Assembly (NCBI GenBank): GCA_963768855.1
Contig: CAVYJM010000007.1
Span: forward strand, 32,001-96,000
Reading direction: 5' to 3'
DNA: 64,000 nucleotides
DNA from: an uncultured Thermoplasmata archaeon
GTDB lineage: Archaea > Thermoplasmatota > Thermoplasmata > RBG-16-68-12
Shown: piece after piece, positions 1 through 64,000 of the stretch
Position numbering within the stretch: position 1 is the first letter of the stretch
Layout of the letters: the number at the start of each line of letters is the position of its first letter
The notes under the pieces: generated by a model
The model's database searches: none
What the model was told of the DNA's origin: nothing
The model's input: the letters and a program-made list of their open reading frames with translations, nothing else
Position numbers and translations under genes: made by a program

Positions 1-1
1 G

Positions 2-622
2 AAGGGCGTGGACTACCAGGCCCGCCGGCCTCGGAAGGAACTCAACCTGAACCCGCGGACGATCTCCGACGAGGAGTACGACCAGGCCATCGCGCGGCTC
101 CGGGACCCGATGGAACGTCTCGCGGTCCTGATTTCGCATGAGACCGGGTGGTCTCCCTCCGACGTCGTGCAGATCCGGCGGGCGGACATCGACCTGTCCG
201 GCGACCAGGCGGTCATCCGACGCTTCCGCCAGAAGACGAAGGCGATCGGAACGCCACTTCTCGGGAAGGATCTCACGGATGAGCTGCGGGCGTACCTCGC
301 GGCGAACCCGGAGCTCGACTTCATCTTCCCGGGAGACAAGCGGGACGGACTCCCGCACCGGAACCGGACCTGGGTGAATGCGGTCCTCAAGCGCACGGGG
401 GCCGCGTTCAGCCCGCGAGCCTTCCGGTCCAACCTGGCGACCAAGTGGCCCGGAGACAACATCGAGGGCCTGATGCGCCAGGGAATGTGGAAGGACCCGC
501 GGACGATCTTCCAGAACTACCGCGGCAACAGCCTGCCGCGCCAAGCATCCTCCCTCGAGGCGGCGATGGGCCGCCTGGGGAAGGACCCGAAATCGACCGA
601 AGATGTGCCTGGCTACGGGTGA
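2..622 (+). CDS. Tyrosine recombinase/integrase-family catalytic domain, probably 5'-truncated by the window edge, atypical active site
   Basis: ETGWSPSD (typical TGxRxxE), QKTK, SPRAFRSNLAT (typical HxLRH), GMW, terminal NY. The frame is open upstream of the GTG at 8. Confidence 0.8.
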   Translation, partial: KGVDYQARRPRKELNLNPRTISDEEYDQAIARLRDPMERLAVLISHETGWSPSDVVQIRRADIDLSGDQAVIRRFRQKTKAIGTPLLGKDLTDELRAYLAANPELDFIFPGDKRDGLPHRNRTWVNAVLKRTGAAFSPRAFRSNLATKWPGDNIEGLMRQGMWKDPRTIFQNYRGNSLPRQASSLEAAMGRLGKDPKSTEDVPGYG

Positions 623-695
623 TTCACATATCCGGTCCTTCTGTTAGTTCATGGAGAGATTTCGTATACAATGTGTACGCGGTCTCTCAGGGGGT

Positions 696-724
696 CCGCA
701 CATACGCCCGGCCGGGATGTGCGG
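696..724. repeat. Inverted repeat CCGCACAT/ATGTGCGG between the convergent recombinase and rnpB; possible terminator or binding site
   Basis: Perfect 8-bp arms at 696-703 and 717-724. Confidence 0.5.
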
Positions 725-749
725 TCCCTCCGGTGGGTCCTGACAGAAG

Positions 750-1039
750 GGCCAGGTCACCGCCATACGCCCCCTTCTGTTCTGACGGCATTGGACTAAG
801 CGTCCTACCTGGCGCAAAGCGCCTTTTTGGACTTGCTCCGGTGGGGTGTCGCCGTCTCACCAGGTCCCGCACCAACGTCTTCGCCAGCGCGATTCATCCT
901 CGGTGCGGGCTGTGTCGTTTCTGCGCCCTTGCCGGCCCTCTCAGGCCCCCCGCTTGCACGGGGCCACCTCTCGTAAGGAGGGGGGACGTTCCTCAGCTGC
1001 CCTTGCGGGCTACCGTCGGCCGTCCGCGGTCTCCTGGCC
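750..1039 (-). ncRNA. rnpB: RNase P RNA (archaeal)
   Basis: Minus strand carries the P4 5' strand GAGGAACGUCCCCC (981-994), which pairs with AACAGAAGGGGGCGUA (766-781) with the universal bulged U. P1 is GGCCAGGAGACCGC (1026-1039) with GCGGUGACCUGGCC (750-763). Internal GCAGAAACG and CCCCACCGGAGCAAG motifs are present. Confidence 0.93.
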
Positions 1040-1129
1040 GACGCGCCCATCGGGGCAGGGCTATATGGAGTTTGTCTCCTTGCGTTCCGCGGGCGCGAGG
1101 TTTATGCCGGAGTCCGGCTAGAATAGACC

Positions 1130-1486
1130 ATGTCGACCCCCAAGACGTTCCACCCCGAGGGCCTGCGCCGCGAGCACGAGAGCAAGGGCAAGGCATACAT
1201 GGAGTTCCTCCGGGAGCCCGCGATGAGCGCGGGCCTTTACATCCTCCCCACGTCCAGTGAGGATCCTCAGTCGCCGCACACGGAGGACGAGGTCTACGTC
1301 GTCCTGAACGGGCGCGGCAGCATCCAGCTGCCCGGGGAGGATCGGCCCGTCGTGAAAGGCTCGATGGCCTACGTCCCGGCGCACACGGAGCACCGTTTCC
1401 ACTCGATCGAGGAGCCGCTCGAGGTCCTCGTCCTGTTCTCTCCCGCGGAGGGCAGCCACTCGGGGGCCGCGGGCGCCGAAGCCTAA
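1130..1486 (+). CDS. Cupin-domain protein
   Basis: PHTEDEVYVVLNGRG and YVPAHTEHRF cupin motifs. Confidence 0.88.
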   Translation: MSTPKTFHPEGLRREHESKGKAYMEFLREPAMSAGLYILPTSSEDPQSPHTEDEVYVVLNGRGSIQLPGEDRPVVKGSMAYVPAHTEHRFHSIEEPLEVLVLFSPAEGSHSGAAGAEA

Positions 1487-1516
1487 GCCTTTATCCCCGC
1501 GAGCCATCGCGGCGGC

Positions 1517-2728
1517 GTGGCCGGAGATCGCCGCGTCCTCCTGGTGAACAGCGTCTACCACCTCACGAACGACGGCGCGGTGCAGGTCCTCTCCGGGCAG
1601 ATCGCGATCCTGACCGGCGTCTTCGCGTTCGGGCCGTTCGAGACAGGCATCCTGGCCGGGACCTCCCTCCTCGTGAACGCGATCGTCCAGGTCCTCACCG
1701 GCGTGATGAGCGACCGCCGCGATCCGTCCCGGTTCCTGCCGTTCGGCATCCTGATCGTCGGCGTAGCGAGCTTCCTCGTGGCGGCGGCCACCTCGTTTTG
1801 GGCGCTCCTCCTCTTCGTGTCCCTCCTCCGCGTCGGCGCGAGCTTCTACCACCCGGTCGGCATGTCGTGGATCGGCCGCGAGTTCGCGCCCGAGGAGCTC
1901 GACCGGTCCATGGGCTTCCAGTCCGGCTTCGGCGACGCGGGCGAGGTGCTCGGGACCGCGACGGGAGCGATCGTCGGCATCGCCTGGGGATGGCAGTGGG
2001 GCTTCGCGATCTGGGGCGTGACCAATCTCGCCGCGGTCGCGTTCGGCCTCATCCTCGTGCGGGGCCATCCGTCCCCGCCCGTGTCCCGCTCCCCGATCCA
2101 GTGGCGGGACCTCTGGCGCTCGATGTGGGACGTGAGGTTCTGGCTCCTCCCGCTCGCAATCGGGAGCGTGAGCTACAACGTGATCGCTTTGTTCGGGCCG
2201 CAGCTCCTGCACGAGGTCTACGGCGTCAACGCCGGAGTCGCGGGGCTCGTGGTGGCCGTCTGGCTCGGAATCGGGACGGTCATCGCTCTCTCGTTCGGCC
2301 GCCTGAGCCGCCGCTTCGGGCGCTTCGGATTGACCGTGTTCGCGTACGCGGCCGTAGGGTTCGCTTGCCTGGGGGCCGCCACCTTGGGCAACGAGTGGCT
2401 CATCTTGGCGGTGCTCTGGACCCTGGGCGCAGGAATCTTCCTGACCTACCCCGCGCTGTTCGCGTTCGCCTCCCAGGCGAGCCACCGCCAACTCCAGGGA
2501 GCCGCCTTCGGCCTCGTGTTCTTCTTCCAGCTCCTTGGCGGGGCGATCGGCTCATTCGTCGCAGGCGCCCTGTCGAATGTCTTCTCCTCGAGTCCGCTGC
2601 TGACCTACACCGCGCCGTTCTGGTTCGCCTCGGTCGTCTCCCTGGCCACGGCCGTGTACCTGATCGTCCTCCGCAAGCGGGCGACTCCGGCTGACGCTCC
2701 GAGACCCCCGACCTCCCCTGCACCATAG
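1517..2728 (+). CDS. MFS transporter
   Basis: About 12 hydrophobic segments; GVMSDRR and GRLSRRFGR motif-A variants; TTTATC 27 nt upstream. Confidence 0.9.
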   Translation: MAGDRRVLLVNSVYHLTNDGAVQVLSGQIAILTGVFAFGPFETGILAGTSLLVNAIVQVLTGVMSDRRDPSRFLPFGILIVGVASFLVAAATSFWALLLFVSLLRVGASFYHPVGMSWIGREFAPEELDRSMGFQSGFGDAGEVLGTATGAIVGIAWGWQWGFAIWGVTNLAAVAFGLILVRGHPSPPVSRSPIQWRDLWRSMWDVRFWLLPLAIGSVSYNVIALFGPQLLHEVYGVNAGVAGLVVAVWLGIGTVIALSFGRLSRRFGRFGLTVFAYAAVGFACLGAATLGNEWLILAVLWTLGAGIFLTYPALFAFASQASHRQLQGAAFGLVFFFQLLGGAIGSFVAGALSNVFSSSPLLTYTAPFWFASVVSLATAVYLIVLRKRATPADAPRPPTSPAP

Positions 2729-2732
2729 GGGC

Positions 2733-3146
2733 CTAAGGCAGGATCGGCGCGGGCTTCGCCCAGAACTGGGCCAGGATACCGAGCGCGATCCCTGCGATCG
2801 CGGGAAGCACCGCGAGCAGATACGAAAAATCCTCGCTCACCAGGTTCCTCGCGAGGAACAGGATGAGCGTGATGAGTCCCGCGCCGGACCCGAGGACGAT
2901 CAGGATGCGACCCGTCCGCACCCGGTCCATCGAGATGAAGTACGCGCCGAAGAGGACCGCGACGCCGCCAAGCGCTGCGATGCCGCCGAAGACCCGTGAC
3001 AGGAGGAGGAGGGCGGGCTGCGGGCCGAACCAGCTCTCGAGGAGCTCGAAGAAGTGGTCGACCCCGGCGAGCCCGGAGTACCCGACGACCAGCAGGAGGA
3101 CCCCGCCGGCCACGGCCAGGATCGCGGCCTGGGTGTTGACCTTCAT
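2733..3146 (-). CDS. Hypothetical membrane protein (about 4 TM)
   Basis: Hydrophobic segments; tightly coupled downstream of tyrS. Confidence 0.7.
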   Translation of the reverse strand: MKVNTQAAILAVAGGVLLLVVGYSGLAGVDHFFELLESWFGPQPALLLLSRVFGGIAALGGVAVLFGAYFISMDRVRTGRILIVLGSGAGLITLILFLARNLVSEDFSYLLAVLPAIAGIALGILAQFWAKPAPILP

Positions 3147-3149
3147 CGG

Positions 3150-4199
3150 TCACCGCTTCGCGACGAGGGCCTGCATCGCCTTGAGGTTCGCCGGGTGGGC
3201 TTCGAAGTACCGATGCACGGGCGCGAGCTCTGCGTTCAGGGCGGCCGCGACGCCGGCCTTCAGGTCCTTGGGGTGCAGCTCGCCCTTGGCGTACACCCCG
3301 GAAAGCTCCGCGCACGACCTGAAGGTGACGTCCCCGCCGAACTTCGCCTCGCGGGAGATCGTTAACGAGCCTCGCCGCGGGAACAGGATGAGCTTCGCGA
3401 TCCCGAGTACGGGGTTGTCCTCCGTGTCCTTCGGCGGGCAGAAGGCCTTCCCGATCTTCCGCTCGACCTCCGCGGGCGCGTCGTTGATCAGGATGCTCGC
3501 GTCGGGCTTCGACTTGGACATCTTGCCCTCGACGGGGTCCATCCGGCCTCCGCCCTCCAGACCCGGGAGGAGCGGCGTGTGCAGAGCCACGACCTGCTTC
3601 CAGCCGAGCCGCGGCGCGACGTCCCGGTAGAGCATGTGCGCGTGCCGCTGGTCCATGCCGCCGTACGCGAGGTCGAGGTCCATCCAGGAGATGTCCGCGA
3701 CCTGCATGGCGGGATAGATGAGCTTCGAGGCGTCGAGGTCCGCCTCTTCCTCCTTGCGGCCCATGATCGTGAGCGCACGCCGGATCCGCGCGACGGTCGA
3801 GACCTTGGAGACGGAGATGACCTTCTGCCAGTACTCCGGGTGCTTCACGAACTCGTTCGCATAGAGGAACTCGACCGTGTCCGGGACGCCGAGCGCCCGG
3901 AAGCCGTCCCGGAAGTACTCGGCGCAGACCTGGATCGCCTCCAGGCTCCCGCCGAACTTGTCGTTGATGTACGCGTGCCAGTCCGCGAGGAAGATGATCG
4001 CGTGGAACCCCGCCTCCACGAGATCCGCGATCTTCTGGCCGACGATGAACCCCGTGCCGATGTGCATGAGTCCGGAGGGTTCGAGCCCGACGTACGCGCG
4101 CGGCGTGCCGCCCTTCTCCAGGAGCGCCCGCGCCTCCTCGCGTGTGACGACCTCCTCGGTCCCGCGGAGCACGAGGCCCAGCCGGTCCTCCGTCGTCAT
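3150..4199 (-). CDS. tyrS: Tyrosine-tRNA ligase (archaeal type)
   Basis: YVGLEPSGLMHIG, YPAMQVADI, GGMDQRHAHM, KMSKS. Confidence 0.97.
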   Translation of the reverse strand: MTTEDRLGLVLRGTEEVVTREEARALLEKGGTPRAYVGLEPSGLMHIGTGFIVGQKIADLVEAGFHAIIFLADWHAYINDKFGGSLEAIQVCAEYFRDGFRALGVPDTVEFLYANEFVKHPEYWQKVISVSKVSTVARIRRALTIMGRKEEEADLDASKLIYPAMQVADISWMDLDLAYGGMDQRHAHMLYRDVAPRLGWKQVVALHTPLLPGLEGGGRMDPVEGKMSKSKPDASILINDAPAEVERKIGKAFCPPKDTEDNPVLGIAKLILFPRRGSLTISREAKFGGDVTFRSCAELSGVYAKGELHPKDLKAGVAAALNAELAPVHRYFEAHPANLKAMQALVAKR

Positions 4200-4234
4200 C
4201 GGGCCACGGAACCGGCGTGGGCGGGATAAACCTT

Positions 4235-4630
4235 TCAGCCCTGCCGCTTGCGCTGGGCCTTGTCCTTGAGGTTCCGGGCGGCGCGCTCCGTCGCATCCGC
4301 GACTTTCTCGACCGCCGGGCTGACGGCCTTGACGGTCTTGTCCGCGGCGTCCTTCGTCACCTGGAAGGCCTTGTCCGCCGCGGGCTTGAGCGCGCGGGTC
4401 GTGTCTTCGAACGCGGGGCGGATTGCCTTGACCGCCCTGTCAACGGTCGGTTCGACCGCCTTGGCGGCGCGGTCGAGCGCCCGGCCCGCCGTGTCGACGA
4501 CGTCCTTCGTGACGCGGGTCACGGTCTTCACGACATGGTCCACCGGGTCCACGACCGCAGCGCACTGGGTGCAGTAGGTGGCATTGGCCGGGAGCGCGGA
4601 TCCGCACTGGGGACAGTACATCGGGTTCAC
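4235..4630 (-). CDS. Double zinc-ribbon protein with 11-residue amphipathic repeats
   Basis: CPQC..CTQC N-terminus; prolines at residues 61, 72, 83 and 105. Confidence 0.75.
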   Translation of the reverse strand: MNPMYCPQCGSALPANATYCTQCAAVVDPVDHVVKTVTRVTKDVVDTAGRALDRAAKAVEPTVDRAVKAIRPAFEDTTRALKPAADKAFQVTKDAADKTVKAVSPAVEKVADATERAARNLKDKAQRKRQG

Positions 4631-4700
4631 CAGGTCTCCCTATGCCTTCCGCCTCTAATCCCTTTCCCTCGCCGGTGTCAAGAGACCGACATCCTCGCCC

Positions 4701-5120
4701 TCATTTGAGCGCTTCGCGGGCGGTCGCGAACTTGTTCGCATGCGCGTACTCCGCCTTCGTCAGGACGTCGAAGTACTTCGCAATCTCCTCGAATCCTTCC
4801 TCCCGCGCCACCTTCGCGAAGGAAGGGTACATCGTCGTGTACTCGTACGTCTCGCCGACAACGGAGGAGTTCAGCATCTCCCGCACGCTCGCGACGCTCT
4901 CGCCCGTGACCGGATCGCCCATCTCCTTCATCGAGTCGAAGTGGTGGAACGCGTGGGCCGTCTCGCCTTCCGCGATGCCCTTGAACAGGGCCGCCACTTC
5001 CGGGTAACCCTCCTCGTCCGCCTTGCGCGAGAAGTAGAGGTAGCGGCGGTTTGCCTGCGCCTCGCCGGCGAATGCGGTCTTGAGGTTCTCCAGCGTCTTG
5101 GTTTCCTTCAAACTGGCCAT
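4701..5120 (-). CDS. Rubrerythrin-family (short, ferritin-like) protein
   Basis: TLENLKTAFAGEAQANRRYLYF, ETAHA, ETYEYTTMYP, EYAH. Confidence 0.93.
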   Translation of the reverse strand: MASLKETKTLENLKTAFAGEAQANRRYLYFSRKADEEGYPEVAALFKGIAEGETAHAFHHFDSMKEMGDPVTGESVASVREMLNSSVVGETYEYTTMYPSFAKVAREEGFEEIAKYFDVLTKAEYAHANKFATAREALK

Positions 5121-5244
5121 GTCATCGGACTCCTTGGTCGGATCGCTGTTGGATGCGGTCACGCATCCCCGCTCCCCTTCCGGGCCGCCTCCTAAAGGAG
5201 ATGACGCAAGTAGAGTACGTAGTTGGGCCCGAGGAAGCCGGAAG

Positions 5245-6291
5245 TCAGGGCGACGTCGGTGCCCGCGGGCGTCGCTTCACGCGGGCTTCCAGGACGGCAT
5301 GGACGATGCCCGGGGCGTACGACTTGAGGATCCGCGAGTGGACGGACTCGACGTCGTACCAGTGGCGCCGGGCGCCTTCCGTCAGGTGAGCGATGGGCGT
5401 CTTGGGGAACTGCTCTCTCGGGCAGAGCTCATGGTACACGACGAGCCCGGCACCCCGGAGGGAATCGAATGCGACGTCGAGGTACTCCGATGCGGAGAAA
5501 TGACCCATGATCACGACGTCCGCGATCCCGCGGGGCGCTGTGCTCCGGCAGTCGCCGAAGAGGGGCACCACGTTCGAGGCCCGGTTGATTCGCAGGTTCT
5601 CAAGCAGGTAGTGGTAGGCAACCGGGCTCAGCTCGCACGCGTAGACCGCGGCGGGCCGGGCATGCACCGCGATCGGGAGCGTGAAGTAGCCGATCCCCGC
5701 GAACAGGTCGACGACCACCGCTCCATCGCGGATCTTGGACGGGATCGACGTCCGCTCGGGAAGGTTGCCCGAGGAGAACATGATCTTCGCGACGTCGAAC
5801 GCGTACTGGACGCCGCCTTCGACGTGCACAACTTCCATTCCCCGGCCCCAGAGGACGCGGACCTCCGGCGTGCGGAGGACGCCATGGATCCCGGAGCGGT
5901 CCTCGACCACCGTGCGGGCGTCCAGGACCTCGGCGAATGCGGCCCCGATCGCCGCATCGTACCGCTGGGCCGCCTCGGAGAGCCGCACGACGACCAAGTC
6001 CCCGAGCCGCTCCCATTTCGTGGGCGCCACCTCCGGGGGCACGCCGTACCGGTGGAGGCGCTCACGGAGCTCCGCGCGGGGGTCCCGGGCGGATGGCCGG
6101 GGGATCGGATTCGTGTACTCCTCCATGCGAGCGGAATAGGGAGCGAGCGGGATGCTCGGCTCGGCGGTGACCGGGATCACGACCTCGGTTCCGCGTTTCA
6201 CGATCCGGACCGAGCGGTCGACGATCCCGAGGTGATGGAGCTCCCGGCGCAGGTCCTCCGCTCGGAAAGCGGGGACGACCACGGACCGCAT
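5245..6291 (-). CDS. taw2: Trm5/Taw2-family SAM-dependent tRNA-modifying enzyme, Taw2-like
   Basis: DVAKIMFS, DLFAGIGYF, VIMG, KSYAPG. Start re-called at ATG 6291 (MRSVVVP). Confidence 0.8.
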   Translation of the reverse strand: MRSVVVPAFRAEDLRRELHHLGIVDRSVRIVKRGTEVVIPVTAEPSIPLAPYSARMEEYTNPIPRPSARDPRAELRERLHRYGVPPEVAPTKWERLGDLVVVRLSEAAQRYDAAIGAAFAEVLDARTVVEDRSGIHGVLRTPEVRVLWGRGMEVVHVEGGVQYAFDVAKIMFSSGNLPERTSIPSKIRDGAVVVDLFAGIGYFTLPIAVHARPAAVYACELSPVAYHYLLENLRINRASNVVPLFGDCRSTAPRGIADVVIMGHFSASEYLDVAFDSLRGAGLVVYHELCPREQFPKTPIAHLTEGARRHWYDVESVHSRILKSYAPGIVHAVLEARVKRRPRAPTSP

Positions 6292-6381
6292 CCCGTGAAC
6301 GAACGGTCGCGAGACTATCTCTCTTTCCTTCCGGCTCGAGTCTCGATATCTATATGAGGCTCCTTCCGCTTCGCGCGACTC

Positions 6382-7269
6382 ATGCGGGCGCCCGCCACGG
6401 CCGCCGCCCTTCTCCTTGTCTTCGTCCTCCTTTCGGCCACGGCGCGGGCCGGCGTCGCGCCCACGGCGATCGGAAGTCCGCCCAAGGCCGCCGCGGAGGA
6501 TTTCGGCGCGGTGGGCCGGGTCAACCACCTGATCAACGTGACCTCGACGCCCCAGCTTGAGCCCGGCCAGAGCGGCGACTTCGTGTTCAACTTCACCTCG
6601 ACGTACCCCGCCGGCATGACGATGTTCAACGTCTCGCTCAACATCGGCATCTACCGGTACGCGACGATCGAGTCCTCGGTCCCCGTCGACGCGAACTGGT
6701 CCTATCCGTATCCGCGCATCGCCCAGACGGGCACGCGGGAGTGGCCGTGGACGAACGCTTCCGTGGCTCCGGGGAGCGCCCGGCAGCTCTCCTTCACGAT
6801 CGTGACCTCCGCGGACTCGAACCTCATGCCCTCCGGATCGGTCTTCTCCCAGGCGAGCTACTTCCTTCGAATGGGGCTCACGTTCGACGGCAATGTCAGC
6901 GGCAACTTGACTCACTTCCGGATGGCTTCGCTCGGCTTCTTCAGCGCGGCGACTTGGGCCCTCGCGACGAACGAGAGTTCGATCACCCCCTGCAATCCGC
7001 CCTGGTGCCGGGGGAACCTGAACCTGACGATCCTGAACGTCGACGGCGTCCTCCCGGACATATCCTTCGGCGTGAAGCAGCCGATCCCGCAGTGGCCGTT
7101 CTACCTCCTGATCGCCCTGGCCGTCGTCTTCGTCGTCCTCGCGTTCCTCTTCTGGGTCGAGGAGAACCCGGGGACGTACCCGCGCGTGGAGACCTGGTGG
7201 GCGCGTCAGCGGGGGCGAATCGCCCGGGTGCGCCCGAGGCGGCGGCGAAAGGAGAAAGGGAGTCCCTAG
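6382..7269 (+). CDS. Secreted, C-terminally membrane-anchored glycoprotein of unknown function
   Basis: Signal peptide, about nine N-x-S/T sequons, C-terminal TM helix and basic tail. Confidence 0.8.
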   Translation: MRAPATAAALLLVFVLLSATARAGVAPTAIGSPPKAAAEDFGAVGRVNHLINVTSTPQLEPGQSGDFVFNFTSTYPAGMTMFNVSLNIGIYRYATIESSVPVDANWSYPYPRIAQTGTREWPWTNASVAPGSARQLSFTIVTSADSNLMPSGSVFSQASYFLRMGLTFDGNVSGNLTHFRMASLGFFSAATWALATNESSITPCNPPWCRGNLNLTILNVDGVLPDISFGVKQPIPQWPFYLLIALAVVFVVLAFLFWVEENPGTYPRVETWWARQRGRIARVRPRRRRKEKGSP

Positions 7270-7347
7270 CCGTTTCCGCCCGCGGTGGCTCCGGGAGACG
7301 GGTTGCGGGTCGAAAGGTTTTTAGCCGCCTCCCCTTTGGCACGGTCC

Positions 7348-7548
7348 GTGACGGAGGTCGAATTCCCCCACCGGGTCGCGTTCCTGTTCTACCTCGCCCT
7401 GTTCATGGCCGGGGTCATCTTCTACCTCGTTTGGGGATTCCTCTATGGGGCGTGGAACCTCTTCGCGGCGGACTGGATCGGGGCGTACGCGGTGACCGTG
7501 ATCCTCGTCGGCTTCGGGCTCGTCGGGATGCTTCTCTACAAGGATTGA
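7348..7548 (+). CDS. Small 2-TM membrane protein
   Basis: Two hydrophobic helices; TTTTTAG about 25 nt before the GTG at 7348. Confidence 0.7.
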   Translation: MTEVEFPHRVAFLFYLALFMAGVIFYLVWGFLYGAWNLFAADWIGAYAVTVILVGFGLVGMLLYKD

Positions 7549-7585
7549 GGGATTCCGCCAGCAGGTCTTTGCCGCCTAACGGGAG

Positions 7586-7735
7586 ATGGCCTCCCGAAAC
7601 GAGGGATGCAGTGGAGTCCGGCCACCGGGCTCCGGTGCCCGGCATCACAGAGGGTACGAGATCGATCTCCACGAGGACGGCATGGCCCGGTGCCGTGCGT
7701 GCGGCCGCGTGTCCGCGCCGCGAAGCCCGCGCTGA
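7586..7735 (+). CDS. Putative 49-aa zinc-finger microprotein (not in ORF track)
   Basis: MASRNEGCSGVRPPGSGARHHRGYEIDLHEDGMARCRACGRVSAPRSPR; GGGAG directly upstream; fills an otherwise empty gap. Confidence 0.42.
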   Translation: MASRNEGCSGVRPPGSGARHHRGYEIDLHEDGMARCRACGRVSAPRSPR

Positions 7736-7815
7736 TCGTCGTAGGGTATCGGCTGAGCGTGGCGTGAACCGCGGCAGGGGTGATCGCCCACGCGGATTGT
7801 AGGAGCCGGCCAGCG

Positions 7816-9210
7816 TCAGTACGCCTTCGCGGCATAGACGAATTGTAGGGTGGGCTTGCCGCAGATGGCGCATGCGCCGTTGAACTCCTCCGGGTAGAAC
7901 GGAGTCCCGAGGACGTTCATCCCCGTCCGGTCCGAAATCGCCTTCCCGCACTCTTCGGTCCCGCACCACCCCACGCGGTTGATCCCGTCCTTCGCATCCT
8001 CGAGCTTCGTGATCGTGAACGTGTTCTCCCGGAGGGACTTCTCCGCGCGGTCCCACATATCGATCTGCATGAGTTCGAGCACGGAGCGCAAGCGGTCCGG
8101 CAGGCCCTCCCGCGGCAGCTCCCGCTTCTGACCGGTGTCCCGGCGGACGACGGTCACGGCCTGCTTCGCGATGTCGCGCGGGCCGAGCTCCACGCGGACC
8201 GGAACGCCGCGGGCTTCCCAGTAGTAGTACTTGTCGCCCGGCCGGACATCCCGGTCGTCGAGCTTCACGCGCATCCGCTCGCGCAGTTCCATGAAGAGCC
8301 GCTGCGCCTCGAGGAGGATCTCCTCCTGACGTCCCTTCTCCAGGATCGGCACGACGACCGCTTGGACGGGGGCGACCGCGGGAGGCAGGACGATCCCTTT
8401 CTCGTCCCCATGGATTGACAGGATCGCGCCCAGGATCCGCTCGCTCATGCCGTCCGTCGTTTGGTGGACGTACGTGTGCTCGCCTTTCTCCGTCTCGTAG
8501 GTGACGTCGTAGACCTTTGCGAAGTTGTCGCGGTACTGATGGAACGTCGCGACCTGTAGCGCGCGGCCGGAGGGCAGGAGCGTGTCCGCGCCAAGGCTGT
8601 AGTGCGCGCCGGGGAACTTGTCCCAGTCGGGACGCCGCGAGACCAGGTAGGGCAGCGCGAGCAGCCGCATGAGGCGCTCGTTGATCTGGAGGTCCTCGCG
8701 GATCTGCTGCTCCGCGTCCTCGAACGTCGCGTGGGCCGTGTGGGACTCGAAGAAGTGGATTTCCCGCACGCGCACGAACGACCGCGTCATCTTCGTCTCA
8801 TAGCGGAAGACCGGCACGATCTGGTAGACCTTGAGCGGAAGGTCTGCATGGCTCCTCACCCAGATCTTGAACATGGGGTACATCGCGGTCTCGGACGTCG
8901 GGCGGAGGACGAGGCGCACGTCGAGTTCGTTCACGCCACCGTGGGTGACCCAGAAGACCTCGCCCTCGAAGCCCTTGACGTGCTCGGCCTCCTTCTGGAA
9001 CTCCGTCTCGGGGATCAGGACCGGGAAGTTGACCTCGCCGTGTCCCGTGGCGTCGAACTCCTCGCGCATCGCGTGGTCGATGAGCTTCATGATCGACCAA
9101 CCGTAGGGCCGCCAGACGTTCATGCCCTTGATCGGGTAGCGCTTGTCGCTGAGCTCGGCCTTCTCGATGATCTCGTTGTACCAGTCGGAGAATTCCTCTT
9201 CCTTTCGCAT
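7816..9210 (-). CDS. proS: Proline-tRNA ligase (archaeal/eukaryotic type)
   Basis: FSDWYNEII, LRPTSET, FRYET, FVRVREIHFFESH; C-terminal Zn site ending AKAY. Start at ATG 9210. Confidence 0.97.
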   Translation of the reverse strand: MRKEEEFSDWYNEIIEKAELSDKRYPIKGMNVWRPYGWSIMKLIDHAMREEFDATGHGEVNFPVLIPETEFQKEAEHVKGFEGEVFWVTHGGVNELDVRLVLRPTSETAMYPMFKIWVRSHADLPLKVYQIVPVFRYETKMTRSFVRVREIHFFESHTAHATFEDAEQQIREDLQINERLMRLLALPYLVSRRPDWDKFPGAHYSLGADTLLPSGRALQVATFHQYRDNFAKVYDVTYETEKGEHTYVHQTTDGMSERILGAILSIHGDEKGIVLPPAVAPVQAVVVPILEKGRQEEILLEAQRLFMELRERMRVKLDDRDVRPGDKYYYWEARGVPVRVELGPRDIAKQAVTVVRRDTGQKRELPREGLPDRLRSVLELMQIDMWDRAEKSLRENTFTITKLEDAKDGINRVGWCGTEECGKAISDRTGMNVLGTPFYPEEFNGACAICGKPTLQFVYAAKAY

Positions 9211-9295
9211 GGGACGCACGGCGAAGGAGAGGGTCGGATAATACTTTTCCGGTGAAGGCACCGCGGGACACAAGCACCCGAGCTCTCGGTCATTC

Positions 9296-10855
9296 TCAAG
9301 GCGAACGGGTGAACGGGTGCCCGCAGTAGAAGCAGCTCGTGTCGCTCTCCTGGACCGTGGTGTGGCACTGAGGACACACCTTCGTGCCCGCGGCGGACGG
9401 TCTCTCGGCCGCGCCTGCGCTCGGCGCGGCGGCGGGAGGCGACGTGGTCGGAGGCGGCGGGCGCTGCGGGGTTTGCGGAGCTTCGGCCTTCCTGTGGGCT
9501 CGGCGGTAGGCCCAGAGGACAAAGACCGCGATTACGATGATGACCAGGATCGCCACGTAGGCCGAGTACGGCGTCGCCGGGGTCACGTTGAATGCTCGGG
9601 TCGCGTTCCCGTGGGCGCCGAACGGATCGACCGCCTCTACGGTGACGGTGGACCCGGGAGCATCGAGATCGGGGACGGTCCAGTCCACGGACGTCGCGCC
9701 GGTCGTGCCTCCAAGGAGTGAGACCGTGTTGCCTCGGACCGTGACGTTGACCCAGACCTTCAGGTAGGTGTTGACGAACACGTCATCCGTCATCGTCCAT
9801 CGAATCGAGAAGACCTGGCCGCCTTGGACGTTCTGGCCCGCGGTCGGCGCGGTGATCGTGACGACCGGGGGCGTCGCGGAGGGGAGGCCCGGCTCCGTCG
9901 CCAGCTGGAAGTCGGAGGGCGAGTTCGTGTCCGCGCACGAAGAGGACCGCTCGAGAATCTGCCCCGGGCCCGGCGCGGGCGCGCTGCCCAGGGCCGTGGA
10001 TCCGGGCTGCCAGTCGAGCGTCCCGCCAACCGTGGCGTTGAACTCGACGCGATCCACGACGATGTCGCCGCCGCTCGCGGAGGCCGCGGCGCCGCCCGGG
10101 TTGCGGTAGACGAGCTTGAGAGCGTCGCCGGTGGGCACGAGGCCGAACGCGGACGTGAGGTTCTCCTGGAGGATGGTGTCCGCAGAGACGGCGCCCGCGA
10201 GACTGAGGTTCGCACCGTAGTACGTCCCCGGCGCGTCGCGCTGGAGCAGGTAGTCGCTCAGAGAGACGGAACTGGAAGTCGGATTGCACAGGAACACGTA
10301 TGCGCTCCCGCCGCGGGCCGGCTGCGTCACAATCCCCTGGATCTTGAGCGGCTGCGGGGTCGTCGCGGGGGTGCCGAGGTGGAGATCCTGCGTGACCGTG
10401 AGGTCGGGATACCATGCGGAGGTTTCTTGGAACACGTCAACGGAGGTCGTGAAGTTGGAGGCGGCGTACATGAACCGCTCGCCCACGTTCGCGCCGTACT
10501 TCGTGGGGGATGGTTCGGGCGTCGTGGAGTTGATGAGCAGATTGCCCGCCGTCTGGACGGCGAAGGCGCCTGCGGCATTCGAGACGGTCGTGGGCTTCGA
10601 GTAGAAGACGCCGTCCACGAGCGTCGTGATGGGCGTCCCGGTCGGGAGAGGGGATCCGGACCGGTCGAAGGCGGTTCCCTGCGTCGTCATGGGAAGCGGC
10701 GGAGGCGCCTGCACGACGAGGACCCAGGATAGCGAGGCCACCATCATCGCGAGAAGGAGGAGCAGGATTCGCCCAGGCGTCCCGATCGCGGCACGACGCG
10801 GGCTCCGCGCGGTGGCCAATAGCCGCGCGAGCCACCGCCCGTTACTTATACCCAT
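9296..10855 (-). CDS. Surface protein: signal/TM, lamin-tail-like and Ig-like domains, TM, Pro-rich linker, cytoplasmic double zinc ribbon
   Basis: YVFLCNPTSSSVSLSDY..GDALKL..VVDRVEF resembles a lamin-tail domain; C-terminal TM; CPQC..CFYC. Start uncertain. Confidence 0.7.
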   Translation of the reverse strand: MGISNGRWLARLLATARSPRRAAIGTPGRILLLLLAMMVASLSWVLVVQAPPPLPMTTQGTAFDRSGSPLPTGTPITTLVDGVFYSKPTTVSNAAGAFAVQTAGNLLINSTTPEPSPTKYGANVGERFMYAASNFTTSVDVFQETSAWYPDLTVTQDLHLGTPATTPQPLKIQGIVTQPARGGSAYVFLCNPTSSSVSLSDYLLQRDAPGTYYGANLSLAGAVSADTILQENLTSAFGLVPTGDALKLVYRNPGGAAASASGGDIVVDRVEFNATVGGTLDWQPGSTALGSAPAPGPGQILERSSSCADTNSPSDFQLATEPGLPSATPPVVTITAPTAGQNVQGGQVFSIRWTMTDDVFVNTYLKVWVNVTVRGNTVSLLGGTTGATSVDWTVPDLDAPGSTVTVEAVDPFGAHGNATRAFNVTPATPYSAYVAILVIIVIAVFVLWAYRRAHRKAEAPQTPQRPPPPTTSPPAAAPSAGAAERPSAAGTKVCPQCHTTVQESDTSCFYCGHPFTRSP

Positions 10856-10964
10856 CGCCAAGATGGACCGGATGTCGAGACCGGCATGGGAAGTCTCGCA
10901 GGCGCTTCGCCTCCGAGAAAAGCTATAAGGGTTCCGCGCCATCGGCGGCCTCCCAAGGCGTCCC

Positions 10965-11864
10965 ATGGTCGAGATCGTCGAGTGCGTGCCGAATTTCTCC
11001 GAAGGACGACGCAAGGACGTCGTGGACGCAATCGCGGGGGCGATCTCTGCGGTCCCGGGCATTCGGCTCCTGGATCAAGAGATGGACGCGAGCCACAATC
11101 GATGCGTGATCACGTTCATCGGGGATCGCGCGAGTGTGGCGGAGGGGGCGATGGCGGGTGCCCGGCAGGCCGTCGCGCTCATCGACATGAATTCCCATCA
11201 CGGCGAGCATCCCCGCATGGGTGCGCTCGACGTGCTCCCGTTTGTCCCCGTTGCGGGCGTGACCCTCGACGAGTGCGTGCAGATTGCCCGGACGGTCGGC
11301 AAGCGGCTCGGCGAGGAGCTCGGCATCCCTGTCTTCTTGTACGAGGCCGCCGCGACGCGGCCGGACCGCAAGGACCTACCCACCGTCAGGCGCGGCGAGT
11401 ACGAGGGGCTGAAGGCGGAGATCGAGACGAACCCGGACCGCAAGCCCGATTTCGGCCCCGCGAAAATGCACCCCACCGCGGGCGCGACGGCGGTCGGCGC
11501 CCGGCCGATCCTGGTGGCCTGGAACGTGAACCTGGCGACGAAGGACGTGCGGGTCGCGAAGCGCATCGCGAAGGCCATCCGCGAGAGCGACGGGGGCCTC
11601 CCGGCCGTCCGGGCGAAGGGGTTCGAGCTCGCCGACCGCGGCCTCGTCCAGGTGTCGATGAACTTGCTCGACTACCACAAGACCTCCCCGCTTCGCGTGT
11701 TCGAGGAGATTCAGCGACTGGCGGCCGCCGAGGGCGTGACGATCGCCGAGAGCGAGGTGGTGGGGCTGACCCCGCTCGAACCGCTTCTCGAGGCCGCGAG
11801 CGCACACTTCAAACTCGCCAACTTCCACCGCGGTCAGATCCTGGAGGCGAGATTGTGGGAGTGA
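10965..11864 (+). CDS. ftcD: Glutamate formiminotransferase (FTCD N-terminal part)
   Basis: IVECVPNFSEGRR, DASHNRCVIT, HHGEHPRMGALDV, VGARPILVAWNVNL. Confidence 0.95.
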   Translation: MVEIVECVPNFSEGRRKDVVDAIAGAISAVPGIRLLDQEMDASHNRCVITFIGDRASVAEGAMAGARQAVALIDMNSHHGEHPRMGALDVLPFVPVAGVTLDECVQIARTVGKRLGEELGIPVFLYEAAATRPDRKDLPTVRRGEYEGLKAEIETNPDRKPDFGPAKMHPTAGATAVGARPILVAWNVNLATKDVRVAKRIAKAIRESDGGLPAVRAKGFELADRGLVQVSMNLLDYHKTSPLRVFEEIQRLAAAEGVTIAESEVVGLTPLEPLLEAASAHFKLANFHRGQILEARLWE

Positions 11865-12481
11865 AGGACGAAACCCTCGGGCAGTTCCTCTCCTCGCTCG
11901 CGGCCGCGACTCCGACCCCGGGAGGCGGAAGCGTCTCCGCACTCGTCGGTGCGCTCGGAGCTGCGCTCGCCCGCATGGTCGCGGGGCTCGCCCGGGACAA
12001 GAAGGGCTACGAGGCGGTTCAGAGCGACCTCGTCCAGATCGAATCGAAGGGGTCCGTGATTCAAGAGCGGCTCACCCAGCTTGTCGAAGACGATTCCAGG
12101 GCGTACGAGGCCGTCGTCGCAGCCATGCGCCTTCCGAAGGGGACGGACCCGGAGAAGGCGCTGCGCGTCGAGGCGATGCAGGCCGCATACCAGGAGGCGA
12201 CCCGCGTGCCGCTCGAGACGATGGAGGCTTGCTCGGAGGTCCTCGAACTCGCGGTCCTCGCACTGGAGAAGGGGAACCGGGGTGCGACGACGGATGCCGC
12301 CGTGGCGATCCTCCTCGCGGAGGCGGGCCTTCGGGGCGCTAGCCTGAACGCCCGCGTCAATCTCGCCTCGATTCGCGATGAGACCTTCCGGACCGCGTCG
12401 GAAGCGAAGATGGACCGCATCCTGAGCCTTGCGGACGAGGTCGGGCACCGCGGCATCGCCCTGGCCGAAGGCCGTCTCTGA
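11861..12481 (+). CDS. Formiminotetrahydrofolate cyclodeaminase (FTCD C-terminal part)
   Basis: FLSSLAAATPTPGGGSVSAL, TTDAAVA, GASLNARVNL; GTGA overlap with the upstream stop. Confidence 0.93.
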   Translation: MKDETLGQFLSSLAAATPTPGGGSVSALVGALGAALARMVAGLARDKKGYEAVQSDLVQIESKGSVIQERLTQLVEDDSRAYEAVVAAMRLPKGTDPEKALRVEAMQAAYQEATRVPLETMEACSEVLELAVLALEKGNRGATTDAAVAILLAEAGLRGASLNARVNLASIRDETFRTASEAKMDRILSLADEVGHRGIALAEGRL

Positions 12482-12544
12482 CTCGGCGCGTTCACGTCAC
12501 CCCGGAAAAGTCTTTACGCGCGAGAGCGCCTCTCTACCGACGCC

Positions 12545-14185
12545 ATGGAGCGCATCAAGGCGGCCCGAGGCCCGAAGCTGCGGTGCAAGGGCTGGAGGCA
12601 GGAAGCGATCCTGCGCATGCTCGAGAACAACCTCGAGAACGCGGAGAAGCCGGACGACCTGATCATCTACGGCGGAACGGGCAAGGCGGCCCGGAACTGG
12701 GAGGCCTTCCGGCAGATCGTCGAAGCACTGAAGAGCCTCGCGGACGATGAGACGCTGCTCGTGCAGAGCGGAAAGGCGGTGGCGATCTTCAAGACGACGA
12801 AGGACTCGCCGCGGGTCCTGACCGCCAACGCGCACCTCGTCCCGAAGTGGTCGAACTGGGAGACGTTCCGCGAGCTCGAGAAGCTCGGGCTCACGATGTA
12901 CGGCCAGATGACCGCGGGCGGCTGGTCCTACATCGGCTCGCAGGGCATCGTGCAGGGCACGTACGAGACCTTCGCGGCGTGCGCGCGGCAGAACTTCCAA
13001 GGCTCGCTCGCGGGCCGGCTCGTCCTGACGGGCGGAATGGGCGGCATGGGCGGCGCGCAGCCGCTCGCCATCAAGATGAACGAGGGAGTGTGCCTCGACG
13101 TCGAGGTCGACGAGGCGCGCATCCGTCGCCGGGTCGACAACAAGTACTGCGACCTCGTCGTCCGGGACCTGGACGAGGCTCTCGAGGTCGCGAAGGACGC
13201 CGTCCGGGAGAAGAAGGCGCTCTCGATCGGCCTCGTCGGCAACTGCGCGGAGGTCCACCCCGAGCTCGTGCGGCGCAAAGTCCGTCTGGACGTGGTCACG
13301 GACCAGACGTCCGCGCACGACCCCCTCGGAGGGTACATCCCTCGCGGGCTCTCGGTGAATGAGGCCGCCGACCTGAGGAAGGCCGATCCGGACGAGTACG
13401 TGCGGCGCTCGAAGGAATCGATCGCGATCCACTGCCGCGCGATGCTCGACATGCTCCACGCGGGCAGCATCGTCTTCGACTACGGGAACAACATCCGTGG
13501 CCAGGCCAAGGAGGCGGGCGTCGAGAACGCGTTCGAGTTCAAGGGGTTCGTGCCCCTGTACATCCGCCCGATGTTCTGCGAGGGCCGCGGTCCGTTCCGG
13601 TGGGTCGCCGTCAGCGGCGACCCAGAGGACATCCTCAAGACGGACCAGGTCGTCCTCGAGGAGTTCCCGAAGGACGCGACCCTGCGGCGATGGATCCAAC
13701 TCGCGGAGGAGTTCCTCCCCTGGGAGGGCCTCCCCGCCCGGGTTTGCTGGCTCGGCTACGGCGAGCGGGCGCGCTTCGGAACGCGCATCAACCGCATGGT
13801 CGGGGCGCACGAGCTCTCCGGTCCGATCGTGATCACACGGGACCATCTGGACGCCGGGTCGGTCGCCTCGCCCTACCGGGAGACAGAAGGGATGCGGGAC
13901 GGGTCCGACGCAATCGCAGACTGGCCCCTGCTCAACGCCCTCGTGAACACGGCGGCGGGAGCCGACCTGGTTGCGGTGCACAACGGGGGCGGCGTCGGGA
14001 TCGGATACTCGACCCACGCCGGCGCCCTCGTGGTCTGTGACGGGACCGCGGAGGCCGAGAAGCGCATTGCGCGCGTCCTCACGACGGACCCGGGCACGGG
14101 CGTCGTGCGCCATGCCGACGCGGGCTATGAGGACGCGATCCGGTTCGCGAAGGAACACGAGATCCGGATGCCCTCCCTCGAGTGA
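12545..14185 (+). CDS. hutU: Urocanate hydratase
   Basis: [62 protein letters not shown]. Confidence 0.98.
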
Positions 14186-14189
14186 TCCG

Positions 14190-14591
14190 GTGTCCGCGGT
14201 CCAGCGTCGTCCGTTCGTGACTGTGGACGGCCTCATTCCCATCGAGGCGAAGCTCGTGGCGGTCGTTCGCCGCAACCCGCCGTTCCAGGGGATGCCTGCC
14301 CTCCCGGGCGGCTTCGTCGAGCTCGGCGAGACGACGGAGCAGGGTGTGCTCCGCGAGGTCCGCGAGGAGACCGGGCTGGAGACGCGCGTCTTACGCTTGG
14401 TCGGCGTGTACTCCGATCCGTCGCGGGATCCTCGGGGTCACACCGTGACCGCGGCGTACGCCCTCGAGCCCACCGGAGGCGTGCTGAAGGCGGCGAGCGA
14501 CGCGAAGGAGATCGCGCTCTTGGATCCCGACCGACTGCCTCCGATGGCGTTCGACCATGCGCGCATTGTCGCAGACTGGCGTCGCGGCTAG
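14190..14591 (+). CDS. Nudix hydrolase (ADP-ribose pyrophosphatase-like)
   Basis: Canonical box GGFVELGETTEQGVLREVREETGL; SRDPRGHTV; AFDH. Confidence 0.9.
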   Translation: MSAVQRRPFVTVDGLIPIEAKLVAVVRRNPPFQGMPALPGGFVELGETTEQGVLREVREETGLETRVLRLVGVYSDPSRDPRGHTVTAAYALEPTGGVLKAASDAKEIALLDPDRLPPMAFDHARIVADWRRG

Positions 14592-15160
14592 AGATCCCCG
14601 CTCGGCCTGGACCAGGCCTTCTTGGCGGTGCCGGGAAGCCAGCCGAGTAGGACAAGGACGAAGCCCGTCGCAACGAAGAGTCCGATTCCTGCCGCGGTCG
14701 GGGCAGGATACGGTGGCATCGCCGCAAGCCACACCTCCACCACGGCGCGCGCCAGGAACGCCGCGATCCCGGCTAGGATGCCCGCCCGCGATCCGGCCTC
14801 GACGCTCACCCAGAGGACCCACGCAACGAGGACGATGAGGAACGGAATGGCGAGGATGTTGGGGATCGGGAATTCCTGGGTGATCTGCAGGATCGGAGAA
14901 CTCGGGATGGCGAGTATGAAGGCAATCGTTGCGAAGGCGAGCTTGAAGGCCGTTCCGAAGCCGTAGACCTGGCGGTACTCGCGTCCGATTAGGTTCGGCG
15001 GGCCCGCATCGCGAAGGGCCTTGACTGCATCTCCACCATTTCCTGCCACAGCCTCGGACAGGTGGCTCTGCAGCTCCCTCAAGATGTCCTCGCGAACCGC
15101 GGGCGCCATTCCGAACATCGATCGACGGACTTGCGCCAGGTACGAGTTCACTTCGCTCAT
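14588..15160 (-). CDS. HAAS-type membrane protein, partner of PadR
   Basis: YLAQVRRSM..REDILRELQSHLSE N-terminus followed by TM helices; coupled to the PadR gene. Confidence 0.75.
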   Translation of the reverse strand: MSEVNSYLAQVRRSMFGMAPAVREDILRELQSHLSEAVAGNGGDAVKALRDAGPPNLIGREYRQVYGFGTAFKLAFATIAFILAIPSSPILQITQEFPIPNILAIPFLIVLVAWVLWVSVEAGSRAGILAGIAAFLARAVVEVWLAAMPPYPAPTAAGIGLFVATGFVLVLLGWLPGTAKKAWSRPSGDL

Positions 15161-15513
15161 CGAATTCCCTCCAGCACCTTCTCAGCGCCGGCCGTCATCT
15201 GCCGCCAGATCGCGAGGGCCTCCGAGAGGGCGGTGCGGCCGCGGTCCGTCAGGTGGTAGTACTTCCGCGGGATTCCCCCCTCGCCCGTCGCGGGATCCTT
15301 CCAGTGGCTCTCGACGAACCCCCGTTCCTCGAGCCGCCGGAGCGCAGGATAGAGCGTCCCTTCCTTGAGGTCGAAGAAGCCGTTCGACGTCTCGCGGAGT
15401 TCGTGGAGGATCTGGAAGCCGTATTTCTCTTCCTTCGAGAGGAGCGCGAGGAGGCACAGCTGGATCGACCCGCGCTTCAGTTCCGCGGTCCACTCGGGGG
15501 AGATCTCGGCCAT
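15157..15513 (-). CDS. PadR-family transcriptional regulator
   Basis: ELKRGSIQLCLLALL, KYGFQI, EGTLYPALRRLE, RKYYHLT. Confidence 0.95.
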   Translation of the reverse strand: MAEISPEWTAELKRGSIQLCLLALLSKEEKYGFQILHELRETSNGFFDLKEGTLYPALRRLEERGFVESHWKDPATGEGGIPRKYYHLTDRGRTALSEALAIWRQMTAGAEKVLEGIR

Positions 15514-15669
15514 GGGATGCGCCTCGTATCCGGGGTTCGGTATTTCGCCTTTCGGGACGACGCGACAAGCGGGGCCACCGGACCGACATGAAGCGTCACC
15601 TCGTGTGCAAAGTAGGAGGGCACGGGTGTGCGCTCCGGAAAAGGAGAAAAAGAGGGGGAGGGGCGGCGC

Positions 15670-17028
15670 TCAGTTCTTCGGGCGCCGCGCCCTGCTCCGG
15701 AGATACAGGGCGGGGATGATGGCGACCCCTACGACCGCGACCTGTATCAGCAAGATGCCGAGTGGGGTGAGGTTGAATCCGGCCGACACGTTCGGCGCGA
15801 ACGACTCCACGCTCATGGACGGATCGTGGACGATCGTCGAGCCCGCGGGATAGATGAACGCCCCGTGGACCATGAAGCCGAAGAAGGCGCTCTCCCCGTT
15901 GCTCGTGACGATCCGGCTGCCTCCCTGCACCTGGAACAGCATCGTCTCCGGTTGCCCGTCCACACTGACGTCCGAGGTCCAGCGGAACTCCCCGACGCGG
16001 GTGAATGGGTCGTCGAAGGTGATCTTGTCCATCGTGTACAGGTGGGGCACGGAGGGCGCGTCCGCCGCCGTCTCGTTGTCCAGGAGCGTCGCGTTGGCCT
16101 CGTCCTCTGCCCGCTCTTGCGCGTAGGCCTGGTGGATGAAGTCGACCGTGCGGTCCGGGAAGAAGTTCCCGAAGACCAGGTACGTCTCGAGGGCGAGCTT
16201 GTCGGTCGGGCTCGTGAAGTCCCAGCCGTCGATCACGTGGTCGTACTTCGCCCCCATCTGGACCGCCGCGCCGGAGACCGTGCGGTTGCCCTCGGAGGAG
16301 ACGTTCGTGATCTCCCGCGGCGTCGTGTCCGTCACGGTCACGCGGTACCAGGGCACCTGGCCCGTCTTGTTGACCGTGTCCACGGTCAGGTGGAACGTGA
16401 ACGCCACTAGGTTCAGCATGCTGTCGCCCGTCCCGTTCGCGAGGGGCAGGAGCGGGTTGATCCAGGTGTACGCGAGATCCTGAGCCTCGATCGTGAAATT
16501 CACGTAGAACGTGCCCCCAACGAGCTCGTAGCTCTCGTTCGTCATCGCCCACGCGCCCGTCCGCAGGTTCAGCGCCTTCACCGGGACGTTCACGGTGGTG
16601 AGCGTCGGGAAGGTGTCGTTCCCGAAGAGCCCGAATCCTGCCGTGGCGTTCAGCGTCTTGAACTCGATGAATCGGTCAAGGCTCTGCGCCAGGACCGTGC
16701 GCACCGGGATGCCTCGGGTGGCGAGGGCCTGGCCCTGCTGGTTCACGACGTCCGCGCCGCCGAGGTACCGCGTGTACTCGGCGAAGATCACGACGCGGTT
16801 CGGGTTCGACGGGGTGCCGTACAGGACTCCGAAGTTCGCGTCTCCCGCGGTCACGCCGACCCAGTCGCCGCCGCCCAACCGGGCCGTCGGCGTCGGGCCG
16901 ACGAACACGGGCGCGGTGCTCCGGGCTAGGGAGGCGGGGGTGTTCGAGCTGGCGGACGCCGTGGTCGCGATCGCGAGCGGCACGGCAAGCATGGCCAGCG
17001 CAATCAGGGTGGCTGCGATTCCTCGCAT
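15670..17028 (-). CDS. Secreted cell-surface protein with C-terminal TM anchor
   Basis: Signal peptide from MRGIA, beta-rich body with several sequons, TM plus basic tail. Confidence 0.8.
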   Translation of the reverse strand: MRGIAATLIALAMLAVPLAIATTASASSNTPASLARSTAPVFVGPTPTARLGGGDWVGVTAGDANFGVLYGTPSNPNRVVIFAEYTRYLGGADVVNQQGQALATRGIPVRTVLAQSLDRFIEFKTLNATAGFGLFGNDTFPTLTTVNVPVKALNLRTGAWAMTNESYELVGGTFYVNFTIEAQDLAYTWINPLLPLANGTGDSMLNLVAFTFHLTVDTVNKTGQVPWYRVTVTDTTPREITNVSSEGNRTVSGAAVQMGAKYDHVIDGWDFTSPTDKLALETYLVFGNFFPDRTVDFIHQAYAQERAEDEANATLLDNETAADAPSVPHLYTMDKITFDDPFTRVGEFRWTSDVSVDGQPETMLFQVQGGSRIVTSNGESAFFGFMVHGAFIYPAGSTIVHDPSMSVESFAPNVSAGFNLTPLGILLIQVAVVGVAIIPALYLRSRARRPKN

Positions 17029-17159
17029 GGTGTTCCTCCTTGGTGCGGGGTCTGTCCCCGCTATATACATAGCGTCACTATGTATTGTGCCATACTTAAA
17101 CCCACCGGGAAGATTCGCGCGGCGAAGGACTAATACCCGCGCACGGATGCACGAATTCG

Positions 17160-17525
17160 GTGCCCCGAACCGTCCTCCTCGACGCGAACGCCCTCCTGAT
17201 GCCCTTCCAGTTCCGGATCAACCTCGAGACGGAGCTCCGCCGCCTCCTGGGCGAGGTCGACCTTGCGGTTCCCACCCCGGTCCTCGAGGAGCTGCGGATG
17301 CTCGCGACCCACGACCGGGACGCGAAGGCGGCCGGGCGGCTCGCGGCGAAGTACCGCACCGTGGAGGGCCGCGGATCCGCGGACGATGCGCTCCTCGAGC
17401 TCGCGCTCTCTCTGCACGCCGTCGTCGTGACGAACGACCAGCCGCTCCTCGACCGGTTGGAGAGGGAGGGCGTGCCCCGCGCGCATCTGCGCTCGCGGAG
17501 CCACCTCGTGCTCGAGGGGTTGTGA
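17160..17525 (+). CDS. PIN-domain protein (Fcf1/Utp23-like)
   Basis: VLLDANALL, VLEEL, ADDALL, VVTNDQPL. Confidence 0.88.
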   Translation: MPRTVLLDANALLMPFQFRINLETELRRLLGEVDLAVPTPVLEELRMLATHDRDAKAAGRLAAKYRTVEGRGSADDALLELALSLHAVVVTNDQPLLDRLEREGVPRAHLRSRSHLVLEGL

Positions 17526-17571
17526 GCCCTCAGGGAAAAGGCATAAACGCGGCGCGGCGCTCCCCCGCGCG

Positions 17572-18228
17572 GTGAAACCCTACCACGTCGAGACGCTCAA
17601 GGGGATCGCGCTCCTGGGCGGCACGAAGGAATACGTGAACCTGTCGTCGCGGGAGCTCGGCAAGCTCATCGGCGTGAGCCAGCAGTCCGCGTCGCAACGG
17701 ATCCTCGAGCTGATCCGCGAAGGCCTCGTCACCCGCGACCTGGCGACCCGGCGGCAGCGGATCAAGCTCACGGGAAAGGGCATGGACCTCTTGCGCAAGG
17801 AGTACGCGGACTACCAGCGGATCTTCGAGATCAAGGAGACCGTCACGCTCTCCGGAACCGTCGCGAGCGGCCTCGGCGAGGGCGCGTTCTACATGCGGCA
17901 GAAGGGCTACAAGGACCAGTTCCGCAAGAAACTCTGGTTCGAGCCGTTCGAGGGCACCCTGAACCTCAAGGTGCCCAGCTCGGACCTGGCGAAGGTGGAG
18001 GTCCTGCGGGACAGCCCGGGCATCGAGATCAGCGGGTTCGAGTCCGGGGGCCGCACGTTCGGCGGCGCGAAGTGCTTCCTCGCGGCCCTGGGCCACCTCG
18101 ACTGCGCGATTATCCTGCCGATCCGGTCGCACTACTCCGAGGTCCTCGAGGTGATCTCGAAGCACTACCTCCGCGGCTCCCTCGGCCTGAAAGACGGCGA
18201 CAGCGTCGAGCTGATCGTGCAACTCTAG
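17572..18228 (+). CDS. ribK: CTP-dependent riboflavin kinase with N-terminal wHTH
   Basis: SQQSASQRI HTH; GTVASGLGEGAFY, PFEGTLNL, LEVIS, LKDGD. Confidence 0.95.
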   Translation: MKPYHVETLKGIALLGGTKEYVNLSSRELGKLIGVSQQSASQRILELIREGLVTRDLATRRQRIKLTGKGMDLLRKEYADYQRIFEIKETVTLSGTVASGLGEGAFYMRQKGYKDQFRKKLWFEPFEGTLNLKVPSSDLAKVEVLRDSPGIEISGFESGGRTFGGAKCFLAALGHLDCAIILPIRSHYSEVLEVISKHYLRGSLGLKDGDSVELIVQL

Positions 18229-18295
18229 GCGGACCCCACGACCCGGCGCTTCCATCGCATTTATGCCTTCCCCGGTCCCTTGACCAGGCGGAAAC

Positions 18296-19189
18296 ATGGA
18301 GGGACGCTCCCAGGTTCTCGTCGTCGTGGCCGTGGCAGTGGCCATCATTCTGGCCGCCGTGGCGTTCGTGCTCGTCCCGAAACCGCCCTCGACCGCGTCG
18401 CCCCCTGCGGGCCTCGGGATCGCCCGCCTCTCCGTCCTCACGGATCACTCGAACTACCTCTCCGGACAGGCGGTCAACGTCACCGTGCGGGTCGACAACG
18501 TGGGTGACGCTCCGCTGCGACTCAACTTCAGCGGCACCTGCCAGGCCGCATACGAGATTCTGAATGCCAGCGGAGGGCTCGTCTACGACCCCCATCCCGG
18601 GTTGGACTGCAGATCCACGGACACGAATCTGACCCTGCTCCCGGATGGCTTCAAGGAATACCCGTTCACCTGGGACCAGTCTACGGACCGCGGCTTGGTC
18701 GCGCTGGCCCCTTACCGCGTCCAAGGCAGGCTTCTGACGGTAAGTCCTCTTCCCGCCCTCACGGCCGAGGCCGACTTCGTGATCGAGTTCGGCACGACCC
18801 TCGAGTTCACTGCGAGCCTGGATTCGCTGCTCTACCATCCCGGCGACGTCGCGAACGTCACGGTGACCCTGACGAACACGGGTCAGGCTCCCGCCGTGAT
18901 GCACTTCAGGAACCCCTGCTACGATCAGTTCGTGGTCTCGACGGAGGGCCTCGGCACGGTGTTCACCTCCGCGAAGAACACGGGTTGCATCCAAGTCATC
19001 GCCGAAATCGTGCTCCATCCGGGTGAGTCGGTCAAGCATGTGTTCCGCTGGGACCTCGAGACGGACGCCGGCACTCCGCTTGCTTCCGGTCGATCGTACG
19101 AAGTCACCCCGGGATTCGTGTGGGGTGCGCTCCTCTATCAGCGTTTCGTCACGAGCACTCAGACGGCCTTCTTCTTCCTTGGATCGTAA
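18296..19189 (+). CDS. Membrane-anchored protein with two BsuPI-like (proteinase-inhibitor/Ig-like) domains
   Basis: N-terminal TM; internal duplication VxVTxxNxGxxPxxLxFxxxC..LxPG/D..FxWD. Confidence 0.65.
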   Translation: MEGRSQVLVVVAVAVAIILAAVAFVLVPKPPSTASPPAGLGIARLSVLTDHSNYLSGQAVNVTVRVDNVGDAPLRLNFSGTCQAAYEILNASGGLVYDPHPGLDCRSTDTNLTLLPDGFKEYPFTWDQSTDRGLVALAPYRVQGRLLTVSPLPALTAEADFVIEFGTTLEFTASLDSLLYHPGDVANVTVTLTNTGQAPAVMHFRNPCYDQFVVSTEGLGTVFTSAKNTGCIQVIAEIVLHPGESVKHVFRWDLETDAGTPLASGRSYEVTPGFVWGALLYQRFVTSTQTAFFFLGS

Positions 19190-19223
19190 TCCCGGACGCC
19201 GCGGGTGGCCAATTGCAACGCGC

Positions 19224-20060
19224 TCAGAACCGCTTCTCCACGTACTGCAGGACGCTCTCGAAGGCGGCCTTCCCGTCCCCGTATACCGGATCGCCGTCCG
19301 GCGTCCGGGTCCAGTCCGGGTGGAGGTGGCGGAAGAAACATCGCTCCGGGTGCGGCTGGACTCCAAAGACATTCCCTTCGCGGTTGCAGAGCGCCGCGAT
19401 GTTGAACGTCGTCCCGCTCGGGTTCCACGGGTAGCCCGCGTATGTCCCTTGGTCATCGACGAACCGGAAGACGATCTGGTCGTTGTCGATGAGCTCCTTG
19501 AGGAGCTTCTTCTTCCGATCCCGCGGGAGGAGGAATTTGCCCTCGGCGTGCGAGCTGATGTAGGTCACGACCTGTCCGTGCTTCAGGTTGCGCGTGAACA
19601 CGCAGGTGCCGCTGTTCTCGTGCTTCAACAGGCTCGGCCTGCACTCGTAGTGGCTGGAGTCGTTCGTGGCGAGGACCGCCTCGGGCTCGGCCGTCATGAC
19701 GCCTCCGAGAGCGGGGAGCAGGCCCGCCTCGACGAGCACCTGGAAGCCGTTGCAGACGCCGAAGACGGGTTTCCCCGCCTTCACGAAGTCGACGAGCGGT
19801 TTGGAGAGACGGGAGCGCATGCGCGCGGCGAAGATTGTGCCTGCCCGGACGTAGTCCCCGGCGGCGAACCCTCCCGGAATCATCAGGATATCGTAGTCCT
19901 CGAGGTCCCGGCGCAGCTCTGCGGGCGTGTCCCCGGTGAGTTGCTTGAGGTGGACCTTCTCGGCCTGCGCCCCGAGCAGGCGAAAGTAGTCCGCGGACTC
20001 CTGCTCGCAGTTCGTGCCCTCGATGTAGACGACGCCGACTCGGATCGAGGACCGCTTCAC
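19224..20060 (-). CDS. purQ: FGAM synthase glutaminase subunit
   Basis: IEGTNCEQE, PGGFAAGDY, GVCNGFQ, HAEGKF, PHPER. True start is GTG 20060, overlapping the purL stop. Confidence 0.96.
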   Translation of the reverse strand: MKRSSIRVGVVYIEGTNCEQESADYFRLLGAQAEKVHLKQLTGDTPAELRRDLEDYDILMIPGGFAAGDYVRAGTIFAARMRSRLSKPLVDFVKAGKPVFGVCNGFQVLVEAGLLPALGGVMTAEPEAVLATNDSSHYECRPSLLKHENSGTCVFTRNLKHGQVVTYISSHAEGKFLLPRDRKKKLLKELIDNDQIVFRFVDDQGTYAGYPWNPSGTTFNIAALCNREGNVFGVQPHPERCFFRHLHPDWTRTPDGDPVYGDGKAAFESVLQYVEKRF

Positions 20061-22396
20061 GAGACCACCACCTGCCTCGGGATCGCCTCGGACCAGGCCT
20101 TGCGCATCGCCGCGACCGGAATCGTAACCTGCTTCTTCGAGTTGCGGAACCGGAGGGAGCGCCCCCCGGTCCGACCCACGAAGGTCAGCGGCACCCCCTC
20201 GAGGAGATGCTGGAACGCGTCCTCCTTGCCCTGGACGACCTCGACGAGCCATCGGCCGTTCGATTCGGAAAAGAGCTGCACGTCCCACCGCGCCGGATCC
20301 ATGGCCGCGGTGTCCAGCGCGGCGCCGAGGTCTCCCCCGAGGCACATCTCCGCCGCCGCGACGGCTAGGCCGCCGTGACTCAGGTCGTGGCACGCGGCGA
20401 CGGTCCGCTGGTCGATGGCCTTCAGGAGATGGTCCAGGGAGGCACGCAGGCCGTGCGCGTCCGTCGCGGGCACCGTGCCGCCCACCCGGCTCCGGGCGCG
20501 GAAGTACTCGGAGCCGCCGAACTCGTTGTCCGTGCGACCGATCAGGAAGAGGGCGTCCCCCTCCCTCTTCAGGTCCGAGGTGACGCACTTCCGGAGATCC
20601 TCGACGATGCCAACACCCAGGATCACCGGAGTCGGTGGGGACGGTCCGAGCGCGGACTCGTTGTACAAGGAGACGTTCCCCGAGGGGATGGGGACCCCGA
20701 GCGCCTTCGCCGTCTCCCCGATCCCGCGCACCGCCTCGCGGAAATACCACAGGCGGTCGGGCTTCTCCGGATTCCCGAAGTTCAGGCAGTTCGTGAAGGA
20801 GTGGGGCCGCGCGCCGACCGCCGCGAGATTCCGGCACACCTCGTCGACCGCCGTGGCTCCGCCGCGGTACGGATCGATGATCGTGAAGTTCGAGGTCGAG
20901 GAAATCGCGATCGCCAGAGCTCTCCACGATTCCGGGAGCGGCCGGATCACGGACGCGTCCCCGTGGCTCGCGCGCCCGATCACTCCCTGCATGGGCTTGA
21001 GGACCGTCGACGCGCGCACCTCGTGGTCGTACTGCCGGATCACGTACTCCTTCGAAGCGACGTTCGGGGAGGAGAGGAGCTTGAGGATCATGGAGCGGTA
21101 GTCGCGGGGCTCCGACGGCAGCCGGGTGTCCTGACGGGGCAAGTCCTCCGGAGGCGCGTAGGGCCTGCGGTACTCGGGGCCGCCCGTGTAGAATTCGATG
21201 TCGAGGTCGAGCACGAGCTCGCCGTGGTACCGGACGCGGGTGTGCTTCTGCGAGATCACATGGCCGATGACAGTCGCCGGGACGTCGTAGAGGTCGAAGA
21301 TCTGCAGGACCGCATCCACGTTGCGCGGGGCGACCGCGAGCATCATGCGCTCCTGGCTCTCGGACACCCAGATCTCCCAGGGGTCCAGGGCCTGCTCCTT
21401 GAGCGGGACCTTCTCGAGATCCACCTCGGCGCCGAAGCCACCGGCGAGGGCGAGCTCCCCGACGACACAGGAAAGGCCGCCGCCGCCCAGGTCCTTGAGC
21501 CCGTCGAGCAGCCCGCGCTGCGCTGCCTCGACGCATGCGTGGATGAGCGGTTCCTTCAAGATCGGATCGCCCAGCTGCACGGCCCCGCCCTCCCACTCGT
21601 GCACCGCCTTCTCCGTGAGGTCGATGCTCGCGAAGGTGACGCCGTGGATCCCGTCCCGCCCGGTGCGGCCGCCGCAGAGGATGAAGACGTCCTCGAGGGA
21701 CTTCACCCGGTTCTTGACGATCTGGGACTTCTTCCCGAAGCCCACGCATGCGACGTTGACGACGATGTTGCCGACGTATCCCTCGTCGAACACGATGCAT
21801 CCCGCGACCGTGGGGATCCCGACACGGTTGCCGTAGTCGCGGATCCCCGCGACGACGCCGCCGAACAGGTACTTCGGATGCTTGATCCCGGGCGGGAGCT
21901 TGTCCATGGGGAAGTCGAGGGGACCGAAGTGGAGCGGGTCCGCGAGGGCGATCGGCTGCGCGCCCATCGCGAGCACGTCCCGCAGGATGCCGCCGATCCC
22001 GGTGTTCGCGCCGCCATACGGTTCGATCGCGGAGGGATGGTTGTGGCTCTCGATGCGGAGGGCGTACGCATGGTCCGCGTCGAACTCGACGACGCCCGCG
22101 TCGCCCCGGTCCAGGATGTACGGCGCCTGGACCGGGAAGATGAACTCCCGGAGGAAGACCTTGGAGGACTTGTAGCAGCAGTGCTCGGACCATGCCTGGC
22201 CCAAGGCCTGCAGCTCGACGTCCGTCGGCTCGCGCCCCTCCTTGCGGAAATACTCCCGGACCGTCCGCATCTCCTCGACGCTGAGGGCCAGCCCCATCTG
22301 GTCGCTGACCTGCGTGAGCTCCTCGTCGGCCGCGTCGCGCAGAAGAACGTCGTGCAACGGGAACGGGAGGTCCCTCGCGCGGAATCGCCCCGCCAC
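20057..22396 (-). CDS. purL: FGAM synthase synthetase subunit
   Basis: WSEHCCYKSS, ESHNHPSAIEP, DLGGGG, SESQERM, LNFGNPE, SGNVSLYN. Start GTG 22396 is tentative. Confidence 0.97.
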   Translation of the reverse strand: MAGRFRARDLPFPLHDVLLRDAADEELTQVSDQMGLALSVEEMRTVREYFRKEGREPTDVELQALGQAWSEHCCYKSSKVFLREFIFPVQAPYILDRGDAGVVEFDADHAYALRIESHNHPSAIEPYGGANTGIGGILRDVLAMGAQPIALADPLHFGPLDFPMDKLPPGIKHPKYLFGGVVAGIRDYGNRVGIPTVAGCIVFDEGYVGNIVVNVACVGFGKKSQIVKNRVKSLEDVFILCGGRTGRDGIHGVTFASIDLTEKAVHEWEGGAVQLGDPILKEPLIHACVEAAQRGLLDGLKDLGGGGLSCVVGELALAGGFGAEVDLEKVPLKEQALDPWEIWVSESQERMMLAVAPRNVDAVLQIFDLYDVPATVIGHVISQKHTRVRYHGELVLDLDIEFYTGGPEYRRPYAPPEDLPRQDTRLPSEPRDYRSMILKLLSSPNVASKEYVIRQYDHEVRASTVLKPMQGVIGRASHGDASVIRPLPESWRALAIAISSTSNFTIIDPYRGGATAVDEVCRNLAAVGARPHSFTNCLNFGNPEKPDRLWYFREAVRGIGETAKALGVPIPSGNVSLYNESALGPSPPTPVILGVGIVEDLRKCVTSDLKREGDALFLIGRTDNEFGGSEYFRARSRVGGTVPATDAHGLRASLDHLLKAIDQRTVAACHDLSHGGLAVAAAEMCLGGDLGAALDTAAMDPARWDVQLFSESNGRWLVEVVQGKEDAFQHLLEGVPLTFVGRTGGRSLRFRNSKKQVTIPVAAMRKAWSEAIPRQVVVS

Positions 22397-22571
22397 CTTG
22401 TCGCCCCGAGAATGGCAAGGGCACACGGTACATTAGGCTTCGCGTCGAAGGGAAAGGACTCGCGTGATCCGGAGACGGGGAAATCGACTTAGCGACGCAG
22501 CGCCTTCGCGTGCGGAGTCACGACCGTTCGGTGGTGACGCGGGGCACGAACCCGCCGCGGGGAGGGAGCCC

Positions 22572-22868
22572 ATGGTCTCACAGCTGCGGATGTACAAAGC
22601 GAAGGATGGTGAGCTCGAGGCATTCATCCGGGAGTGGCGGGCGCAGGTCCTTCCGCTCCGTCGCAGGTTCGGGTTCCGGGTCGAAGGGGCCTGGGCCATC
22701 CGGGAGCGGAACGAGTTCATCTGGATCATCGCCTACGACGGACCGGAGGACTTCGAGACGCGCGACGCCGAGTACTACGCGTCCCCCGAGCGGAAGGCCC
22801 TCACTCCGGATCCGGCGAGGCATCTCGCCCACATCGACACGCGTCTCATGACGTCGGTCCTGTCGTGA
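22572..22868 (+). CDS. NIPSNAP-family protein
   Basis: QLRMYKAKDGELEAF..FGFRVEGAW..YYASPER pattern. Confidence 0.75.
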   Translation: MVSQLRMYKAKDGELEAFIREWRAQVLPLRRRFGFRVEGAWAIRERNEFIWIIAYDGPEDFETRDAEYYASPERKALTPDPARHLAHIDTRLMTSVLS

Positions 22869-22968
22869 CCGGCTCGGTTCGCTGGGCGTCCGGGCATTGT
22901 TTAAATAGCGCGGGGCGCCTTTTCCGCGGTCGGACGGGGCCGCTTGGCCGTCGTCCGAGGGGAGCTGG

Positions 22969-23988
22969 ATGGGGAAGGAAGACCGCGACCAGTGGATCGT
23001 GAAGTGCCCCAAGTGCGGGCGGATCGACGGGTCGTGCCGCCACGTGTCCCGTGAAGACGTGCGACGCATCCTGCGGCTGCTCAAGGCGGGCATCGAGGTC
23101 TTCCCCGCCGAAGACGACGAGCCGGAGATCCCGGAGCCCCACGTCCACGAGCCCACGCACCTCGCCCATGTGGTCAAGCCCCGCTTCGCCTGGTCCGACC
23201 TCGTCCTAGCCGCGGGGACGCAGGAGGCCCTCGAGGACGCCCTGACAGAACTCCGGCACAAGACCCTCATGTACAAGGGCTGGGGCCTTCGCAAGGTCGT
23301 GAAGAAGACGAAAGGGCTCTCCCTCCTGTTCGCAGGCCCGCCCGGGACGGGGAAGACGATGGCCGCGGAGGCCCTCGCGCACGAGCTCGGCCGTCCCCTG
23401 CACATCGTGAACTACGCGCAGATGGAGAACATGTGGGTCGGCGAGACGGAGAAGAACATCGAGCGCGTGTTCGCCAAGGCGGTCGAGGACAACGCGGTCC
23501 TCTTCTTCGACGAGGCCGACGCGGTCTTCTTCCGGCGCGGGTACATGACGGCCCCGTGGATGAATCGGGACGTGAACGTCCTACTCAGCCACATCGAGAA
23601 CTTCCCCGGAGTCGTAGTCCTGGCCACGAACCTGGCCCGCACGCTCGACAAGGCGCTCGACCGGCGCATCGACATCGCCGTCGAGTTCCCGATCCCGGAT
23701 GCGGCGATGAGGCGGGACCTGTATCGCCGCTGCGTGCCGGAACGGGCGCCGCTCGCGAAGGACGTGAACTTCACGGTCCTGGCCCAGCGGTATCCGCTGA
23801 GCGGCGGCTCGATCCTGAACGTCGTGCGGCAGGCGATGCGGAGCGCCCTCAAGCGGGGCAAGAGGCACCGCATCACCCAGGATGACTTCCTGCGCGCCGC
23901 CGAACGGGAGACGAAGAAATCGACGCTCCTCTCGCAGGACCATCTCCAGCCGAGCCTGCGGCAGGAGCGGATCCGCGGGTACGCGTGA
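22969..23988 (+). CDS. AAA+ ATPase (SpoVK/COG0464-like) with N-terminal zinc finger
   Basis: GPPGTGKT, WVGETEKN, LFFDEAD, LATN, ALDRRI; CPKC..CRH N-terminus. Confidence 0.9.
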   Translation: MGKEDRDQWIVKCPKCGRIDGSCRHVSREDVRRILRLLKAGIEVFPAEDDEPEIPEPHVHEPTHLAHVVKPRFAWSDLVLAAGTQEALEDALTELRHKTLMYKGWGLRKVVKKTKGLSLLFAGPPGTGKTMAAEALAHELGRPLHIVNYAQMENMWVGETEKNIERVFAKAVEDNAVLFFDEADAVFFRRGYMTAPWMNRDVNVLLSHIENFPGVVVLATNLARTLDKALDRRIDIAVEFPIPDAAMRRDLYRRCVPERAPLAKDVNFTVLAQRYPLSGGSILNVVRQAMRSALKRGKRHRITQDDFLRAAERETKKSTLLSQDHLQPSLRQERIRGYA

Positions 23989-23997
23989 AGCCGCCCC

Positions 23998-24300
23998 TCA
24001 GGGGCGCTTTTTCGACGGTTTCGAAGCTCGCGCGGCCGGACCTGCGCCGCCCGCTGCATCCTCCACGGCGATCGTGTAGCTATGCACGACAGGGTTCGCG
24101 AGAAGGCGGCGGCACATCTCCTCCGCGGCGACCTGCGCCTTGGGGCCGCTCGATGCCTCGAGGTCGATCAGGAAGAGCTTCGCGCTGTGGACACCGCGGA
24201 TTCCCTTGAATCCGAGCAGGTTCAGGGCCTTCGCCACGTTGTCCCCCTCGGGGTCGGTGACGCCCTTCTTCAGATGCACTTCGATCCGCACGCGCATCAT
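23998..24300 (-). CDS. purS: FGAM synthase subunit PurS
   Basis: LKKGVTDPEG, MCRRLLANPVVHSY. Confidence 0.93.
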   Translation of the reverse strand: MMRVRIEVHLKKGVTDPEGDNVAKALNLLGFKGIRGVHSAKLFLIDLEASSGPKAQVAAEEMCRRLLANPVVHSYTIAVEDAAGGAGPAARASKPSKKRP

Positions 24301-24434
24301 GAGCCTCCGACGGGGGATGGTCCGCCCCTTCTTAGGCCTTTCCCGCGCACCTCCCGGTGGGCTCCGCACGGCAGCGGGGAATCGCGCCGAAAACGTTTTA
24401 TGGTCGCACCGTGGCATCGCCCTCGGAGAGCCTT

Positions 24435-24950
24435 ATGTTCCAGCCCACCGACGGACACCAGGGCGAGCAGACCCTCATGACCATGAAGCCGACGCGGTAC
24501 ATCGCGTTCCACTACTACGTCCTGTTCGTCCTCTCCCTGATCCTCGCACCCCTCGTGTACTTCCATCCATGGTACTTCGACCTCATCCCGCGCGCGACGT
24601 TCGGGCCGGTCAACACGGACCTCCTCCTCGTGGCTCTCCTTCTGATCCTCGCTCTGTACTCTCTCGTCCGCGCCGAGCTCAAACGCGCGACGACGTTCTA
24701 TGTGATCACGGACAACAAGATCATCCGCAAGGATGGGATCCTGAGCAAGAACACCCAGATGGTCCCTTACACCCAGCTCGAACGGGTCGACTTGAACCAG
24801 ACGATCGGGCAGCGGATTCTCCACATCGGGACCGTGGTCGTGGACACCGGGGACGACGTGCTCCGAATCGACCAGATCTCCCACCCGGAGAAGGTGCAAC
24901 AGCTCCTGAGCGCCCGCCTGGGCCGGCGCGCGTACGTCATGCAGCGCTGA
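24435..24950 (+). CDS. Membrane protein with bacterial PH (bPH_2) domain
   Basis: Two TM helices, then YVITDNKII..GIL..QRILHIGTVVVDT. Confidence 0.85.
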   Translation: MFQPTDGHQGEQTLMTMKPTRYIAFHYYVLFVLSLILAPLVYFHPWYFDLIPRATFGPVNTDLLLVALLLILALYSLVRAELKRATTFYVITDNKIIRKDGILSKNTQMVPYTQLERVDLNQTIGQRILHIGTVVVDTGDDVLRIDQISHPEKVQQLLSARLGRRAYVMQR

Positions 24951-25027
24951 GCCGGACGGGCCCGCCGCGGGAGCTTTAGAAAGGGAAAAATAAGGACCCG
25001 CGGATACGCGGGCCCGGAGACACGGGC

Positions 25028-25270
25028 ATGAAGCTGTTCGCGACCGAGCTCACGGGGAAGACGGTCATGACCGAGGACGGCCAGATCCTGGGGGTCCTCG
25101 CGGACTTCATCATGGACACGAAGACGGGCAAGATCGCATCGATGCTCGTGAGGCCTGCGGAGAACATCGAGCCGCGGCTGTTCAAGACGGACGCGGAGGG
25201 CCGCCTCATCCTGTCCTTCAAGACGATGAAGGCCGTGAAGGACGTCGTCGTGACGCAGCTCGCCGAGTAG
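25028..25270 (+). CDS. PRC-barrel domain protein
   Basis: TELTGKTVMTEDGQILG..DTKTGKI..AVKDVVV. Confidence 0.88.
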   Translation: MKLFATELTGKTVMTEDGQILGVLADFIMDTKTGKIASMLVRPAENIEPRLFKTDAEGRLILSFKTMKAVKDVVVTQLAE

Positions 25271-25291
25271 GCGATCTGCAGGCCCGTGCCG

Positions 25292-25942
25292 CTACGGCCC
25301 TGTCAGGATCGGGAATGCAGCGATGATCCCGTTGAACACGAACTGCACGGCCACCGCCGCGATCAGGATGCCCATGATTCTCGAGAAGGCGTAGATTCCC
25401 ATACGCCCGACTCGCCGGAAGATCCGATCTGCGTTGGAGAGGAAGAGCCACCCGATGGTCATCGTCACCATGATTGCTGCAACGACGACGAGAACCTGGA
25501 AAGGGTCAAACGGCGTGTATGCGCCGGTCATCAGCACGATGACCGTCGTGATCGCGCCAGGTCCCGCGAACATGGGGATACCGAGGGGCACCACGCCGAC
25601 CATCTCCTTCTGGAGGGCTTCCTCTCGGTCTTGCTGGGTCAGCTGTGTTCGCGGGCGCTCCCCCTGCATCATCGACAGCCCGATTCGAAAAAGCAGAATC
25701 CCGCCGGCAACCTCGAACGCAGGCACCGTTGTCCCGAAGAAGGTGAAGATCAGCTTCCCCACGAGTGCGAAGACGATCAGCGTCCCGGTCGCCGCGAGGA
25801 CCGCCTTCTGGATCACGCGTTTCTTGAGTTCCGGCGTATAGTCCTGCGTCAGGATAACGAAGAAGGTCGTAGCGCCGAGCGGGTTCACGATCGCGAAGAT
25901 CGCGGCGAAGCTGGTGGTGATGAAGATGACGTCGACGGCCAT
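25292..25942 (-). CDS. MarC-family membrane protein
   Basis: FAIVNPLG, FEVAGGILL, VVPLGIPMFAGPGAITT, SRIMGILIAAVAVQF. Confidence 0.95.
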   Translation of the reverse strand: MAVDVIFITTSFAAIFAIVNPLGATTFFVILTQDYTPELKKRVIQKAVLAATGTLIVFALVGKLIFTFFGTTVPAFEVAGGILLFRIGLSMMQGERPRTQLTQQDREEALQKEMVGVVPLGIPMFAGPGAITTVIVLMTGAYTPFDPFQVLVVVAAIMVTMTIGWLFLSNADRIFRRVGRMGIYAFSRIMGILIAAVAVQFVFNGIIAAFPILTGP

Positions 25943-25973
25943 GGGGCGGGGGCACCCAGCACGTGACGTGCTA

Positions 25974-26732
25974 TTAGAACGTGTCGAGGACCTTGCGCGC
26001 GAAGGTGAGATAGCCCGTGTGGCCAAGGGCCGCGAAGGAGGGACGTACGCCGACTTCGCGCACCTCCATCTCGCGCTCGATCAGTTCCAGGGTGATCACG
26101 TCGATGAACGGCCGCTTGCGCAGCGCGGCGACCGTCTCCTTGACCTGCTCCATGTTGGGAGAGAAGGCCGCCAAGTGGCCGCAGGGCCGCAGGGCGTCCC
26201 ACGCCCCGGGTATCGCGGCCCACGGATCCGGGATGTCCAGGAAGACCGCATCCTGATCCCGCTCGCGGATGCCCGTCCGCACATCGCCCTCCCGGAACTC
26301 AACGACATCCGCGAGACCCGCACGATGTACGTTCCTCTGGGCCACCGCGAGGGCCTCCGGGCGGAGATCGTACGACGCGACCGACCCGGTCGGACCGACC
26401 GCGCAGGCGAGGGCGAGGGTGAGAGACCCGCTGCCGCTGCCGCCCTCCACGACATGCCCGCCGGGGCGGATATCCGCACGGAGGAGGAGCGACGCGATGT
26501 CCTTGGGCCCGATCGTCTGGGCCTCCCTTTGGAGGTTTGACAGCATGTCCATGGTCGACGCTTGGAGTACCAGGAACGGACGTCCCGCGAGCTCCACCCG
26601 ACGGCCCTCCTTTCCGCGCAGGCGCGCCAAGTCGATCACGCCAAGCCCATCCACCCGGACCGGACCTTCCGCCACCGGGAGCCAGAACCGGCGACCTTTT
26701 TCATCGAGCAAGACGACGGGCGCACCGGTCAT
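25974..26732 (-). CDS. trmI: tRNA (adenine-N1)-methyltransferase
   Basis: QTIGPKD, VVEGGSGSGSLT, FLDIPDPW, FSPNMEQV, HTGYLTFARK. Confidence 0.93.
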   Translation of the reverse strand: MTGAPVVLLDEKGRRFWLPVAEGPVRVDGLGVIDLARLRGKEGRRVELAGRPFLVLQASTMDMLSNLQREAQTIGPKDIASLLLRADIRPGGHVVEGGSGSGSLTLALACAVGPTGSVASYDLRPEALAVAQRNVHRAGLADVVEFREGDVRTGIRERDQDAVFLDIPDPWAAIPGAWDALRPCGHLAAFSPNMEQVKETVAALRKRPFIDVITLELIEREMEVREVGVRPSFAALGHTGYLTFARKVLDTF

Positions 26733-26827
26733 CGGGCGGCCGAGCGGCGCGAGCCCCTATGTGCTTTTCGCTCCCTTCGATTCGTTGCGGAAAGCGTTAT
26801 CCCGCCAAGGCGGTTATCCCGCCGCAC

Positions 26828-27946
26828 ATGGCGGTGCGAGGGGGCACGGCAACGGCTGAACCGAGCCGGCGTCCGCGTCTCTCCCGGCGGACCTTGCGCA
26901 TCCTGTTCCCATTCCTCCTCGTCGGCGTGCTCGTCATCATCTCGGGCCTCCTGTTCGGCGCGGCCGGCCTGAACAGCGCCATCCAGGGTGTGGTGGATGC
27001 GAGCATCCTCATCCCCGGGGCCATCGGCCTGTCCCTCCTCTACGGGATCCGCAAGTTCGCGAACTTCGCGCACGGGGAACTCATGACCCTCGGCGGCTAC
27101 ACCGCCTTCCTCCTGAACGTCCAGATGGGCCTGGCGCTCTTCTGGGGTTTTTTCGTCGCGCCGATCGCCCTCGCCGTCGTCGGGATCCTCCTGGAACTGC
27201 TCATCTTCTCGAAGCTGGAGGGACGGGGGAGCATCCCGCCCCTGGTCGCTTCGATCGGCCTGTCCCTTTTCCTGCAAAGCCTCGTCTCCGTGATCTGGGG
27301 CACGAACATCAACTCATACCGCTACGAGATCCCGCAGAACTGGGTCGGAATCGGCGGCCTCACCCTGAACCCCCTCAAAGGGGCGTTGACGATCGCGCTG
27401 GCGGCCATCTTCATGGTCCTGGTCCACGCCCTCCTGACCTGGACCACGCTGGGGAAGGCGATGCGGGCGACCGCGGACAACATGGACCTCGCCCGGACCA
27501 CCGGGATCCGCACGCGCCAGGTCATCCTGTGGACGTGGGTGATGAGCGCCGCGCTGGCGGGCGTGGGCGGGATCCTGATCGGGATTGCACGGGATGTCCG
27601 CCCCACGATGGGGTTCGACCTGCTGCTGCTCATCTTCGCATCCGTGATCCTGGGGGGCATTGGCTCGGCCTACGGTGCGATGCTCGGAGGTCTGGTGATC
27701 GGCCTCGCCACGGACATGTCGATTCCCTACCTGCAGTGGCTCGGGGCGCATGCGGGCGTCGTGAACGCTACGGCCTACAGCCCCGCGATCGCCTTCATCA
27801 TCATGGTCATCGTCCTCCTCGTCCGGCCGGAGGGCATCCTCGGAGTCCGGAGGGAGCGTGGGGGGACTGGGGCCGTCCGATGGCTCCTCTCCCGACTGAG
27901 GCGGCGGCCAGGCACCGAGCCGCCGGTGAGCCCGGAGGCGGAGTAG
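26828..27946 (+). CDS. livH: Branched-chain amino acid ABC permease, LivH-like
   Basis: FANFAHGELM, TLGKAMRATADN, VILGGIGS. Confidence 0.9.
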   Translation: MAVRGGTATAEPSRRPRLSRRTLRILFPFLLVGVLVIISGLLFGAAGLNSAIQGVVDASILIPGAIGLSLLYGIRKFANFAHGELMTLGGYTAFLLNVQMGLALFWGFFVAPIALAVVGILLELLIFSKLEGRGSIPPLVASIGLSLFLQSLVSVIWGTNINSYRYEIPQNWVGIGGLTLNPLKGALTIALAAIFMVLVHALLTWTTLGKAMRATADNMDLARTTGIRTRQVILWTWVMSAALAGVGGILIGIARDVRPTMGFDLLLLIFASVILGGIGSAYGAMLGGLVIGLATDMSIPYLQWLGAHAGVVNATAYSPAIAFIIMVIVLLVRPEGILGVRRERGGTGAVRWLLSRLRRRPGTEPPVSPEAE

Positions 27947-27947
27947 C

Positions 27948-29165
27948 GTGGCCATCGCGGACATCAGCGGCTTCCCGATCGAGTTCGCCTTCTTCATGAC
28001 CTTCGCATGCGTCTACGCCCTCCTCGCGATGGGACTGAACGTCCAGTGGGGCCAGACGGGGCTCTTCAACGCAGGGATCGCGGCCTTCTATGCGATCGGG
28101 GCCTACGTGACCGCGATCCTGATCACCGCACCCGCACCCTCGATCGCGGGCATCTACCCGGGCCACCTCGGCGGGTTCTCCCAAAACTGGCTCGTCGCGC
28201 TACCCGTCTCCGCGCTCCTCTCCGGCGCAATCGGGTTCCTCATCGCGATCCCGACCCTGCGCCTCCGTACGGACTACCTGGCCATCGCAACCCTCGGACT
28301 CGGCGAAGTTATCCGGCTGATCCTCCTCAACGACGCTCCCCTGACCGGCGGGACCATCGGGATCTTCTTTATTCCCAAGATGTTCGCGAACTTCAAGTTC
28401 ATCCCGCAGGGGTGGCAGCAGATCCTCATCGCGGTCGTCGCGGTCGTGATCGTCGTGGTCACGCTGCTCATCCTGGAGTACCTCGGCCGGAGCCCGTGGG
28501 CCCGCGTCCTCAAGTCCATCCGCGAGGACGAGGACGCCGCGGAGGTCCTGGGAAAGGACACCTTCGGCTTCAAGCTGCAATCCTTCGTGCTCGGCTGCAT
28601 GGTCATGGGAGCGGCCGGCTCCGTGTTCACGGTCTTCCTGATCTACATCGAGCCCGCCCAGACGTTCGCACCCATCGTCACCTTCACGGTCTGGGCGATG
28701 CTCCTGCTCGGGGGCAGCGGGAACTACAAGGGCGCGATCCTCGGCGCCTTCCTCTTCTATTTCATCGACTGGGAGACGATGCGAATCCAGATCGGGCTGA
28801 GCGGGACCACCGGCATCCCGTCCGTCACGCCCCTCCTCTCCCAGTCCGCCGCGCTGGCCGTCACGATCCTCCCGTTCGTCCTCCTGAACGCCGTCCTGAT
28901 CCTGGGATCGGTCTATTGGCCGCGGCTGCGAAAGCGGGGCGGTCTGAATCGAAAGCGCGTCATCAGCCTGACCCTCTGGGCGATTGGCGAGGGCATCCTC
29001 GCGTGGACCCTCTACTACTCGTTCCTCCACCCGAACTATCTCTCGGACAACATCGTCTACTTCCGGGTCATGCTCGTCGGCCTGATCCTCATCCTGATCG
29101 TCGTGTACCGCCCCCAGGGCCTGATCCCCGAGAAGCTCCTCACGGTGCGGAGGCGATCCACGTGA
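27948..29165 (+). CDS. livM: Branched-chain amino acid ABC permease, LivM-like
   Basis: GQTGLFNAG, LRLRTDYLAIATLG, IREDEDAA, GGSGN, PQGL. Confidence 0.9.
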   Translation: MAIADISGFPIEFAFFMTFACVYALLAMGLNVQWGQTGLFNAGIAAFYAIGAYVTAILITAPAPSIAGIYPGHLGGFSQNWLVALPVSALLSGAIGFLIAIPTLRLRTDYLAIATLGLGEVIRLILLNDAPLTGGTIGIFFIPKMFANFKFIPQGWQQILIAVVAVVIVVVTLLILEYLGRSPWARVLKSIREDEDAAEVLGKDTFGFKLQSFVLGCMVMGAAGSVFTVFLIYIEPAQTFAPIVTFTVWAMLLLGGSGNYKGAILGAFLFYFIDWETMRIQIGLSGTTGIPSVTPLLSQSAALAVTILPFVLLNAVLILGSVYWPRLRKRGGLNRKRVISLTLWAIGEGILAWTLYYSFLHPNYLSDNIVYFRVMLVGLILILIVVYRPQGLIPEKLLTVRRRST

Positions 29166-29932
29166 CCGGCCCGGCTGCGTCCCTGCTGCGCGTCAACGAC
29201 GTGCGGAAGTCGTTCGGCGGTCTCCAGGCCGTCGACGGGTGCACGCTGGACGTCCGGCGGGGGACGATTACCGGGCTGATCGGCCCCAACGGGGCGGGGA
29301 AGAGCACACTGTTCAACCTCATCGTCGGGCTCTATGCGCCGGATTCCGGGGAGATTTGGCTCGGGGACGATCGGATTGACGGCCTGCCCCCTCACCTGGT
29401 CGTCCGACGCGGACTTGTGAAGACCTGGCAGGTCCCCCGGGAGTTCAAGAATCTCCCCGTGCTCGACAACGTCATCCTGGCGGCCGGGGACAATCCCGGA
29501 GAGCGACTCTCCCAGCTGGTCTTCAGGCCGCTCCACGCATGGGGGCGGGAGGCGGACCTCGAGGAGGCCGCCCGGAAAATCCTCGCCACGGTCGGGCTCC
29601 AGAAGCTTGCGGAGATGCCGGCCAAGAACCTTTCCGGCGGCCAGAAGAAGCTCCTCGAGCTCGCGCGCGCCCTGATGACGAATCCAGACCTCATCCTCCT
29701 CGACGAGCCGATGGCCGGGGTGAATCCGGTGCTCGCCGTGCAGCTCATGGACCTGATCGGCCGGCTCCGGGCCGAAGGCCACACCTTCTTCCTGGTCGAG
29801 CACGACATGGAGACGGTCATGTCCCGTTGCGACTGGATCATCGTCATGCACGAGGGGCGCAAGATCGCGGAAGGGGTCCCCAAGGCGGTCCAGGCGAACC
29901 CGCTCGTCCTCGAGTCCTACCTCGGTGGGTGA
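29162..29932 (+). CDS. livG: Branched-chain amino acid ABC ATPase, LivG-like
   Basis: GPNGAGKS, LSGGQKK, LLDEPMAG, VEHDM. Confidence 0.92.
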   Translation: MTGPAASLLRVNDVRKSFGGLQAVDGCTLDVRRGTITGLIGPNGAGKSTLFNLIVGLYAPDSGEIWLGDDRIDGLPPHLVVRRGLVKTWQVPREFKNLPVLDNVILAAGDNPGERLSQLVFRPLHAWGREADLEEAARKILATVGLQKLAEMPAKNLSGGQKKLLELARALMTNPDLILLDEPMAGVNPVLAVQLMDLIGRLRAEGHTFFLVEHDMETVMSRCDWIIVMHEGRKIAEGVPKAVQANPLVLESYLGG

Positions 29933-29934
29933 GC

Positions 29935-30711
29935 ATGGCGCTCCTGGAGGCGAACGGAATCACGTCGGGCTACGGGGAGATGGAGATCCTCCATGGGGTC
30001 AGCATGCGGCTGAACGAGGGGGAGATCGTCGCGGTCCTCGGCCCGAACGGTGCGGGGAAGAGCACGCTCATCAAGACGGTCTTCGGGCTCCTGAAGCCCA
30101 CCTCGGGCAAGGTGGTCTTCGCAGGTCAGGACGTGACCGGCTTTGCGCCGGAGAGAATCGTCGTCCTAGGCCTCTCATACGTACCTCAAGTGAACAATGT
30201 GTTCCCGTCCCTCACGGTCCGCGAGAACCTCGAGATGGGCGGGATCGTCCTGAGGCGCTCGGCCTTGGCCCGGATCCTTCCGGGTCTGGGCGGATCCCGA
30301 TCCCCCGCGTCGGATCTGGAGGGAGGCCGCGACCTGGACGAACGGATCGCTGAGATCCTCGAGCTCTTCCCCGGACTCCAGGACCGCATGAAGGACCGGG
30401 TCGGCACCCTCAGCGGTGGCCAGCAGCACATGGTCGCGTTCGCGAAGAGCCTGGTCCTGAAGCCGCAGGTCCTCCTGATCGACGAGCCCTCCGCGGGGCT
30501 CGCCCCGAATCTCGTGACGATGATCTTCGACAAGATCCGGGAGATCCGTGAGCACGGTACGAGCATCGTCCTCGTCGAGCAGCGTGCGCGTCGTGCCCTG
30601 CAACTCGCGGATCGAGGATATATCCTCGACATGGGGAAAAACAAATATGAAGACCGAGGAGAGGCGTTGCTCCGGAACCCGGATATCGGACGCCTCTACC
30701 TCGGTGGTTGA
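29935..30711 (+). CDS. livF: Branched-chain amino acid ABC ATPase, LivF-like
   Basis: GPNGAGKS, LSGGQQ, IDEPSAGLAP, LVEQ, YLGG. Confidence 0.92.
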   Translation: MALLEANGITSGYGEMEILHGVSMRLNEGEIVAVLGPNGAGKSTLIKTVFGLLKPTSGKVVFAGQDVTGFAPERIVVLGLSYVPQVNNVFPSLTVRENLEMGGIVLRRSALARILPGLGGSRSPASDLEGGRDLDERIAEILELFPGLQDRMKDRVGTLSGGQQHMVAFAKSLVLKPQVLLIDEPSAGLAPNLVTMIFDKIREIREHGTSIVLVEQRARRALQLADRGYILDMGKNKYEDRGEALLRNPDIGRLYLGG

Positions 30712-30727
30712 CCCTCCTGCCGCCCTC

Positions 30728-32077
30728 TCACGAGGTCCACGCGATGACCTGGGCCTCCGCGAAGAACTTGACCTGGACAATCTTGTTGCTCGTGTTCATG
30801 CCCCAGATCTCGTAGGAGCTCGTCGGATCCCCGAACTGGTTCCAGTTCAACGAGCCCGATGCGCCCTCGTAGTTGATCGCGCCCGACACGGCCTTGGCCG
30901 CCGTGAAGTTGCCCGGTCCCGGGTAGACCTTCGTTCCCGTGCCCGCGGACGTCCCCGAGATGGGAATCATCTGGGCCTTGATGGAAGGTCCGTCGACGGC
31001 TTTCGCCTTCATCGCGGCGAGGGCAATCATGTAGGCCGCATCGTACCCCTCGCTTGCGAACAGGCCCGGCTTGTGGCCGTACGTCGCGTTGAACTTGTTC
31101 GCGAAGTCATCGTAGAGGGCGCCCGTCGGAGATGTGGGGGCGCTCCCCTGGATCGCGCTGACGGGGACCGAGTTCGTCACGAGGCTGTCGATGAAGGACT
31201 GCGCCTGCAAGCCCTCCGAGAACAGCCAGTTCGTCGGCCACGAGGCGTGGTTCGCATACCAGTCCTTCATGAGCTGGAGGCCCGTGTCCGGATAGGCGAT
31301 GAAGTAGATCCCGTCGGGGTTGCCGCTCGAGAACGCGGTCTGCAGGTACGTCGAGTAGCTCGCCAGGGCCTGCGGCACGATCACCTTCTCCAGGACATGG
31401 CCGCCGAGGGTCGTGAACGAGTTCTGGAAGACGGAGGCGAGGCCGTTGCCGTATGGGTTGTCGATCGCGATGATCGACACGTTCTTCCAGGTCCGGTTGT
31501 CCCAGGCATAGTGCGCCGCCACGACGCCCTGGAGGGCGTCCGAGGGGACGGTCCGGAAGTACCAGCCGCCCGTCAGGGTGAGGTTCGAGAACAGCGGCGA
31601 CGTCGACGCGGGAGAGACCTCCACGACCTGGTTCTGGGCGCAGACACTGATCACGGATGCGGAGACCCCCGAGGCCAGCGAGCCGATAATCGCGGTCACG
31701 TGATTCTGCTGGATGAGCGTGGTGGCCACGGCCGCCCCGGTTGCAGGCGTGGTGGCGTCGTCCCCGCTGAAGAGCTGGACATCCGTTCCATTCACGCCGC
31801 CCTGGGCGTTAATCTCGCCGACCGCCATCTGGATCGCCTTGAGGATGTCGGGTCCATAGGCTGCTAGACCGCCGGTCTGCGATAAGACGGCTCCAATCCG
31901 TAGTGGCGTGGGTGCCGATGTCGCGGGTGGATTGAACACCCCAGCGAGCACGGCAGCCGCGAGCACCACGACGACGATCACGATCACTGCGACGATGGCC
32001 CACATTGTTCGACGACTCTTGGGGGCAGCCGTCGGCGAGGCCGGCGCACTACCCGAGGAAGGCTGTTGCTCCTCCAT
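30728..32077 (-). CDS. ABC substrate-binding protein, LivK-like, N-terminally anchored
   Basis: TM anchor, LRIGAVLSQTGGLAAYG, SPASTSP, FRTVPSDALQG, YDAAY; convergent with livHMGF. Confidence 0.9.
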   Translation of the reverse strand: MEEQQPSSGSAPASPTAAPKSRRTMWAIVAVIVIVVVVLAAAVLAGVFNPPATSAPTPLRIGAVLSQTGGLAAYGPDILKAIQMAVGEINAQGGVNGTDVQLFSGDDATTPATGAAVATTLIQQNHVTAIIGSLASGVSASVISVCAQNQVVEVSPASTSPLFSNLTLTGGWYFRTVPSDALQGVVAAHYAWDNRTWKNVSIIAIDNPYGNGLASVFQNSFTTLGGHVLEKVIVPQALASYSTYLQTAFSSGNPDGIYFIAYPDTGLQLMKDWYANHASWPTNWLFSEGLQAQSFIDSLVTNSVPVSAIQGSAPTSPTGALYDDFANKFNATYGHKPGLFASEGYDAAYMIALAAMKAKAVDGPSIKAQMIPISGTSAGTGTKVYPGPGNFTAAKAVSGAINYEGASGSLNWNQFGDPTSSYEIWGMNTSNKIVQVKFFAEAQVIAWTS

Positions 32078-32250
32078 CCGATTTCCCCGCGCCCCGAAGT
32101 AGGATAGGCGTGATATACCTTTGCACGGTTCCGGACATTCGTCGAACTCGACGGGCCGGTGGCGGAATTCGGGAAACCTAGAACGCGGGCTACGGTCATC
32201 CGTCAGCCTTTAAGTATCCTCGAGGACCTTCCGCGCCATCGGGGTGTATC

Positions 32251-32706
32251 GTGTTCTCGTTGCCGGCCGGCATCTTCCCGTTCCAGTTGGGACCGTTCGA
32301 TGCGTTCCTCGGCGCGCTCTGCATCGCCGCGATCGCATCGCTGGTCATCTTCGTCCTTATCGCGGTCTGGGTCTACCGTGACGCGCAGACCCGCGGGATG
32401 GATGGGAACATCTGGGCCATCGCCTTCGCCCTCGCGGGCTTCTTCATCCCGTTCGTGGGCGGGATCGTGGTCCTGATTCTCTACCTCGTCCTGCGGGCCG
32501 AGCATCCCGTGATGTATCCGGGCGGCGTCCCCATGGCGCCGTACCCGAGCGCCCCGCAGTACCCGGGTGCGATGCCACCGCCCGGCGCATCCCCCGCCGC
32601 ACCACCGATGCAACCGGCCGCTGCGGCGCCGACCTCCTGCCGGAGCTGCGGCGCGCCGCTGCGACCCGGCGCCGCGTTCTGCGCGCAGTGCGGTTCGAAG
32701 GTGTGA
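32251..32706 (+). CDS. Membrane protein with Pro-rich linker and C-terminal double zinc ribbon (paralog 1)
   Basis: WVYRDAQTRGM, TM helices, CRSC..CAQC. Confidence 0.8.
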   Translation: MFSLPAGIFPFQLGPFDAFLGALCIAAIASLVIFVLIAVWVYRDAQTRGMDGNIWAIAFALAGFFIPFVGGIVVLILYLVLRAEHPVMYPGGVPMAPYPSAPQYPGAMPPPGASPAAPPMQPAAAAPTSCRSCGAPLRPGAAFCAQCGSKV

Positions 32707-32716
32707 GGGGTCGACC

Positions 32717-33148
32717 ATGCTCCCTGGCTTGATGCCGTTCCAGGTGATCTTCGGCATGGAACTGCTCGTCTTCCTGCTCCTGGTCCTCCTCGTCCCGCTC
32801 ATCCTCTTCATCTTCGTCGCGGTCTGGATGTACCGGGACGCGAATTCGCGCGGAATGGGGGGCGGGCTCTGGGTCGTCATCCTGGTCCTCGCCAGCCTCC
32901 TCGGTTCCTTCATCGGCGGGCTCATCGTGCTCATTATCTACCTCGTCGTCCGCGAAGAGCATCCCGTCGGCGGACGGATGTACGGCTACGGGTACGGATA
33001 CCCCCCGCCCGGATACGGCTACCCATCTTACCCGCCGCCTGCCTACCCCGCCGCGCCGCCTCCTGCTGCGCCGGGCCGATGCCCACGGTGCGGCGCCCCC
33101 ACGAATCCCGGGGCCCGCTTCTGTGCCAGCTGCGGCTCCCCGCTCTGA
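32717..33148 (+). CDS. Membrane protein with Pro/Tyr-rich linker and C-terminal double zinc ribbon (paralog 2)
   Basis: WMYRDANSRGM, TM helices, CPRC..CASC. Start ATG 32717. Confidence 0.8.
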   Translation: MLPGLMPFQVIFGMELLVFLLLVLLVPLILFIFVAVWMYRDANSRGMGGGLWVVILVLASLLGSFIGGLIVLIIYLVVREEHPVGGRMYGYGYGYPPPGYGYPSYPPPAYPAAPPPAAPGRCPRCGAPTNPGARFCASCGSPL

Positions 33149-33199
33149 AGCGCGATGGCTTTAAGGCGGACTGAACCCTCTCCCGCCCCCGGTGCCCGG

Positions 33200-34495
33200 A
33201 TGAAGAGCTCGGACGTCTCCGGATTCTACAAGAAGAGCCCCCAGGAGCGCTGGCAGGTCGTGCGGGAGTTCGGCGATCTCTCCGAGGCCGAGATCGCGAC
33301 GATCCGGAACACGGGCGCCCTCGCCTTCGACCAGGTCGACCACATGATCGAGAACGTGGTCGGGGCGCTGCCCATGCCCCTGGGTATCGCGGTCAACTTC
33401 CTCGTCAACGGCAAGGACTACCTTGTTCCCATGGCGATCGAGGAGCCGAGCGTGGTCGCCGCCGCCTCGAACGCGGCGAAGATGGCGCGGGCGAAGGGCG
33501 GCTTCTCGACGAGCTCGAGCGGGCCCGTCATGATCGGACAGATCCAGCTCGTGAACGTGCCGGACCCGTTCGGCGCGAAGATGACGATCCTGTCCCACCG
33601 GGACGAGATCCTCGCCCTCGCGAACGAGAAGGACCCCGTCCTCGTGAAATTCGGGGGTGGCGCGAAGGACGTCGAGGTCCGCGTCGTCGACACAGCCCGC
33701 GGCCCCATGGTCGTGACCCATCTCCTGGTCGACTGCCGCGATGCGATGGGGGCCAACGCGGTCAACACGATGGCGGAGGCCGTGGCGCCCCACATCGAGA
33801 AATGGACGGGCGGGCGGGTCTACCTTCGGATCATCTCGAACTTGGCGGTGAAACGCCTCGCCCGGGCGAGAGCCGTCTTCGCCAAAGACGCGATCAAGAC
33901 GGACGAAATCTCGGGAGAGGACGTCGTGGACGGAATCGTCCAGGCGTTCGCCTTTGCGGACGCGGACCCGTTCCGCTGCGCCACGCACAACAAGGGGATC
34001 ATGAACGGCGTGGACGCCGTGGTCGTGGCGACGGGGAACGACTGGCGGGCCATCGAGGCGGGCGCGCATTCGTATGCCGCATGGAAGTCGGGGAGTTACC
34101 GCTCGCTGACGACCTGGGAGAAGAACGCGGACGGAGACCTCGTGGGCACGATCGAGATGCCGATGCCGGTCGGGCTGATTGGTGGAGCCACGGCCGTTCA
34201 TCCGACGGCCAAGGCCAACGTCAAGCTCCTCGGGGTCAAGAGCGCCGCCGAGCTCGCGGAAGTCATCGCTTCGGTCGGCCTGGCGCAGAACTTCGCCGCC
34301 CTCCGGGCCCTCGCCACCGAGGGGATCCAGCGGGGCCACATGTCCCTCCACGCCCGGAACATCGCCGCTACGGTCGGGGCCGCCGGCGATGAGGTGGAGG
34401 AGGTGGCCGCCGTCCTGGTCCGGGAGCGCAAGGTCCGGATGGATCGCGCCAAGGAAGTGCTCGATGAGCTCCGAAAACACAAACCGGCCCACTAA
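33200..34495 (+). CDS. HMG-CoA reductase, class II
   Basis: MIENVVG, PMAIEEPSVVAAAS, DAMGANAVNT, THNKGIMNG, GNDWRAIEAGAH, EGIQRGHM. Confidence 0.96.
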   Translation: MKSSDVSGFYKKSPQERWQVVREFGDLSEAEIATIRNTGALAFDQVDHMIENVVGALPMPLGIAVNFLVNGKDYLVPMAIEEPSVVAAASNAAKMARAKGGFSTSSSGPVMIGQIQLVNVPDPFGAKMTILSHRDEILALANEKDPVLVKFGGGAKDVEVRVVDTARGPMVVTHLLVDCRDAMGANAVNTMAEAVAPHIEKWTGGRVYLRIISNLAVKRLARARAVFAKDAIKTDEISGEDVVDGIVQAFAFADADPFRCATHNKGIMNGVDAVVVATGNDWRAIEAGAHSYAAWKSGSYRSLTTWEKNADGDLVGTIEMPMPVGLIGGATAVHPTAKANVKLLGVKSAAELAEVIASVGLAQNFAALRALATEGIQRGHMSLHARNIAATVGAAGDEVEEVAAVLVRERKVRMDRAKEVLDELRKHKPAH

Positions 34496-34816
34496 TATCT
34501 CCTCTTGGTTATAATTCCAATCGGAGGCAAATAGCCGGTGGCTATAATAGTATAGCCTGGCGCGTGGCGACAGTGACTATTCATCGTGGGGTCAGATTCG
34601 TCAAAACTCATGCTATTCTGTATCATGGGGAGCTTGAGACCGTCAGTGGATCCCACGCGGGCTTCATCTAAAATATGTTCGGATGAATAAAAATAGAGTG
34701 CGAGACGACCGCTGGACGGAACGGCTCGTCTGACAGTGGACGACGTCAATTCATGCTGACCGTCAGCCTTTTTTACTCAAAGCCCGATGCGCACGCGCAC
34801 GGGATGGGTGCACTGA

Positions 34817-35638
34817 GTGGTACGAGTCGCTATCTACACTAGGGTATCCACTGAGGATCAAGCCAACGAAGGCTTCTCCCTAGCTGCTCAGGAGGACCGG
34901 CTCCGTGCATACTGCCAGGCCCGCGGCTGGGACATCGCCGGCACGTACCGGGATGATGGTCATTCTGGCCGGAATGTTCGCAGGCCCGCTTATCAAAAGA
35001 TGATGGAGGAGCGCGAACACTGGGACACGGTCCTGGTCCTCAAGATGGACCGGATTCACCGCAATTCGCGTCATTTCATGGAGATGATGGAAGACCTGGG
35101 AACCTGCGGCAAGGACTTTGTCTCCGCCACGGAGTCCCTCGACACCACGACCGCGATGGGGCGATTCGTGATGGACATCATCCAGCGCATCGCGCAGCTC
35201 GAGTCGGAACAAATCGGCGAGCGCGTCTACATGGGCATGTCCCAGAAGGCGAAAGCCGGACCCGGCGTCCTCGGATTTCCGGCCCCTCTCGGATACGAAG
35301 TCCGCGAGGGAGCCCTCCACATCAACCAACGAGAGGCGCCGATCGTGCGGAGCATCTTCGAGCGAGCTCACGCGGGAAAGACCATGGACGAAATCGCGAA
35401 GGAGCTCAACGCCCGCGGCACTCACACCAAACGAGGACGCGATTGGACCGCCGTCAAGGTGTACCGGATCCTGCACAACCCAGTCTATGCGGGACATCTG
35501 CGGTGGGACCGGATCGAACGACGGGCCGAGCACGAACCGATCGTCTCCGTCGAGACGTTCAATGCCGTCCAGCGGGCCATCCGAGCCCGAGCCCCATTCG
35601 CCACGGCACATGAGCCCCCTCTCGCCTTGGAGGCCTGA
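34817..35638 (+). CDS. Serine recombinase: catalytic domain plus recombinase DNA-binding domain, without the C-terminal zinc domain
   Basis: AIYTRVST, DDGHSG..RP, KMDRIHRN, LESEQIGER, PLGY, ELN..G..TKRG.W, ILHNPVYAG. Confidence 0.93.
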   Translation: MVRVAIYTRVSTEDQANEGFSLAAQEDRLRAYCQARGWDIAGTYRDDGHSGRNVRRPAYQKMMEEREHWDTVLVLKMDRIHRNSRHFMEMMEDLGTCGKDFVSATESLDTTTAMGRFVMDIIQRIAQLESEQIGERVYMGMSQKAKAGPGVLGFPAPLGYEVREGALHINQREAPIVRSIFERAHAGKTMDEIAKELNARGTHTKRGRDWTAVKVYRILHNPVYAGHLRWDRIERRAEHEPIVSVETFNAVQRAIRARAPFATAHEPPLALEA

Positions 35639-35641
35639 GCC

Positions 35642-36373
35642 ATGCCCGACGGCCGTTGCCAGCGGTGCTGGGCGACGAAGAATCTGGTGAACCACGAGGT
35701 CGATGCGAACCCCCGCGGCGACCCCACGATCCGGCGGGAGAAGGTGGTCCTGTGCAAGCACTGTGCGGACTCCGCCCCGATGGATGCCCTTCTCTTCTGG
35801 GAAGTCTACATGCGCTTCGGGTCGACGCGGGAGATGCTCCAGCACTATGGCGTCCAAGAGGAGGAAGAGGCCCTTCGCAGGCTGTGCGTCGAGCGGAACC
35901 TCAACGAGCGCGAGGTCGTGCGGCGCGCCCGCGGACAACAGAGCGCTGAGGCGTTGAACGCCGCGACCAAGAAGACGAACTCCTTCCTTGCCTACGCGAG
36001 CCCCTACGGCTATGACTACGTGAACGGTGCGTTGCAGATTCGCCCCGAGGAGGCCCGGGTCGTTTCGATCATCTTCCGCCGGTATCTCGAGGGGAAAGGG
36101 ATCGCGAAGATCTGCCAGGAGCTGAACCGCGAGGGCTTCCGGACCAAGACGGGCCGCGCCTGGGCGAGCCAGACGATCGCCAACATCCTGAGCAACCCCG
36201 TCTACTGCGGCCTTTCCCGCCTGAACGGCGGGATCAAGAGAGGCAAGCACGAGGCTCTCATCGAGATGGCGACGTTCAACCGAGTCCAGTTCGAGATGCA
36301 GCGCCGCATCCGCCGGCCGGACCAGCGGAAGACGGAGGCGCCGCAGCTGAAGCTCGAGGATTACGTCGAGTAG
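35642..36373 (+). CDS. Recombinase DNA-binding-domain protein with N-terminal CxxC-H-CxxC (HNH-like Zn) domain and no catalytic domain
   Basis: CQRC..H..CKHC; SPYGY..GALQIRPEEARVVSIIF..ELNREG..TKTG.W..ILSNPVYCG..HEALI parallels the upstream gene. Confidence 0.8.
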   Translation: MPDGRCQRCWATKNLVNHEVDANPRGDPTIRREKVVLCKHCADSAPMDALLFWEVYMRFGSTREMLQHYGVQEEEEALRRLCVERNLNEREVVRRARGQQSAEALNAATKKTNSFLAYASPYGYDYVNGALQIRPEEARVVSIIFRRYLEGKGIAKICQELNREGFRTKTGRAWASQTIANILSNPVYCGLSRLNGGIKRGKHEALIEMATFNRVQFEMQRRIRRPDQRKTEAPQLKLEDYVE

Positions 36374-36800
36374 GTCCGGCCCCGGCACGAACGTCGAGCA
36401 TGGGCAACCGTGCTATGTCTTGAAATGTCACGGAGCGCACCTCGGCCCGGGCGCCGATCTCATGGTGTCCCTGCCCGACTCCTTTCCGGCGCGTATGGTC
36501 TGATGCCAACCCAGCGGTGTTCACCAGAGTTATAGTCAAACAACCATAACTCGGACCTCGATCGGCTTCAGGCCGGGCAGTCTTCGGCGACGAGGCGACG
36601 CCGGACGCGTCGGTCACTCGGATCTCGTGAACCGAGTCCGCATTTCGGGTCCTTCTCCCGGAGTCCATGAAGGCTGCCTGGAGGAGAACTCACGTTTGCG
36701 TCGTAAATCCAGGGAGGAACGACCCACTTCAGGCCTTCCGTGCCGTTTACATTCGGTAATCCGTACGTAAATGGGGAGGGGGCTGTTGCCGTCTTGACAA

Positions 36801-36835
36801 CCCATAGTTCCATATGTCCACATAGAACTATAGGG
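36801..36835. promoter_or_regulatory. Nested palindrome upstream of the RHH-like gene, candidate operator
   Basis: CCC-ATAGTTC-CA-TATGT-CC-ACATA-GAACTAT-A-GGG. Confidence 0.5.
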
Positions 36836-36848
36836 ATGGCAGAAGTCC

Positions 36849-37001
36849 ATGGCAAAGAATGTCAAGGAAGTCACCACGATCCAGCTCACGCCCAGCACAC
36901 GCGACCGGCTGTACCGCCTGAAGTTCCGGGCGACCTACGACGAGTTTCTCAACGAGCTCTGTGACTTGTACGAGTCCGCCAATCACAGTGAACGGAAATA
37001 G
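36849..37001 (+). CDS. 50-aa ribbon-helix-helix-like DNA-binding protein (not in ORF track)
   Basis: MAKNVKEVTTIQLTPSTRDRLYRLKFRATYDEFLNELCDLYESANHSERK matches the archaeal TTIxL..TRDRL..LK..TYDE small-regulator pattern. Confidence 0.75.
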   Translation: MAKNVKEVTTIQLTPSTRDRLYRLKFRATYDEFLNELCDLYESANHSERK

Positions 37002-37148
37002 ACATCGTCTAGTCGGTTTAGCATCCACATATAACTTCATATGGTAATCCGGTTACAGCTATACTTTTCCAATCAGCGACCGAAACCACGGTTTTCTGAC
37101 ACCCGGCTGCAAGGGTTATGTGCAGGGAGGCCAATGCGTCGGCGTTCC

Positions 37149-38525
37149 ATGCTGTCCTGGGTGGAGAAGTACCGACCCGCAAGCCTCGACGAAGTCGTCG
37201 GCAATCCGGCGGCGGTCGCGGATCTCCGGAAGTGGGCCGACGCGTGGGCGAAGGGCCGGCCGGATAAGAAGGCCGTGATCCTCCAAGGCGATCCGGGGAT
37301 CGGGAAGACCACCGCTGCCCTCGCCCTGGCCCGTGAGATGGGCTGGACCCTCATCGAGATGAACGCTTCGGACAGCCGCAACGCGGATGCGATCGAGAAG
37401 ACCGCGACCCGCGGGTCCGTCCTCCAGACCTTCTCCCCGACGGGGGAGTTCCTCCGCACGGAGCAGGGCGGGCGCAAGCTCATCGTCCTGGACGAGGCGG
37501 ACAACGTGTTCGGCCGGGAGGACAAGGGCGGGATCGCCGCGATCGTCAGCCTGATCCAGAACACCCGCCAGCCCGTGATCCTGATTGCGAACGACTACTA
37601 CGAGCTCACGCGGCGGTCGTCGTCGTTGAAGCGTTTATGTCGGACCATTAAATTCCAACCCATTAACAGGGCCGCCATGAAAAGTCTACTTCGCAGCATC
37701 TCCCTCAAGGAGGGGGTGCAGGTGGACGAGGACGTCCTCGAGTTCATCGTCGAGCGGTCCCAAGGCGACCTCCGCTCCGCGATCAACGATCTCGAGTCAA
37801 TCGCCCTGGGCAAGAAGGAGCTCCGCAGCGACTCGACCTCATCCCTCGGGAACCGGGACCGGGAGCGGACGATCTTCGTGGCCCTCGAGGAGATCTTCCG
37901 GTCGGGGGACGCTCGTCGTGTGCGCGAATCCGTGCTCGCCCTCGACGAATCACCCGAAGACCTCATCCTCTGGGTCGACCACAACCTCCCATACGAGTAC
38001 ACGACCGCCGCGGACCGGGCCCGCGGCTTCGAACGCCTGAGCCGAGCGGACACCTACCTGGGGCGGGTCCGGCGACGACAGGACTACGGGCTCTGGTCGT
38101 TCGCGAGCGAGATGATGTCCATCGGGGTCGCCACGGCCCGCCGAGACCGCCCGCGGGGAGGGCAGCTGGGCTTCCCGCAGTACCTCCTCCAGATGTCGCG
38201 CTCCCGAGGCCGCCGGATGGCGCGGAACTCGCTCGCGAAGAAGATCGGAGGGCACCTGCACACTTCGTCCGCGGTCGCCCGGAACGATCTCCTGCCCGCG
38301 TTCAAGGCCCTGTTCAACGGAGACGAGGAGCTCCGGGTCCAGATGACCGCCGTCCTCGGCCTCGAGGACAAGGAGATCGCTTACCTGCTCGACGAGAGCG
38401 AGGACAGCCACGCGGTCAAGCACCTGCTCGAGCGTGCGGGTCAGATCGAGGGCGGACGCCGCGGACCCGGGACGCCGGCGTCAGGACTCGCGAGTTTTGA
38501 TGAGGAGGCCTCCGATGAAGGTTGA
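37149..38525 (+). CDS. rfcL: Replication factor C large subunit
   Basis: WVEKYRP, GDPGIGKT, EMNASDSR, LDEADN, LIANDYY, GDLRSAINDL. Start is 37134 or 37149. Confidence 0.95.
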   Translation: MLSWVEKYRPASLDEVVGNPAAVADLRKWADAWAKGRPDKKAVILQGDPGIGKTTAALALAREMGWTLIEMNASDSRNADAIEKTATRGSVLQTFSPTGEFLRTEQGGRKLIVLDEADNVFGREDKGGIAAIVSLIQNTRQPVILIANDYYELTRRSSSLKRLCRTIKFQPINRAAMKSLLRSISLKEGVQVDEDVLEFIVERSQGDLRSAINDLESIALGKKELRSDSTSSLGNRDRERTIFVALEEIFRSGDARRVRESVLALDESPEDLILWVDHNLPYEYTTAADRARGFERLSRADTYLGRVRRRQDYGLWSFASEMMSIGVATARRDRPRGGQLGFPQYLLQMSRSRGRRMARNSLAKKIGGHLHTSSAVARNDLLPAFKALFNGDEELRVQMTAVLGLEDKEIAYLLDESEDSHAVKHLLERAGQIEGGRRGPGTPASGLASFDEEASDEG

Positions 38526-39033
38526 GGACCTGAACAGCCAGCGCCATCTCGTCGGCCGGCGGATCCGTATGGCGGACGCCGAGGTGCTTACGAAGTACGT
38601 CTTCCCGTTCGTGGATGCTGCATGGTCCGTGCCTTTCTACATGATCGACGCGATGACGTACGGCCCGCGGGTGTACCGGGGCACCCTCGAGATCCGCTCG
38701 GGTAACCTTCACACGTCCGAACCCACTTCGAAACTGGAGAGCGTCACCGTGATCCCGACGGCCCGGTTCGAGGAGGTCGTCCACTTCGACCCGTGGTGGG
38801 TCTTCCGGGGGATCGCGGGTGTGGACCGTGCATGGGTCGACGCCGTCCTGGGGTCGAACATTGCGGGGACCTTCAACCACGAGGGGACGACGTACAAGCT
38901 CCACGACCTCGAGTTCGACCCGAGCCTCCGGACCCTGAACGGGCTGGTCGCGAAGGACCCCGTGTTCCGCGACCGGACGTTCCGCAAGGGGGACCTCGGA
39001 CTCCTCGAGCTCCGGAAGCCCGTCCGGAAGTGA
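38515..39033 (+). CDS. Hypothetical protein
   Basis: Protein-like composition; overlaps the rfcL stop, suggesting coupling. Confidence 0.7.
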   Translation: MKVEDLNSQRHLVGRRIRMADAEVLTKYVFPFVDAAWSVPFYMIDAMTYGPRVYRGTLEIRSGNLHTSEPTSKLESVTVIPTARFEEVVHFDPWWVFRGIAGVDRAWVDAVLGSNIAGTFNHEGTTYKLHDLEFDPSLRTLNGLVAKDPVFRDRTFRKGDLGLLELRKPVRK

Positions 39034-39103
39034 GAGGGCCGTGACTCTTCGGTCAACCGAAATGCCCAAAGGGCTTTTAGAGAGCTCTCGCTTGCCAGGC
39101 ACG

Positions 39104-40042
39104 ATGGACCCGGAGCGGCAAGAAGTCCTGGAGCGCCAGGGGTACCGAATCGTCGGAAACCACAGCGGCGTCAAGCTCTGCCACTGGACGAAGGCGAGCC
39201 TGACGAAGGGCGTCGGCTGCTACAAGCAGACCTTCTACGGGATCGACAGCCACCGCTGCCTCCAGATGACGCCGACCGTCGACGCGTGCAACCTGGGCTG
39301 CATGTTCTGCTGGCGGACCCAGGAGTGGGGCTCCGACTCCCTCCTCGAGGCGGACGATCCTGCGTTCATCGTGGACGAGTCCCTCCGCGCGCAGCGGGAG
39401 CTGCTCAGCGGGTACGGGGGCAACCCGAAGGTCTCCAAGGAGAGGTTCGACGAGGCGTGGAACCCGAACCAGGTCGCCATCAGCCTCACGGGAGAGCCGA
39501 CCTTGTACCGCCGGCTTGGCGAGATGATCGACGAGTTCAAGCGGCGGAACATGACGACGTTCCTCGTGACGAACGGCACGACGCCCGCCGTCCTGCGGCG
39601 CATGCACGAGGAGGGCCGTCTCCCGACGCAGCTCTACGTCACGGTCGCTGCTCCGAACGAGACGATCTACCAGCGGCTCATGGCACCCAAGTCGGACCAC
39701 GAGTTCCGAAAGCTCCAGGAGACGCTCGCCCTGCTCCCCAGCCTGCCCACGCGCACGGTCGTGCGGCATACGCTCGTCGACGGGTGGAACCTCGGATGGG
39801 AAGAGGAGTACGCGGCCCTCGACCTCGCGGGAAAGCCGAGGTTCATCGAGTGCAAAGGATACAGCTTCGTGGGGGAGAGCCGGTTGCGCCTGAAGGCGGA
39901 GAACATGCCCTCGCACGCCTCGATCCGCCGCTTCGCCGAGCGCCTCGCCGACCTGACGGGGTACGGGATCGCTGCGGAGCGGGAGGACAGCCGAGTCGTG
40001 CTCCTGACCACGGACGGTCGGCTGCACCCTATTCCCACCTAG
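39104..40042 (+). CDS. taw1: 4-demethylwyosine synthase (radical SAM)
   Basis: GVKLCHW, CYKQTFYGIDSHRCLQMTP, CNLGCMFCWR, SLTGEPTLY, ECKGYSFVG. Confidence 0.95.
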   Translation: MDPERQEVLERQGYRIVGNHSGVKLCHWTKASLTKGVGCYKQTFYGIDSHRCLQMTPTVDACNLGCMFCWRTQEWGSDSLLEADDPAFIVDESLRAQRELLSGYGGNPKVSKERFDEAWNPNQVAISLTGEPTLYRRLGEMIDEFKRRNMTTFLVTNGTTPAVLRRMHEEGRLPTQLYVTVAAPNETIYQRLMAPKSDHEFRKLQETLALLPSLPTRTVVRHTLVDGWNLGWEEEYAALDLAGKPRFIECKGYSFVGESRLRLKAENMPSHASIRRFAERLADLTGYGIAAEREDSRVVLLTTDGRLHPIPT

Positions 40043-40096
40043 AACAATCGGGTCGTCGGCCTTAATACGGGGTGTCCGGATGCGCGGCCGAGCCTC

Positions 40097-40630
40097 GTGG
40101 CGGACATCTGGACGGATTTCATCAACCTCCTCCTCGGCGCCTACGTGAATCCCCTCATCTTCCTCCCGCTCGTCTTCCTCTACGCGATCGCGATCGCCGC
40201 GATCCTGCCGATCCCGATCGAACTCAGCCTCATCGCCCCCATCCTGGACCAGCAGTGGGGATACCTGGTCGCGATCGCGATCGCGCTCGCGGCCGGCAAG
40301 ACGGTCGGGGCCTGGCTGATCTTCCTGCTCGGCGTGAAGGTCGAGGACAACATCCGGTGGTGGTCCGAGAAGTGGCGGTTCGCTAAGTGGTTCGTCGAGA
40401 AGGCAGACCTCTTCGTGCAGAAGACGGGATACCTGGGCCTGTACTTCCTGCTCAGCATCCCGCTCATGAGCGACACGATCCCGATCTACCTCTACTCCCT
40501 GTTCAACAAGGAGGGGAAGAGCCTCGAGCGCAACCTGTTCCTCGGCGCCAACTTCTTCGCGGCGCTGAACCGTGTCGCGGTCCTCGCAGGGCTCTTCCTC
40601 GTCGGCGTCGATCTCCTGCGCGGCGCGTGA
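40097..40630 (+). CDS. DedA/VTT-like membrane protein
   Basis: ILPIPIEL re-entrant motif, GKTVGA, LSIPLMSDT. Confidence 0.65.
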   Translation: MADIWTDFINLLLGAYVNPLIFLPLVFLYAIAIAAILPIPIELSLIAPILDQQWGYLVAIAIALAAGKTVGAWLIFLLGVKVEDNIRWWSEKWRFAKWFVEKADLFVQKTGYLGLYFLLSIPLMSDTIPIYLYSLFNKEGKSLERNLFLGANFFAALNRVAVLAGLFLVGVDLLRGA

Positions 40631-40667
40631 CCCATACCCTTATCCCGCTCCCCCCGATGGCGAGCGC

Positions 40668-41687
40668 GTGTTCGAGCTGCCCTCCATCCTCCGGGCCCCG
40701 GAGCTCCTTGACAAGGCCCTGGGGCGGGCGGGCAAGGCCACCTCGAAGGGACGGGACCGCGCGGAGAAGGCGCACAACCTTGCGGTGGCCAAGGTCCAGA
40801 CCGCCGGGCAGACGATCGAGAGTACGCTCCATGGCTACGTGAAGGCGTTCCCGACCCTCGACCGCCTCCCGCCGTTCTACCGCGAGCTCGTCGACATCCT
40901 GGTCGACCGGGACCGCCTCCGCCAGCACCTCGGGGCCGTCGACTGGGCCGCGGGGAAGGCCAAGGAGCTGACCCGCGCCTACGCGCGACGGATCGGCCGC
41001 GCATCGATGCAGGATATCCCCGCGCTCCGGAAGGAGGCGATCGGCCGCTTCGCGTCCATCGTGAACCAGGTTTCCGACGACCTGGATGCGCTCGTCGAGG
41101 CGCGGATCGCGCTGCGCAACATCCCGAGCTTGGACCCGGAGCTCCCCACGATCGTCGTCGCGGGCTACCCGAACGTGGGGAAGAGTGCCCTCGTGCGCGC
41201 GGTGTCGACCGGGAAGCCGAAGGTCGCCGCCTACCCCTTCACGACGCAGGGCGTGACGGTGGGGCACATCGACCGGGGCTACCAGCGCATCCAGATCCTG
41301 GACACGCCCGGGCTCCTGGACCGCCCGATGGAGAAGCGGAACAAGATCGAGCGGCAGGCCATCGCAGCCCTGCGCTACCTGGCGACCGTGGTCCTCTTCA
41401 TGCTCGACCCCACGGAGACCTGCGGGTACCCGCTCGACGACCAGCTGGGCCTCCTGCACTCCGTGATGGAGACCTTCCCGGACGCCCCGATCGTCGTCTT
41501 GGAGAACAAGTCCGACCTCGGAGGGGCCACCGCGGGCCATCTGCGCGGCTCGGCGCTGACCGGGGACGGCCTCCACGAACTGATGGACGTCCTCGCGGAG
41601 AAGGCTACCAGCCGCGGTCCTGGAGGCGCGCCTCGAGCGGGAGCGCCTTCGCGTCCGTCCCCTTCATCGGGAGCCCGAGGCCCTTAG
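40668..41687 (+). CDS. NOG1-family GTPase
   Basis: [33 protein letters not shown]. Confidence 0.93.
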
Positions 41688-42624
41688 ACACCTCGGCCAC
41701 GACGTTGGGATCGTCGAAGTGGGCGACTGCATCGACGACAGCGCGGCCGCGCTTCTCGGGATCCTCGGACTTGAAGATCCCCGAGCCGACGAACACGCCG
41801 TCGCATCCCATCAGCATCATGAGGGCGGCATCCGCGGGCGTCGCGACGCCTCCCGCCGCGAAGTTGACGACGGGGAGGCGGTGGATCTTCTTGACTTCGA
41901 TCAGGATCTGGAACAGGCCCTCCGTGACCTCGTCCAGGTTCTTCCCGGCGAAGACGACGTCGGCCTCTTTGACCGTCAAGTCCTCGCCCGCGATGGTCCG
42001 AATCTCCTTGAGGAGTCGGCCGTAGTTCTCGGAGAACTTCGTCGCAATCCTGTAGAGCTGCTCCTTGTCCCGCTCCTTGAGCTCCGCGATCGCCTCGTTG
42101 ACCATCCAGACGTGGCGCGTCGCCTCGACGATATCGCCCGTGCCGGCCTCGCCCTTCGTGCGGATCATCGCGGCGCCCTCGTAGATCCGGCGCACGGCCT
42201 CTCCCAGGTTGCGGCACCCGCAGACGAACGGCACGTTGAACTCGCGCTTGTTGACGTGGAAGAACGGATCGGCGGGCGTCAGGACCTCGGACTCGTCGAT
42301 CATGTCGACGCCGAGGGCCTCGAGGGCCTTCGCCTCGGCGACGTGCCCGATCCGGCACTTCGCCATCACCGGGATCGTGACCGCGTCCATGATTTCCTGG
42401 ATCTTCGTCGGGTCCGCCATGCGGGCCACGCCGCCCGCGGCGCGGATGTCCGCGGGGACGCGCTCGAGCGCCATGACCGCCACAGCGCCCGCCTCCTCGG
42501 CGATAGCCGCCTGCTCTGCGTTTGTGACGTCCATGATGACGCCTCCCTTCTGCATCTTCGCGAAGCCGCGCTTCAGCAGCTCGGTCCCAAATCGGAGGCG
42601 GGTGAGGTCGAGGTCGAGGGGCAT
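41605..42624 (-). CDS. pdxS: Pyridoxal 5'-phosphate synthase lyase subunit
   Basis: [60 protein letters not shown]. Confidence 0.97.
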
Positions 42625-42751
42625 GGCTGCACTCCCGTCGGGACTTACGGGACCTGGGTATTTCTAGGTGTCGATAAGGCAGCCGTGGAAACCACATTCC
42701 TATCCCTACGGTGGCCACCTGTCGAACCACAAAAGCGTACCTTGGCGGGAC

Positions 42752-43096
42752 CTACTCGCGGATCGTGAAGGACAGCATCTTGCCCCGGCCCCGGACTCCG
42801 ACTTTGATGCCCGGAAGCCGCCGGGAAAGGGAGTTCGCCAGGACGGGGGCCCGCTTCTCGTCCGCATAGCTCCCGTGGAGCTTCAGGGGGGCCGGGACGT
42901 CTTCGATCTTGAGCACGAGGAGCCCTCCGTGGTCGTCTATGGCCTTCCGGAGGGCCGTTTGCACGTCTGCGGGCAGCCGCAGATCGGGCCGCCGCCCATG
43001 GTCCGCCTCACTGCGGACTTCAACCGTGTAGTGCAGTTCTGTTCTGATCACTTGCCACAGAAGCAAGCGCCCCGACATAGGATTGGGGACCGACAC
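42752..43096 (-). CDS. Hypothetical protein
   Basis: Protein-like composition; no recognisable family; start uncertain. Confidence 0.45.
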   Translation of the reverse strand: MSVPNPMSGRLLLWQVIRTELHYTVEVRSEADHGRRPDLRLPADVQTALRKAIDDHGGLLVLKIEDVPAPLKLHGSYADEKRAPVLANSLSRRLPGIKVGVRGRGKMLSFTIRE

Positions 43097-43591
43097 GCAC
43101 GTTGGACCCGTCGGGACGGACCAAACTTCTCGTGTCGATGACCGGCGTAATGGAACCTGAGGCCGGTTAGGCCTTCACCAGGGTCTTGGCGGGACACTTG
43201 ACAGGAACATCCGGCCTTGAACTGAACCACCCGGGGTGAGAAGCCACCGCAGGGTGCCTAACGGATAATGGGTGTGAAACCACCCCTCCTCACGGACGCC
43301 GCATCGCCTCTCGTGAATCTACCGGTTTGCATGTGTGGAAGAGTGTTCCCGGCGGGGAGCAAGCGTGCGCATGGTGCAAATCCGATGGATCCCAGGCATT
43401 GAACGAGTCACGGCACCAGGAGGGCCTTCACGAGAGCCGCCCGGGAGGGCCGGCTGGTGGCTAGGAGGACCGCGAGTGCGACAAGGAGTGCGAAGACGAC
43501 GGCACCCGCGCGGGCAGGACGAATTCGGATCGACCTCTGCGCGGCCATGTCCACGCGGGGGAAAACGCTTTCCCAGGAAACCCCAGCGCGA

Positions 43592-44455
43592 TCAGGCCCC
43601 AGACAGCAAGATGATCCCGAGGATGAAGGCCACCAGGGCGACCGCGATCCGCCAATCGAGCTTCTCCTTGAGGAAGGCGGCCGCGCCGAGCGTGGCGATG
43701 ATGGGATACGTGCCGGAAATGGGCGCGACGAACGCTGCGGGCCCGAGGTCATACGCGATCGTGAGGGCGACCGCGCTTAGCCCGCCTGCAAGGAACACGA
43801 AGAGGCCGAGCTGCCAGGTCTTCCGCGACGGCGGATCTCCAGGGACTCCGTGGCGCCTTCGAAGGACCGCATACGCGAGCGTGACGCCTAGGTACCCGGA
43901 TGCGAGGAGGAGATCGAGGTTGCCCTCGCCGAGCGCACTCACGCTCGTCTTGACCAGGAACCCCCAGATCCCCCAGACGAAGAATCCCGCGAGGCTCAGG
44001 AGGACCGCAACCTGGCGGGAGGCGTCCCGGCGCTTCGGCTCGTACGCCAGGACGAGGATGCAGAGCATGATCAGGGCGATGCCGAGGACTGGGGAGAGAC
44101 CGAGGGTCTCACCCAGGAAGGCCACGCTGAGGACGACCGTCAGCATGGGGCAGGCCGCGGAGATCGTGCCGACGAGGCCCACGCTCCCCACGCGCATCCC
44201 CTCGTAGAAGAAAAGGTATCCGATCGCGCCGAGGATGCCCGCGGAGATCGCGGCGGCCGGAAAGAGTGGGTCCGCGGGCAAGGGACCGCGCGGGAGGACG
44301 AGCCCGACGAGGCCGAAGGCCGCCCCCTCGATCAGCGTCGTGCCGAGACCCATCGTCCGCGGGCCAAGGCGGTCCGTGCTGGGTTTCGCGGCGAGCGTGC
44401 CCAGCCCCCAGATCACGGTGCCGCCGAGGACCCACGCGAGCCAGTCCAGCGCCAT
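43592..44455 (-). CDS. EamA/DMT-family transporter
   Basis: Two EamA repeats (IWG..K, FYEGMR.G.V, FLGE / WGIWG, FLKE). Confidence 0.92.
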   Translation of the reverse strand: MALDWLAWVLGGTVIWGLGTLAAKPSTDRLGPRTMGLGTTLIEGAAFGLVGLVLPRGPLPADPLFPAAAISAGILGAIGYLFFYEGMRVGSVGLVGTISAACPMLTVVLSVAFLGETLGLSPVLGIALIMLCILVLAYEPKRRDASRQVAVLLSLAGFFVWGIWGFLVKTSVSALGEGNLDLLLASGYLGVTLAYAVLRRRHGVPGDPPSRKTWQLGLFVFLAGGLSAVALTIAYDLGPAAFVAPISGTYPIIATLGAAAFLKEKLDWRIAVALVAFILGIILLSGA

Positions 44456-44845
44456 TTCGCGCTGGGAGGGGGACGCGGGTCATGAGGTTTGCCGTGAGGG
44501 CATGAGCCTTAGGGCTGCTGCGTTCGACCCGCTACTCCGGCGGATCACACGGGCGTGAGCGCGTGCCCGCACTGGCCGCAGAGCGCGGTCTCGACCGCGA
44601 CGGGCGCGGTCGTCGAAGACCATTCGGAGGACCATGGGACGCGAATCCGTGGGTAGGCGTGTGGTACCTCCCTACAGATCCTCCACGCATCACCTGCGCG
44701 GCTGCGGGTCTCTCCGCTGCCCTCGCACGGGGTCGGCATACTGGGGAACGGTCCGGCATCTCACCCGGTCGAGCGGGGCCGCACTACGGCGCGACCGCGA
44801 CGCCTCGCTCCGACAGGCATCGGGCTGGTCCGTCCCGGCATCGCC

Positions 44846-44886
44846 CTTCCGGCCGCTCGTGGGCGACGGGGCGGGGGCACGTTCCC
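44846..44886 (+). repeat. Direct repeat, copy 1
   Basis: CTTCCGGCCGCTCGtGGGCGA-CGGGGCGGGGGCACgTT-CCC; 39 of 43 columns match the copy at 46406. Confidence 0.85.
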
Positions 44887-45052
44887 GGTCAAGCTGGAAG
44901 AGGAGCAGTGAGCATGGGAACACGATTCATGCGGTGGACGACGCGCCGAGCGATCCACGCGACCACGACGACGACCATGTGGGAGGACCTCTCACACTTC
45001 TCTGTGAACTGCTAGCACCAAAACGTTGAAGATGCCCTCGACCGCTTAAGGT

Positions 45053-46024
45053 GTGGATCTGAACGCGTTGAAGGCTAGGCTTGGTATCTACGTCCCCACG
45101 TACAAGGGATGGGTGAGAGGGGTTGACGAGGGCGAGAACGATCCCACTTTCCAGTATGCTGCTGAGACGACCGCCAAAGCTGAGGAGATCGGCATTGACT
45201 CCATATGGGTTGCAGATCATCTTCTGAATCCGCAGAAAGGGGAGCGGGAAAAGTCCCTTGAAGCCTGGACAACCCTGACGGCCCTCGCAGTCATCACCAA
45301 GAGGATGGAGCTCTTCAACACTACACTGTGCCAAGGCTTTCGGCACCCAGCCGTCCTAGCGAAGATGTGCGCCACTTTGGACGACATCTCCAATGGCAGA
45401 TTTCGGTTCGTCCTGGGGGCGGGATGGTTCAAGAGAGAATTCCAATCGTACGGCGTACCTTGGGATGAGGACCACGACACTAGAATTGATAGAGCGAGGG
45501 AGCAGTTAGAGATCATCAAATCCCTCTGGACCCAGCCAACGACCAACATCAAGGGGCGGTTCTACGAGATCATCGACGGCATTCTTGAACCCAAACCCTT
45601 CCAGAAGCCGCATCCTCCCATATGGTGGGGCGGACAATCAGAGAAGTCACGGGAGCTGGTTGCGGATCTAGCCGACGGCTGGTTAATGCATAGCTCCACC
45701 CTCCAAGAAGCCGAGGAGAAAGTCAGTGACATGACTAGAAGGCTTCAAGCAAAAGGAAGAACAGGAATGAAGTACGCGATTCCCGGCAGAGTGTATATGG
45801 GAAAGACTGAGGAAGACGCGAAGAAGCGAGTAGAGAAACTAGTCGGCGGAAACGCCGGCTTGCTGGAAGAGATTCTTGCGCGAGACTTCGTCGGTTCACC
45901 TCAGACCATCGCAGAGAGAATACATCGCCTCTCGGAAATTGGCTTTGATTATGTAATCCTCCAGCCTTCTCCAGCGTTGAAGACACTTGCCCAGATAGAA
46001 GAGCAATTGATTCCCATTCTGTGA
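45053..46024 (+). CDS. Luciferase-like (LLM) flavin- or F420-dependent oxidoreductase, low GC
   Basis: AEEIGIDSIWVADH, EAWTTL, RHPAVLAKM.ATLD.ISNGRF..GAGW, PxQKPHPPIWWGG. Confidence 0.93.
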   Translation: MDLNALKARLGIYVPTYKGWVRGVDEGENDPTFQYAAETTAKAEEIGIDSIWVADHLLNPQKGEREKSLEAWTTLTALAVITKRMELFNTTLCQGFRHPAVLAKMCATLDDISNGRFRFVLGAGWFKREFQSYGVPWDEDHDTRIDRAREQLEIIKSLWTQPTTNIKGRFYEIIDGILEPKPFQKPHPPIWWGGQSEKSRELVADLADGWLMHSSTLQEAEEKVSDMTRRLQAKGRTGMKYAIPGRVYMGKTEEDAKKRVEKLVGGNAGLLEEILARDFVGSPQTIAERIHRLSEIGFDYVILQPSPALKTLAQIEEQLIPIL

Positions 46025-46089
46025 CCGACATGCAACATTTGGAATTCCTTGATCTTTGGCGCGGGGCGCGGTGCTGGAAAAGTTCGGCC

Positions 46090-46186
46090 CCGCCGGGTTG
46101 AACCACTTGCTCAGGCTCTACGCCAGTACCAGAATCGAAGGACGGTCCTCCTCCTGGAGCGGCCGCAGCACGTAGCGCGATTTCAC
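46090..46186 (-). pseudogene. Possible GNAT N-terminal remnant with internal stop
   Basis: VKSRYVLRPLQEEDRPSILVLA*SLSKWFNP; TAG at 46118-46120. Confidence 0.35.
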
Positions 46187-46405
46187 GTGGCCCACGTCAG
46201 CTTGTGCGATGCTGCACGGTATATCCTTTCGGCTCCGACCGGAGCCGTAGTCCACGGCATCTTCGCTCCCTCCTCCCGGCGGCGGCCGTCAAACGGCTGA
46301 AGCTCAAGACGGTGGTAAGCATCCCCGCGGAAGTCCAGGCAATTCTAGTGTAGACCGAGACTTTTCGGTCTGTCCGCGGGCCTCACGGCCTCGGCCATTT
46401 TCCGT

Positions 46406-46448
46406 CTTCCGGCCGCTCGGGGGCGAACGGGGCGGGGGCACCTTTCCC
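46406..46448 (+). repeat. Direct repeat, copy 2
   Basis: CTTCCGGCCGCTCGgGGGCGAaCGGGGCGGGGGCACcTTtCCC. Confidence 0.85.
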
Positions 46449-46542
46449 TGTAGTGGCCGAACGCTGATGGTACGAACTCCGGACACCCTCATGGGAAAAC
46501 CGCCGCCGCACGAACTCGAGTCATCGGTGGGTGGCGCTCGGG

Positions 46543-46760
46543 TCAGTCCCGCGCCGGGAGGCGCAGCCGAAGCACGACGAGATCCACAGGCATCCCTTGG
46601 ACATCCTCCCGGACGCGGTCATCCACGACGAATCCATGCTGCTGGTAAAAGCCGATCGCTCGCTCGTTGACCGCCTCGGTCTTGACAACGATCGCCCTGG
46701 CCCGAGCGGCGAGTGACCGTTCCTTTGCTTCTTCGAGCAAGGCGCTCCCGCCGCAAACGC
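46543..46760 (-). pseudogene. GNAT acetyltransferase C-terminal fragment
   Basis: GSALLEEA..VKTEAVNERAIGFYQQHGF motifs A/B; there is no room for an N-terminal half before the divergent gene at 46788. Confidence 0.7.
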
Positions 46761-46787
46761 TTATGGTCTCGGTCCGGTTCCGCACCC

Positions 46788-47327
46788 GTGTTGCGGGTCA
46801 TCTGCGTCACCGGGATGCCGGCGGCGGGCAAAGAGGAGTTCCAGAAGGTCGCCGCGGAGGCGGGGTACGTCATCGTGCGGATGGGCGACGTGGTGCGGGA
46901 GGAGGCCCGCCGCCGCGGCCTGCCGATCACGGACGCGTCCGTCGGCGGCATGGCCCACGAGGAGCGACGCATGCACGGGCCGGCCGTGTGGGCCGAGCGG
47001 ACGATTCCGCACGTCCGGGCGGAGCGGGTCTGCATCGACGGCTTGCGCAGTCCCGCCGAACTCGCCGTCTTCCGCAAGGCGTTCGGGCCTGGCCTCGTGG
47101 TCTTCGCGGTCCACGCCTCCCCTGAAACGAGATGGGCAAGAGTCCGGAGGCGGCAGCGTGCGGACGATGCGACGACCTGGGAGGAGCTCCACCGCCGCGA
47201 CGAACGGGAGACGGGTTGGGGACTCGAGGACGTCATCGACGCGGCGGACGTCCAGATCGTCAACGAGGGCACGCTCGACGAGTTCTACGCGGCGGTCCGC
47301 AGCGCCCTGAGGAAGCTCGATGGCTAG
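46788..47327 (+). CDS. P-loop nucleotide kinase, archaeal CoaE-like (COG0237)
   Basis: VTGMPAAGKE, MGDVVREE, IDGLRS, RDERE.GWG, NEG. Confidence 0.8.
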   Translation: MLRVICVTGMPAAGKEEFQKVAAEAGYVIVRMGDVVREEARRRGLPITDASVGGMAHEERRMHGPAVWAERTIPHVRAERVCIDGLRSPAELAVFRKAFGPGLVVFAVHASPETRWARVRRRQRADDATTWEELHRRDERETGWGLEDVIDAADVQIVNEGTLDEFYAAVRSALRKLDG

Positions 47328-47754
47328 CCTTCCGATTCACTGGATTGTCGCCCGGGCGTACGCCCAGGCCACCGAGGAGGAAGATCGCGTCATCCAAGCG
47401 CTCGAGGCCGCGGTCTCCGGGGGCGTCGGCTCCCGCGACACGCTGGAAGGCCAGTTCGGGAACCCAGTGGTCGTGCTGCGGCGGAGGATCGACCGCTCCG
47501 AGGACCTCCGTTCGACGTGGGAACGGTGGCGCGGGGCCGGGCTCCTGGCGACGCTGAAGGACGATCTCGAGGAACGCCTCGACGACGATGGCGTCCTTCA
47601 CTTCCGGGTCGACAAGCAGTCCGCCTTCGGGGGGACCCTCGCTCCCGCCCGCGGCGCGGACCCCATCGACATCCAGGTGAAGTTGAAGGCCTATCCCGCC
47701 AAGGCGGAGGAAGTCCGCCGGGTGGCGCGGACCCTCCTCGAGGAGGCAGGCTGA
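47320..47754 (+). CDS. Archaeal RNA-binding-domain protein (COG1325-like)
   Basis: AQATEEEDRV, EGQFGNP, LHFRVDKQ, KLKAYP. Confidence 0.8.
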   Translation: MASLPIHWIVARAYAQATEEEDRVIQALEAAVSGGVGSRDTLEGQFGNPVVVLRRRIDRSEDLRSTWERWRGAGLLATLKDDLEERLDDDGVLHFRVDKQSAFGGTLAPARGADPIDIQVKLKAYPAKAEEVRRVARTLLEEAG

Positions 47755-48918
47755 ATGCGGCTCACTGCCAGGCAGGCCCGGCTGGGCCGGGAGGGGAGCG
47801 CGGCGCAGCGGAAGGCGCTCCAGCTCCTCGTCGCCCTGGGGGACCTCTATGAGGCGGAGCGCCTCGTGCCCGTCACCTCCACCCATGTCTCCGGGGCGTC
47901 GTACAAGCTGATCGGCGATGCCGGCGTCGAGTTCCTTGAGGACTTCGCGAAGGACGCGCGCGTGGCCGTCCCGACGACCGTGAACCCCCTCGGCACGGAC
48001 CTCCAGCAATGGAGGGAGCTCGGCATTCCCGAGGCGTTCGCGGAGCACCAGGCCCGCGTGGCCCGCGCCTACGAAGCCATGGGCGCACGGCCCGTGTACT
48101 CGTGCACGCCCTACCTGCTCGGGGTCCGCCCCCGGCTCGGCGAGCACGTCGCCTGGTCCGAGTCAAACGCGGTCTGCTTCGCGAACTCGGTCCTGGGCGC
48201 CCGGACGAATCGGGAGGGCGGACCCTCCGCTCTCGCGGCGGCGATCGTCGGGGCGACGCCCGACTACGGGTTGCACCGGGACACCGGCCGCCAGCCCACG
48301 GTCGTGTTCGACGTGCGGACCAAGCTGGAGGGCATCGGCTTCTCGCTCCTCGGACTTCTGGCAGGCAAAGAGACGGGCGACGGCCTCCCGTACTTCCGTG
48401 GCTTCCGCGCCTCCGAGGAGGACCTCAAGTGGCTCGGCGCGGCGGTCGCCTCGTCCGGCAGCGTCGGGATGTTCCACCTCGAACGGATGACGCCGGAGTG
48501 GCGGCGGGCGAGGACCCGCGGCCTGCCGAAGGTCGTGGTGACCGCTCGGGACCTGAAGGAAGTACAGAAGCACTACACGGATGGCGAGGAGGCGGACCTC
48601 ATCGCGCTCGGCTCGCCCCAGCTCTCCGGGGACGAACTTCGGACGATCGCGGCCCTCGTGGACCAAAGTCCCCCGCGAATCCCCGTGTGGGTCTTCACGA
48701 GCCGGGCGGTCCGTGAGGCCTGCCCGGAGGCCGTTGCATCGATCGAGCGGTGCGGGGGCCGCGTCCTCGCGGACACGTGTCTCGAGGTCACCCTGCTCGA
48801 GCACCGGTTCCATACGGTCGCCACGCCTTCCGGCAAGGGGGCCTACTACCTCCCGAGCCTGTGCCGGCAGAAGGTCATCTTGGACGACATCGAGACACTC
48901 CTGGAGCGATACGCATGA
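47755..48918 (+). CDS. Aconitase X catalytic subunit, putative phosphomevalonate dehydratase large subunit
   Basis: HVSGASY, TTVNP, SCTPY, WSESNAVCFANSVLGARTNREGGPSAL, GMFH, DTC, SGKGAYY. Confidence 0.88.
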   Translation: MRLTARQARLGREGSAAQRKALQLLVALGDLYEAERLVPVTSTHVSGASYKLIGDAGVEFLEDFAKDARVAVPTTVNPLGTDLQQWRELGIPEAFAEHQARVARAYEAMGARPVYSCTPYLLGVRPRLGEHVAWSESNAVCFANSVLGARTNREGGPSALAAAIVGATPDYGLHRDTGRQPTVVFDVRTKLEGIGFSLLGLLAGKETGDGLPYFRGFRASEEDLKWLGAAVASSGSVGMFHLERMTPEWRRARTRGLPKVVVTARDLKEVQKHYTDGEEADLIALGSPQLSGDELRTIAALVDQSPPRIPVWVFTSRAVREACPEAVASIERCGGRVLADTCLEVTLLEHRFHTVATPSGKGAYYLPSLCRQKVILDDIETLLERYA

Positions 48919-49700
48919 GGCTCCCCGCCCGCCGCATCTCCCCGGGCCGGGCCGAGGGGAGGGCCCTCGTAAGCCCTGTGCCCTTCTCGTTCGTCGGCGG
49001 TGCGGACCCGGAGAAGGGGACCGTCCTCGACGAGGCCACCGGCTGCCGCGGGGAGCCGCTCGCGGGGCGGGTGTTCGCGTTCCCGCAGGGGAAGGGGAGC
49101 ACGGTGGGCTCCTACGCGATCTACGGGCTCGCGAAACGCGGAATCGGACCCGCCGCGCTCCTGAACGAGCGGGCCGAAGCGATCGTCGCCGCAGGGGCCA
49201 TCCTGGGCGGCGTGCCGATGGTCGACCGCGTGGACCTCGGCGCCTTCGTCACGGGCGACTGGGTGATCGTCGACGCGGACCGAGGGCGCGTTGACCTCCC
49301 GGAGGTCACCCCGCGGCCCGTGGTGAGCGCCTTCCTCCGGAATCGAGGGCGCTTCCTGGTGTTGCGGCGGAGCGATCGCGTGGGCAGCTTCCGGGGACGG
49401 TGGTCCGCGGTCTCCGGCTACATCGAGGGTCGCGAGGATCCGCGGGACCGGGCGGCCCAAGAGATCCGGGAGGAGACGCAAGCCAAGGGCGCGCGCTTCC
49501 GGAAGGCCGCGAATCCGCTGTACACGCGGGATGGCGCGACTGCGTTCATCGTGCACCCGTTCCTCTTCGACGTCCCCTCGCGACGCGTCACGCTCGACTG
49601 GGAGAACCTCGAGCACCGTTGGATTGCGCCGTCCGAGCTCGCGACCCTGGACACGGTTCCCCGGCTGGGAATTGTCTTAGACCGACTTTTGCACGGCTAG
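48915..49700 (+). CDS. Aconitase X swivel (DUF126-like) small subunit fused to a C-terminal Nudix domain
   Basis: GRAEGRALVS, FPQGKGSTVGSY, IVAAGAILGGVPMVD, then VVSAFL..RRS..WSAVSGYIE..EIREET, LDWE, W..P.EL. Confidence 0.85.
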   Translation: MRLPARRISPGRAEGRALVSPVPFSFVGGADPEKGTVLDEATGCRGEPLAGRVFAFPQGKGSTVGSYAIYGLAKRGIGPAALLNERAEAIVAAGAILGGVPMVDRVDLGAFVTGDWVIVDADRGRVDLPEVTPRPVVSAFLRNRGRFLVLRRSDRVGSFRGRWSAVSGYIEGREDPRDRAAQEIREETQAKGARFRKAANPLYTRDGATAFIVHPFLFDVPSRRVTLDWENLEHRWIAPSELATLDTVPRLGIVLDRLLHG

Positions 49701-49745
49701 TACTTGCGCAAAGGTTAAGCAACGCGGCGCGTGCTTGACGGTTCC

Positions 49746-50816
49746 ATGGCAAAGCGGGGTCTCACCGGCAACGAGAAGCACGTCCTGTACGGGCTCGTCC
49801 GGCACCCCGTGCTGAACGACCGCGAGCTCTCGGAACTCTTGAACATCAAGGTGTCCACAGTCACCGCCATCCGCCGTCGCCTCCGGCGCGCGGAGTACTT
49901 CGTCACGCGACGCGTCCCGATGATGCACCGGCTCGGCTGGGAGCTCCTCTACGGCGGCTCGGCGCGCCTGGACCTGACGCAGGGCGGGCAGGTCCTCCCG
50001 CGGCTCCGCGAGATCCTGAAGGACCGTTTCCCCGATCTCTTCCACATCGTCGCCTCGGCCGACCGCCTGTCGTTCCTGGGATTCGCCCGGAACTACACGG
50101 CCGCCCGACAGCAGGTCGACGAGCTCCGCCAGGCCCTGGACCGAGCGAAGCTCCTCGGCGACGCGGATCTGCACCTGACCGCGTTCCCCATGAGCCTCTC
50201 GGCCCTCCCGACGTTCTTCGATTACAGCCACTCCCTCGCCCTCGCCTTCGAGATCGACGACCGCCTCGGCATCAAGCTGGATCGGGCGAAGACCGGGGAC
50301 ATCGAGCTCACCCGCAAGGAGACGGAGGTCCTCAAGGGACTCGTGCGGTTCCCTGAGCTGAGCGACAAGGCGCTCGCGCAACGAGTCAAGGTCTCCCGCC
50401 AGGCCGTGTCGAAGATGCGGCGCGAGTTCGAGGGAGAAGGGTTGCTTCGGACGGCCCGTGTGCCCAACCTGCGGCTCCTGGGCTTCGAGCTCTATGTGAC
50501 GGCCTTCGCCCAGTTCCGCCCCTCGGCCCCGCTGAAATCCCGGGCGGATGCTTTCGAACGGCTCCTCCGGACTACGTCCACGTTCTTCCTCATCTCCGAC
50601 GAGTCGGACGCGATCGTCATCGGCACGTCGCTGTCGTACGAGCAGTTCTCGATCCTGAATGTCGGGCTCACGAAGCACTTTCAAGAGCGGGGCTTCCTGG
50701 CCTCCGACCCGGAGATCCACGTCGGGCTGACCGCCTCGACGGAGATCCTACGCAACTGCGAGTTCGGGCCGATCGTCCAGTCCCTCACGGTTCCGGAGCC
50801 GAAGTCGAGCCGATGA
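49746..50816 (+). CDS. Transcriptional regulator with two tandem HTH + effector-like repeats (Lrp/AsnC-like)
   Basis: LTGNEKHVLYGLVRHPVLNDRELS..STVTAIRRRL and LTRKETEVLKGLVRFPELSDKALA..QAVSKMRREF, each followed by P...LG.EL. Confidence 0.75.
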   Translation: MAKRGLTGNEKHVLYGLVRHPVLNDRELSELLNIKVSTVTAIRRRLRRAEYFVTRRVPMMHRLGWELLYGGSARLDLTQGGQVLPRLREILKDRFPDLFHIVASADRLSFLGFARNYTAARQQVDELRQALDRAKLLGDADLHLTAFPMSLSALPTFFDYSHSLALAFEIDDRLGIKLDRAKTGDIELTRKETEVLKGLVRFPELSDKALAQRVKVSRQAVSKMRREFEGEGLLRTARVPNLRLLGFELYVTAFAQFRPSAPLKSRADAFERLLRTTSTFFLISDESDAIVIGTSLSYEQFSILNVGLTKHFQERGFLASDPEIHVGLTASTEILRNCEFGPIVQSLTVPEPKSSR

Positions 50817-53800
50817 CCTGGTCCACCTCGCGCTCCAGAAGCGTGAGCTGGTGGTTCTCGAGCGCGGAAGGGCTCACGGACAACAGGAGGATCCCGTTGC
50901 TGATCGCGACCTGGTCGCGCATGGCCTGCACGAGCCGCAGGACCGTGAGGAAGTTGTTGTTCGTCACCAGGTACTCGATCCCGTCCAGGAGGACGACCCC
51001 CCGCTCGCGGCCGACGAACTGCTCGACGGACAGGGAGAGCTTCTCGAGGTCCTTCGGGCGGATCGCGTCCTCCTTGCCGACGTTGCTCAGCCACAGGATG
51101 GACAGATCCTCGGCGCCGAAGCGTTCCCGCAGCTTCTGGGGATAGACGCGCGTCACGCACAGACCGCGGAGGCCAGAGGCAGTCGCCTCTTGGAACAGGC
51201 GGTAGACCTCGCCCGGCTGGTCCTCTTCGACCAGGTACGTGGAGGACCCGCGGAGCGGCGCTCGGCCGGTCGCGGCGATCGAACCGGGCTCCGCCTTGGC
51301 GGCGGGCTTCTGGCGCGCGCCACAGGAGGGACACACCTCGGAGCCGGCGAGGATGAAATCTCCGCAGGCGACGCAGGCGGTCCGGGACGCACCCGGGACT
51401 CCGGGCACAGGGGCGGCCAGGGACAGCCCGCAGACGGGGCAGGAGTCCTCGCCTGGCGGGATCGGGGCGTTGCACCGCGAACAGGTGACCGTCTGGTCCG
51501 TGACGGGCTCCGCGCAGCGCGGGCACCGGCGGGTCCCCCTGGCGAGTGGCGCGCCGCAGACGGGACAGGGGATGAGAGCCTCCGCGGGGGAGGACAGCGA
51601 CTCGACGATCCGGGCCGCATCGCCGGGCTCGAGGCCCTCGATCGCCGCAAGCTCCTGCCGGGAGGCGGCGCGGAGAGCCGCGAGGCTCTTGTATCCTGCG
51701 TCGAAGAGACGCATGGCCTTCCCGGCCGTGACGCCGGGGATGCGCGTGAACTCGCGCAGGGCCTCGGCCATGTGGAGAGGGGTCAGGCCGACCGTCACGG
51801 TCTGACCGCTCACATCGTTCCATTCCACGACGTACTCGGCCTGGACGTCCCGGTCCACGAGGGAGAGGATGCGGGACCGGGTCTCCCGGGCCACCAAGTC
51901 TCTCTGGGAATCGAGCGCGGCAGCCAGGTCGCGGCTCGCCTTGAGCGTCGTGACGACGTAATCGTCCACGTCGAGGTCGATGTCCTTCCGCATCTGCTGG
52001 ATTCGACGGATGACCTCGCGCGCGTATCCCTCCGCCTGGATCTCCGGGGTTACGCGCATGTCGATGTAGAGTTCCCCGTGCGGCGTCCGGACCACGGCGA
52101 CGTCTTCCGGCAGTTTGCGGTCGAAGCGGACCATGCTCGGCTCGATCGTGACGATCTGACCCTCGACCCCGATCGAGAAGGAGCCCCTGTCCAACGCGCG
52201 CTTCACCTCGTCGGGCGGACGGCTCTCGAGGATCGAGGCGATCTTGGGCCAGAGAGCGCGGTACGCCTTGCCGATTGACGCGGGATCGGGCTTGAGGACG
52301 AGCGCGAGGCCGGGGAAATCCTCCTGCGGCTGAAGGACCGCCAGCTCCTTCGCGTTGGACTGCTCCAGGAAGATGGACCGCAGGGTCGTCAAGGCGGACG
52401 CGGCCCCGGGGGTGAGCCCCTTTCCGGCGATCAGCCGGACGGGCCACCGCAGCTTGCGCCCGCTCTTCTGCCGCTCCTTCGAGACCGCCTCGACGAGCTC
52501 CTGGACGATGGCCATCGACGCCTCGAGGTCCGCGTCGACGCGCTCCGGGTGCGGCTCCGGCCAGTCGAGCATGTGCACGCTGAGCCGGCGTCCGTCCAAG
52601 TGCTGGTACACCGCCTCCGCGATGTGCGGCGTCAGCGGGGCGAGGAGCTTGGCGAGGGTCAGGAGCGTCTCATGGAGGACGTGGTAGGCGGCCAGCTTCC
52701 CTTTGTCGTCCGCGTCGATCCACGTGCGCTCCCGCGCGAGCTTGACGTACCAGCGGGACAGGTCGTCCAGGATGAACGCATCGACCGCGCGGTACGCCCG
52801 GTGCATCGCGTAGGTCTCCATCGCCTTGTCGAAGGCCGCCTTCAGGCCCTCGAGTCGGGAAAGGAGCCAGCGGTCCTCGGGGCGGAGATGGTCGGCGAGG
52901 GATGCCAGGTCGTCCTTCGTCGGGTCGAAGCGGTCGAGGGTCATGTAAGTCGTCGCGAACCGCAGAACGTTCCACAGGATGTTGAGGGTGCGATGGCACG
53001 TCCGGACGCCCTCCTCCTGGAACGTGATGTCGTCCCAGATCGCGTTGACGGAGACGACGTAGAAGCGCAACGGGTCCACGCCGAACTTGGCGATGACCGT
53101 GGCGGGCTCGATCACGTTCCCCAGGCTCTTGTGCATCTGCCGCCCGTCGGGCCCGTTGACCCACCCGTGCATCAGGACGGCATCGTAGGGCGCCCGGTCA
53201 AAGGCGACCACGCCCGCGGCGAGCTGGGAGTAGAACCAGCCTCGCGTCTGGTCCGGACCCTCGACGATCCACTTCCCGGGCCACCATCGCTTGAACTCGT
53301 CCTCTCGCGACGGGTAGCCGAGGCTCGCCCAGCTCGCCACGCCGCTGTCGAACCACACGTCGAGCACGTCCTTGATGCGGTTCATGTCTCCGCCGCACTT
53401 CTCGCACGGCACGACGACGGCGTCGATCCACGGCCGGTGGAGGTCCATGCCCGGGGTGTAGCCCTTCGCGCGGCGGAGCTCGTCCGAGGAGCCGACCACG
53501 GTCCAGGCCGCGCACTTCGCGCACCGCCAGATCGGCAGCGGGATGCCCCAGTACCGCTGGCGGGAGAGGCACCAGTCCTTCAGGTTCCGGGTCCAGTCCG
53601 CCTCCCGCGCGGACCCGGCCCAGTCCGGGTACCACTTCACCCGCGCGATCTCCTCGAGCATCCGACCCTTGACGTCCGTCACCTTGAGGAACCACTGGAC
53701 CGTGGCGCGGAACAGGATCGGCGTCTTGCACCGCCAGCAGTGCCCGTAGGAGTGGGTGACCTTGTCCTCCGCGAAGAGGGCATGGAGCGTCTTCAGATCC

Positions 53801-54936
53801 TCGACGATGACCGGGTTCGCCTCGCGCACGTGCATGCCGGCGTAGGCGCCCGCGTCCGCGACGTACCGGCCGCGCTCGTCGACGGGGGAGAAGGTCGGGA
53901 TCCCGAGGCGCTGCCCGAGCTCGAAGTCCTCGGGTCCGTGACCCGGAGCGCTGTGGACGAGGCCCGTCCGCTCCGCCTCGACGATGTCGGAGGGGACGAC
54001 CTTGTGGACCCATTGACCCTGGACGTTCGCCTGGTACGGCACCTTCGGGGCGAGCGGGTTGACGTACGCGGTCCCGAGGAGCTCCGCGCCCTTCGCCTTC
54101 GAGACGACCTCGTAGACCTTCACGCCCCCGAGGGCCATGACCGCCGGGACGGCCGACTCGAGGAGCCAGAGGAACTCGGACCGCTCTCCGTGCGAGACGC
54201 GCACCTTGGCGTACGTGAAGTCGGGATGGGCGGCGATCGCCATGTTCGCGGGGAGCGTCCACGGCGTCGTGGTCCAGATGAGGAGGGACTCGTTCGGCCG
54301 CTCCGCGAGGGGGAACTTGACGTAGACGGACAGGTCCGTCTCGTCCGCGTACTCGACCTCGGCCTCCGCGAGCGCGGTCTCGCATCGGGCGCACCACTGC
54401 AGGGAGCGGAGGGCCTCGTACAGGAGACCGCGCTCGAAGGCCCGCCGGAAGGTCCACCAGGCGCCCTCGATGTACTCGTTCTTGATCGTCATGTACGGGC
54501 GCTCCCAGTCGAGCCAGACGCCGAGGGACTGGAACGCCACGTTCATCTTGCCGAGGAGGTCGACGGAGAAGTCGCGGCAGGCGTTCACGAACTTCTCGAT
54601 CCCGAGCTCCTCGATCTCCTTCTTGTTCGTGATGCCGAGGGTCTTCTCGACCTGGACCTCGATCGGGAGGCCGTGCATGTCGTACCCGGCCTGGTCCCGC
54701 ACGTGGTACCCGTGCATCCGCCGCCACCGCACGACCGCGTCCTTCACGGTCTTGTTCAGGACCTGGCCCAGGTGGATCGCGCCGGTCGTGTACGGGGGTC
54801 CGTCCACGAAGTAGTAGTCCTTGTCCTTCTCGCGCGCGGCGACCGTCTTCGCGTACGCCCTCGTGCGCACCCAGAAGTCTTGGACCGATTTCTCCAACTC
54901 GAGGGGCTTGTACTCGCTCTCCGCCTGCTTGATCAT
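50785..54936 (-). CDS. ileS: Isoleucine-tRNA ligase with C-terminal HhH + zinc-ribbon + DUF835 extension
   Basis: DGPPYTTG.IHLG, GYDMHGLPIE, WTTTPWTLP.N, GLVHSAPGHG, SRQRYWG.PLP, EGPDQTRGWF, QMHKSLGN, WYV; the frame continues 328 aa without a stop. Confidence 0.96.
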   Translation of the reverse strand: MIKQAESEYKPLELEKSVQDFWVRTRAYAKTVAAREKDKDYYFVDGPPYTTGAIHLGQVLNKTVKDAVVRWRRMHGYHVRDQAGYDMHGLPIEVQVEKTLGITNKKEIEELGIEKFVNACRDFSVDLLGKMNVAFQSLGVWLDWERPYMTIKNEYIEGAWWTFRRAFERGLLYEALRSLQWCARCETALAEAEVEYADETDLSVYVKFPLAERPNESLLIWTTTPWTLPANMAIAAHPDFTYAKVRVSHGERSEFLWLLESAVPAVMALGGVKVYEVVSKAKGAELLGTAYVNPLAPKVPYQANVQGQWVHKVVPSDIVEAERTGLVHSAPGHGPEDFELGQRLGIPTFSPVDERGRYVADAGAYAGMHVREANPVIVEDLKTLHALFAEDKVTHSYGHCWRCKTPILFRATVQWFLKVTDVKGRMLEEIARVKWYPDWAGSAREADWTRNLKDWCLSRQRYWGIPLPIWRCAKCAAWTVVGSSDELRRAKGYTPGMDLHRPWIDAVVVPCEKCGGDMNRIKDVLDVWFDSGVASWASLGYPSREDEFKRWWPGKWIVEGPDQTRGWFYSQLAAGVVAFDRAPYDAVLMHGWVNGPDGRQMHKSLGNVIEPATVIAKFGVDPLRFYVVSVNAIWDDITFQEEGVRTCHRTLNILWNVLRFATTYMTLDRFDPTKDDLASLADHLRPEDRWLLSRLEGLKAAFDKAMETYAMHRAYRAVDAFILDDLSRWYVKLARERTWIDADDKGKLAAYHVLHETLLTLAKLLAPLTPHIAEAVYQHLDGRRLSVHMLDWPEPHPERVDADLEASMAIVQELVEAVSKERQKSGRKLRWPVRLIAGKGLTPGAASALTTLRSIFLEQSNAKELAVLQPQEDFPGLALVLKPDPASIGKAYRALWPKIASILESRPPDEVKRALDRGSFSIGVEGQIVTIEPSMVRFDRKLPEDVAVVRTPHGELYIDMRVTPEIQAEGYAREVIRRIQQMRKDIDLDVDDYVVTTLKASRDLAAALDSQRDLVARETRSRILSLVDRDVQAEYVVEWNDVSGQTVTVGLTPLHMAEALREFTRIPGVTAGKAMRLFDAGYKSLAALRAASRQELAAIEGLEPGDAARIVESLSSPAEALIPCPVCGAPLARGTRRCPRCAEPVTDQTVTCSRCNAPIPPGEDSCPVCGLSLAAPVPGVPGASRTACVACGDFILAGSEVCPSCGARQKPAAKAEPGSIAATGRAPLRGSSTYLVEEDQPGEVYRLFQEATASGLRGLCVTRVYPQKLRERFGAEDLSILWLSNVGKEDAIRPKDLEKLSLSVEQFVGRERGVVLLDGIEYLVTNNNFLTVLRLVQAMRDQVAISNGILLLSVSPSALENHQLTLLEREVDQVIGSTSAPEP

Positions 54937-55157
54937 CGCAGCCCCCTCCCGGGGGAAACGCGGCGCCCGCGGGGCTTTCTCTTCGCACCGCGGAAGCTGG
55001 CGGTCCCATCCGGCAAGCGGTATTAAAACATGTGGAGCCCGCCGTCATCGAGGCGAGGGCCGGGAGCGAGATTTGGACTCGCGTCAAGGGATCCACAGTC
55101 CCCTAGCATTACCAGGCTAGCCCATCCCGGCCGCGTCGCGCCGATACGAGGGGGCCT

Positions 55158-55424
55158 TTATAGGACTTTGGTCTCGTCATCAAGACGGAGCCGACTCGCG
55201 AAGCCCCAGACCAGTGAGAGCGCGACGAGCACGAGGAGAATCCCGAGGATCATCCCGCCGAGGAAGACGAGGATGTCCTCCGGGAGGAGCCAGGCGCCGA
55301 ACCCGGAGACGAACAGGACGACAATCCCCAGCCCGCCCACGCGCACGCTGAGCTTCGCCTTGCGCTGGGACTGCTCCTTCGCCTCCCGCTCCCGCTCCGC
55401 GGCCGTCCCGCGCGGCCTGGCCAT
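55158..55424 (-). CDS. Small 2-TM membrane protein
   Basis: Charged N-terminus followed by two TM helices. Confidence 0.65.
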   Translation of the reverse strand: MARPRGTAAEREREAKEQSQRKAKLSVRVGGLGIVVLFVSGFGAWLLPEDILVFLGGMILGILLVLVALSLVWGFASRLRLDDETKVL

Positions 55425-55518
55425 CGCTCCTCCAACCGCCCGCGGTTATTTGACTTCTCCCCCGAGCACACATCGTCCATGCGCAAACGTCAAGTAGCGC
55501 TCCACGAATCGACCGGAC

Positions 55519-56448
55519 ATGGCGCCCAAGCGCGACTTCCTCTCCATGCTCGACGTCGAGAAGGACCTCGTCGGGGTCCTCGAGCTCGCCGCGAGCATCA
55601 AGAACCGGACCAAAGCGGGCGAACACTACGAGCCCCTGCGGGGGAAGAGCCTCGCGATGATCTTCGAGAAGGCGTCCACCCGTACCCGGGTCTCCTTCGA
55701 GGTCGGCATGACCCAGCTCGGCGGCCACGCGCTCTTCCTCTCCCCCAATGACCTCCAGATTGGCCGCGGCGAGACGATCGCCGACACCGCGCGGGTGCTG
55801 AGCCGCTTCGTCGACGGCATCATGTACCGTGCCTACAAGAGCGAGAATGTCCGCGAACTCGCGAAGAACGCCAGCATCCCCGTGATCAACGGCCTGGACG
55901 ACAAGGAACATCCGTGCCAGATCGTCGCCGACCTCATGACGATCGTCGAGCACAAGGGGGACCTCAAGCGACTCAAGCTCGCGTACGTGGGGGACGGGAA
56001 CAACGTGTGCAACAGCCTCCTCGTCGGAGCCGCCGAGGTCGGGATGCACGCGACCGCCGGTACGCCCAAGGGATTCGAACCCGACGCCCATCTCCTCTCC
56101 GAGGCGCGGCGGATCGGCAAGGCCACCGGCGCCCGCATCGACGTGGTCCACGACCCCTTCGAAGCCGTGAAGGGCGCGGATGTCCTGTACACGGACGTCT
56201 GGGTGTCCATGGGCATGGAGAAGGAGAGGGAGGAGCGGGAGCGCATCTTCCTGCCGTACCAGGTGAACGCGAAACTCGTGGCCGCGGCGAAGAAGGACGC
56301 AATCGTCCTTCACTGCCTCCCGGCCCACCGGGGCCTCGAGATCACGGACGAGGTCGTGGATGGCCCGCAGAGCGTCGTCTTCGACGAGGCCGAGAACCGG
56401 CTGCACGCGCAGAAGGCGATCCTCGTCCGCCTCCTAGGCGGCGAGTGA
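55519..56448 (+). CDS. argF: Ornithine carbamoyltransferase
   Basis: FEKASTRTR, HPCQ, GDGNNV, TDVWVSMG, HCLPAHRG. Confidence 0.96.
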   Translation: MAPKRDFLSMLDVEKDLVGVLELAASIKNRTKAGEHYEPLRGKSLAMIFEKASTRTRVSFEVGMTQLGGHALFLSPNDLQIGRGETIADTARVLSRFVDGIMYRAYKSENVRELAKNASIPVINGLDDKEHPCQIVADLMTIVEHKGDLKRLKLAYVGDGNNVCNSLLVGAAEVGMHATAGTPKGFEPDAHLLSEARRIGKATGARIDVVHDPFEAVKGADVLYTDVWVSMGMEKEREERERIFLPYQVNAKLVAAAKKDAIVLHCLPAHRGLEITDEVVDGPQSVVFDEAENRLHAQKAILVRLLGGE

Positions 56449-56494
56449 CCTCCCGCGGCAAGCCGTATATAGAGCGTGAATCCTGCCGGGCCGG

Positions 56495-58195
56495 ATGGCC
56501 GTCACCCGCAAGCAGCTGCGCGCCGCGGCGGCCGTCTTGGTCCTCCTGGCGGCGGTCGCCGCCGTGCTCGCGCCCAGCGCCGCGTTGAACGCCGGATCGC
56601 TCGCGCTCCTCGCGCTCTACTCGACGATTCGGATGGCGCTGGCGTTCATCCTCTCCTTGGTCTTCGCGATCGCCTTCGGCACCGCCGCGGCGACGAGCAA
56701 GCGGGCCGGCGAGGTCCTCATCCCGATCCTCGACATCCTCCAGTCCGTCCCGATCCTGGCGTTCTTCCCGCCCGCCCTCCTGTTCTTTTACTACTCGCTC
56801 GGCGGGAGCGCGGTGGGCGAGGAGTTCGCGGTCATCTTCCTCATTTTCACGAGCATGGCGTGGAACATGGCCTTCGGAGTCTACGAGGCCCTGACGACCC
56901 TTCCCGGTGACCTCAAGGAGGCCGCCTCCGTCTTCGGGGTCCGGGACTGGCTCCGGTTCCGGCGCCTCTTCTTCCCCGCCACGATCCCGAAGCTCGTCTA
57001 CAACTCGATGCTCTCTTGGACCGTGGGCTGGTTCTACCTGGTGGCAAGCGAGGCAATCAGCTCGGGGAGCCTAAACCTCGAACGCCCCGGCCTCGGGTCG
57101 TTCATCTTCGCGGCGGGCCAGCGCGGGGACGTCCCCGCTATCCTGCTCGGAATCGGCGCCCTGGCGGTCGTCGTCCTCCTCCTGGACACCTTTCTCTGGC
57201 GGCCGCTCAGCGTGTGGTCCGAACGGTTCCGGATGGAGCAAACCGCGGGCGGCCCGACGACGCGCGCAACCGCGCCCTACGAACGGCTGCGGTGGCTGCC
57301 GCGATTTCCGCAGATCCGCCGTTGGCTGAGCGCACGCCTCGCGCCCCTCGCAAAAGGCTGGAACCGTGCCGCCTCCCCGCTCGACCACTACTACGTGTCC
57401 CACCCGAAGCTCATCCGCACGGTGCGCTGGGTCGACCTTGCGATGTTCCTCGTCATCCTCGTGTCCGTCGTGGTCACGGGAGTCGTGGGGATTGCCGCAA
57501 TCCTCACGAGCCCGATGCCCGCCTTGGCCGGAGAGATCCCGGCCGCCCTCGCGGCCTCCCTTGGCCGCCTGGGTCTCGCGTACGCCAGCGCGCTCGCCTG
57601 GACGATCCCCGTGGCGGCCTGGGTCGTCCAAAGCCCGCGCGCCTCCCGCTTCGTGACGCCCTTCCTCGAGGTGGTGGCCTCGATTCCGGCCACCGCGCTG
57701 TTCCCCCTGATCATCGCGTTTGCCGTGCTCGCGGTTGGGGCGTTCGGGCTGGAAGCGGAGCTCTCCGCGTACATGGTCGCCCTCTTCGCGATGCAGTGGT
57801 ATCTCCTGTTCAACCTGATCGCGGGGATGCGGAGCATCCCGGGCGACATGCGCGAGGCCGCGAAGGTGTTCGGCCTCCGCGGGTGGATCTACTGGAAGCG
57901 GGTCCTGCTGCCTGCGATCATGCCCTCCCTGCTCACGGGGAGCATCACGGCGTGGGGAGCCGGCTGGAACGCGCTCATCGTGGCGGAATACATCTCGTAC
58001 GCGGGGCATGTCTATCGCGTGGGCGCCGGGATCGGATACCTGATCGCCTACTCAACGTACACGCCGGGAGACCAGGGGAGGCTCCTCCTGCTGTCCGTCC
58101 TGGCGCTCGTCGTCGTCGTTCTCGTAATGAACAAGCTTTTGTGGCGCCCCATCATTAAACGCGCCTCGACACGCTTCCGGATTGAGATCCAATGA
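56495..58195 (+). CDS. ABC permease, duplicated NitT/TauT-type
   Basis: Two permease repeats ([15 protein letters not shown]; [25 protein letters not shown]). Confidence 0.9.
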
Positions 58196-58953
58196 CCGCT
58201 GGCTCCCTCATCCTCGAGGTCAAGCACGTCTCGAAGTCCTACTCGGAGAACGGGAAGAAGTTCCGGGTGCTCGAGGACGTCTCCTTCGAGGTCCACGACC
58301 GCGACTTCATTTGCATCGTCGGGCCGTCGGGCTGCGGGAAGTCGACCCTCCTCCGCGAGATCGTCGGACTGGATCTGCCCACAAGCGGGGAGATCCGCTT
58401 CGAGGGGAAGCCGGTCCAAGCGGAGAATCCGCGGATCTCGATGGTCTTCCAGTCCTTCGCCCTGTTCCCCTGGCTCACGGTCCTGGAGAACGTGGAATTG
58501 GGCTTAGAGGCCCACAAGGTACCGGAAGAAGAGCGCCGCGGCAAGGCGAAGAAGTACATCGACGCGGTCGGCCTGGCCGGCTTCGAGAACGCGTACCCAC
58601 GCGAGCTGAGCGGCGGGATGAAGCAGCGCGTCGGCATCGCCCGGGCGCTCGTCATGGACCCGACCCTCCTCTGCATGGACGAGCCGTTCTCCGCGCTGGA
58701 CGCGCTGACGGCGCAGAACCTGCGGGATGAGATCCTGCAGCTCTGGACGAACCCGGACATCCCGCCCTCCGCCGTGCTCATGGTGACGCACAGCATCGAC
58801 GAGGCGGTGTACCTCGCAGACCGGATCGTGGCGATGTCGCCGCGGCCCGGGCGAATCGTGAAGATCGAGTCCGTAGACCTGCCGCGGCCCCGGAACCGCA
58901 AGGAGCCGGAGTTCTACGGATGGGTCGACGAAATCTATTCCCTGATCGTGTAA
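58192..58953 (+). CDS. ABC ATPase, NitT/TauT-type
   Basis: [35 protein letters not shown]. Confidence 0.95.
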
Positions 58954-58966
58954 GGAGGTCCAACAA

Positions 58967-59491
58967 ATGCCAAATAGTCCGCCCGCGAATGAGCCATGGA
59001 AGCTATTGGCCGACATGCACCCGATCGCCAAGGTCTCCGTGGGCCAGATCCTCGGCCTGGTCGAGGCCATCGACGAAGTGGGCGGATCCGCGGACGTCGC
59101 GACGATCTCTCAGGAGGTCGAGATGGACATCGACCGCCTCGGGCCCATCATCGACGCGGCGGAGCTCTTGAACTTCGTCAAGGTCGCTGAGGGCGACCTC
59201 ACGATCACGGAGCTGAGCCGGAAGGTCCTGCACGCGAACGTCCGCGAGCGGAAGAAGATCATCCGGGACATCATCGACGATGTGCCGATTTTCAAGCAGG
59301 TCATGGAGATGGCGAAGGCGGCCGGACGCCCGCTCTCCCGCGAAGAGGTGCTCGGCACGATTGCGGCCCAGGTGGGCACCCACAACGCGGATGACCTGTT
59401 CGACGCCCTCGTGTACTGGGGTCGCTACACGGAACTCGTCCACTACGACAGCGAGTCCGAGCAGCTGACAATCCTCATGCCGTCCGAGTGA
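58967..59491 (+). CDS. Stand-alone ABC-ATPase-associated C-terminal domain protein (AAA_assoc_C-like)
   Basis: GQILGLVE, D...IIDAAELL, WGRYTEL..YD. Confidence 0.8.
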   Translation: MPNSPPANEPWKLLADMHPIAKVSVGQILGLVEAIDEVGGSADVATISQEVEMDIDRLGPIIDAAELLNFVKVAEGDLTITELSRKVLHANVRERKKIIRDIIDDVPIFKQVMEMAKAAGRPLSREEVLGTIAAQVGTHNADDLFDALVYWGRYTELVHYDSESEQLTILMPSE

Positions 59492-59503
59492 CGAGGGTTC
59501 GCG

Positions 59504-61108
59504 TTACCCGGTCGCACCGAAGAACTGCCGCAGCATCGGATGCATTTCCATCATCTGCTCGCGGCCGATGGCCTCGTAGGTCTGGATGAGGATGCCTACG
59601 GCTAGCAGGACGCCCGTCCCGGAGGCGTTTCCCACCGTGCCGATCATGTCGGCGCCTGCAGCCAAGGCCCCCACCGCCGCGCCGGAGATGACGGCCACGA
59701 CCGGGATGTATCGGTCGAGCACCCGACGGAGTACCCTCGGATCTCTCCGGAATCCGGGAATCTGCATGCCGCTCGACTCGATCTGCCGCGCGACGTCCTC
59801 CGGCCCCATGTTCGTCGTCATGATCCAGAACTTGGCGAACAGGACGGAACCGAAGATGAAGATTGAGAGGTACACGCCGAGGTGGATGAGAACCTGGAAG
59901 TATGAATGGCCCTTCAGGTACACGCCGTAGGTGACCGGGTTAAAGAGCGGTAAGAGCCAGTCCGCCACCCCGTTGACCGTCGAGACGTAGAACGCGAACC
60001 CGCCGATCGGGGTGGTCTGCTGGATCTGGCCTGCGGTTACCCTCGGGTCGGTCGCAATCGGGTACGCGCCCAGCCACCACTGGTGGCCGATCAGCGGCCA
60101 CTCGGGATGCTGCCAGAACAGGAGGGAGAACATGCTCACGTTCGCGAGGACCGCGGCGACCAGGATGACCGGGATGTTCGAGGCGTACATCAGGCGGATC
60201 GGGTAGCGCCCGCGAGCGCCCCGGGCGAGTCCGTGCGCCAGGGGGAGCTCGATCCGGGTCGACTCGACGTAGGCGACCAGGAAGAAGATGGCAATCGTGC
60301 CGAAGAGGGCGATGAGCGGATTCGGTTGCCCGACCATGATCTGCTCGATTCCCGTCTGCGAGAGCTGCGCGGCGGGCATGTGGCCGAGGAAGTAGATGGT
60401 CTTCGGGATGGCGCCGGCCGGGACCGCCGAGCTGGCCGACGACGGCTCCCAGTTGAACGTCCCCGTGAAGATCTGCTGCGCGACGCCGCCCGCGATGAAG
60501 AGGGAGATGCCCGACCCGATGCCCCACTTCGAGACGACCTCGTCCATGAGGAACACGAGGTAGGAGCCGAGGAAGAGTTGCAGGATGATGAGGAACTTCG
60601 CGAGGTCGGCACCGTTCCCGGCAGGGATGAGACCGAAGAGCGCCGGGCCGTTCAGCCCGGTCACGAACCCGGCCGCGGGCGTGAGGAACCCGTAGACCTG
60701 CGGGATCGCCTCGACGAAGATCATGATGATAACCAGGAGCTTCTGCGTGCCCTGGTACACACTCTTGTCTTCGTCGTCCTCGAGGTCGAGGTTGATGATC
60801 TTGGCGCCTGCGAAGAGCTGCATGATGATCGAGGCCGTGACGATCGGCCCGATTCCGAGGTGCATGAGCGAGCCCTGGGCGCCCGCCAGGATTGCGCGGA
60901 GGCTTGAGAAGAAGTCGATGACGTTCGTGCGGTCCAGGCCGTAGATGAAGATGTTCGTCATCACGAAGTACAGGACCAGGATCGCGACGACCCAGAACAT
61001 CTTCGTGCGGAACTGGACGTGGCCCTCCGGGCGCGTGACGGCCGGGAGGCGGTCCGTCAGCGGCTTCAGGGCGTAGAGCCGGCTCTTCTTCTGCTCCTCG
61101 AGGGGCAT
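59504..61108 (-). CDS. secY: Preprotein translocase SecY (archaeal)
   Basis: GSLMHLGIGPIVTASII, SKWGIGSGISLFI, YASNIPVIL, IPGFRRDP, GTGVLL. Confidence 0.97.
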   Translation of the reverse strand: MPLEEQKKSRLYALKPLTDRLPAVTRPEGHVQFRTKMFWVVAILVLYFVMTNIFIYGLDRTNVIDFFSSLRAILAGAQGSLMHLGIGPIVTASIIMQLFAGAKIINLDLEDDEDKSVYQGTQKLLVIIMIFVEAIPQVYGFLTPAAGFVTGLNGPALFGLIPAGNGADLAKFLIILQLFLGSYLVFLMDEVVSKWGIGSGISLFIAGGVAQQIFTGTFNWEPSSASSAVPAGAIPKTIYFLGHMPAAQLSQTGIEQIMVGQPNPLIALFGTIAIFFLVAYVESTRIELPLAHGLARGARGRYPIRLMYASNIPVILVAAVLANVSMFSLLFWQHPEWPLIGHQWWLGAYPIATDPRVTAGQIQQTTPIGGFAFYVSTVNGVADWLLPLFNPVTYGVYLKGHSYFQVLIHLGVYLSIFIFGSVLFAKFWIMTTNMGPEDVARQIESSGMQIPGFRRDPRVLRRVLDRYIPVVAVISGAAVGALAAGADMIGTVGNASGTGVLLAVGILIQTYEAIGREQMMEMHPMLRQFFGATG

Positions 61109-61111
61109 CGA

Positions 61112-61549
61112 TTACTCCTTCGCTTGCTCGGGCAGGATGACCTGCCCACCGGCCTCTTGCACTTTCGCCCGAGCCTGCTCGGAGGCCGCTGCCACGGTGA
61201 TCTTGAACGCGGAGGAGACCTGGCCGCCCCCGAGGAGCTTGTCGATTCCCGCTGCGGTCAGGTCGATCTCGATCCCGGCGCCGGCGCGCTTCGCGTGGCC
61301 CTGGGCCTCGAGCTCCGCGACGCGGGTTCCGAGCTGCTCGAGGTTGATGACCGTGACCTCGTGCTTCACGGCGTGGCGCGTGAAGCCGTGGCGCCCGAAG
61401 TGGTCCGGGTCGTACTTGATCATCCACTTGAATTTGTGCTTGTGGAGACCCGCGTTCCCCGTGCCGCCGCGGCCGCCGGCGCCGCGGCCGTGTTTCTTGC
61501 CGCGGCCGTGGGTGCGGCTCCCGCGCATCTTGCGCGTCCTACTGGGCAT
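61112..61549 (-). CDS. rpl15: 50S ribosomal protein uL15
   Basis: RGSRTHGRG..GAGGRGGTGNAG, FGRHGF, KLLGGG. Confidence 0.95.
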   Translation of the reverse strand: MPSRTRKMRGSRTHGRGKKHGRGAGGRGGTGNAGLHKHKFKWMIKYDPDHFGRHGFTRHAVKHEVTVINLEQLGTRVAELEAQGHAKRAGAGIEIDLTAAGIDKLLGGGQVSSAFKITVAAASEQARAKVQEAGGQVILPEQAKE

Positions 61550-62030
61550 CCTTGGCACCTTCCTCGAACAGCATGCGCTCGATGAGCTCGTTGATTGCCT
61601 TGCCACGGTAGCCGAGGTCACCGCCGTCGTTGTAGCCTCGCTTGATCCCGCGCAGGCCCTTGACGGGCGGATGGAGCCGGAGCACCGGCCGGAGGTCCGT
61701 GACCTCGCGGAGGCTGGCCTCGCCCTTCGCCACGGCCTGGCTCAGGTCCCAAATGGAATTGAACTTGCTGTGGGCCTTGACGAACGCGTCGTCGATCGGC
61801 TTGTCGCCGACCGCGCGCCCCCGCCGCAGCAGGGCCTTCGCGAGGGTCTGATCGTCCACCTCGCCCCAGGTCACGAAGTCCTTCACGACCTTGAGCATGC
61901 CCGTGTACGTCGGGTCCTGGGGGATGATGACGCAGTGGTTCTGCCGCGTGAGGTGGAGCATCGTGAGGGTGTCGTGCACCGTGTCCCGGAGGTCGTGCTT
62001 GCCCCGGAGCCGGATGACCGCGAAGCTCAT
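61539..62030 (-). CDS. rpl30: 50S ribosomal protein uL30
   Basis: AVIRLRG, TLTMLHL, VTWGE, RLHPP, GYRGKAINELIERM. Confidence 0.95.
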   Translation of the reverse strand: MSFAVIRLRGKHDLRDTVHDTLTMLHLTRQNHCVIIPQDPTYTGMLKVVKDFVTWGEVDDQTLAKALLRRGRAVGDKPIDDAFVKAHSKFNSIWDLSQAVAKGEASLREVTDLRPVLRLHPPVKGLRGIKRGYNDGGDLGYRGKAINELIERMLFEEGAKDAQ

Positions 62031-62899
62031 GGCTGTTTCACCTCGTCCTTCGGTTCACCCTCGGTCTGCTCGACCTTCTCCTCCTTCTCCTCGGTCGCCT
62101 CTTCGGCGAGGTCCGTGCCCTCGATCCGACCGTCGGCGGTGAGCTCCGTCTCCGCAGCCTCGGGCGGGGCGGTCGAGGCGATCTTGTGGACGTAGACCTG
62201 CTCCGCTCCCTGGCGGATCTTGAGCCGCTCCGTGAGCTCGCCGGGGACCTTCATCCCGGCCGTCTTCCGGAGGGCCTCAAACGCCGCGAGCGCGTAGTTC
62301 ACGGTCGTCTTCGTGTGACCCTTCGTGAAGCCCCACGCATCCGTGATGCCCGAGAGCCGCAGGATGCTCTTCGCGACGTCGCCGACCGCAAGGCCGACGC
62401 CTTGGGGTGCGGGCTTCAGGGACACCTCCACGGATCCCGAGGAACCGGCGACCTTGAAGGGGAGGGAGTGTGCGCGGTAGCAGCCGCATTCCCAGGAGCC
62501 GCATCCCCGCTTCACCTCGATCATGTTGATCTTCGCGTTGTCGATCGCGCGCCGGATGGAGGGCCCGACCTCGCGGCCCCGGGCGCGGCCCAGGCCTACG
62601 AAGCCGTCCTTGTTGCCGACCACGCAGGTGATCACGAAGTTCACACGCCGGCCGGAGTCGGTCATGCGCTGGACCATGTTCACGTCGAGGACCTCGTCCT
62701 CCGTCTCGGGGAGGAGGATGTCCACGATCTCCGGTTCCCGGATCGGAAGGCCGCTCGAGATCGCCTCGCCCATCGTGGTGACCGTTCCGCTGAGGACCAT
62801 CTTCCCGAGCTTCGTCTTCGGGTTCCACTGGCTCAGGTCCCTCTGCGGACGGGAGTCCCGCGGGGGACGGCCGCCTCGTCGCTTTCTGCGTCCAGGCAT
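62027..62899 (-). CDS. rps5: 30S ribosomal protein uS5 with acidic C-terminal tail
   Basis: WNPKTKLG, VQRMTDSGRR, RGCGSWEC, T.GHT.TTVN. Confidence 0.96.
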   Translation of the reverse strand: MPGRRKRRGGRPPRDSRPQRDLSQWNPKTKLGKMVLSGTVTTMGEAISSGLPIREPEIVDILLPETEDEVLDVNMVQRMTDSGRRVNFVITCVVGNKDGFVGLGRARGREVGPSIRRAIDNAKINMIEVKRGCGSWECGCYRAHSLPFKVAGSSGSVEVSLKPAPQGVGLAVGDVAKSILRLSGITDAWGFTKGHTKTTVNYALAAFEALRKTAGMKVPGELTERLKIRQGAEQVYVHKIASTAPPEAAETELTADGRIEGTDLAEEATEEKEEKVEQTEGEPKDEVKQP

Positions 62900-63402
62900 C
62901 AGGCCGCCTCCAGCTTCGCCTTCACGGCGTCGAACGACTTGACGACCTCGTCCCCGATGTGCTCGCCCCGGATGCGGGCCTTCGCGGGGAGGATCTCCTT
63001 GCTGTGCGGCACCTTCACGCCCGCGTCGAGGAGGCCCTGGAGCGCTGCGAATACCCGGCCGCCCTTCGTGGGCTTTTGGACGCCGATATCGAGGACCGCG
63101 TCCTTGACGCCCTTGGCGAGGGCGCGCTTCCCGGCGAGGTAGCCGGTCAGGTACGCTGCGGGCACGTTGCCCGTCCCGACGGACCAGCCATGCTCCTTCA
63201 GGTCGAGGGACTGGGCCGAGGCCAGCACGTGGTCGCCGCCCGCGTCCGCCTCGACGATCTGGACGAGCGTCTGGTTGAGCGTCTTCCGGACGACCGCGCG
63301 GGGTGATGCGCTCCGGAGCAGCCGCTGGCGCCGCCGGTAGTCCGTCTTCCCCTCGCGTCGGCGCCGGAACGCCACGCGGAAGTGGGGACCTTGCTTCTTC
63401 AT
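62899..63402 (-). CDS. rpl18: 50S ribosomal protein uL18
   Basis: FRRRREGKTDYRRR, GNVPAAYLTG, VLDIG. Confidence 0.96.
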   Translation of the reverse strand: MKKQGPHFRVAFRRRREGKTDYRRRQRLLRSASPRAVVRKTLNQTLVQIVEADAGGDHVLASAQSLDLKEHGWSVGTGNVPAAYLTGYLAGKRALAKGVKDAVLDIGVQKPTKGGRVFAALQGLLDAGVKVPHSKEILPAKARIRGEHIGDEVVKSFDAVKAKLEAA

Positions 63403-63863
63403 TTCGCTGCCTCCTTGAGAACGCCCGCTATCTGAAGTTGCTGAGTCAGGTGGGCCTTGGATTTGAACATACCGCCCTTCGCCTGGCGGTAGAACCGGCG
63501 GTACGTGTGGACGTCGATGCGACCCTGGGCCTTGAGCTCCCGCAGGTAGGCCCGGAGTCTCCGGATGTTCCCCATCCATTGCCCCTTCGAAGACGAGCGG
63601 GCGTTCGCGGTCCCGCGACGCGTGCCCTGGCCCCGCTGGCGGCCCTTGCGCCGCTGGGCGGCGCGGATCCGCGCGCGGCCGCGGGACACGCCCTGCTCCG
63701 GGCGCTTCGTGATCACGTTTCTCCGGATGAGCTCGCGGATCTGCTCGCGCGTGATCGCATCAAAGATACTCTCCTGTTCGGCCGGGTCCGTCGTGATCCG
63801 CACCCGGTTCAGGCCGCATCCGAGGATCGCGGAAGCCAGGCGGCGCTGGTGGTCGAACCTCAT
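63399..63863 (-). CDS. rpl19e: 50S ribosomal protein eL19
   Basis: QRRLAS.ILGCG..RV, SRGRAR, G.GTRRG, WMGNIRRLR, AKGGMF. Confidence 0.95.
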   Translation of the reverse strand: MRFDHQRRLASAILGCGLNRVRITTDPAEQESIFDAITREQIRELIRRNVITKRPEQGVSRGRARIRAAQRRKGRQRGQGTRRGTANARSSSKGQWMGNIRRLRAYLRELKAQGRIDVHTYRRFYRQAKGGMFKSKAHLTQQLQIAGVLKEAAK

Positions 63864-64000
63864 TCCGTCACCATCCGGTTCAGGACGCGCAGGCCCTTGT
63901 CGTCGCATGCCTTCTCGATCAGCTCGCGCTTGCGCGAACCCACGCCGTGCGCGATGCGGACGGCCTGCTTCGCGGGATCGAGGCCTTCGAGCTCGCGTTC
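63860..64000 (-). CDS. rpl32e: 50S ribosomal protein eL32, 3' part (truncated by the window edge)
   Basis: ERELEGLDPAKQAVRIAHGVGSRKRELIEKACDDKGLRVLN; position directly upstream of eL19. Confidence 0.92.
   Translation of the reverse strand, partial: ERELEGLDPAKQAVRIAHGVGSRKRELIEKACDDKGLRVLNRMVTE

Follow-up and report, generated by a model that had tools for sequence, protein, structure and literature searches.

A phosphomevalonate-dehydratase-type aconitase X small subunit fused to a Nudix hydrolase domain in Thermoplasmata

Described phosphomevalonate dehydratases and the AcnX locus

The closest described counterparts of this locus are the phosphomevalonate dehydratases (PMDh) of T. kodakarensis (TkPMDh) and Aeropyrum pernix (ApPMDh), characterized by three cysteines of the [4Fe-4S] cluster (C122, C297, and C356 in ApPMDh, equivalent to C110, C283, and C342 in TkPMDh). 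In TkPMDh, Thr63 touches the MVA5P carboxylate (PMC10040528); from the residue numbering in that paper, we read this threonine as belonging to the small subunit. ApPMDh with alanine at the equivalent of the site-1 cysteine retains less than 4% activity (PMC10040528). Regarding Nudix enzymes, NudI is among those of E. coli acting on IPP and DMAPP (PMC6058358), and a fusion of a Nudix with an IF-2B-type domain was annotated in Haloferax volcanii (PMC8576121). In our literature search, no paper was found that mentions phosphomevalonate dehydratase together with Nudix, or dimethylallyl phosphate together with UbiX and Nudix; the swivel–Nudix fusion was not mentioned in the archaeal mevalonate pathway papers that we checked for it.

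The window analyzed here, a stretch of 64,000 nucleotides from an uncultured Thermoplasmata archaeon, encoded an AcnX pair whose small subunit continued into a Nudix hydrolase domain (Table 1). The sequence-only reading of this DNA had described a swivel domain of about 130 aa running in frame into Nudix, coupled to the large subunit; both statements were confirmed by the single open reading frame with PF01989 and PF00293 and by the ATG of the fused gene, which overlaps the large-subunit TGA as ATGA. The P-loop kinase-like gene kept its position, and the PF01877 gene was immediately upstream of the large-subunit gene, in each of the order's 30 loci. Synteny of the putative isoleucyl-tRNA synthetase and AcnX was kept across the class, with the homologous cluster c2 adjoining the fusion in 16 loci. 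HMG-CoA reductase, noticed in the same reading, was indeed encoded in the window, 14 kb from the fused gene and in a different operon.

Table 1. Coordinates of the fused gene, its domains, and surrounding features within the window.
Feature	Coordinates	Strand	Remarks
HMG-CoA reductase	33155..34495	+	PF00368, E 4e-118
P-loop kinase-like protein (AAA_17 / PRK08356, UPF0200-type)	46713..47327	+	First gene of the four-gene operon
PF01877 protein (UPF0201-type "RNA binding")	47320..47754	+	E 2e-21; same overlapping operon
AcnX large subunit	47755..48918	+	387 aa; PF04412, E 3e-133
Fused AcnX (PMDh-type) small subunit and Nudix hydrolase (P0001)	48915..49700	+	261 aa, stop-free ORF
Swivel domain, aa 1–128	48915..49298	+	FPxGKGSTVGSY loop at aa 56–67 (nt 49080–49115)
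Linker LPEVTPR, about aa 129–135	49299..49319	+	About 7 residues; length kept across the class
Nudix domain, aa 133–261	49311..49697	+	PF00293; box at aa 168–190 (nt 49416–49484)
Double winged-helix (MarR/TrmB-like) regulator	49731..50816	+	Downstream; in some relatives only
Isoleucyl-tRNA synthetase, long C-terminal extension	50785..54936	-	Convergent with the AcnX pair; identified from sequence reading

Pfam placed AcnX_swivel (PF01989) at residues 24–103 of the fused protein (E 2.8e-26, 91.6 bits) and NUDIX (PF00293) at residues 133–250 (E 1e-9, 39 bits, cut-off 21.1), and the NCBIfam model PRK03955 (DUF126) spanned residues 1–128. The small subunit aligned with TK1248 (7cnr_B) over residues 2–128 (E 1.3e-35), and the fold of its swivel domain matched that of the PMDh small subunit with a TM-score of 0.94–0.96 (Foldseek). 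As in AcnX type IIb, a PF01989 swivel of about 130 aa with the GKGSTVGSY loop was accompanied by a large subunit of about 390 aa from its own, adjoining gene; the loop residues G61, S62, T63, V64, G65, and S66 were invariant in alignment A1. The AlphaFold2 (AF2) model of the fused protein had a pLDDT of 95.6 and a pTM of 0.88; this high pTM fits a fixed mutual orientation of the two domains.

The large subunit was closer to TkPMDh (7cnr_A, 9e-92) than to cis-3-hydroxyproline dehydratase (7cnp_A, 1e-54), which, together with the small-subunit match to TK1248, upholds the earlier assignment to the archaeal two-subunit PMDh type. According to the alignment to 7cnr_A, it keeps the site-A cysteine, Cys117 (nt 48103–48105), and the site-B cysteine, Cys342, with Glu344 (nt 48784–48786) two residues further on. 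The third cluster cysteine (site 1) is replaced by Ser287 (nt 48613–48615), and the three-cysteine set is thus incomplete. This AcnX large subunit lacking one of the three Fe-S cysteines is new here and had been overlooked in the sequence-only reading. The accompanying motif changes, GCPH to GSPQ and DTCMVV to DTCLEV, were kept across 30 loci of the order, and the site-1 cysteine was replaced by Ser, Ala, or Thr in 30/30 loci (families f1, f52, and f54). Three families of the order have a remodelled dehydratase cluster site.

Genes of the archaeal mevalonate pathway, namely mevalonate kinase, PMDh, AMPD-type UbiD, UbiX, IPK, and IDI2, were found in the genome; absence of UbiD and UbiX would have spoken against the earlier proposal, and both were present. 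The UbiD shared 48% identity with the second UbiD of genome G067 and 42–68% with the AcnX-adjacent UbiD of its congener G206. The route would run from mevalonate 5-phosphate to anhydromevalonate phosphate and, via a UbiD-type decarboxylase with prFMN from UbiX, to isopentenyl phosphate. The genome also encoded a PMD-like decarboxylase (NF040704, 372 bits against a cut-off of 475), likewise passed over earlier. Its coexistence with AcnX across the order is a new observation: in this order of soil Thermoplasmata, the Fe-S/prFMN route, which saves ATP, is kept side by side with a PMD-like decarboxylase that depends on ATP. This pairing and the remodelled cluster site bear on how one variant of the mevalonate pathway was replaced by another.

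The Nudix domain and its family

The canonical Nudix box is GX5EX7REUXEEXGU. In the fused protein it reads G-x5-E-x7-Q-E-I-x-E-E-x-Q-A, with every glutamate retained and with glutamine at the canonical R and at the second G, both as noticed previously. The R position was variable among relatives (R, K, Q, M, T, and others). The change of G to Q was not general: glycine is retained in a relative with 89% identity, and glutamine recurs in a few distant relatives. Residues G168, E171, E183, E186, E187, R152, R205, and E230 were invariant in 21 fused proteins; the box glutamates, R152, R205, and E230 were invariant in 28 proteins with a degenerate swivel as well. The PF00293 score above the cut-off, Foldseek matches to Nudix structures, and the key G, E, E, and EE residues assign the domain to the Nudix superfamily, and it is predicted to be a catalytically competent pyrophosphohydrolase. 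It also carries the family motifs VSGYxE, VHPFLF, LDWE[NH]xExRW, and DTVP.

The structures closest to the Nudix domain were 3grn (TM 0.83), NudI, BdRppH, and NudG, its closest solved relatives being NTP and RNA pyrophosphohydrolases. No relative whose substrate would be informative emerged from sequence and fold searches of the PDB, and look-alikes in the ESM Atlas belonged to generic Nudix clusters only. The likeness to NudI was weak (E 3e-6), and a score of 21.1 bits, where the cut-off is 95, places the domain outside the NudI equivalog NF012016.

Outside the fusion, the same Nudix family occurs as stand-alone proteins of about 135 aa or joined to IF-2B, HAD, CinA/PncC, and alpha/beta-hydrolase domains. 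IF-2B-type isomerases were the most frequent partner: among the 150 best representative clusters, at least 32 had the Nudix domain N-terminal to an IF-2B-type domain, nearest to ribose-1,5-bisphosphate isomerase. Stand-alone copies adjoined genes for thymidylate kinase, PurQ, PurP, and RNA methyltransferases. For the stand-alone orthologues of sister classes (13 loci in three differing conserved contexts), no isoprenoid gene was adjoining, a purely negative line of evidence. The fusion partners point to a probable place in nucleotide or pentose-phosphate metabolism, and a diphosphate of the nucleotide or pentose-phosphate type would be the most likely substrate.

Distribution of the fusion and separation of its two activities

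Both domains were present in 120/120 of the best homologues (the best 120 of 478). Within the class, families f2 (36/36 genomes), f3, and f6–f10 had full-length matches, as did named MAGs of Methanomassiliicoccaceae; the fusion occurred across the families of the class other than f5, with the large subunit directly upstream in every case. The survey suggested earlier thus revealed the DUF126–Nudix fusion in hundreds of metagenomic proteins and many genomes. An assembly or sequencing artefact is ruled out, as complete genomes and hundreds of independent assemblies share the architecture at 35–89% identity. The join of swivel and Nudix is real and old, and it would have arisen early in the class Thermoplasmata. 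The Nudix tree (170 domains, 141 columns, FastTree) was poorly resolved and supported neither one nor several origins of the fusion, nor any placement of the degenerate forms.

In sister classes, the small subunit was unfused, and other contigs encoded a stand-alone Nudix that was the reciprocal best match. Genome G206 encoded two copies of the fusion: in copy 1, the swivel is intact and the Nudix box destroyed with the fold kept, and in copy 2, the swivel is decayed and the Nudix intact; G067 encoded one intact fusion. Genomes G025, G281, and G176 have neither an AcnX large subunit nor the UbiD linked to AcnX; they carry a PMD-like gene and retain only a decayed swivel with Nudix. The decayed N-terminal domain was homologous to the swivel (hhalign probability 98.5%, E 2e-15), and the model of the degenerate paralogue had a pTM of 0.86. 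Judging from the encoded proteins, the swivel and Nudix activities are shown to be separable in nature. Relatives form a natural series from an intact fusion through a duplicated, subfunctionalized pair to a relic with a decayed partner, which shows the way in which a fusion is locked in structurally.

Possible roles of the fused Nudix domain

The explanation that we favor, and hold to be somewhat on the probable side, is a two-domain protein with two activities, in which the Nudix domain is a portable housekeeping module captured by the AcnX operon rather than a step channelled within the mevalonate pathway. The N-terminal domain would be the swivel subunit of a PMDh-type aconitase X, pairing with the large subunit encoded upstream. 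We read the Nudix domain as portable because the two activities are separable; that the fusion adds a new step to the pathway is improbable. After the join, the fusion may have become a rigid unit in which both folds persist jointly even after the loss of one activity, and from this we infer a structurally entrenched swivel–Nudix interface. Against the housekeeping explanation, Nudix specificity is not legible from sequence, Nudix phosphohydrolases of prenyl diphosphates are not known to share a diagnostic motif, and a long-lasting and class-wide fusion may be the mark of a functional link. The steps of the archaeal mevalonate pathway were elucidated only recently, and a class-wide fusion of one of its subunits with a pyrophosphatase was a possible clue to the source of DMAP.

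Such a link was the proposal of the sequence-only reading, in which the fused Nudix cuts DMAPP or IPP to the monophosphate, thereby feeding DMAP to UbiX or trimming the IP/IPP pools (a Rosetta-stone link). It agrees with the presence of AcnX, AMPD-type UbiD, UbiX, IPK, and IDI2 in the genome, with the weak NudI likeness, and with the literature, in which our search found no paper stating where archaea obtain DMAP. In four genomes of other families (G003, G015, G009, and G026), UbiX is the gene right after the unfused small subunit; the operon slot is thus filled elsewhere by a prFMN gene. Lineages without AcnX that keep the Nudix domain also retain UbiX and another UbiD, so the domain may yet have a prFMN-linked role. 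However, UbiX was present in 18/18 genomes of family f5, yet none of them had a match to the fused protein. Further points against DMAP supply are the NudI equivalog score far below its cut-off, the distance to the M. mazei protein 3grn (about 25% identity), and the 13 stand-alone loci that never adjoin isoprenoid genes. The family is also most often joined to IF-2B-type isomerases, and its candidate member in Haloferax volcanii, HVO_1934, is encoded in a genome in which neither UbiD nor UbiX turned up in control searches. Nothing beyond the fusion itself and the weak NudI likeness ties the domain to prenyl diphosphates, and we consider the proposal unlikely. Its most far-reaching form is slightly less likely still: here, the fused domain would be the missing archaeal DMAPP-to-DMAP (or IPP-to-IP) phosphohydrolase, priming UbiX and prFMN for the decarboxylase that follows the dehydratase, with the fusion and the UbiX slot as one module. 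Comparison across genomes speaks rather against a dedicated role in the pathway, which lowers the hope that the fusion answers the question of the DMAP source.

Local repair near the dehydratase has an outside chance. The Nudix would then clear a side product or damaged metabolite, such as mevalonate 5-diphosphate, a CoA-derived diphosphate, or an oxidized nucleotide threatening the Fe-S enzyme. A long-lived, rigid fusion would suit this role, as would the HAD–Nudix fusions, which fit two-step disposal chemistry; the Nudix was, however, retained where the dehydratase was lost, and the residues just upstream of its box differ from what we take to be the CoA-type Nudix motif. It is very improbable that the domain has no catalytic function and serves the small subunit as a structural or ligand-sensing appendage. 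Copy 1 of G206, with its preserved fold, and the two glutamines in the box speak for such an appendage, but neither the catalytic glutamates nor the flanking arginines vary in the fused or the degenerate-swivel proteins, the R position varies family-wide, and close relatives keep G.

Regarding the known systems, the locus resembles TkPMDh (PDB 7CNR/7CNS) and ApPMDh (PMC10040528) in having two tandem-encoded subunits. The GKGSTVGSY loop and most of the MVA5P-contact residues are retained (G48, S50, N79, P80, S130, and K361), while leucine occupies the position of Tk N53. Unlike both enzymes, the large subunit has serine where Tk C283 and Ap C297 are located and glutamate two residues after the site-B cysteine, and the small subunit bears a C-terminal Nudix domain. 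That domain is 40–49% identical, as reciprocal best match, to the Nudix proteins that stand alone in sister Thermoplasmatota classes and to the "NUDIX pyrophosphatase" of Candidatus Sysuiplasma, and all of them have the motifs VSGYxE, VHPFLF, and DWEHxEYxW. In contrast to the fusion, the sister-class proteins have no swivel, the Sysuiplasma protein has a decayed one, and neither is linked to an AcnX large subunit. The M. mazei "MutT related protein" 3GRN shares the Nudix fold at the TM-score and identity given above and has a YEHxEYxW-like C-terminal motif. Enterobacterial NudI (3N77, 3OGA, and 6DT3), a pyrimidine dNTPase with a reported prenyl-diphosphate side activity, is a distant relative (TM 0.67–0.74; identities, taken together with 3GRN, of 21–25%).

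Structure of the fused gene and its operon

The AcnX small subunit and a Nudix domain were encoded by one open frame, as the sequence-only reading had proposed: both the swivel domain (residues 24–103, E 2.8e-26) and the NUDIX domain (residues 133–250, E 1e-9, exceeding the gathering score) were detected by Pfam, and residues 1–128 were matched by the NCBIfam DUF126 model. A linker of only about 7 residues, LPEVTPR, lies between the last swivel strand and the first Nudix strand. The Nudix box, G168-x5-E174-x7-Q182-E183-I-x-E186-E187-x-Q189-A190, carries exactly the R-to-Q (Q182) and G-to-Q (Q189) changes reported earlier. The start codon of the fused gene overlaps the stop codon of the AcnX large subunit (AcnX-L) gene in an ATGA, confirming the claimed coupling, and the HMG-CoA reductase was also found in the window; the initial observation was thus correct. 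The AlphaFold model of the whole protein had a pLDDT of 95.6 and a pTM of 0.88, a value high for two domains, so that their mutual orientation is probably fixed.

Coordinates of the genes, loci and residues discussed (G000, source genome; other G numbers, sampled Thermoplasmatota genomes; L numbers, loci with their own coordinates; no prefix, the window)
Feature	Coordinates	Strand	Remarks
Second, unrelated Nudix gene	14244-14576	+	PF00293 64.5 bits; open frame 214 aa
HMG-CoA reductase	33155-34495		
Four-gene overlapping operon	46713-49700		UPF0200-like P-loop kinase, PF01877 protein, AcnX-L, fusion
AcnX-L	47755-48918	+	PF04412 E 3e-133
Ser287 of AcnX-L	48613-48615		replaces cluster Cys of GCPH motif
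Glu344 of AcnX-L	48784-48786		in DTCLEV
Fused small subunit–Nudix gene	48915-49700	+	261 codons
Isoleucyl-tRNA synthetase	50785-54936	-	1383 aa
PMD-like MDD-family decarboxylase	G000:C6:264578-265522 (L024:1426-2394)	-	outside window
IPK and IDI2	G000:C6:271730-273530		adjoining
UbiX directly downstream of unfused small subunit, other families	G003:C18:42653-43581; G015:C47:8154-9121; G009:C103:4483-5420; G026:C14:3-894		
Fusion of G067	L043:5001-5783	-	single, intact
Fusion copy 1 of G206	L107:1356-2138	-	
Fusion copy 2 of G206	L070:3507-4247	+	
AcnX-adjacent UbiD of G206 (G206:C4)	L107:3522-4713	-	
IF-2B fusion, Nudix N-terminal	L032:273-1598	+	

The operon was conserved in 30/30 loci read within the order, but not in those sampled from elsewhere in the class. 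AcnX-L stood directly upstream of the fusion in every locus with a fusion that was read, and in 16 loci the isoleucyl-tRNA synthetase gene converges on this pair. In one metagenomic protein (P0123), a PF01877-like domain is fused to a Nudix domain of the same family. By eye, the extra 300-odd C-terminal residues of the synthetase include an additional domain and several zinc-ribbon-like CxxC repeats; relatives have the long form (homology cluster c2, 1379–1554 aa), and forms of 983–1036 aa occur in other families.

Mevalonate pathway genes

AcnX-L matched the Thermococcus kodakarensis enzyme (7cnr_A) at 9e-92, whereas its match to bacterial cis-3-hydroxyproline dehydratase reached 1e-54. The match of the small subunit to TK1248 was at 1e-35, and the predicted swivel domain superposed on 7cnr_B with a TM-score of 0.94–0.96. 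The source genome has no AcnX small subunit other than the fusion. Mevalonate kinase, IPK, IDI2, UbiX and a single UbiD were also encoded there; with an AcnX of the phosphomevalonate dehydratase type, the pathway proposed earlier therefore holds. The identities of this UbiD to the second UbiD of G067 (48%, full length) and to the AcnX-adjacent UbiD of G206 (42–68%) support its assignment as a putative anhydromevalonate phosphate decarboxylase. The latter UbiD aligned in two overlapping pieces (query residues 17–300 and 287–412), which may stem from misassembly or a frameshift.

The proposed framing was nevertheless incomplete: the gene of a PMD-like decarboxylase was also present, at a distance of 6 kb from IPK and IDI2. 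The protein scored 372 bits against NF040704, short of the cut-off of 475, and the PDB entry that it matched best was 6N0X (5e-54), which we take to be the Anaerolinea phosphomevalonate decarboxylase. AcnX-L was present in 60/61 genomes of the order and the PMD-like gene in 56/61, so that two parallel routes from mevalonate 5-phosphate (MVA5P) to isopentenyl phosphate are stably kept across the order. We speculate that the PMD-like route might be oxygen-tolerant, beside the ATP-saving AcnX route.

Distribution of the fusion and role of its Nudix domain

Searching 5.8 billion proteins with the fusion yielded 478 matches, and both Pfam domains were present in every one of the best 120 (63–87% identity, 258–282 aa). 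Named records included Thermoplasmata MAGs and two Methanomassiliicoccaceae genomes (43–46% identity, full length). Among 301 genomes of the phylum, surveyed as had been proposed, full-length matches occurred in 36/36 genomes of family f2 and in f3 and f6–f10, all of the same class; none of the 18 genomes of f5, also of this class, had a match. In other classes the small subunit is separate and matches residues 1–128, and many of these genomes encode on another contig a stand-alone Nudix protein of about 135 aa matching residues 133–259 (40–49% identity). The best match of the stand-alone proteins in the source genome was the fused domain (1e-26 to 1e-33; the other 13 Nudix matches scored 1e-10 or worse); this makes them orthologues by the reciprocal-best-hit criterion. 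In fused lineages the Nudix domain takes the operon slot that UbiX holds after the unfused small subunit in four genomes of other families. Within the searchable library, no publication on the fusion turned up; in public records both domains are already annotated automatically.

The Nudix domain looks catalytically active, judging by the residues that 21 fused proteins from across the class share without exception (G168, E171, E183, E186, E187, R152, R205, E230), and neither deviation in the box looks disabling. At the canonical R position the Nudix family is variable; the second-G position, Q here, is G in an 89% relative and most others and Q in a few distant relatives.

Searched exhaustively on its own, the Nudix domain gave 1707 representative clusters, and the best 150 included stand-alone proteins, true swivel fusions and tandem Nudix proteins, as well as single cases of Nudix with HAD, alpha/beta-hydrolase, CinA/PncC and PF01877-like domains. 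At least 32 of these 150 carried a C-terminal IF-2B domain (P0142, P0148, P0166 and some 30 further representative clusters), closest to ribose-1,5-bisphosphate isomerase yet below its cut-off; a candidate Nudix step from PRPP to ribose-1,5-bisphosphate, feeding the isomerase, would fit these fusions. About 40 of the 150 were proteins of 238–254 aa, annotated as 'NUDIX pyrophosphatase' in Candidatus Sysuiplasma, with an unrecognised N-domain that matched true small subunits over its whole length (profile–profile probability 98.5%, E 2e-15) and lacked the GKGSTVGSY region; it is, on this profile evidence, a decayed swivel domain. Their Nudix residues are invariant, and the modelled protein is compact (pTM 0.86), the former catalytic loop being its one low-confidence part.

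Three states of the fusion were found within f3. G067 has a single intact fusion. Its congener G206 carries the gene twice: copy 1, adjoining AcnX-L and a UbiD, has an intact swivel (95.8 bits) and a destroyed Nudix box, with a domain score too low for the Pfam cut-off; in copy 2 the swivel is decayed and the Nudix intact. These copies are the result of duplication and subsequent subfunctionalisation. In G025, G281 and G176 neither AcnX-L nor an AcnX-linked UbiD was found; an MDD/PMD-like gene is present instead, and only the decayed-swivel–Nudix protein is kept. The split copies and the AcnX-less genomes show that the Nudix activity is under selection independently of the dehydratase and that one shared chain is not needed. 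Each fold has nevertheless been kept as the partner of the other, from which we infer structural entrenchment of an old fusion.

It had been suggested that the fused Nudix supplies DMAP for UbiX and prenylated FMN or balances the IP/IPP pools. The pathway logic for this holds in the source genome, UbiX directly follows the unfused small subunit in four genomes, the AcnX-less f3 genomes retain UbiX as well as a roughly 500-aa UbiD, and NudI is among the E. coli Nudix enzymes active on IPP and DMAPP (PMC6058358). However, the likeness to NudI reached only 21 bits, where the cut-off is 95, and UbiX was present in all 18 genomes of f5, the family without the fusion. The fusion partners of the Nudix family also point elsewhere, as do the three conserved contexts of the stand-alone orthologues, none of them isoprenoid: a PIN-ATPase-KH protein; a small methyltransferase with a radical SAM protein; and a PAF-acetylhydrolase-like protein, thymidylate kinase and PurQ. 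The closest solved structures (the uncharacterised M. mazei protein 3GRN, TM 0.83; NudI, BdRppH, NudG and MutT2) do not settle the substrate. The DMAP role is unproven and rather unlikely; on comparative grounds it is likelier that a portable Nudix with a housekeeping function became locked into an old fusion.

The cluster site of the large subunit

AcnX-L lacks one of the three Fe-S cluster cysteines (GCPH to GSPQ, DTCMVV to DTCLEV); MVA5P-contact residues are mostly retained. G[SAT]PQ, with Ser, Ala or Thr replacing Cys, and DTCLEV were found in all 30 loci of f1, f52 and f54. Family f55 is intermediate (GCPQ with DTCPEV), and GCPH is retained in f50, f51, f53, f3 and the genomes sampled from the class's other orders, among them those of Methanomassiliicoccaceae. 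A ligand swap, with Glu in place of the cluster cysteine, is plausible; alternatively, the cluster type may have changed. Type I AcnX differs from the present enzyme in having its third cysteine at the position occupied here by Glu (PMC10040528).

Follow-up and report, generated by a model that had tools for sequence, protein, structure and literature searches.

An isoleucyl-tRNA synthetase with a C-terminal DUF835 tail in the class Thermoplasmata

In the window analysed here (a 64,000-nucleotide stretch of a contig from an uncultured Thermoplasmata archaeon), the reading frame of an isoleucyl-tRNA synthetase (IleRS) continues past the synthetase into a 328-aa tail that includes a DUF835 domain. 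The locus raises the question of whether two genes were merged by error and, if they were not, what such a tail does on an enzyme of translation.

One gene, unbroken at the junction

The interval 50785-54936 on the reverse strand is a single 1383-aa open reading frame with 0 internal stops. The order along the protein is IleRS, a (HhH)2 domain, three CxxC-pair zinc ribbons, a disordered linker and DUF835, and the interval 50785-51771 corresponds exactly to residues 1056-1383 together with the stop codon. The initial annotation described a frame that stays open from IleRS into the tail. This was borne out: the junction DNA (51700-51860) is open throughout (...VVEWNDVSGQTVTVGLTPLHMAEALREF...), and Pfam domains of both parts lie in the one frame. 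The ORF ends with 11 C-terminal residues and the stop codon (50785..50820, reverse strand), and shares its final 32 nt with the 3' end of a convergent wHTH gene (49731-50816, forward strand).

Two genes could have been merged by an assembly join or the loss of a stop codon, and the many "stand-alone" HhH-DUF835 proteins of 200-560 aa in public gene catalogues speak for this. However, core and tail are contiguous in 63 of 63 related loci that are not cut upstream, in independent assemblies, and the architecture recurs in more than 250 protein clusters. The frame is broken in eight of the 63, each time within the core and never at the junction; a stop or frameshift at that point, which had been proposed as grounds for rejecting the fusion, was found in none of them. 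Every short HhH-DUF835 protein examined shows ileS synteny and follows a scaffold gap, indels or the end of a contig. Five of these (P0156, P0164, P0133, P0209 and P0192) were considered as natural splits and rejected after they were traced to their contigs. All five occupy the ileS position, upstream of AcnX/NUDIX genes, and are preceded by N-gaps, indels or uncalled stretches. At locus L021, 10 N occupy positions 4388-4397 and the reading frame resumes beyond the gap; similar breaks were identified at loci L020, L102, L103 and L104. Nor were two separate genes, the other proposed ground for rejection, identified in relatives, as the splits that were checked are gaps or core frameshifts. The IleRS-DUF835 fusion is not an assembly artefact, and a merger of two genes by a join or a lost stop almost certainly did not occur. 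Public catalogues split the fused gene at scaffold gaps, which affects its annotation.

The ATG at 51771 (M1056) had been put forward as the possible start of a separate gene. The position is L, A or I in relatives, and since the methionine is not conserved, an internal start was rejected.

The synthetase and the parts of its tail

The IleRS body (residues 1-1040; 51817..54936, reverse strand) comprises a Rossmann fold with CP1 editing domain, an anticodon-binding domain and a C-terminal DUF5915 domain. Pfam matches are tRNA-synt_1 (residues 18-631, E 2e-121), Anticodon_1 (688-835) and DUF5915 (859-1034), and the whole protein is above threshold for the NCBIfam equivalog TIGR00392 (ileS; 926.4 bits, cut-off 621.4). 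Residues 1-1040 are thus a full-length member of the archaeal/eukaryote-type IleRS, from which the protein differs in its extra 328-aa tail and in variant motifs. The class I signature motifs are HLGQ (for HIGH) and QMHKS (for KMSKS), which keep the His at the first position, the Gly and the second Lys; the fourth-position His and the first Lys are substituted. The HLGQ variant occurs in 65 of 105 homologues and QMHKS in 75 of 105. The CP1 editing motif TTTPWT is intact here and present in 105 of 105 homologues; GLVHSAPGHG (GxVHxAPGHG type) is also intact here. One ileS gene was identified in the genome under study; among the family genomes, the 30 that gave a strong ileS match each have exactly one. 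Judging by this gene content, the enzyme must be active, since it is the sole IleRS of the genome and family. Tail-less IleRS frames in this class are 992-1071 aa long, compared with 1383 aa here, which agrees with the length of about 1050 aa given earlier as normal for archaea.

The tail begins with the (HhH)2 domain (residues 1056-1115; 51592..51771, reverse strand), which is modelled with pLDDT 94-96. It matches HHH_5 (PF14520) at residues 1061-1114, with E 3e-9 in the whole protein and 5e-10 when the tail is searched alone (40.1 bits; gathering cut-off 27). Its best sequence matches are the N-terminal domain of RadA/Rad51 (1pzn, E 0.002) and the N-terminal extension of haloarchaeal eL32. 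A sequence search of solved structures with the tail returned matches to the HhH only, and no solved DUF835.

Three zinc ribbons follow on the same strand. Ribbon 1 (CPVC...CPRC, residues 1124-1141; 51514..51567) is the sole ribbon that is invariant across relatives: none of C85, C88, C99, R101 and C102 (tail numbering) varies in a 47-sequence alignment (A1). Ribbon 2 (CSRC...CPVC, residues 1152-1169; 51430..51483; Zn_Ribbon_1/DZR) is variable and is missing in P0061, P0067 and P0070 of that alignment. Ribbon 3 (CVAC...CPSC, residues 1188-1205; 51322..51375), with a Zn_ribbon_3 match at 1186-1208, is also variable, being missing or replaced in many of the 47 rows. Together, the DZR, Zn_Ribbon_1 and Zn_ribbon_3 matches cover residues 1152-1208, and DZR (PF12773) reaches 45.9 bits with the tail alone (gathering cut-off 27.3). 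The low-complexity linker (residues 1206-1229; 51250..51321, reverse strand) is predicted to be disordered, with pLDDT below 50 at tail residues 173-185. Across 105 close homologues, the spacer between ribbon 1 and DUF835 varies from 25 to 202 aa at 31% mean identity, and in distant homologues the whole tail extends to about 1290 aa. As far as the alignments indicate, only ribbon 1 and DUF835 are constant within the tail across relatives. The composition claimed in the initial annotation (HhH, six CxxC motifs in three pairs and DUF835) was confirmed by Pfam, with the motifs at the positions claimed.

DUF835 (residues 1230-1372; 50821..51249, reverse strand) matches PF05763 at residues 1241-1370 (E 1e-31, 109.5 bits, gathering cut-off 33.1), over model positions 5-135 of 136. 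The suggestion that it is a RecA/KaiC fold without a P-loop held up. Structure alignment (VIA) of the model gave Z 16.1 with FlaH (4yds) and about 15 with KaiC; with FlaH/ArlH, PH0284 and KaiC CII it has a common RecA-type fold (Z 14.8-16.1, 146-156 residues at 2.5-3.4 A), but it differs from these in the missing Walker A loop. Strand 1 is joined to helix 1 by the loop EDQPG, GxxxxGK[ST] is absent from the domain, and no Walker A P-loop was identified in this protein or in any of the 47 aligned tails. A Pfam search of the protein gave no match to PF06745 (KaiC/FlaH-type ATPase) at E <= 0.1. A Walker-B-like hhhhD strand (VVLLD) is retained, its Asp invariant in alignment A1, and TR occupies what we take to be the site of the catalytic Glu residues of KaiC-type ATPases, as placed by eye rather than by residue-level alignment. 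ATP hydrolysis by the tail would not be expected, because the Walker A loop is missing and TR stands at the presumed catalytic site. A complex prediction for two DUF835 copies (tail residues 176-344, A1) yielded no verdict (score 0.00; mark 0.42). The length of the domain is constant at 143-144 aa in the 105 close homologues. Mean identity and invariant columns are 70% and 19% for DUF835, and 72% and 16% for the catalytic core. DUF835 is thus about as conserved as the core, which suggests selection on the tail.

In literature searches on DUF835/PF05763, only Galperin et al. (2018; PMC5847659) was found to mention the domain, listing it as the "iKaiC" output domain of response regulators. The DUF835 of these archaeal sensors (REC-, PAS- and 7TM-DUF835; PMC5847659) belongs to the same Pfam family, has the motifs LWLS, LLDGxEYL and NxF in common with the IleRS tail and, as here, forms the C terminus of a larger protein. 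In place of a sensor, the N-terminal partner here is an essential enzyme of translation, and the IleRS tails have an invariant signature of their own (RPKDLEKLS, TNNNF and LLEREVD in alignment A1).

Spread of the tail and its degenerate copies

A search with the tail returned 254 homologous proteins; among the best 120 listed, all full-length ones are IleRS with the tail. Of 401 genomes sampled from the class, 255 have a match to the tail profile, for the most part in frames 1300-1800 aa long. The IleRS-DUF835 fusion is real and old. There are two IleRS lineages in the class, one of them tail-less. Families f1-f3 and f5-f7 bear the tail, and in families f4 and f12 it was lost from the same lineage that otherwise carries it, with no replacement visible. 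The IleRS of Ca. Sysuiplasma acidicola (P0315) carries DUF835 without any HhH or ribbon, and some of the homologues with very long tails contain extra inserted HhH and TPR domains. In family f3, a tail-like stand-alone DUF835 is followed by a 143-aa gene, for which we found neither a Pfam match nor a homologue in the genome under study.

Five genomes (families f15, f26 and f27) encode a canonical tail-less IleRS (HxGH, KMSKS) and a second, tail-bearing copy whose motifs have degenerated (HIGL or TLGL; RMNVS or absent). In eight further cluster representatives, the HIGH, KMSKS and editing motifs are all absent and core identity is 20-30%; all eight retain the full-length scaffold. DUF835 identity is 45-55% in seven of these and 26% in P0312. 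A dead copy, P0256, scores 61 bits for tRNA-synt_1, 95 for Anticodon_1 and 116 for DUF835, and the anticodon-binding domain is retained in dead copies. The degenerate and dead copies form a clade with long branches; public catalogues call the dead ones isoleucine--tRNA ligase. DUF835 appears to be the best-kept part of the fully dead copies. The function of the tail is probably separable from catalysis, because the tail persists in copies that have lost the catalytic motifs. In these natural duplicates, the module outlives catalysis.

The role of the tail

The tail very probably gives IleRS a second, non-catalytic and so far undescribed job, because relatives retain it even where the enzyme motifs have decayed. 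Thirteen DUF835 domains were identified in the genome, in 7TM, TPR and DnaA-like AAA+ proteins, in stand-alone proteins and in IleRS. None of the other 12 is in a synthetase, so that an archaeal multi-synthetase-type complex, one of the possibilities raised in the initial annotation, gets no support. About 24 genes encode KaiC-like ATPases. One of these ends 4 nt before a 7TM-2xDUF835 gene, a second directly adjoins a weak DUF835-like frame and a third is 1.7 kb away from a DnaA-DUF835 gene; this adjacency amounts to 2-3 cases in one genome.

We give about an even chance to the reading in which the DUF835 tail is a docking module that ties IleRS to a KaiC-like/DUF835 network, a link of the kind raised in the initial annotation, and so provides a second role. 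The tail forms a C-terminal leash of the (HhH)2 domain, the zinc ribbons and a disordered spacer of highly variable length, with DUF835 at its tip; DUF835 would be a protein-docking module. An IleRS body that binds isoleucine, ATP and tRNA-Ile would in this way be plugged into many KaiC-like ATPases and DUF835 proteins, and could regulate charging or report charging status. The age of the fusion, the selection on its tail, the separability from catalysis, the DUF835 and KaiC-like genes of this genome and the listing of DUF835 as an "iKaiC" output domain speak for docking, and DUF835 is the constant element among the tail parts across homologues. The HhH and ribbon part may be an accessory tether or nucleic-acid contact, accessory because some lineages have none. 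Loss of the tail in families f4 and f12 counts against docking, as the second job would be dispensable there. The absence of a KaiC-like gene near ileS in the window, with the nearest on the contig about 74 kb away, also counts against it, as do the small number of adjacency cases and the long branches of the clade of degenerate and dead copies.

The tail could instead serve charging itself, the HhH, ribbon and RecA-like domain holding tRNA-Ile, much as appended domains of the Trbp111/EMAPII/Arc1p type raise charging efficiency in other synthetases. Nucleic-acid binding is typical of HhH domains and zinc ribbons, ribbon 1 contains an invariant Arg and is net positive in charge, the anticodon-binding domain persists in dead copies, and the structural matches include RecA-fold Elp4/Elp6 (Z 14-14.9), which bind tRNA in Elongator. 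We nevertheless regard this as somewhat unlikely. The tail is kept in motif-less copies, where it therefore performs no charging service. The HhH and DUF835 are neutral to acidic (mean net charge -2.0 and -2.1), P0315 dispenses with HhH and ribbon, and no tRNA_bind-type (Trbp111/EMAPII) family is among the Pfam matches at E <= 0.1. The spacer and whole tail are so variable in length that a fixed position beside the tRNA is hard to fit. Self-association of DUF835 alone, in rings or dimers, would turn the normally monomeric IleRS into an oligomer or a scaffold for condensates, and no outside partner would be involved. The closest folds (KaiC, PH0284 and Rad51 relatives) do build rings or filaments, but the same domain at the end of a dozen unrelated sensor-type proteins and the DUF835 genes that adjoin KaiC-like ATPases would be left unexplained, and we consider this proposal distinctly unlikely.

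Resemblance to RadA/Rad51 would also allow the tail to tether IleRS to DNA or to replication/repair factors. The order of parts is the same (N-terminal (HhH)2, linker, RecA-fold core), the whole tail is collinear with Rad51/RadA for about 350 columns in a Foldseek alignment, Z is 13.5 across model residues 19-343 in structure alignment (VIA), and the HhH is closest in sequence to the RadA N-terminal domain. Other DUF835 genes of this genome come after an Orc1/Cdc6 gene or form a fusion with a DnaA-type AAA+ core. Against this, the P-loop is absent, zinc ribbons lie in the linker, P0315 has no HhH, and the DUF835 core is nearer FlaH/KaiC (Z 16.1) than Rad51 (Z 13.7). The domains match singly, and their relative placement differs (rmsd 14-21 A). 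The RadA family TIGR02236 is hit on the HhH domain alone at 18-21 bits, below its threshold of 361. A DNA-linked role is very unlikely, and the resemblance to RadA/Rad51 may be convergent.

In most families of the class, an essential single-copy enzyme thus bears a dead-ATPase module of the kind that otherwise ends receptor-type proteins. We found no published account of such a fusion in literature searches, the initial annotation having likewise known of none, and searches on synthetase with KaiC and on IleRS with Thermoplasmata returned nothing relevant. The fusion is a testable entry to the function of DUF835 ("iKaiC") and to the coupling of tRNA charging to regulation in archaea.

Eukaryotes have wired translation into signalling by means of synthetases with appended domains; to our knowledge, comparable cases in archaea are few, and we know of no stringent-response sensor in these organisms. 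A more specific and unlikely proposal is that, in archaea, IleRS-DUF835 senses amino-acid or tRNA charging status and signals to KaiC-like ATPase hubs. Isoleucine or uncharged tRNA-Ile would be detected by the synthetase body, whose state the dead KaiC-like domain would relay; dead tail-bearing copies of sister lineages could be dedicated sensors, relieved of charging by a second IleRS. If so, the protein would be functionally analogous to the HisRS-like domain of GCN2, which likewise joins a synthetase body to a signalling module. The likeness is one of analogy, with no homology and no kinase. The synthetase of this genome is presumably still the working enzyme, and the tail-bearing copies of sister lineages have lost the catalytic motifs and retain the anticodon-binding domain.

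Gene structure and integrity of the fusion

The IleRS-DUF835 protein is encoded by one 1383-aa open reading frame on the minus strand of the window (50785..54936; G000:C7:82785-86936, on contig 7 of the source genome). The body was identified as ileS by NCBIfam (926 bits vs a cut-off of 621). Pfam places tRNA-synt_1 at residues 18-631, Anticodon_1 at 688-835 and DUF5915 at 859-1034, followed by HHH_5 (1061-1114), double zinc ribbons (1152-1208) and DUF835 (1241-1370, E 1e-31). Six CxxC motifs occur at residues 1124/1138, 1152/1166 and 1188/1202. Thus, the initial annotation, which had described a helix-hairpin-helix (HhH) segment, three zinc ribbons and a DUF835 domain appended to IleRS, is correct in its open reading frame, domains, motifs and coordinates.

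Neighboring genes encode AcnX, an AcnX_swivel-NUDIX protein and a convergent protein with two winged-helix domains. The last of these (TrmB/MarR type, 361 aa, window 49731-50816, plus strand) shares an overlap with the last 32 nt of ileS. Upstream is a 408-aa open reading frame with no Pfam match (55180-56406, minus strand), the slot of which is held by a FEN1/XPG gene at loci L020 and L021 of relatives.

With the tail alone as query, 254 homologous proteins were recovered; the best 120, at tail identities of 37-85%, either measure 1200-1500 aa and combine IleRS domains with DUF835 or are fragments of proteins built this way. Scanning species-representative genomes gave 80 loci; they come from metagenome-assembled genomes of soil, aquifer, groundwater, fen and sediment labeled as Thermoplasmata, Methanomassiliicoccales or 'Methanobacteriota'. 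The initial annotation had asked whether a stop or frameshift separates core and tail. At the supposed junction the DNA has no stop and the frame is continuous, and core and tail are contiguous in each of the 63 loci that no contig end truncates upstream; frame changes in eight loci all lie within the core. The fusion is real, and with the junction intact so widely an artefact is vanishingly unlikely. The tail profile matches 255 of 401 sampled genomes of the class, and among the 150 strongest matches about three in four lie in open frames of at least 1250 aa.

Short HhH-DUF835 proteins cataloged publicly as 'stand-alone' were rejected as separate genes, as all five traced to their contigs are broken calls of the fused gene. 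At L021 the frame is shifted by a stretch of 10 N, and IleRS sequence resumes beyond the gap; the region upstream of HhH-DUF835 is fragmented at L020, L102, L103 and L104.

Conservation and IleRS lineages

The source genome holds one ileS. Its family was sampled with 35 genomes; 30 have a strong ileS match, and none of these 30 has more than one. As the sole IleRS of the genome, judged from gene content, the fused protein must be active and the working enzyme. Its editing motifs are intact. The HIGH motif is HLGQ (residues 55-58, window 54760-54774; fourth-position His to Gln) and KMSKS is QMHKS (residues 600-604, window 53125-53139; first Lys to Gln, second Lys kept). These are clade-typical variants, found in 65 and 75 of 105 homologues, respectively.

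Measured against the source protein over 105 full-length homologues, mean identity is 72% in the catalytic core (16% of columns invariant), 70% in DUF835 (19%) and 31% from ribbon 1 to DUF835 (0%). This last stretch spans 25-202 aa, against a constant 143-144 aa for DUF835. By these measures the tail is under strong constraint. In an alignment of 47 IleRS tails the (HhH)2 domain, the first zinc ribbon (four invariant Cys and an Arg) and DUF835 (invariant WLS, RPKD.EKL, D..EY.TNNNF..LR..Q..RD and LLEREVD) are constant; ribbons 2 and 3 are often absent, and some relatives have a second HhH inserted. More distant homologues (P0243, P0245 and P0251) carry extra HhH and TPR domains in tails of up to ~1290 aa, and in P0315, from Ca. 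Sysuiplasma acidicola, DUF835 lies ~40 residues past the core with no HhH and no ribbon. What stays constant is DUF835 itself, on a tether that can be of any length. IleRS-like proteins of 1650-2330 aa occur at loci L116 (G008:C3), L117 and L118 and as P0251, with tails of up to ~1290 aa from synthetase core to terminal DUF835.

Two lineages separate with 100% support in a tree of the core alone (quick search; support by SH-aLRT only; root assumed between the two types). Type A, the tail-less IleRS of families f17, f20, f24 and f25, has HxGH, KMSKSKGN and WALSRxRYWG and only 34-37% core identity to the source protein; type B, the tail-bearing lineage, has HLG[QT] and WC[ILV]SRQRYWG. The nesting of tail-less family f4 within tail-bearing type B clades (99-100% support) points to secondary loss of its tail. 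Tail-less f12, also type B, is sister to P0315. In genus g4 of family f3 there is, in addition to the fused IleRS, a second, tail-less one of 982 aa (L123, G047:C27:100823-103279, with L124) that forms a basal branch of type A.

Both types occur together in five genomes, from f15, f26 and f27: type A as a canonical enzyme of 992-1071 aa, type B as a long copy that bears the tail and has degenerate motifs (HIGL or TLGL; RMNVS or absent). Eight further representatives, titled 'class I tRNA ligase family protein [Ca. Thermoplasmatota archaeon]', keep the full-length scaffold and lack HIGH, KMSKS and editing motifs. Their identity to the source protein is 20-30% in the core, 27-36% in the anticodon domain and, in DUF835, 45-55% in seven and 26% in P0312; in P0256, Pfam scores are 61 bits for tRNA-synt_1 vs 95 for Anticodon_1 and 116 for DUF835. 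The degenerate and dead forms group within type B with 98% support, although their exact placement is unsure because branches are long. The tail persists in these copies after decay of the catalytic motifs.

Fold and possible role of the tail

The AlphaFold model of the tail (mean pLDDT 86.5) is disordered at tail residues 139-143 and 173-185. DUF835 superposes on FlaH (Z 16.1, 154 residues, 3.0 A), KaiC CII (Z about 15), PH0284 (14.8), Elp4/Elp6 (14-14.9) and Rad51 (13.7). Strand 1 is followed by the loop EDQPG, so a P-loop is lacking; a Walker-B-like strand, VVLLD, is retained. On this model, the terminus of the tail is a dead KaiC-like fold, and DUF835 has been listed as an inactivated-KaiC output domain of response regulators (Galperin et al., 2018; PMC5847659). 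The fusion falls under known kinds, namely synthetases with appended domains and such output domains; no description of it was found in the literature searched.

The source genome encodes 13 DUF835 domains: in three or four stand-alone genes, a 7TM protein with two copies, one TPR/ARPP-1 fusion, one DnaA-type AAA+ fusion and proteins without further Pfam match. There are also ~24 KaiC-like ATPase genes. One ends 4 nt ahead of the 7TM-2xDUF835 gene and another abuts a weak DUF835-like frame; none of the ~24 lies near ileS. DUF835 may dock the IleRS body onto other proteins of this KaiC-like/DUF835 network, which would lend the synthetase a second, non-catalytic role; we give this reading about an even chance. 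A specific role as a GCN2-like sensor of charging status is unlikely.

That the tail is a tRNA-binding appendage acting in cis is doubtful, and DUF835 serving for self-association only is decidedly unlikely. The whole tail aligns in order with Rad51/RadA in Foldseek (HhH N-terminal domain, then RecA core), and by sequence its HhH comes closest to the RadA/Rad51 N-terminal domain and the haloarchaeal eL32 extension. We treat this likeness as a resemblance of layout only, and DNA-linked moonlighting is very improbable.

Other DUF835 loci

In the 707-aa frame of the DnaA-DUF835 gene (L013:4-2124, minus strand; G000:C6:737014-739137), an AAA+ core of the bacterial DnaA type (PF00308, E 1e-48) is accompanied by an Hda lid and, at the C terminus, by DUF835; the distance to a KaiC-like gene is 1.7 kb. 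Tandem stand-alone DUF835 genes (L005:715-2007 and 2025-3251, both minus strand; G000:C9:37712-40248) are directly downstream of an Orc1/Cdc6 gene. Another (L002:1375-1920, plus strand; G000:C12) directly precedes a TGT + DUF5591 gene (L002:1963-3399, plus strand) encoding an archaeosine-type tRNA modification enzyme.

Three f3 genomes (G310, G121 and G047; loci L129, L130 and L131) encode, in addition to the fused IleRS, a 204-218-aa stand-alone DUF835 that matches the IleRS-tail profile (E 1e-71 to 1e-75). The conserved run at L129:1996-7518 comprises, in order, a class II synthetase (tRNA-synt_2b + HGTP_anticodon), the DUF835 protein, a protein of 143 aa that lacks a Pfam match and has a hydrophobic C terminus, and a Ras-family GTPase, with Elp3 next on the opposite strand. 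L130 and L131 keep this order with one extra gene between synthetase and DUF835, which in L131 is Asn_synthase-like.
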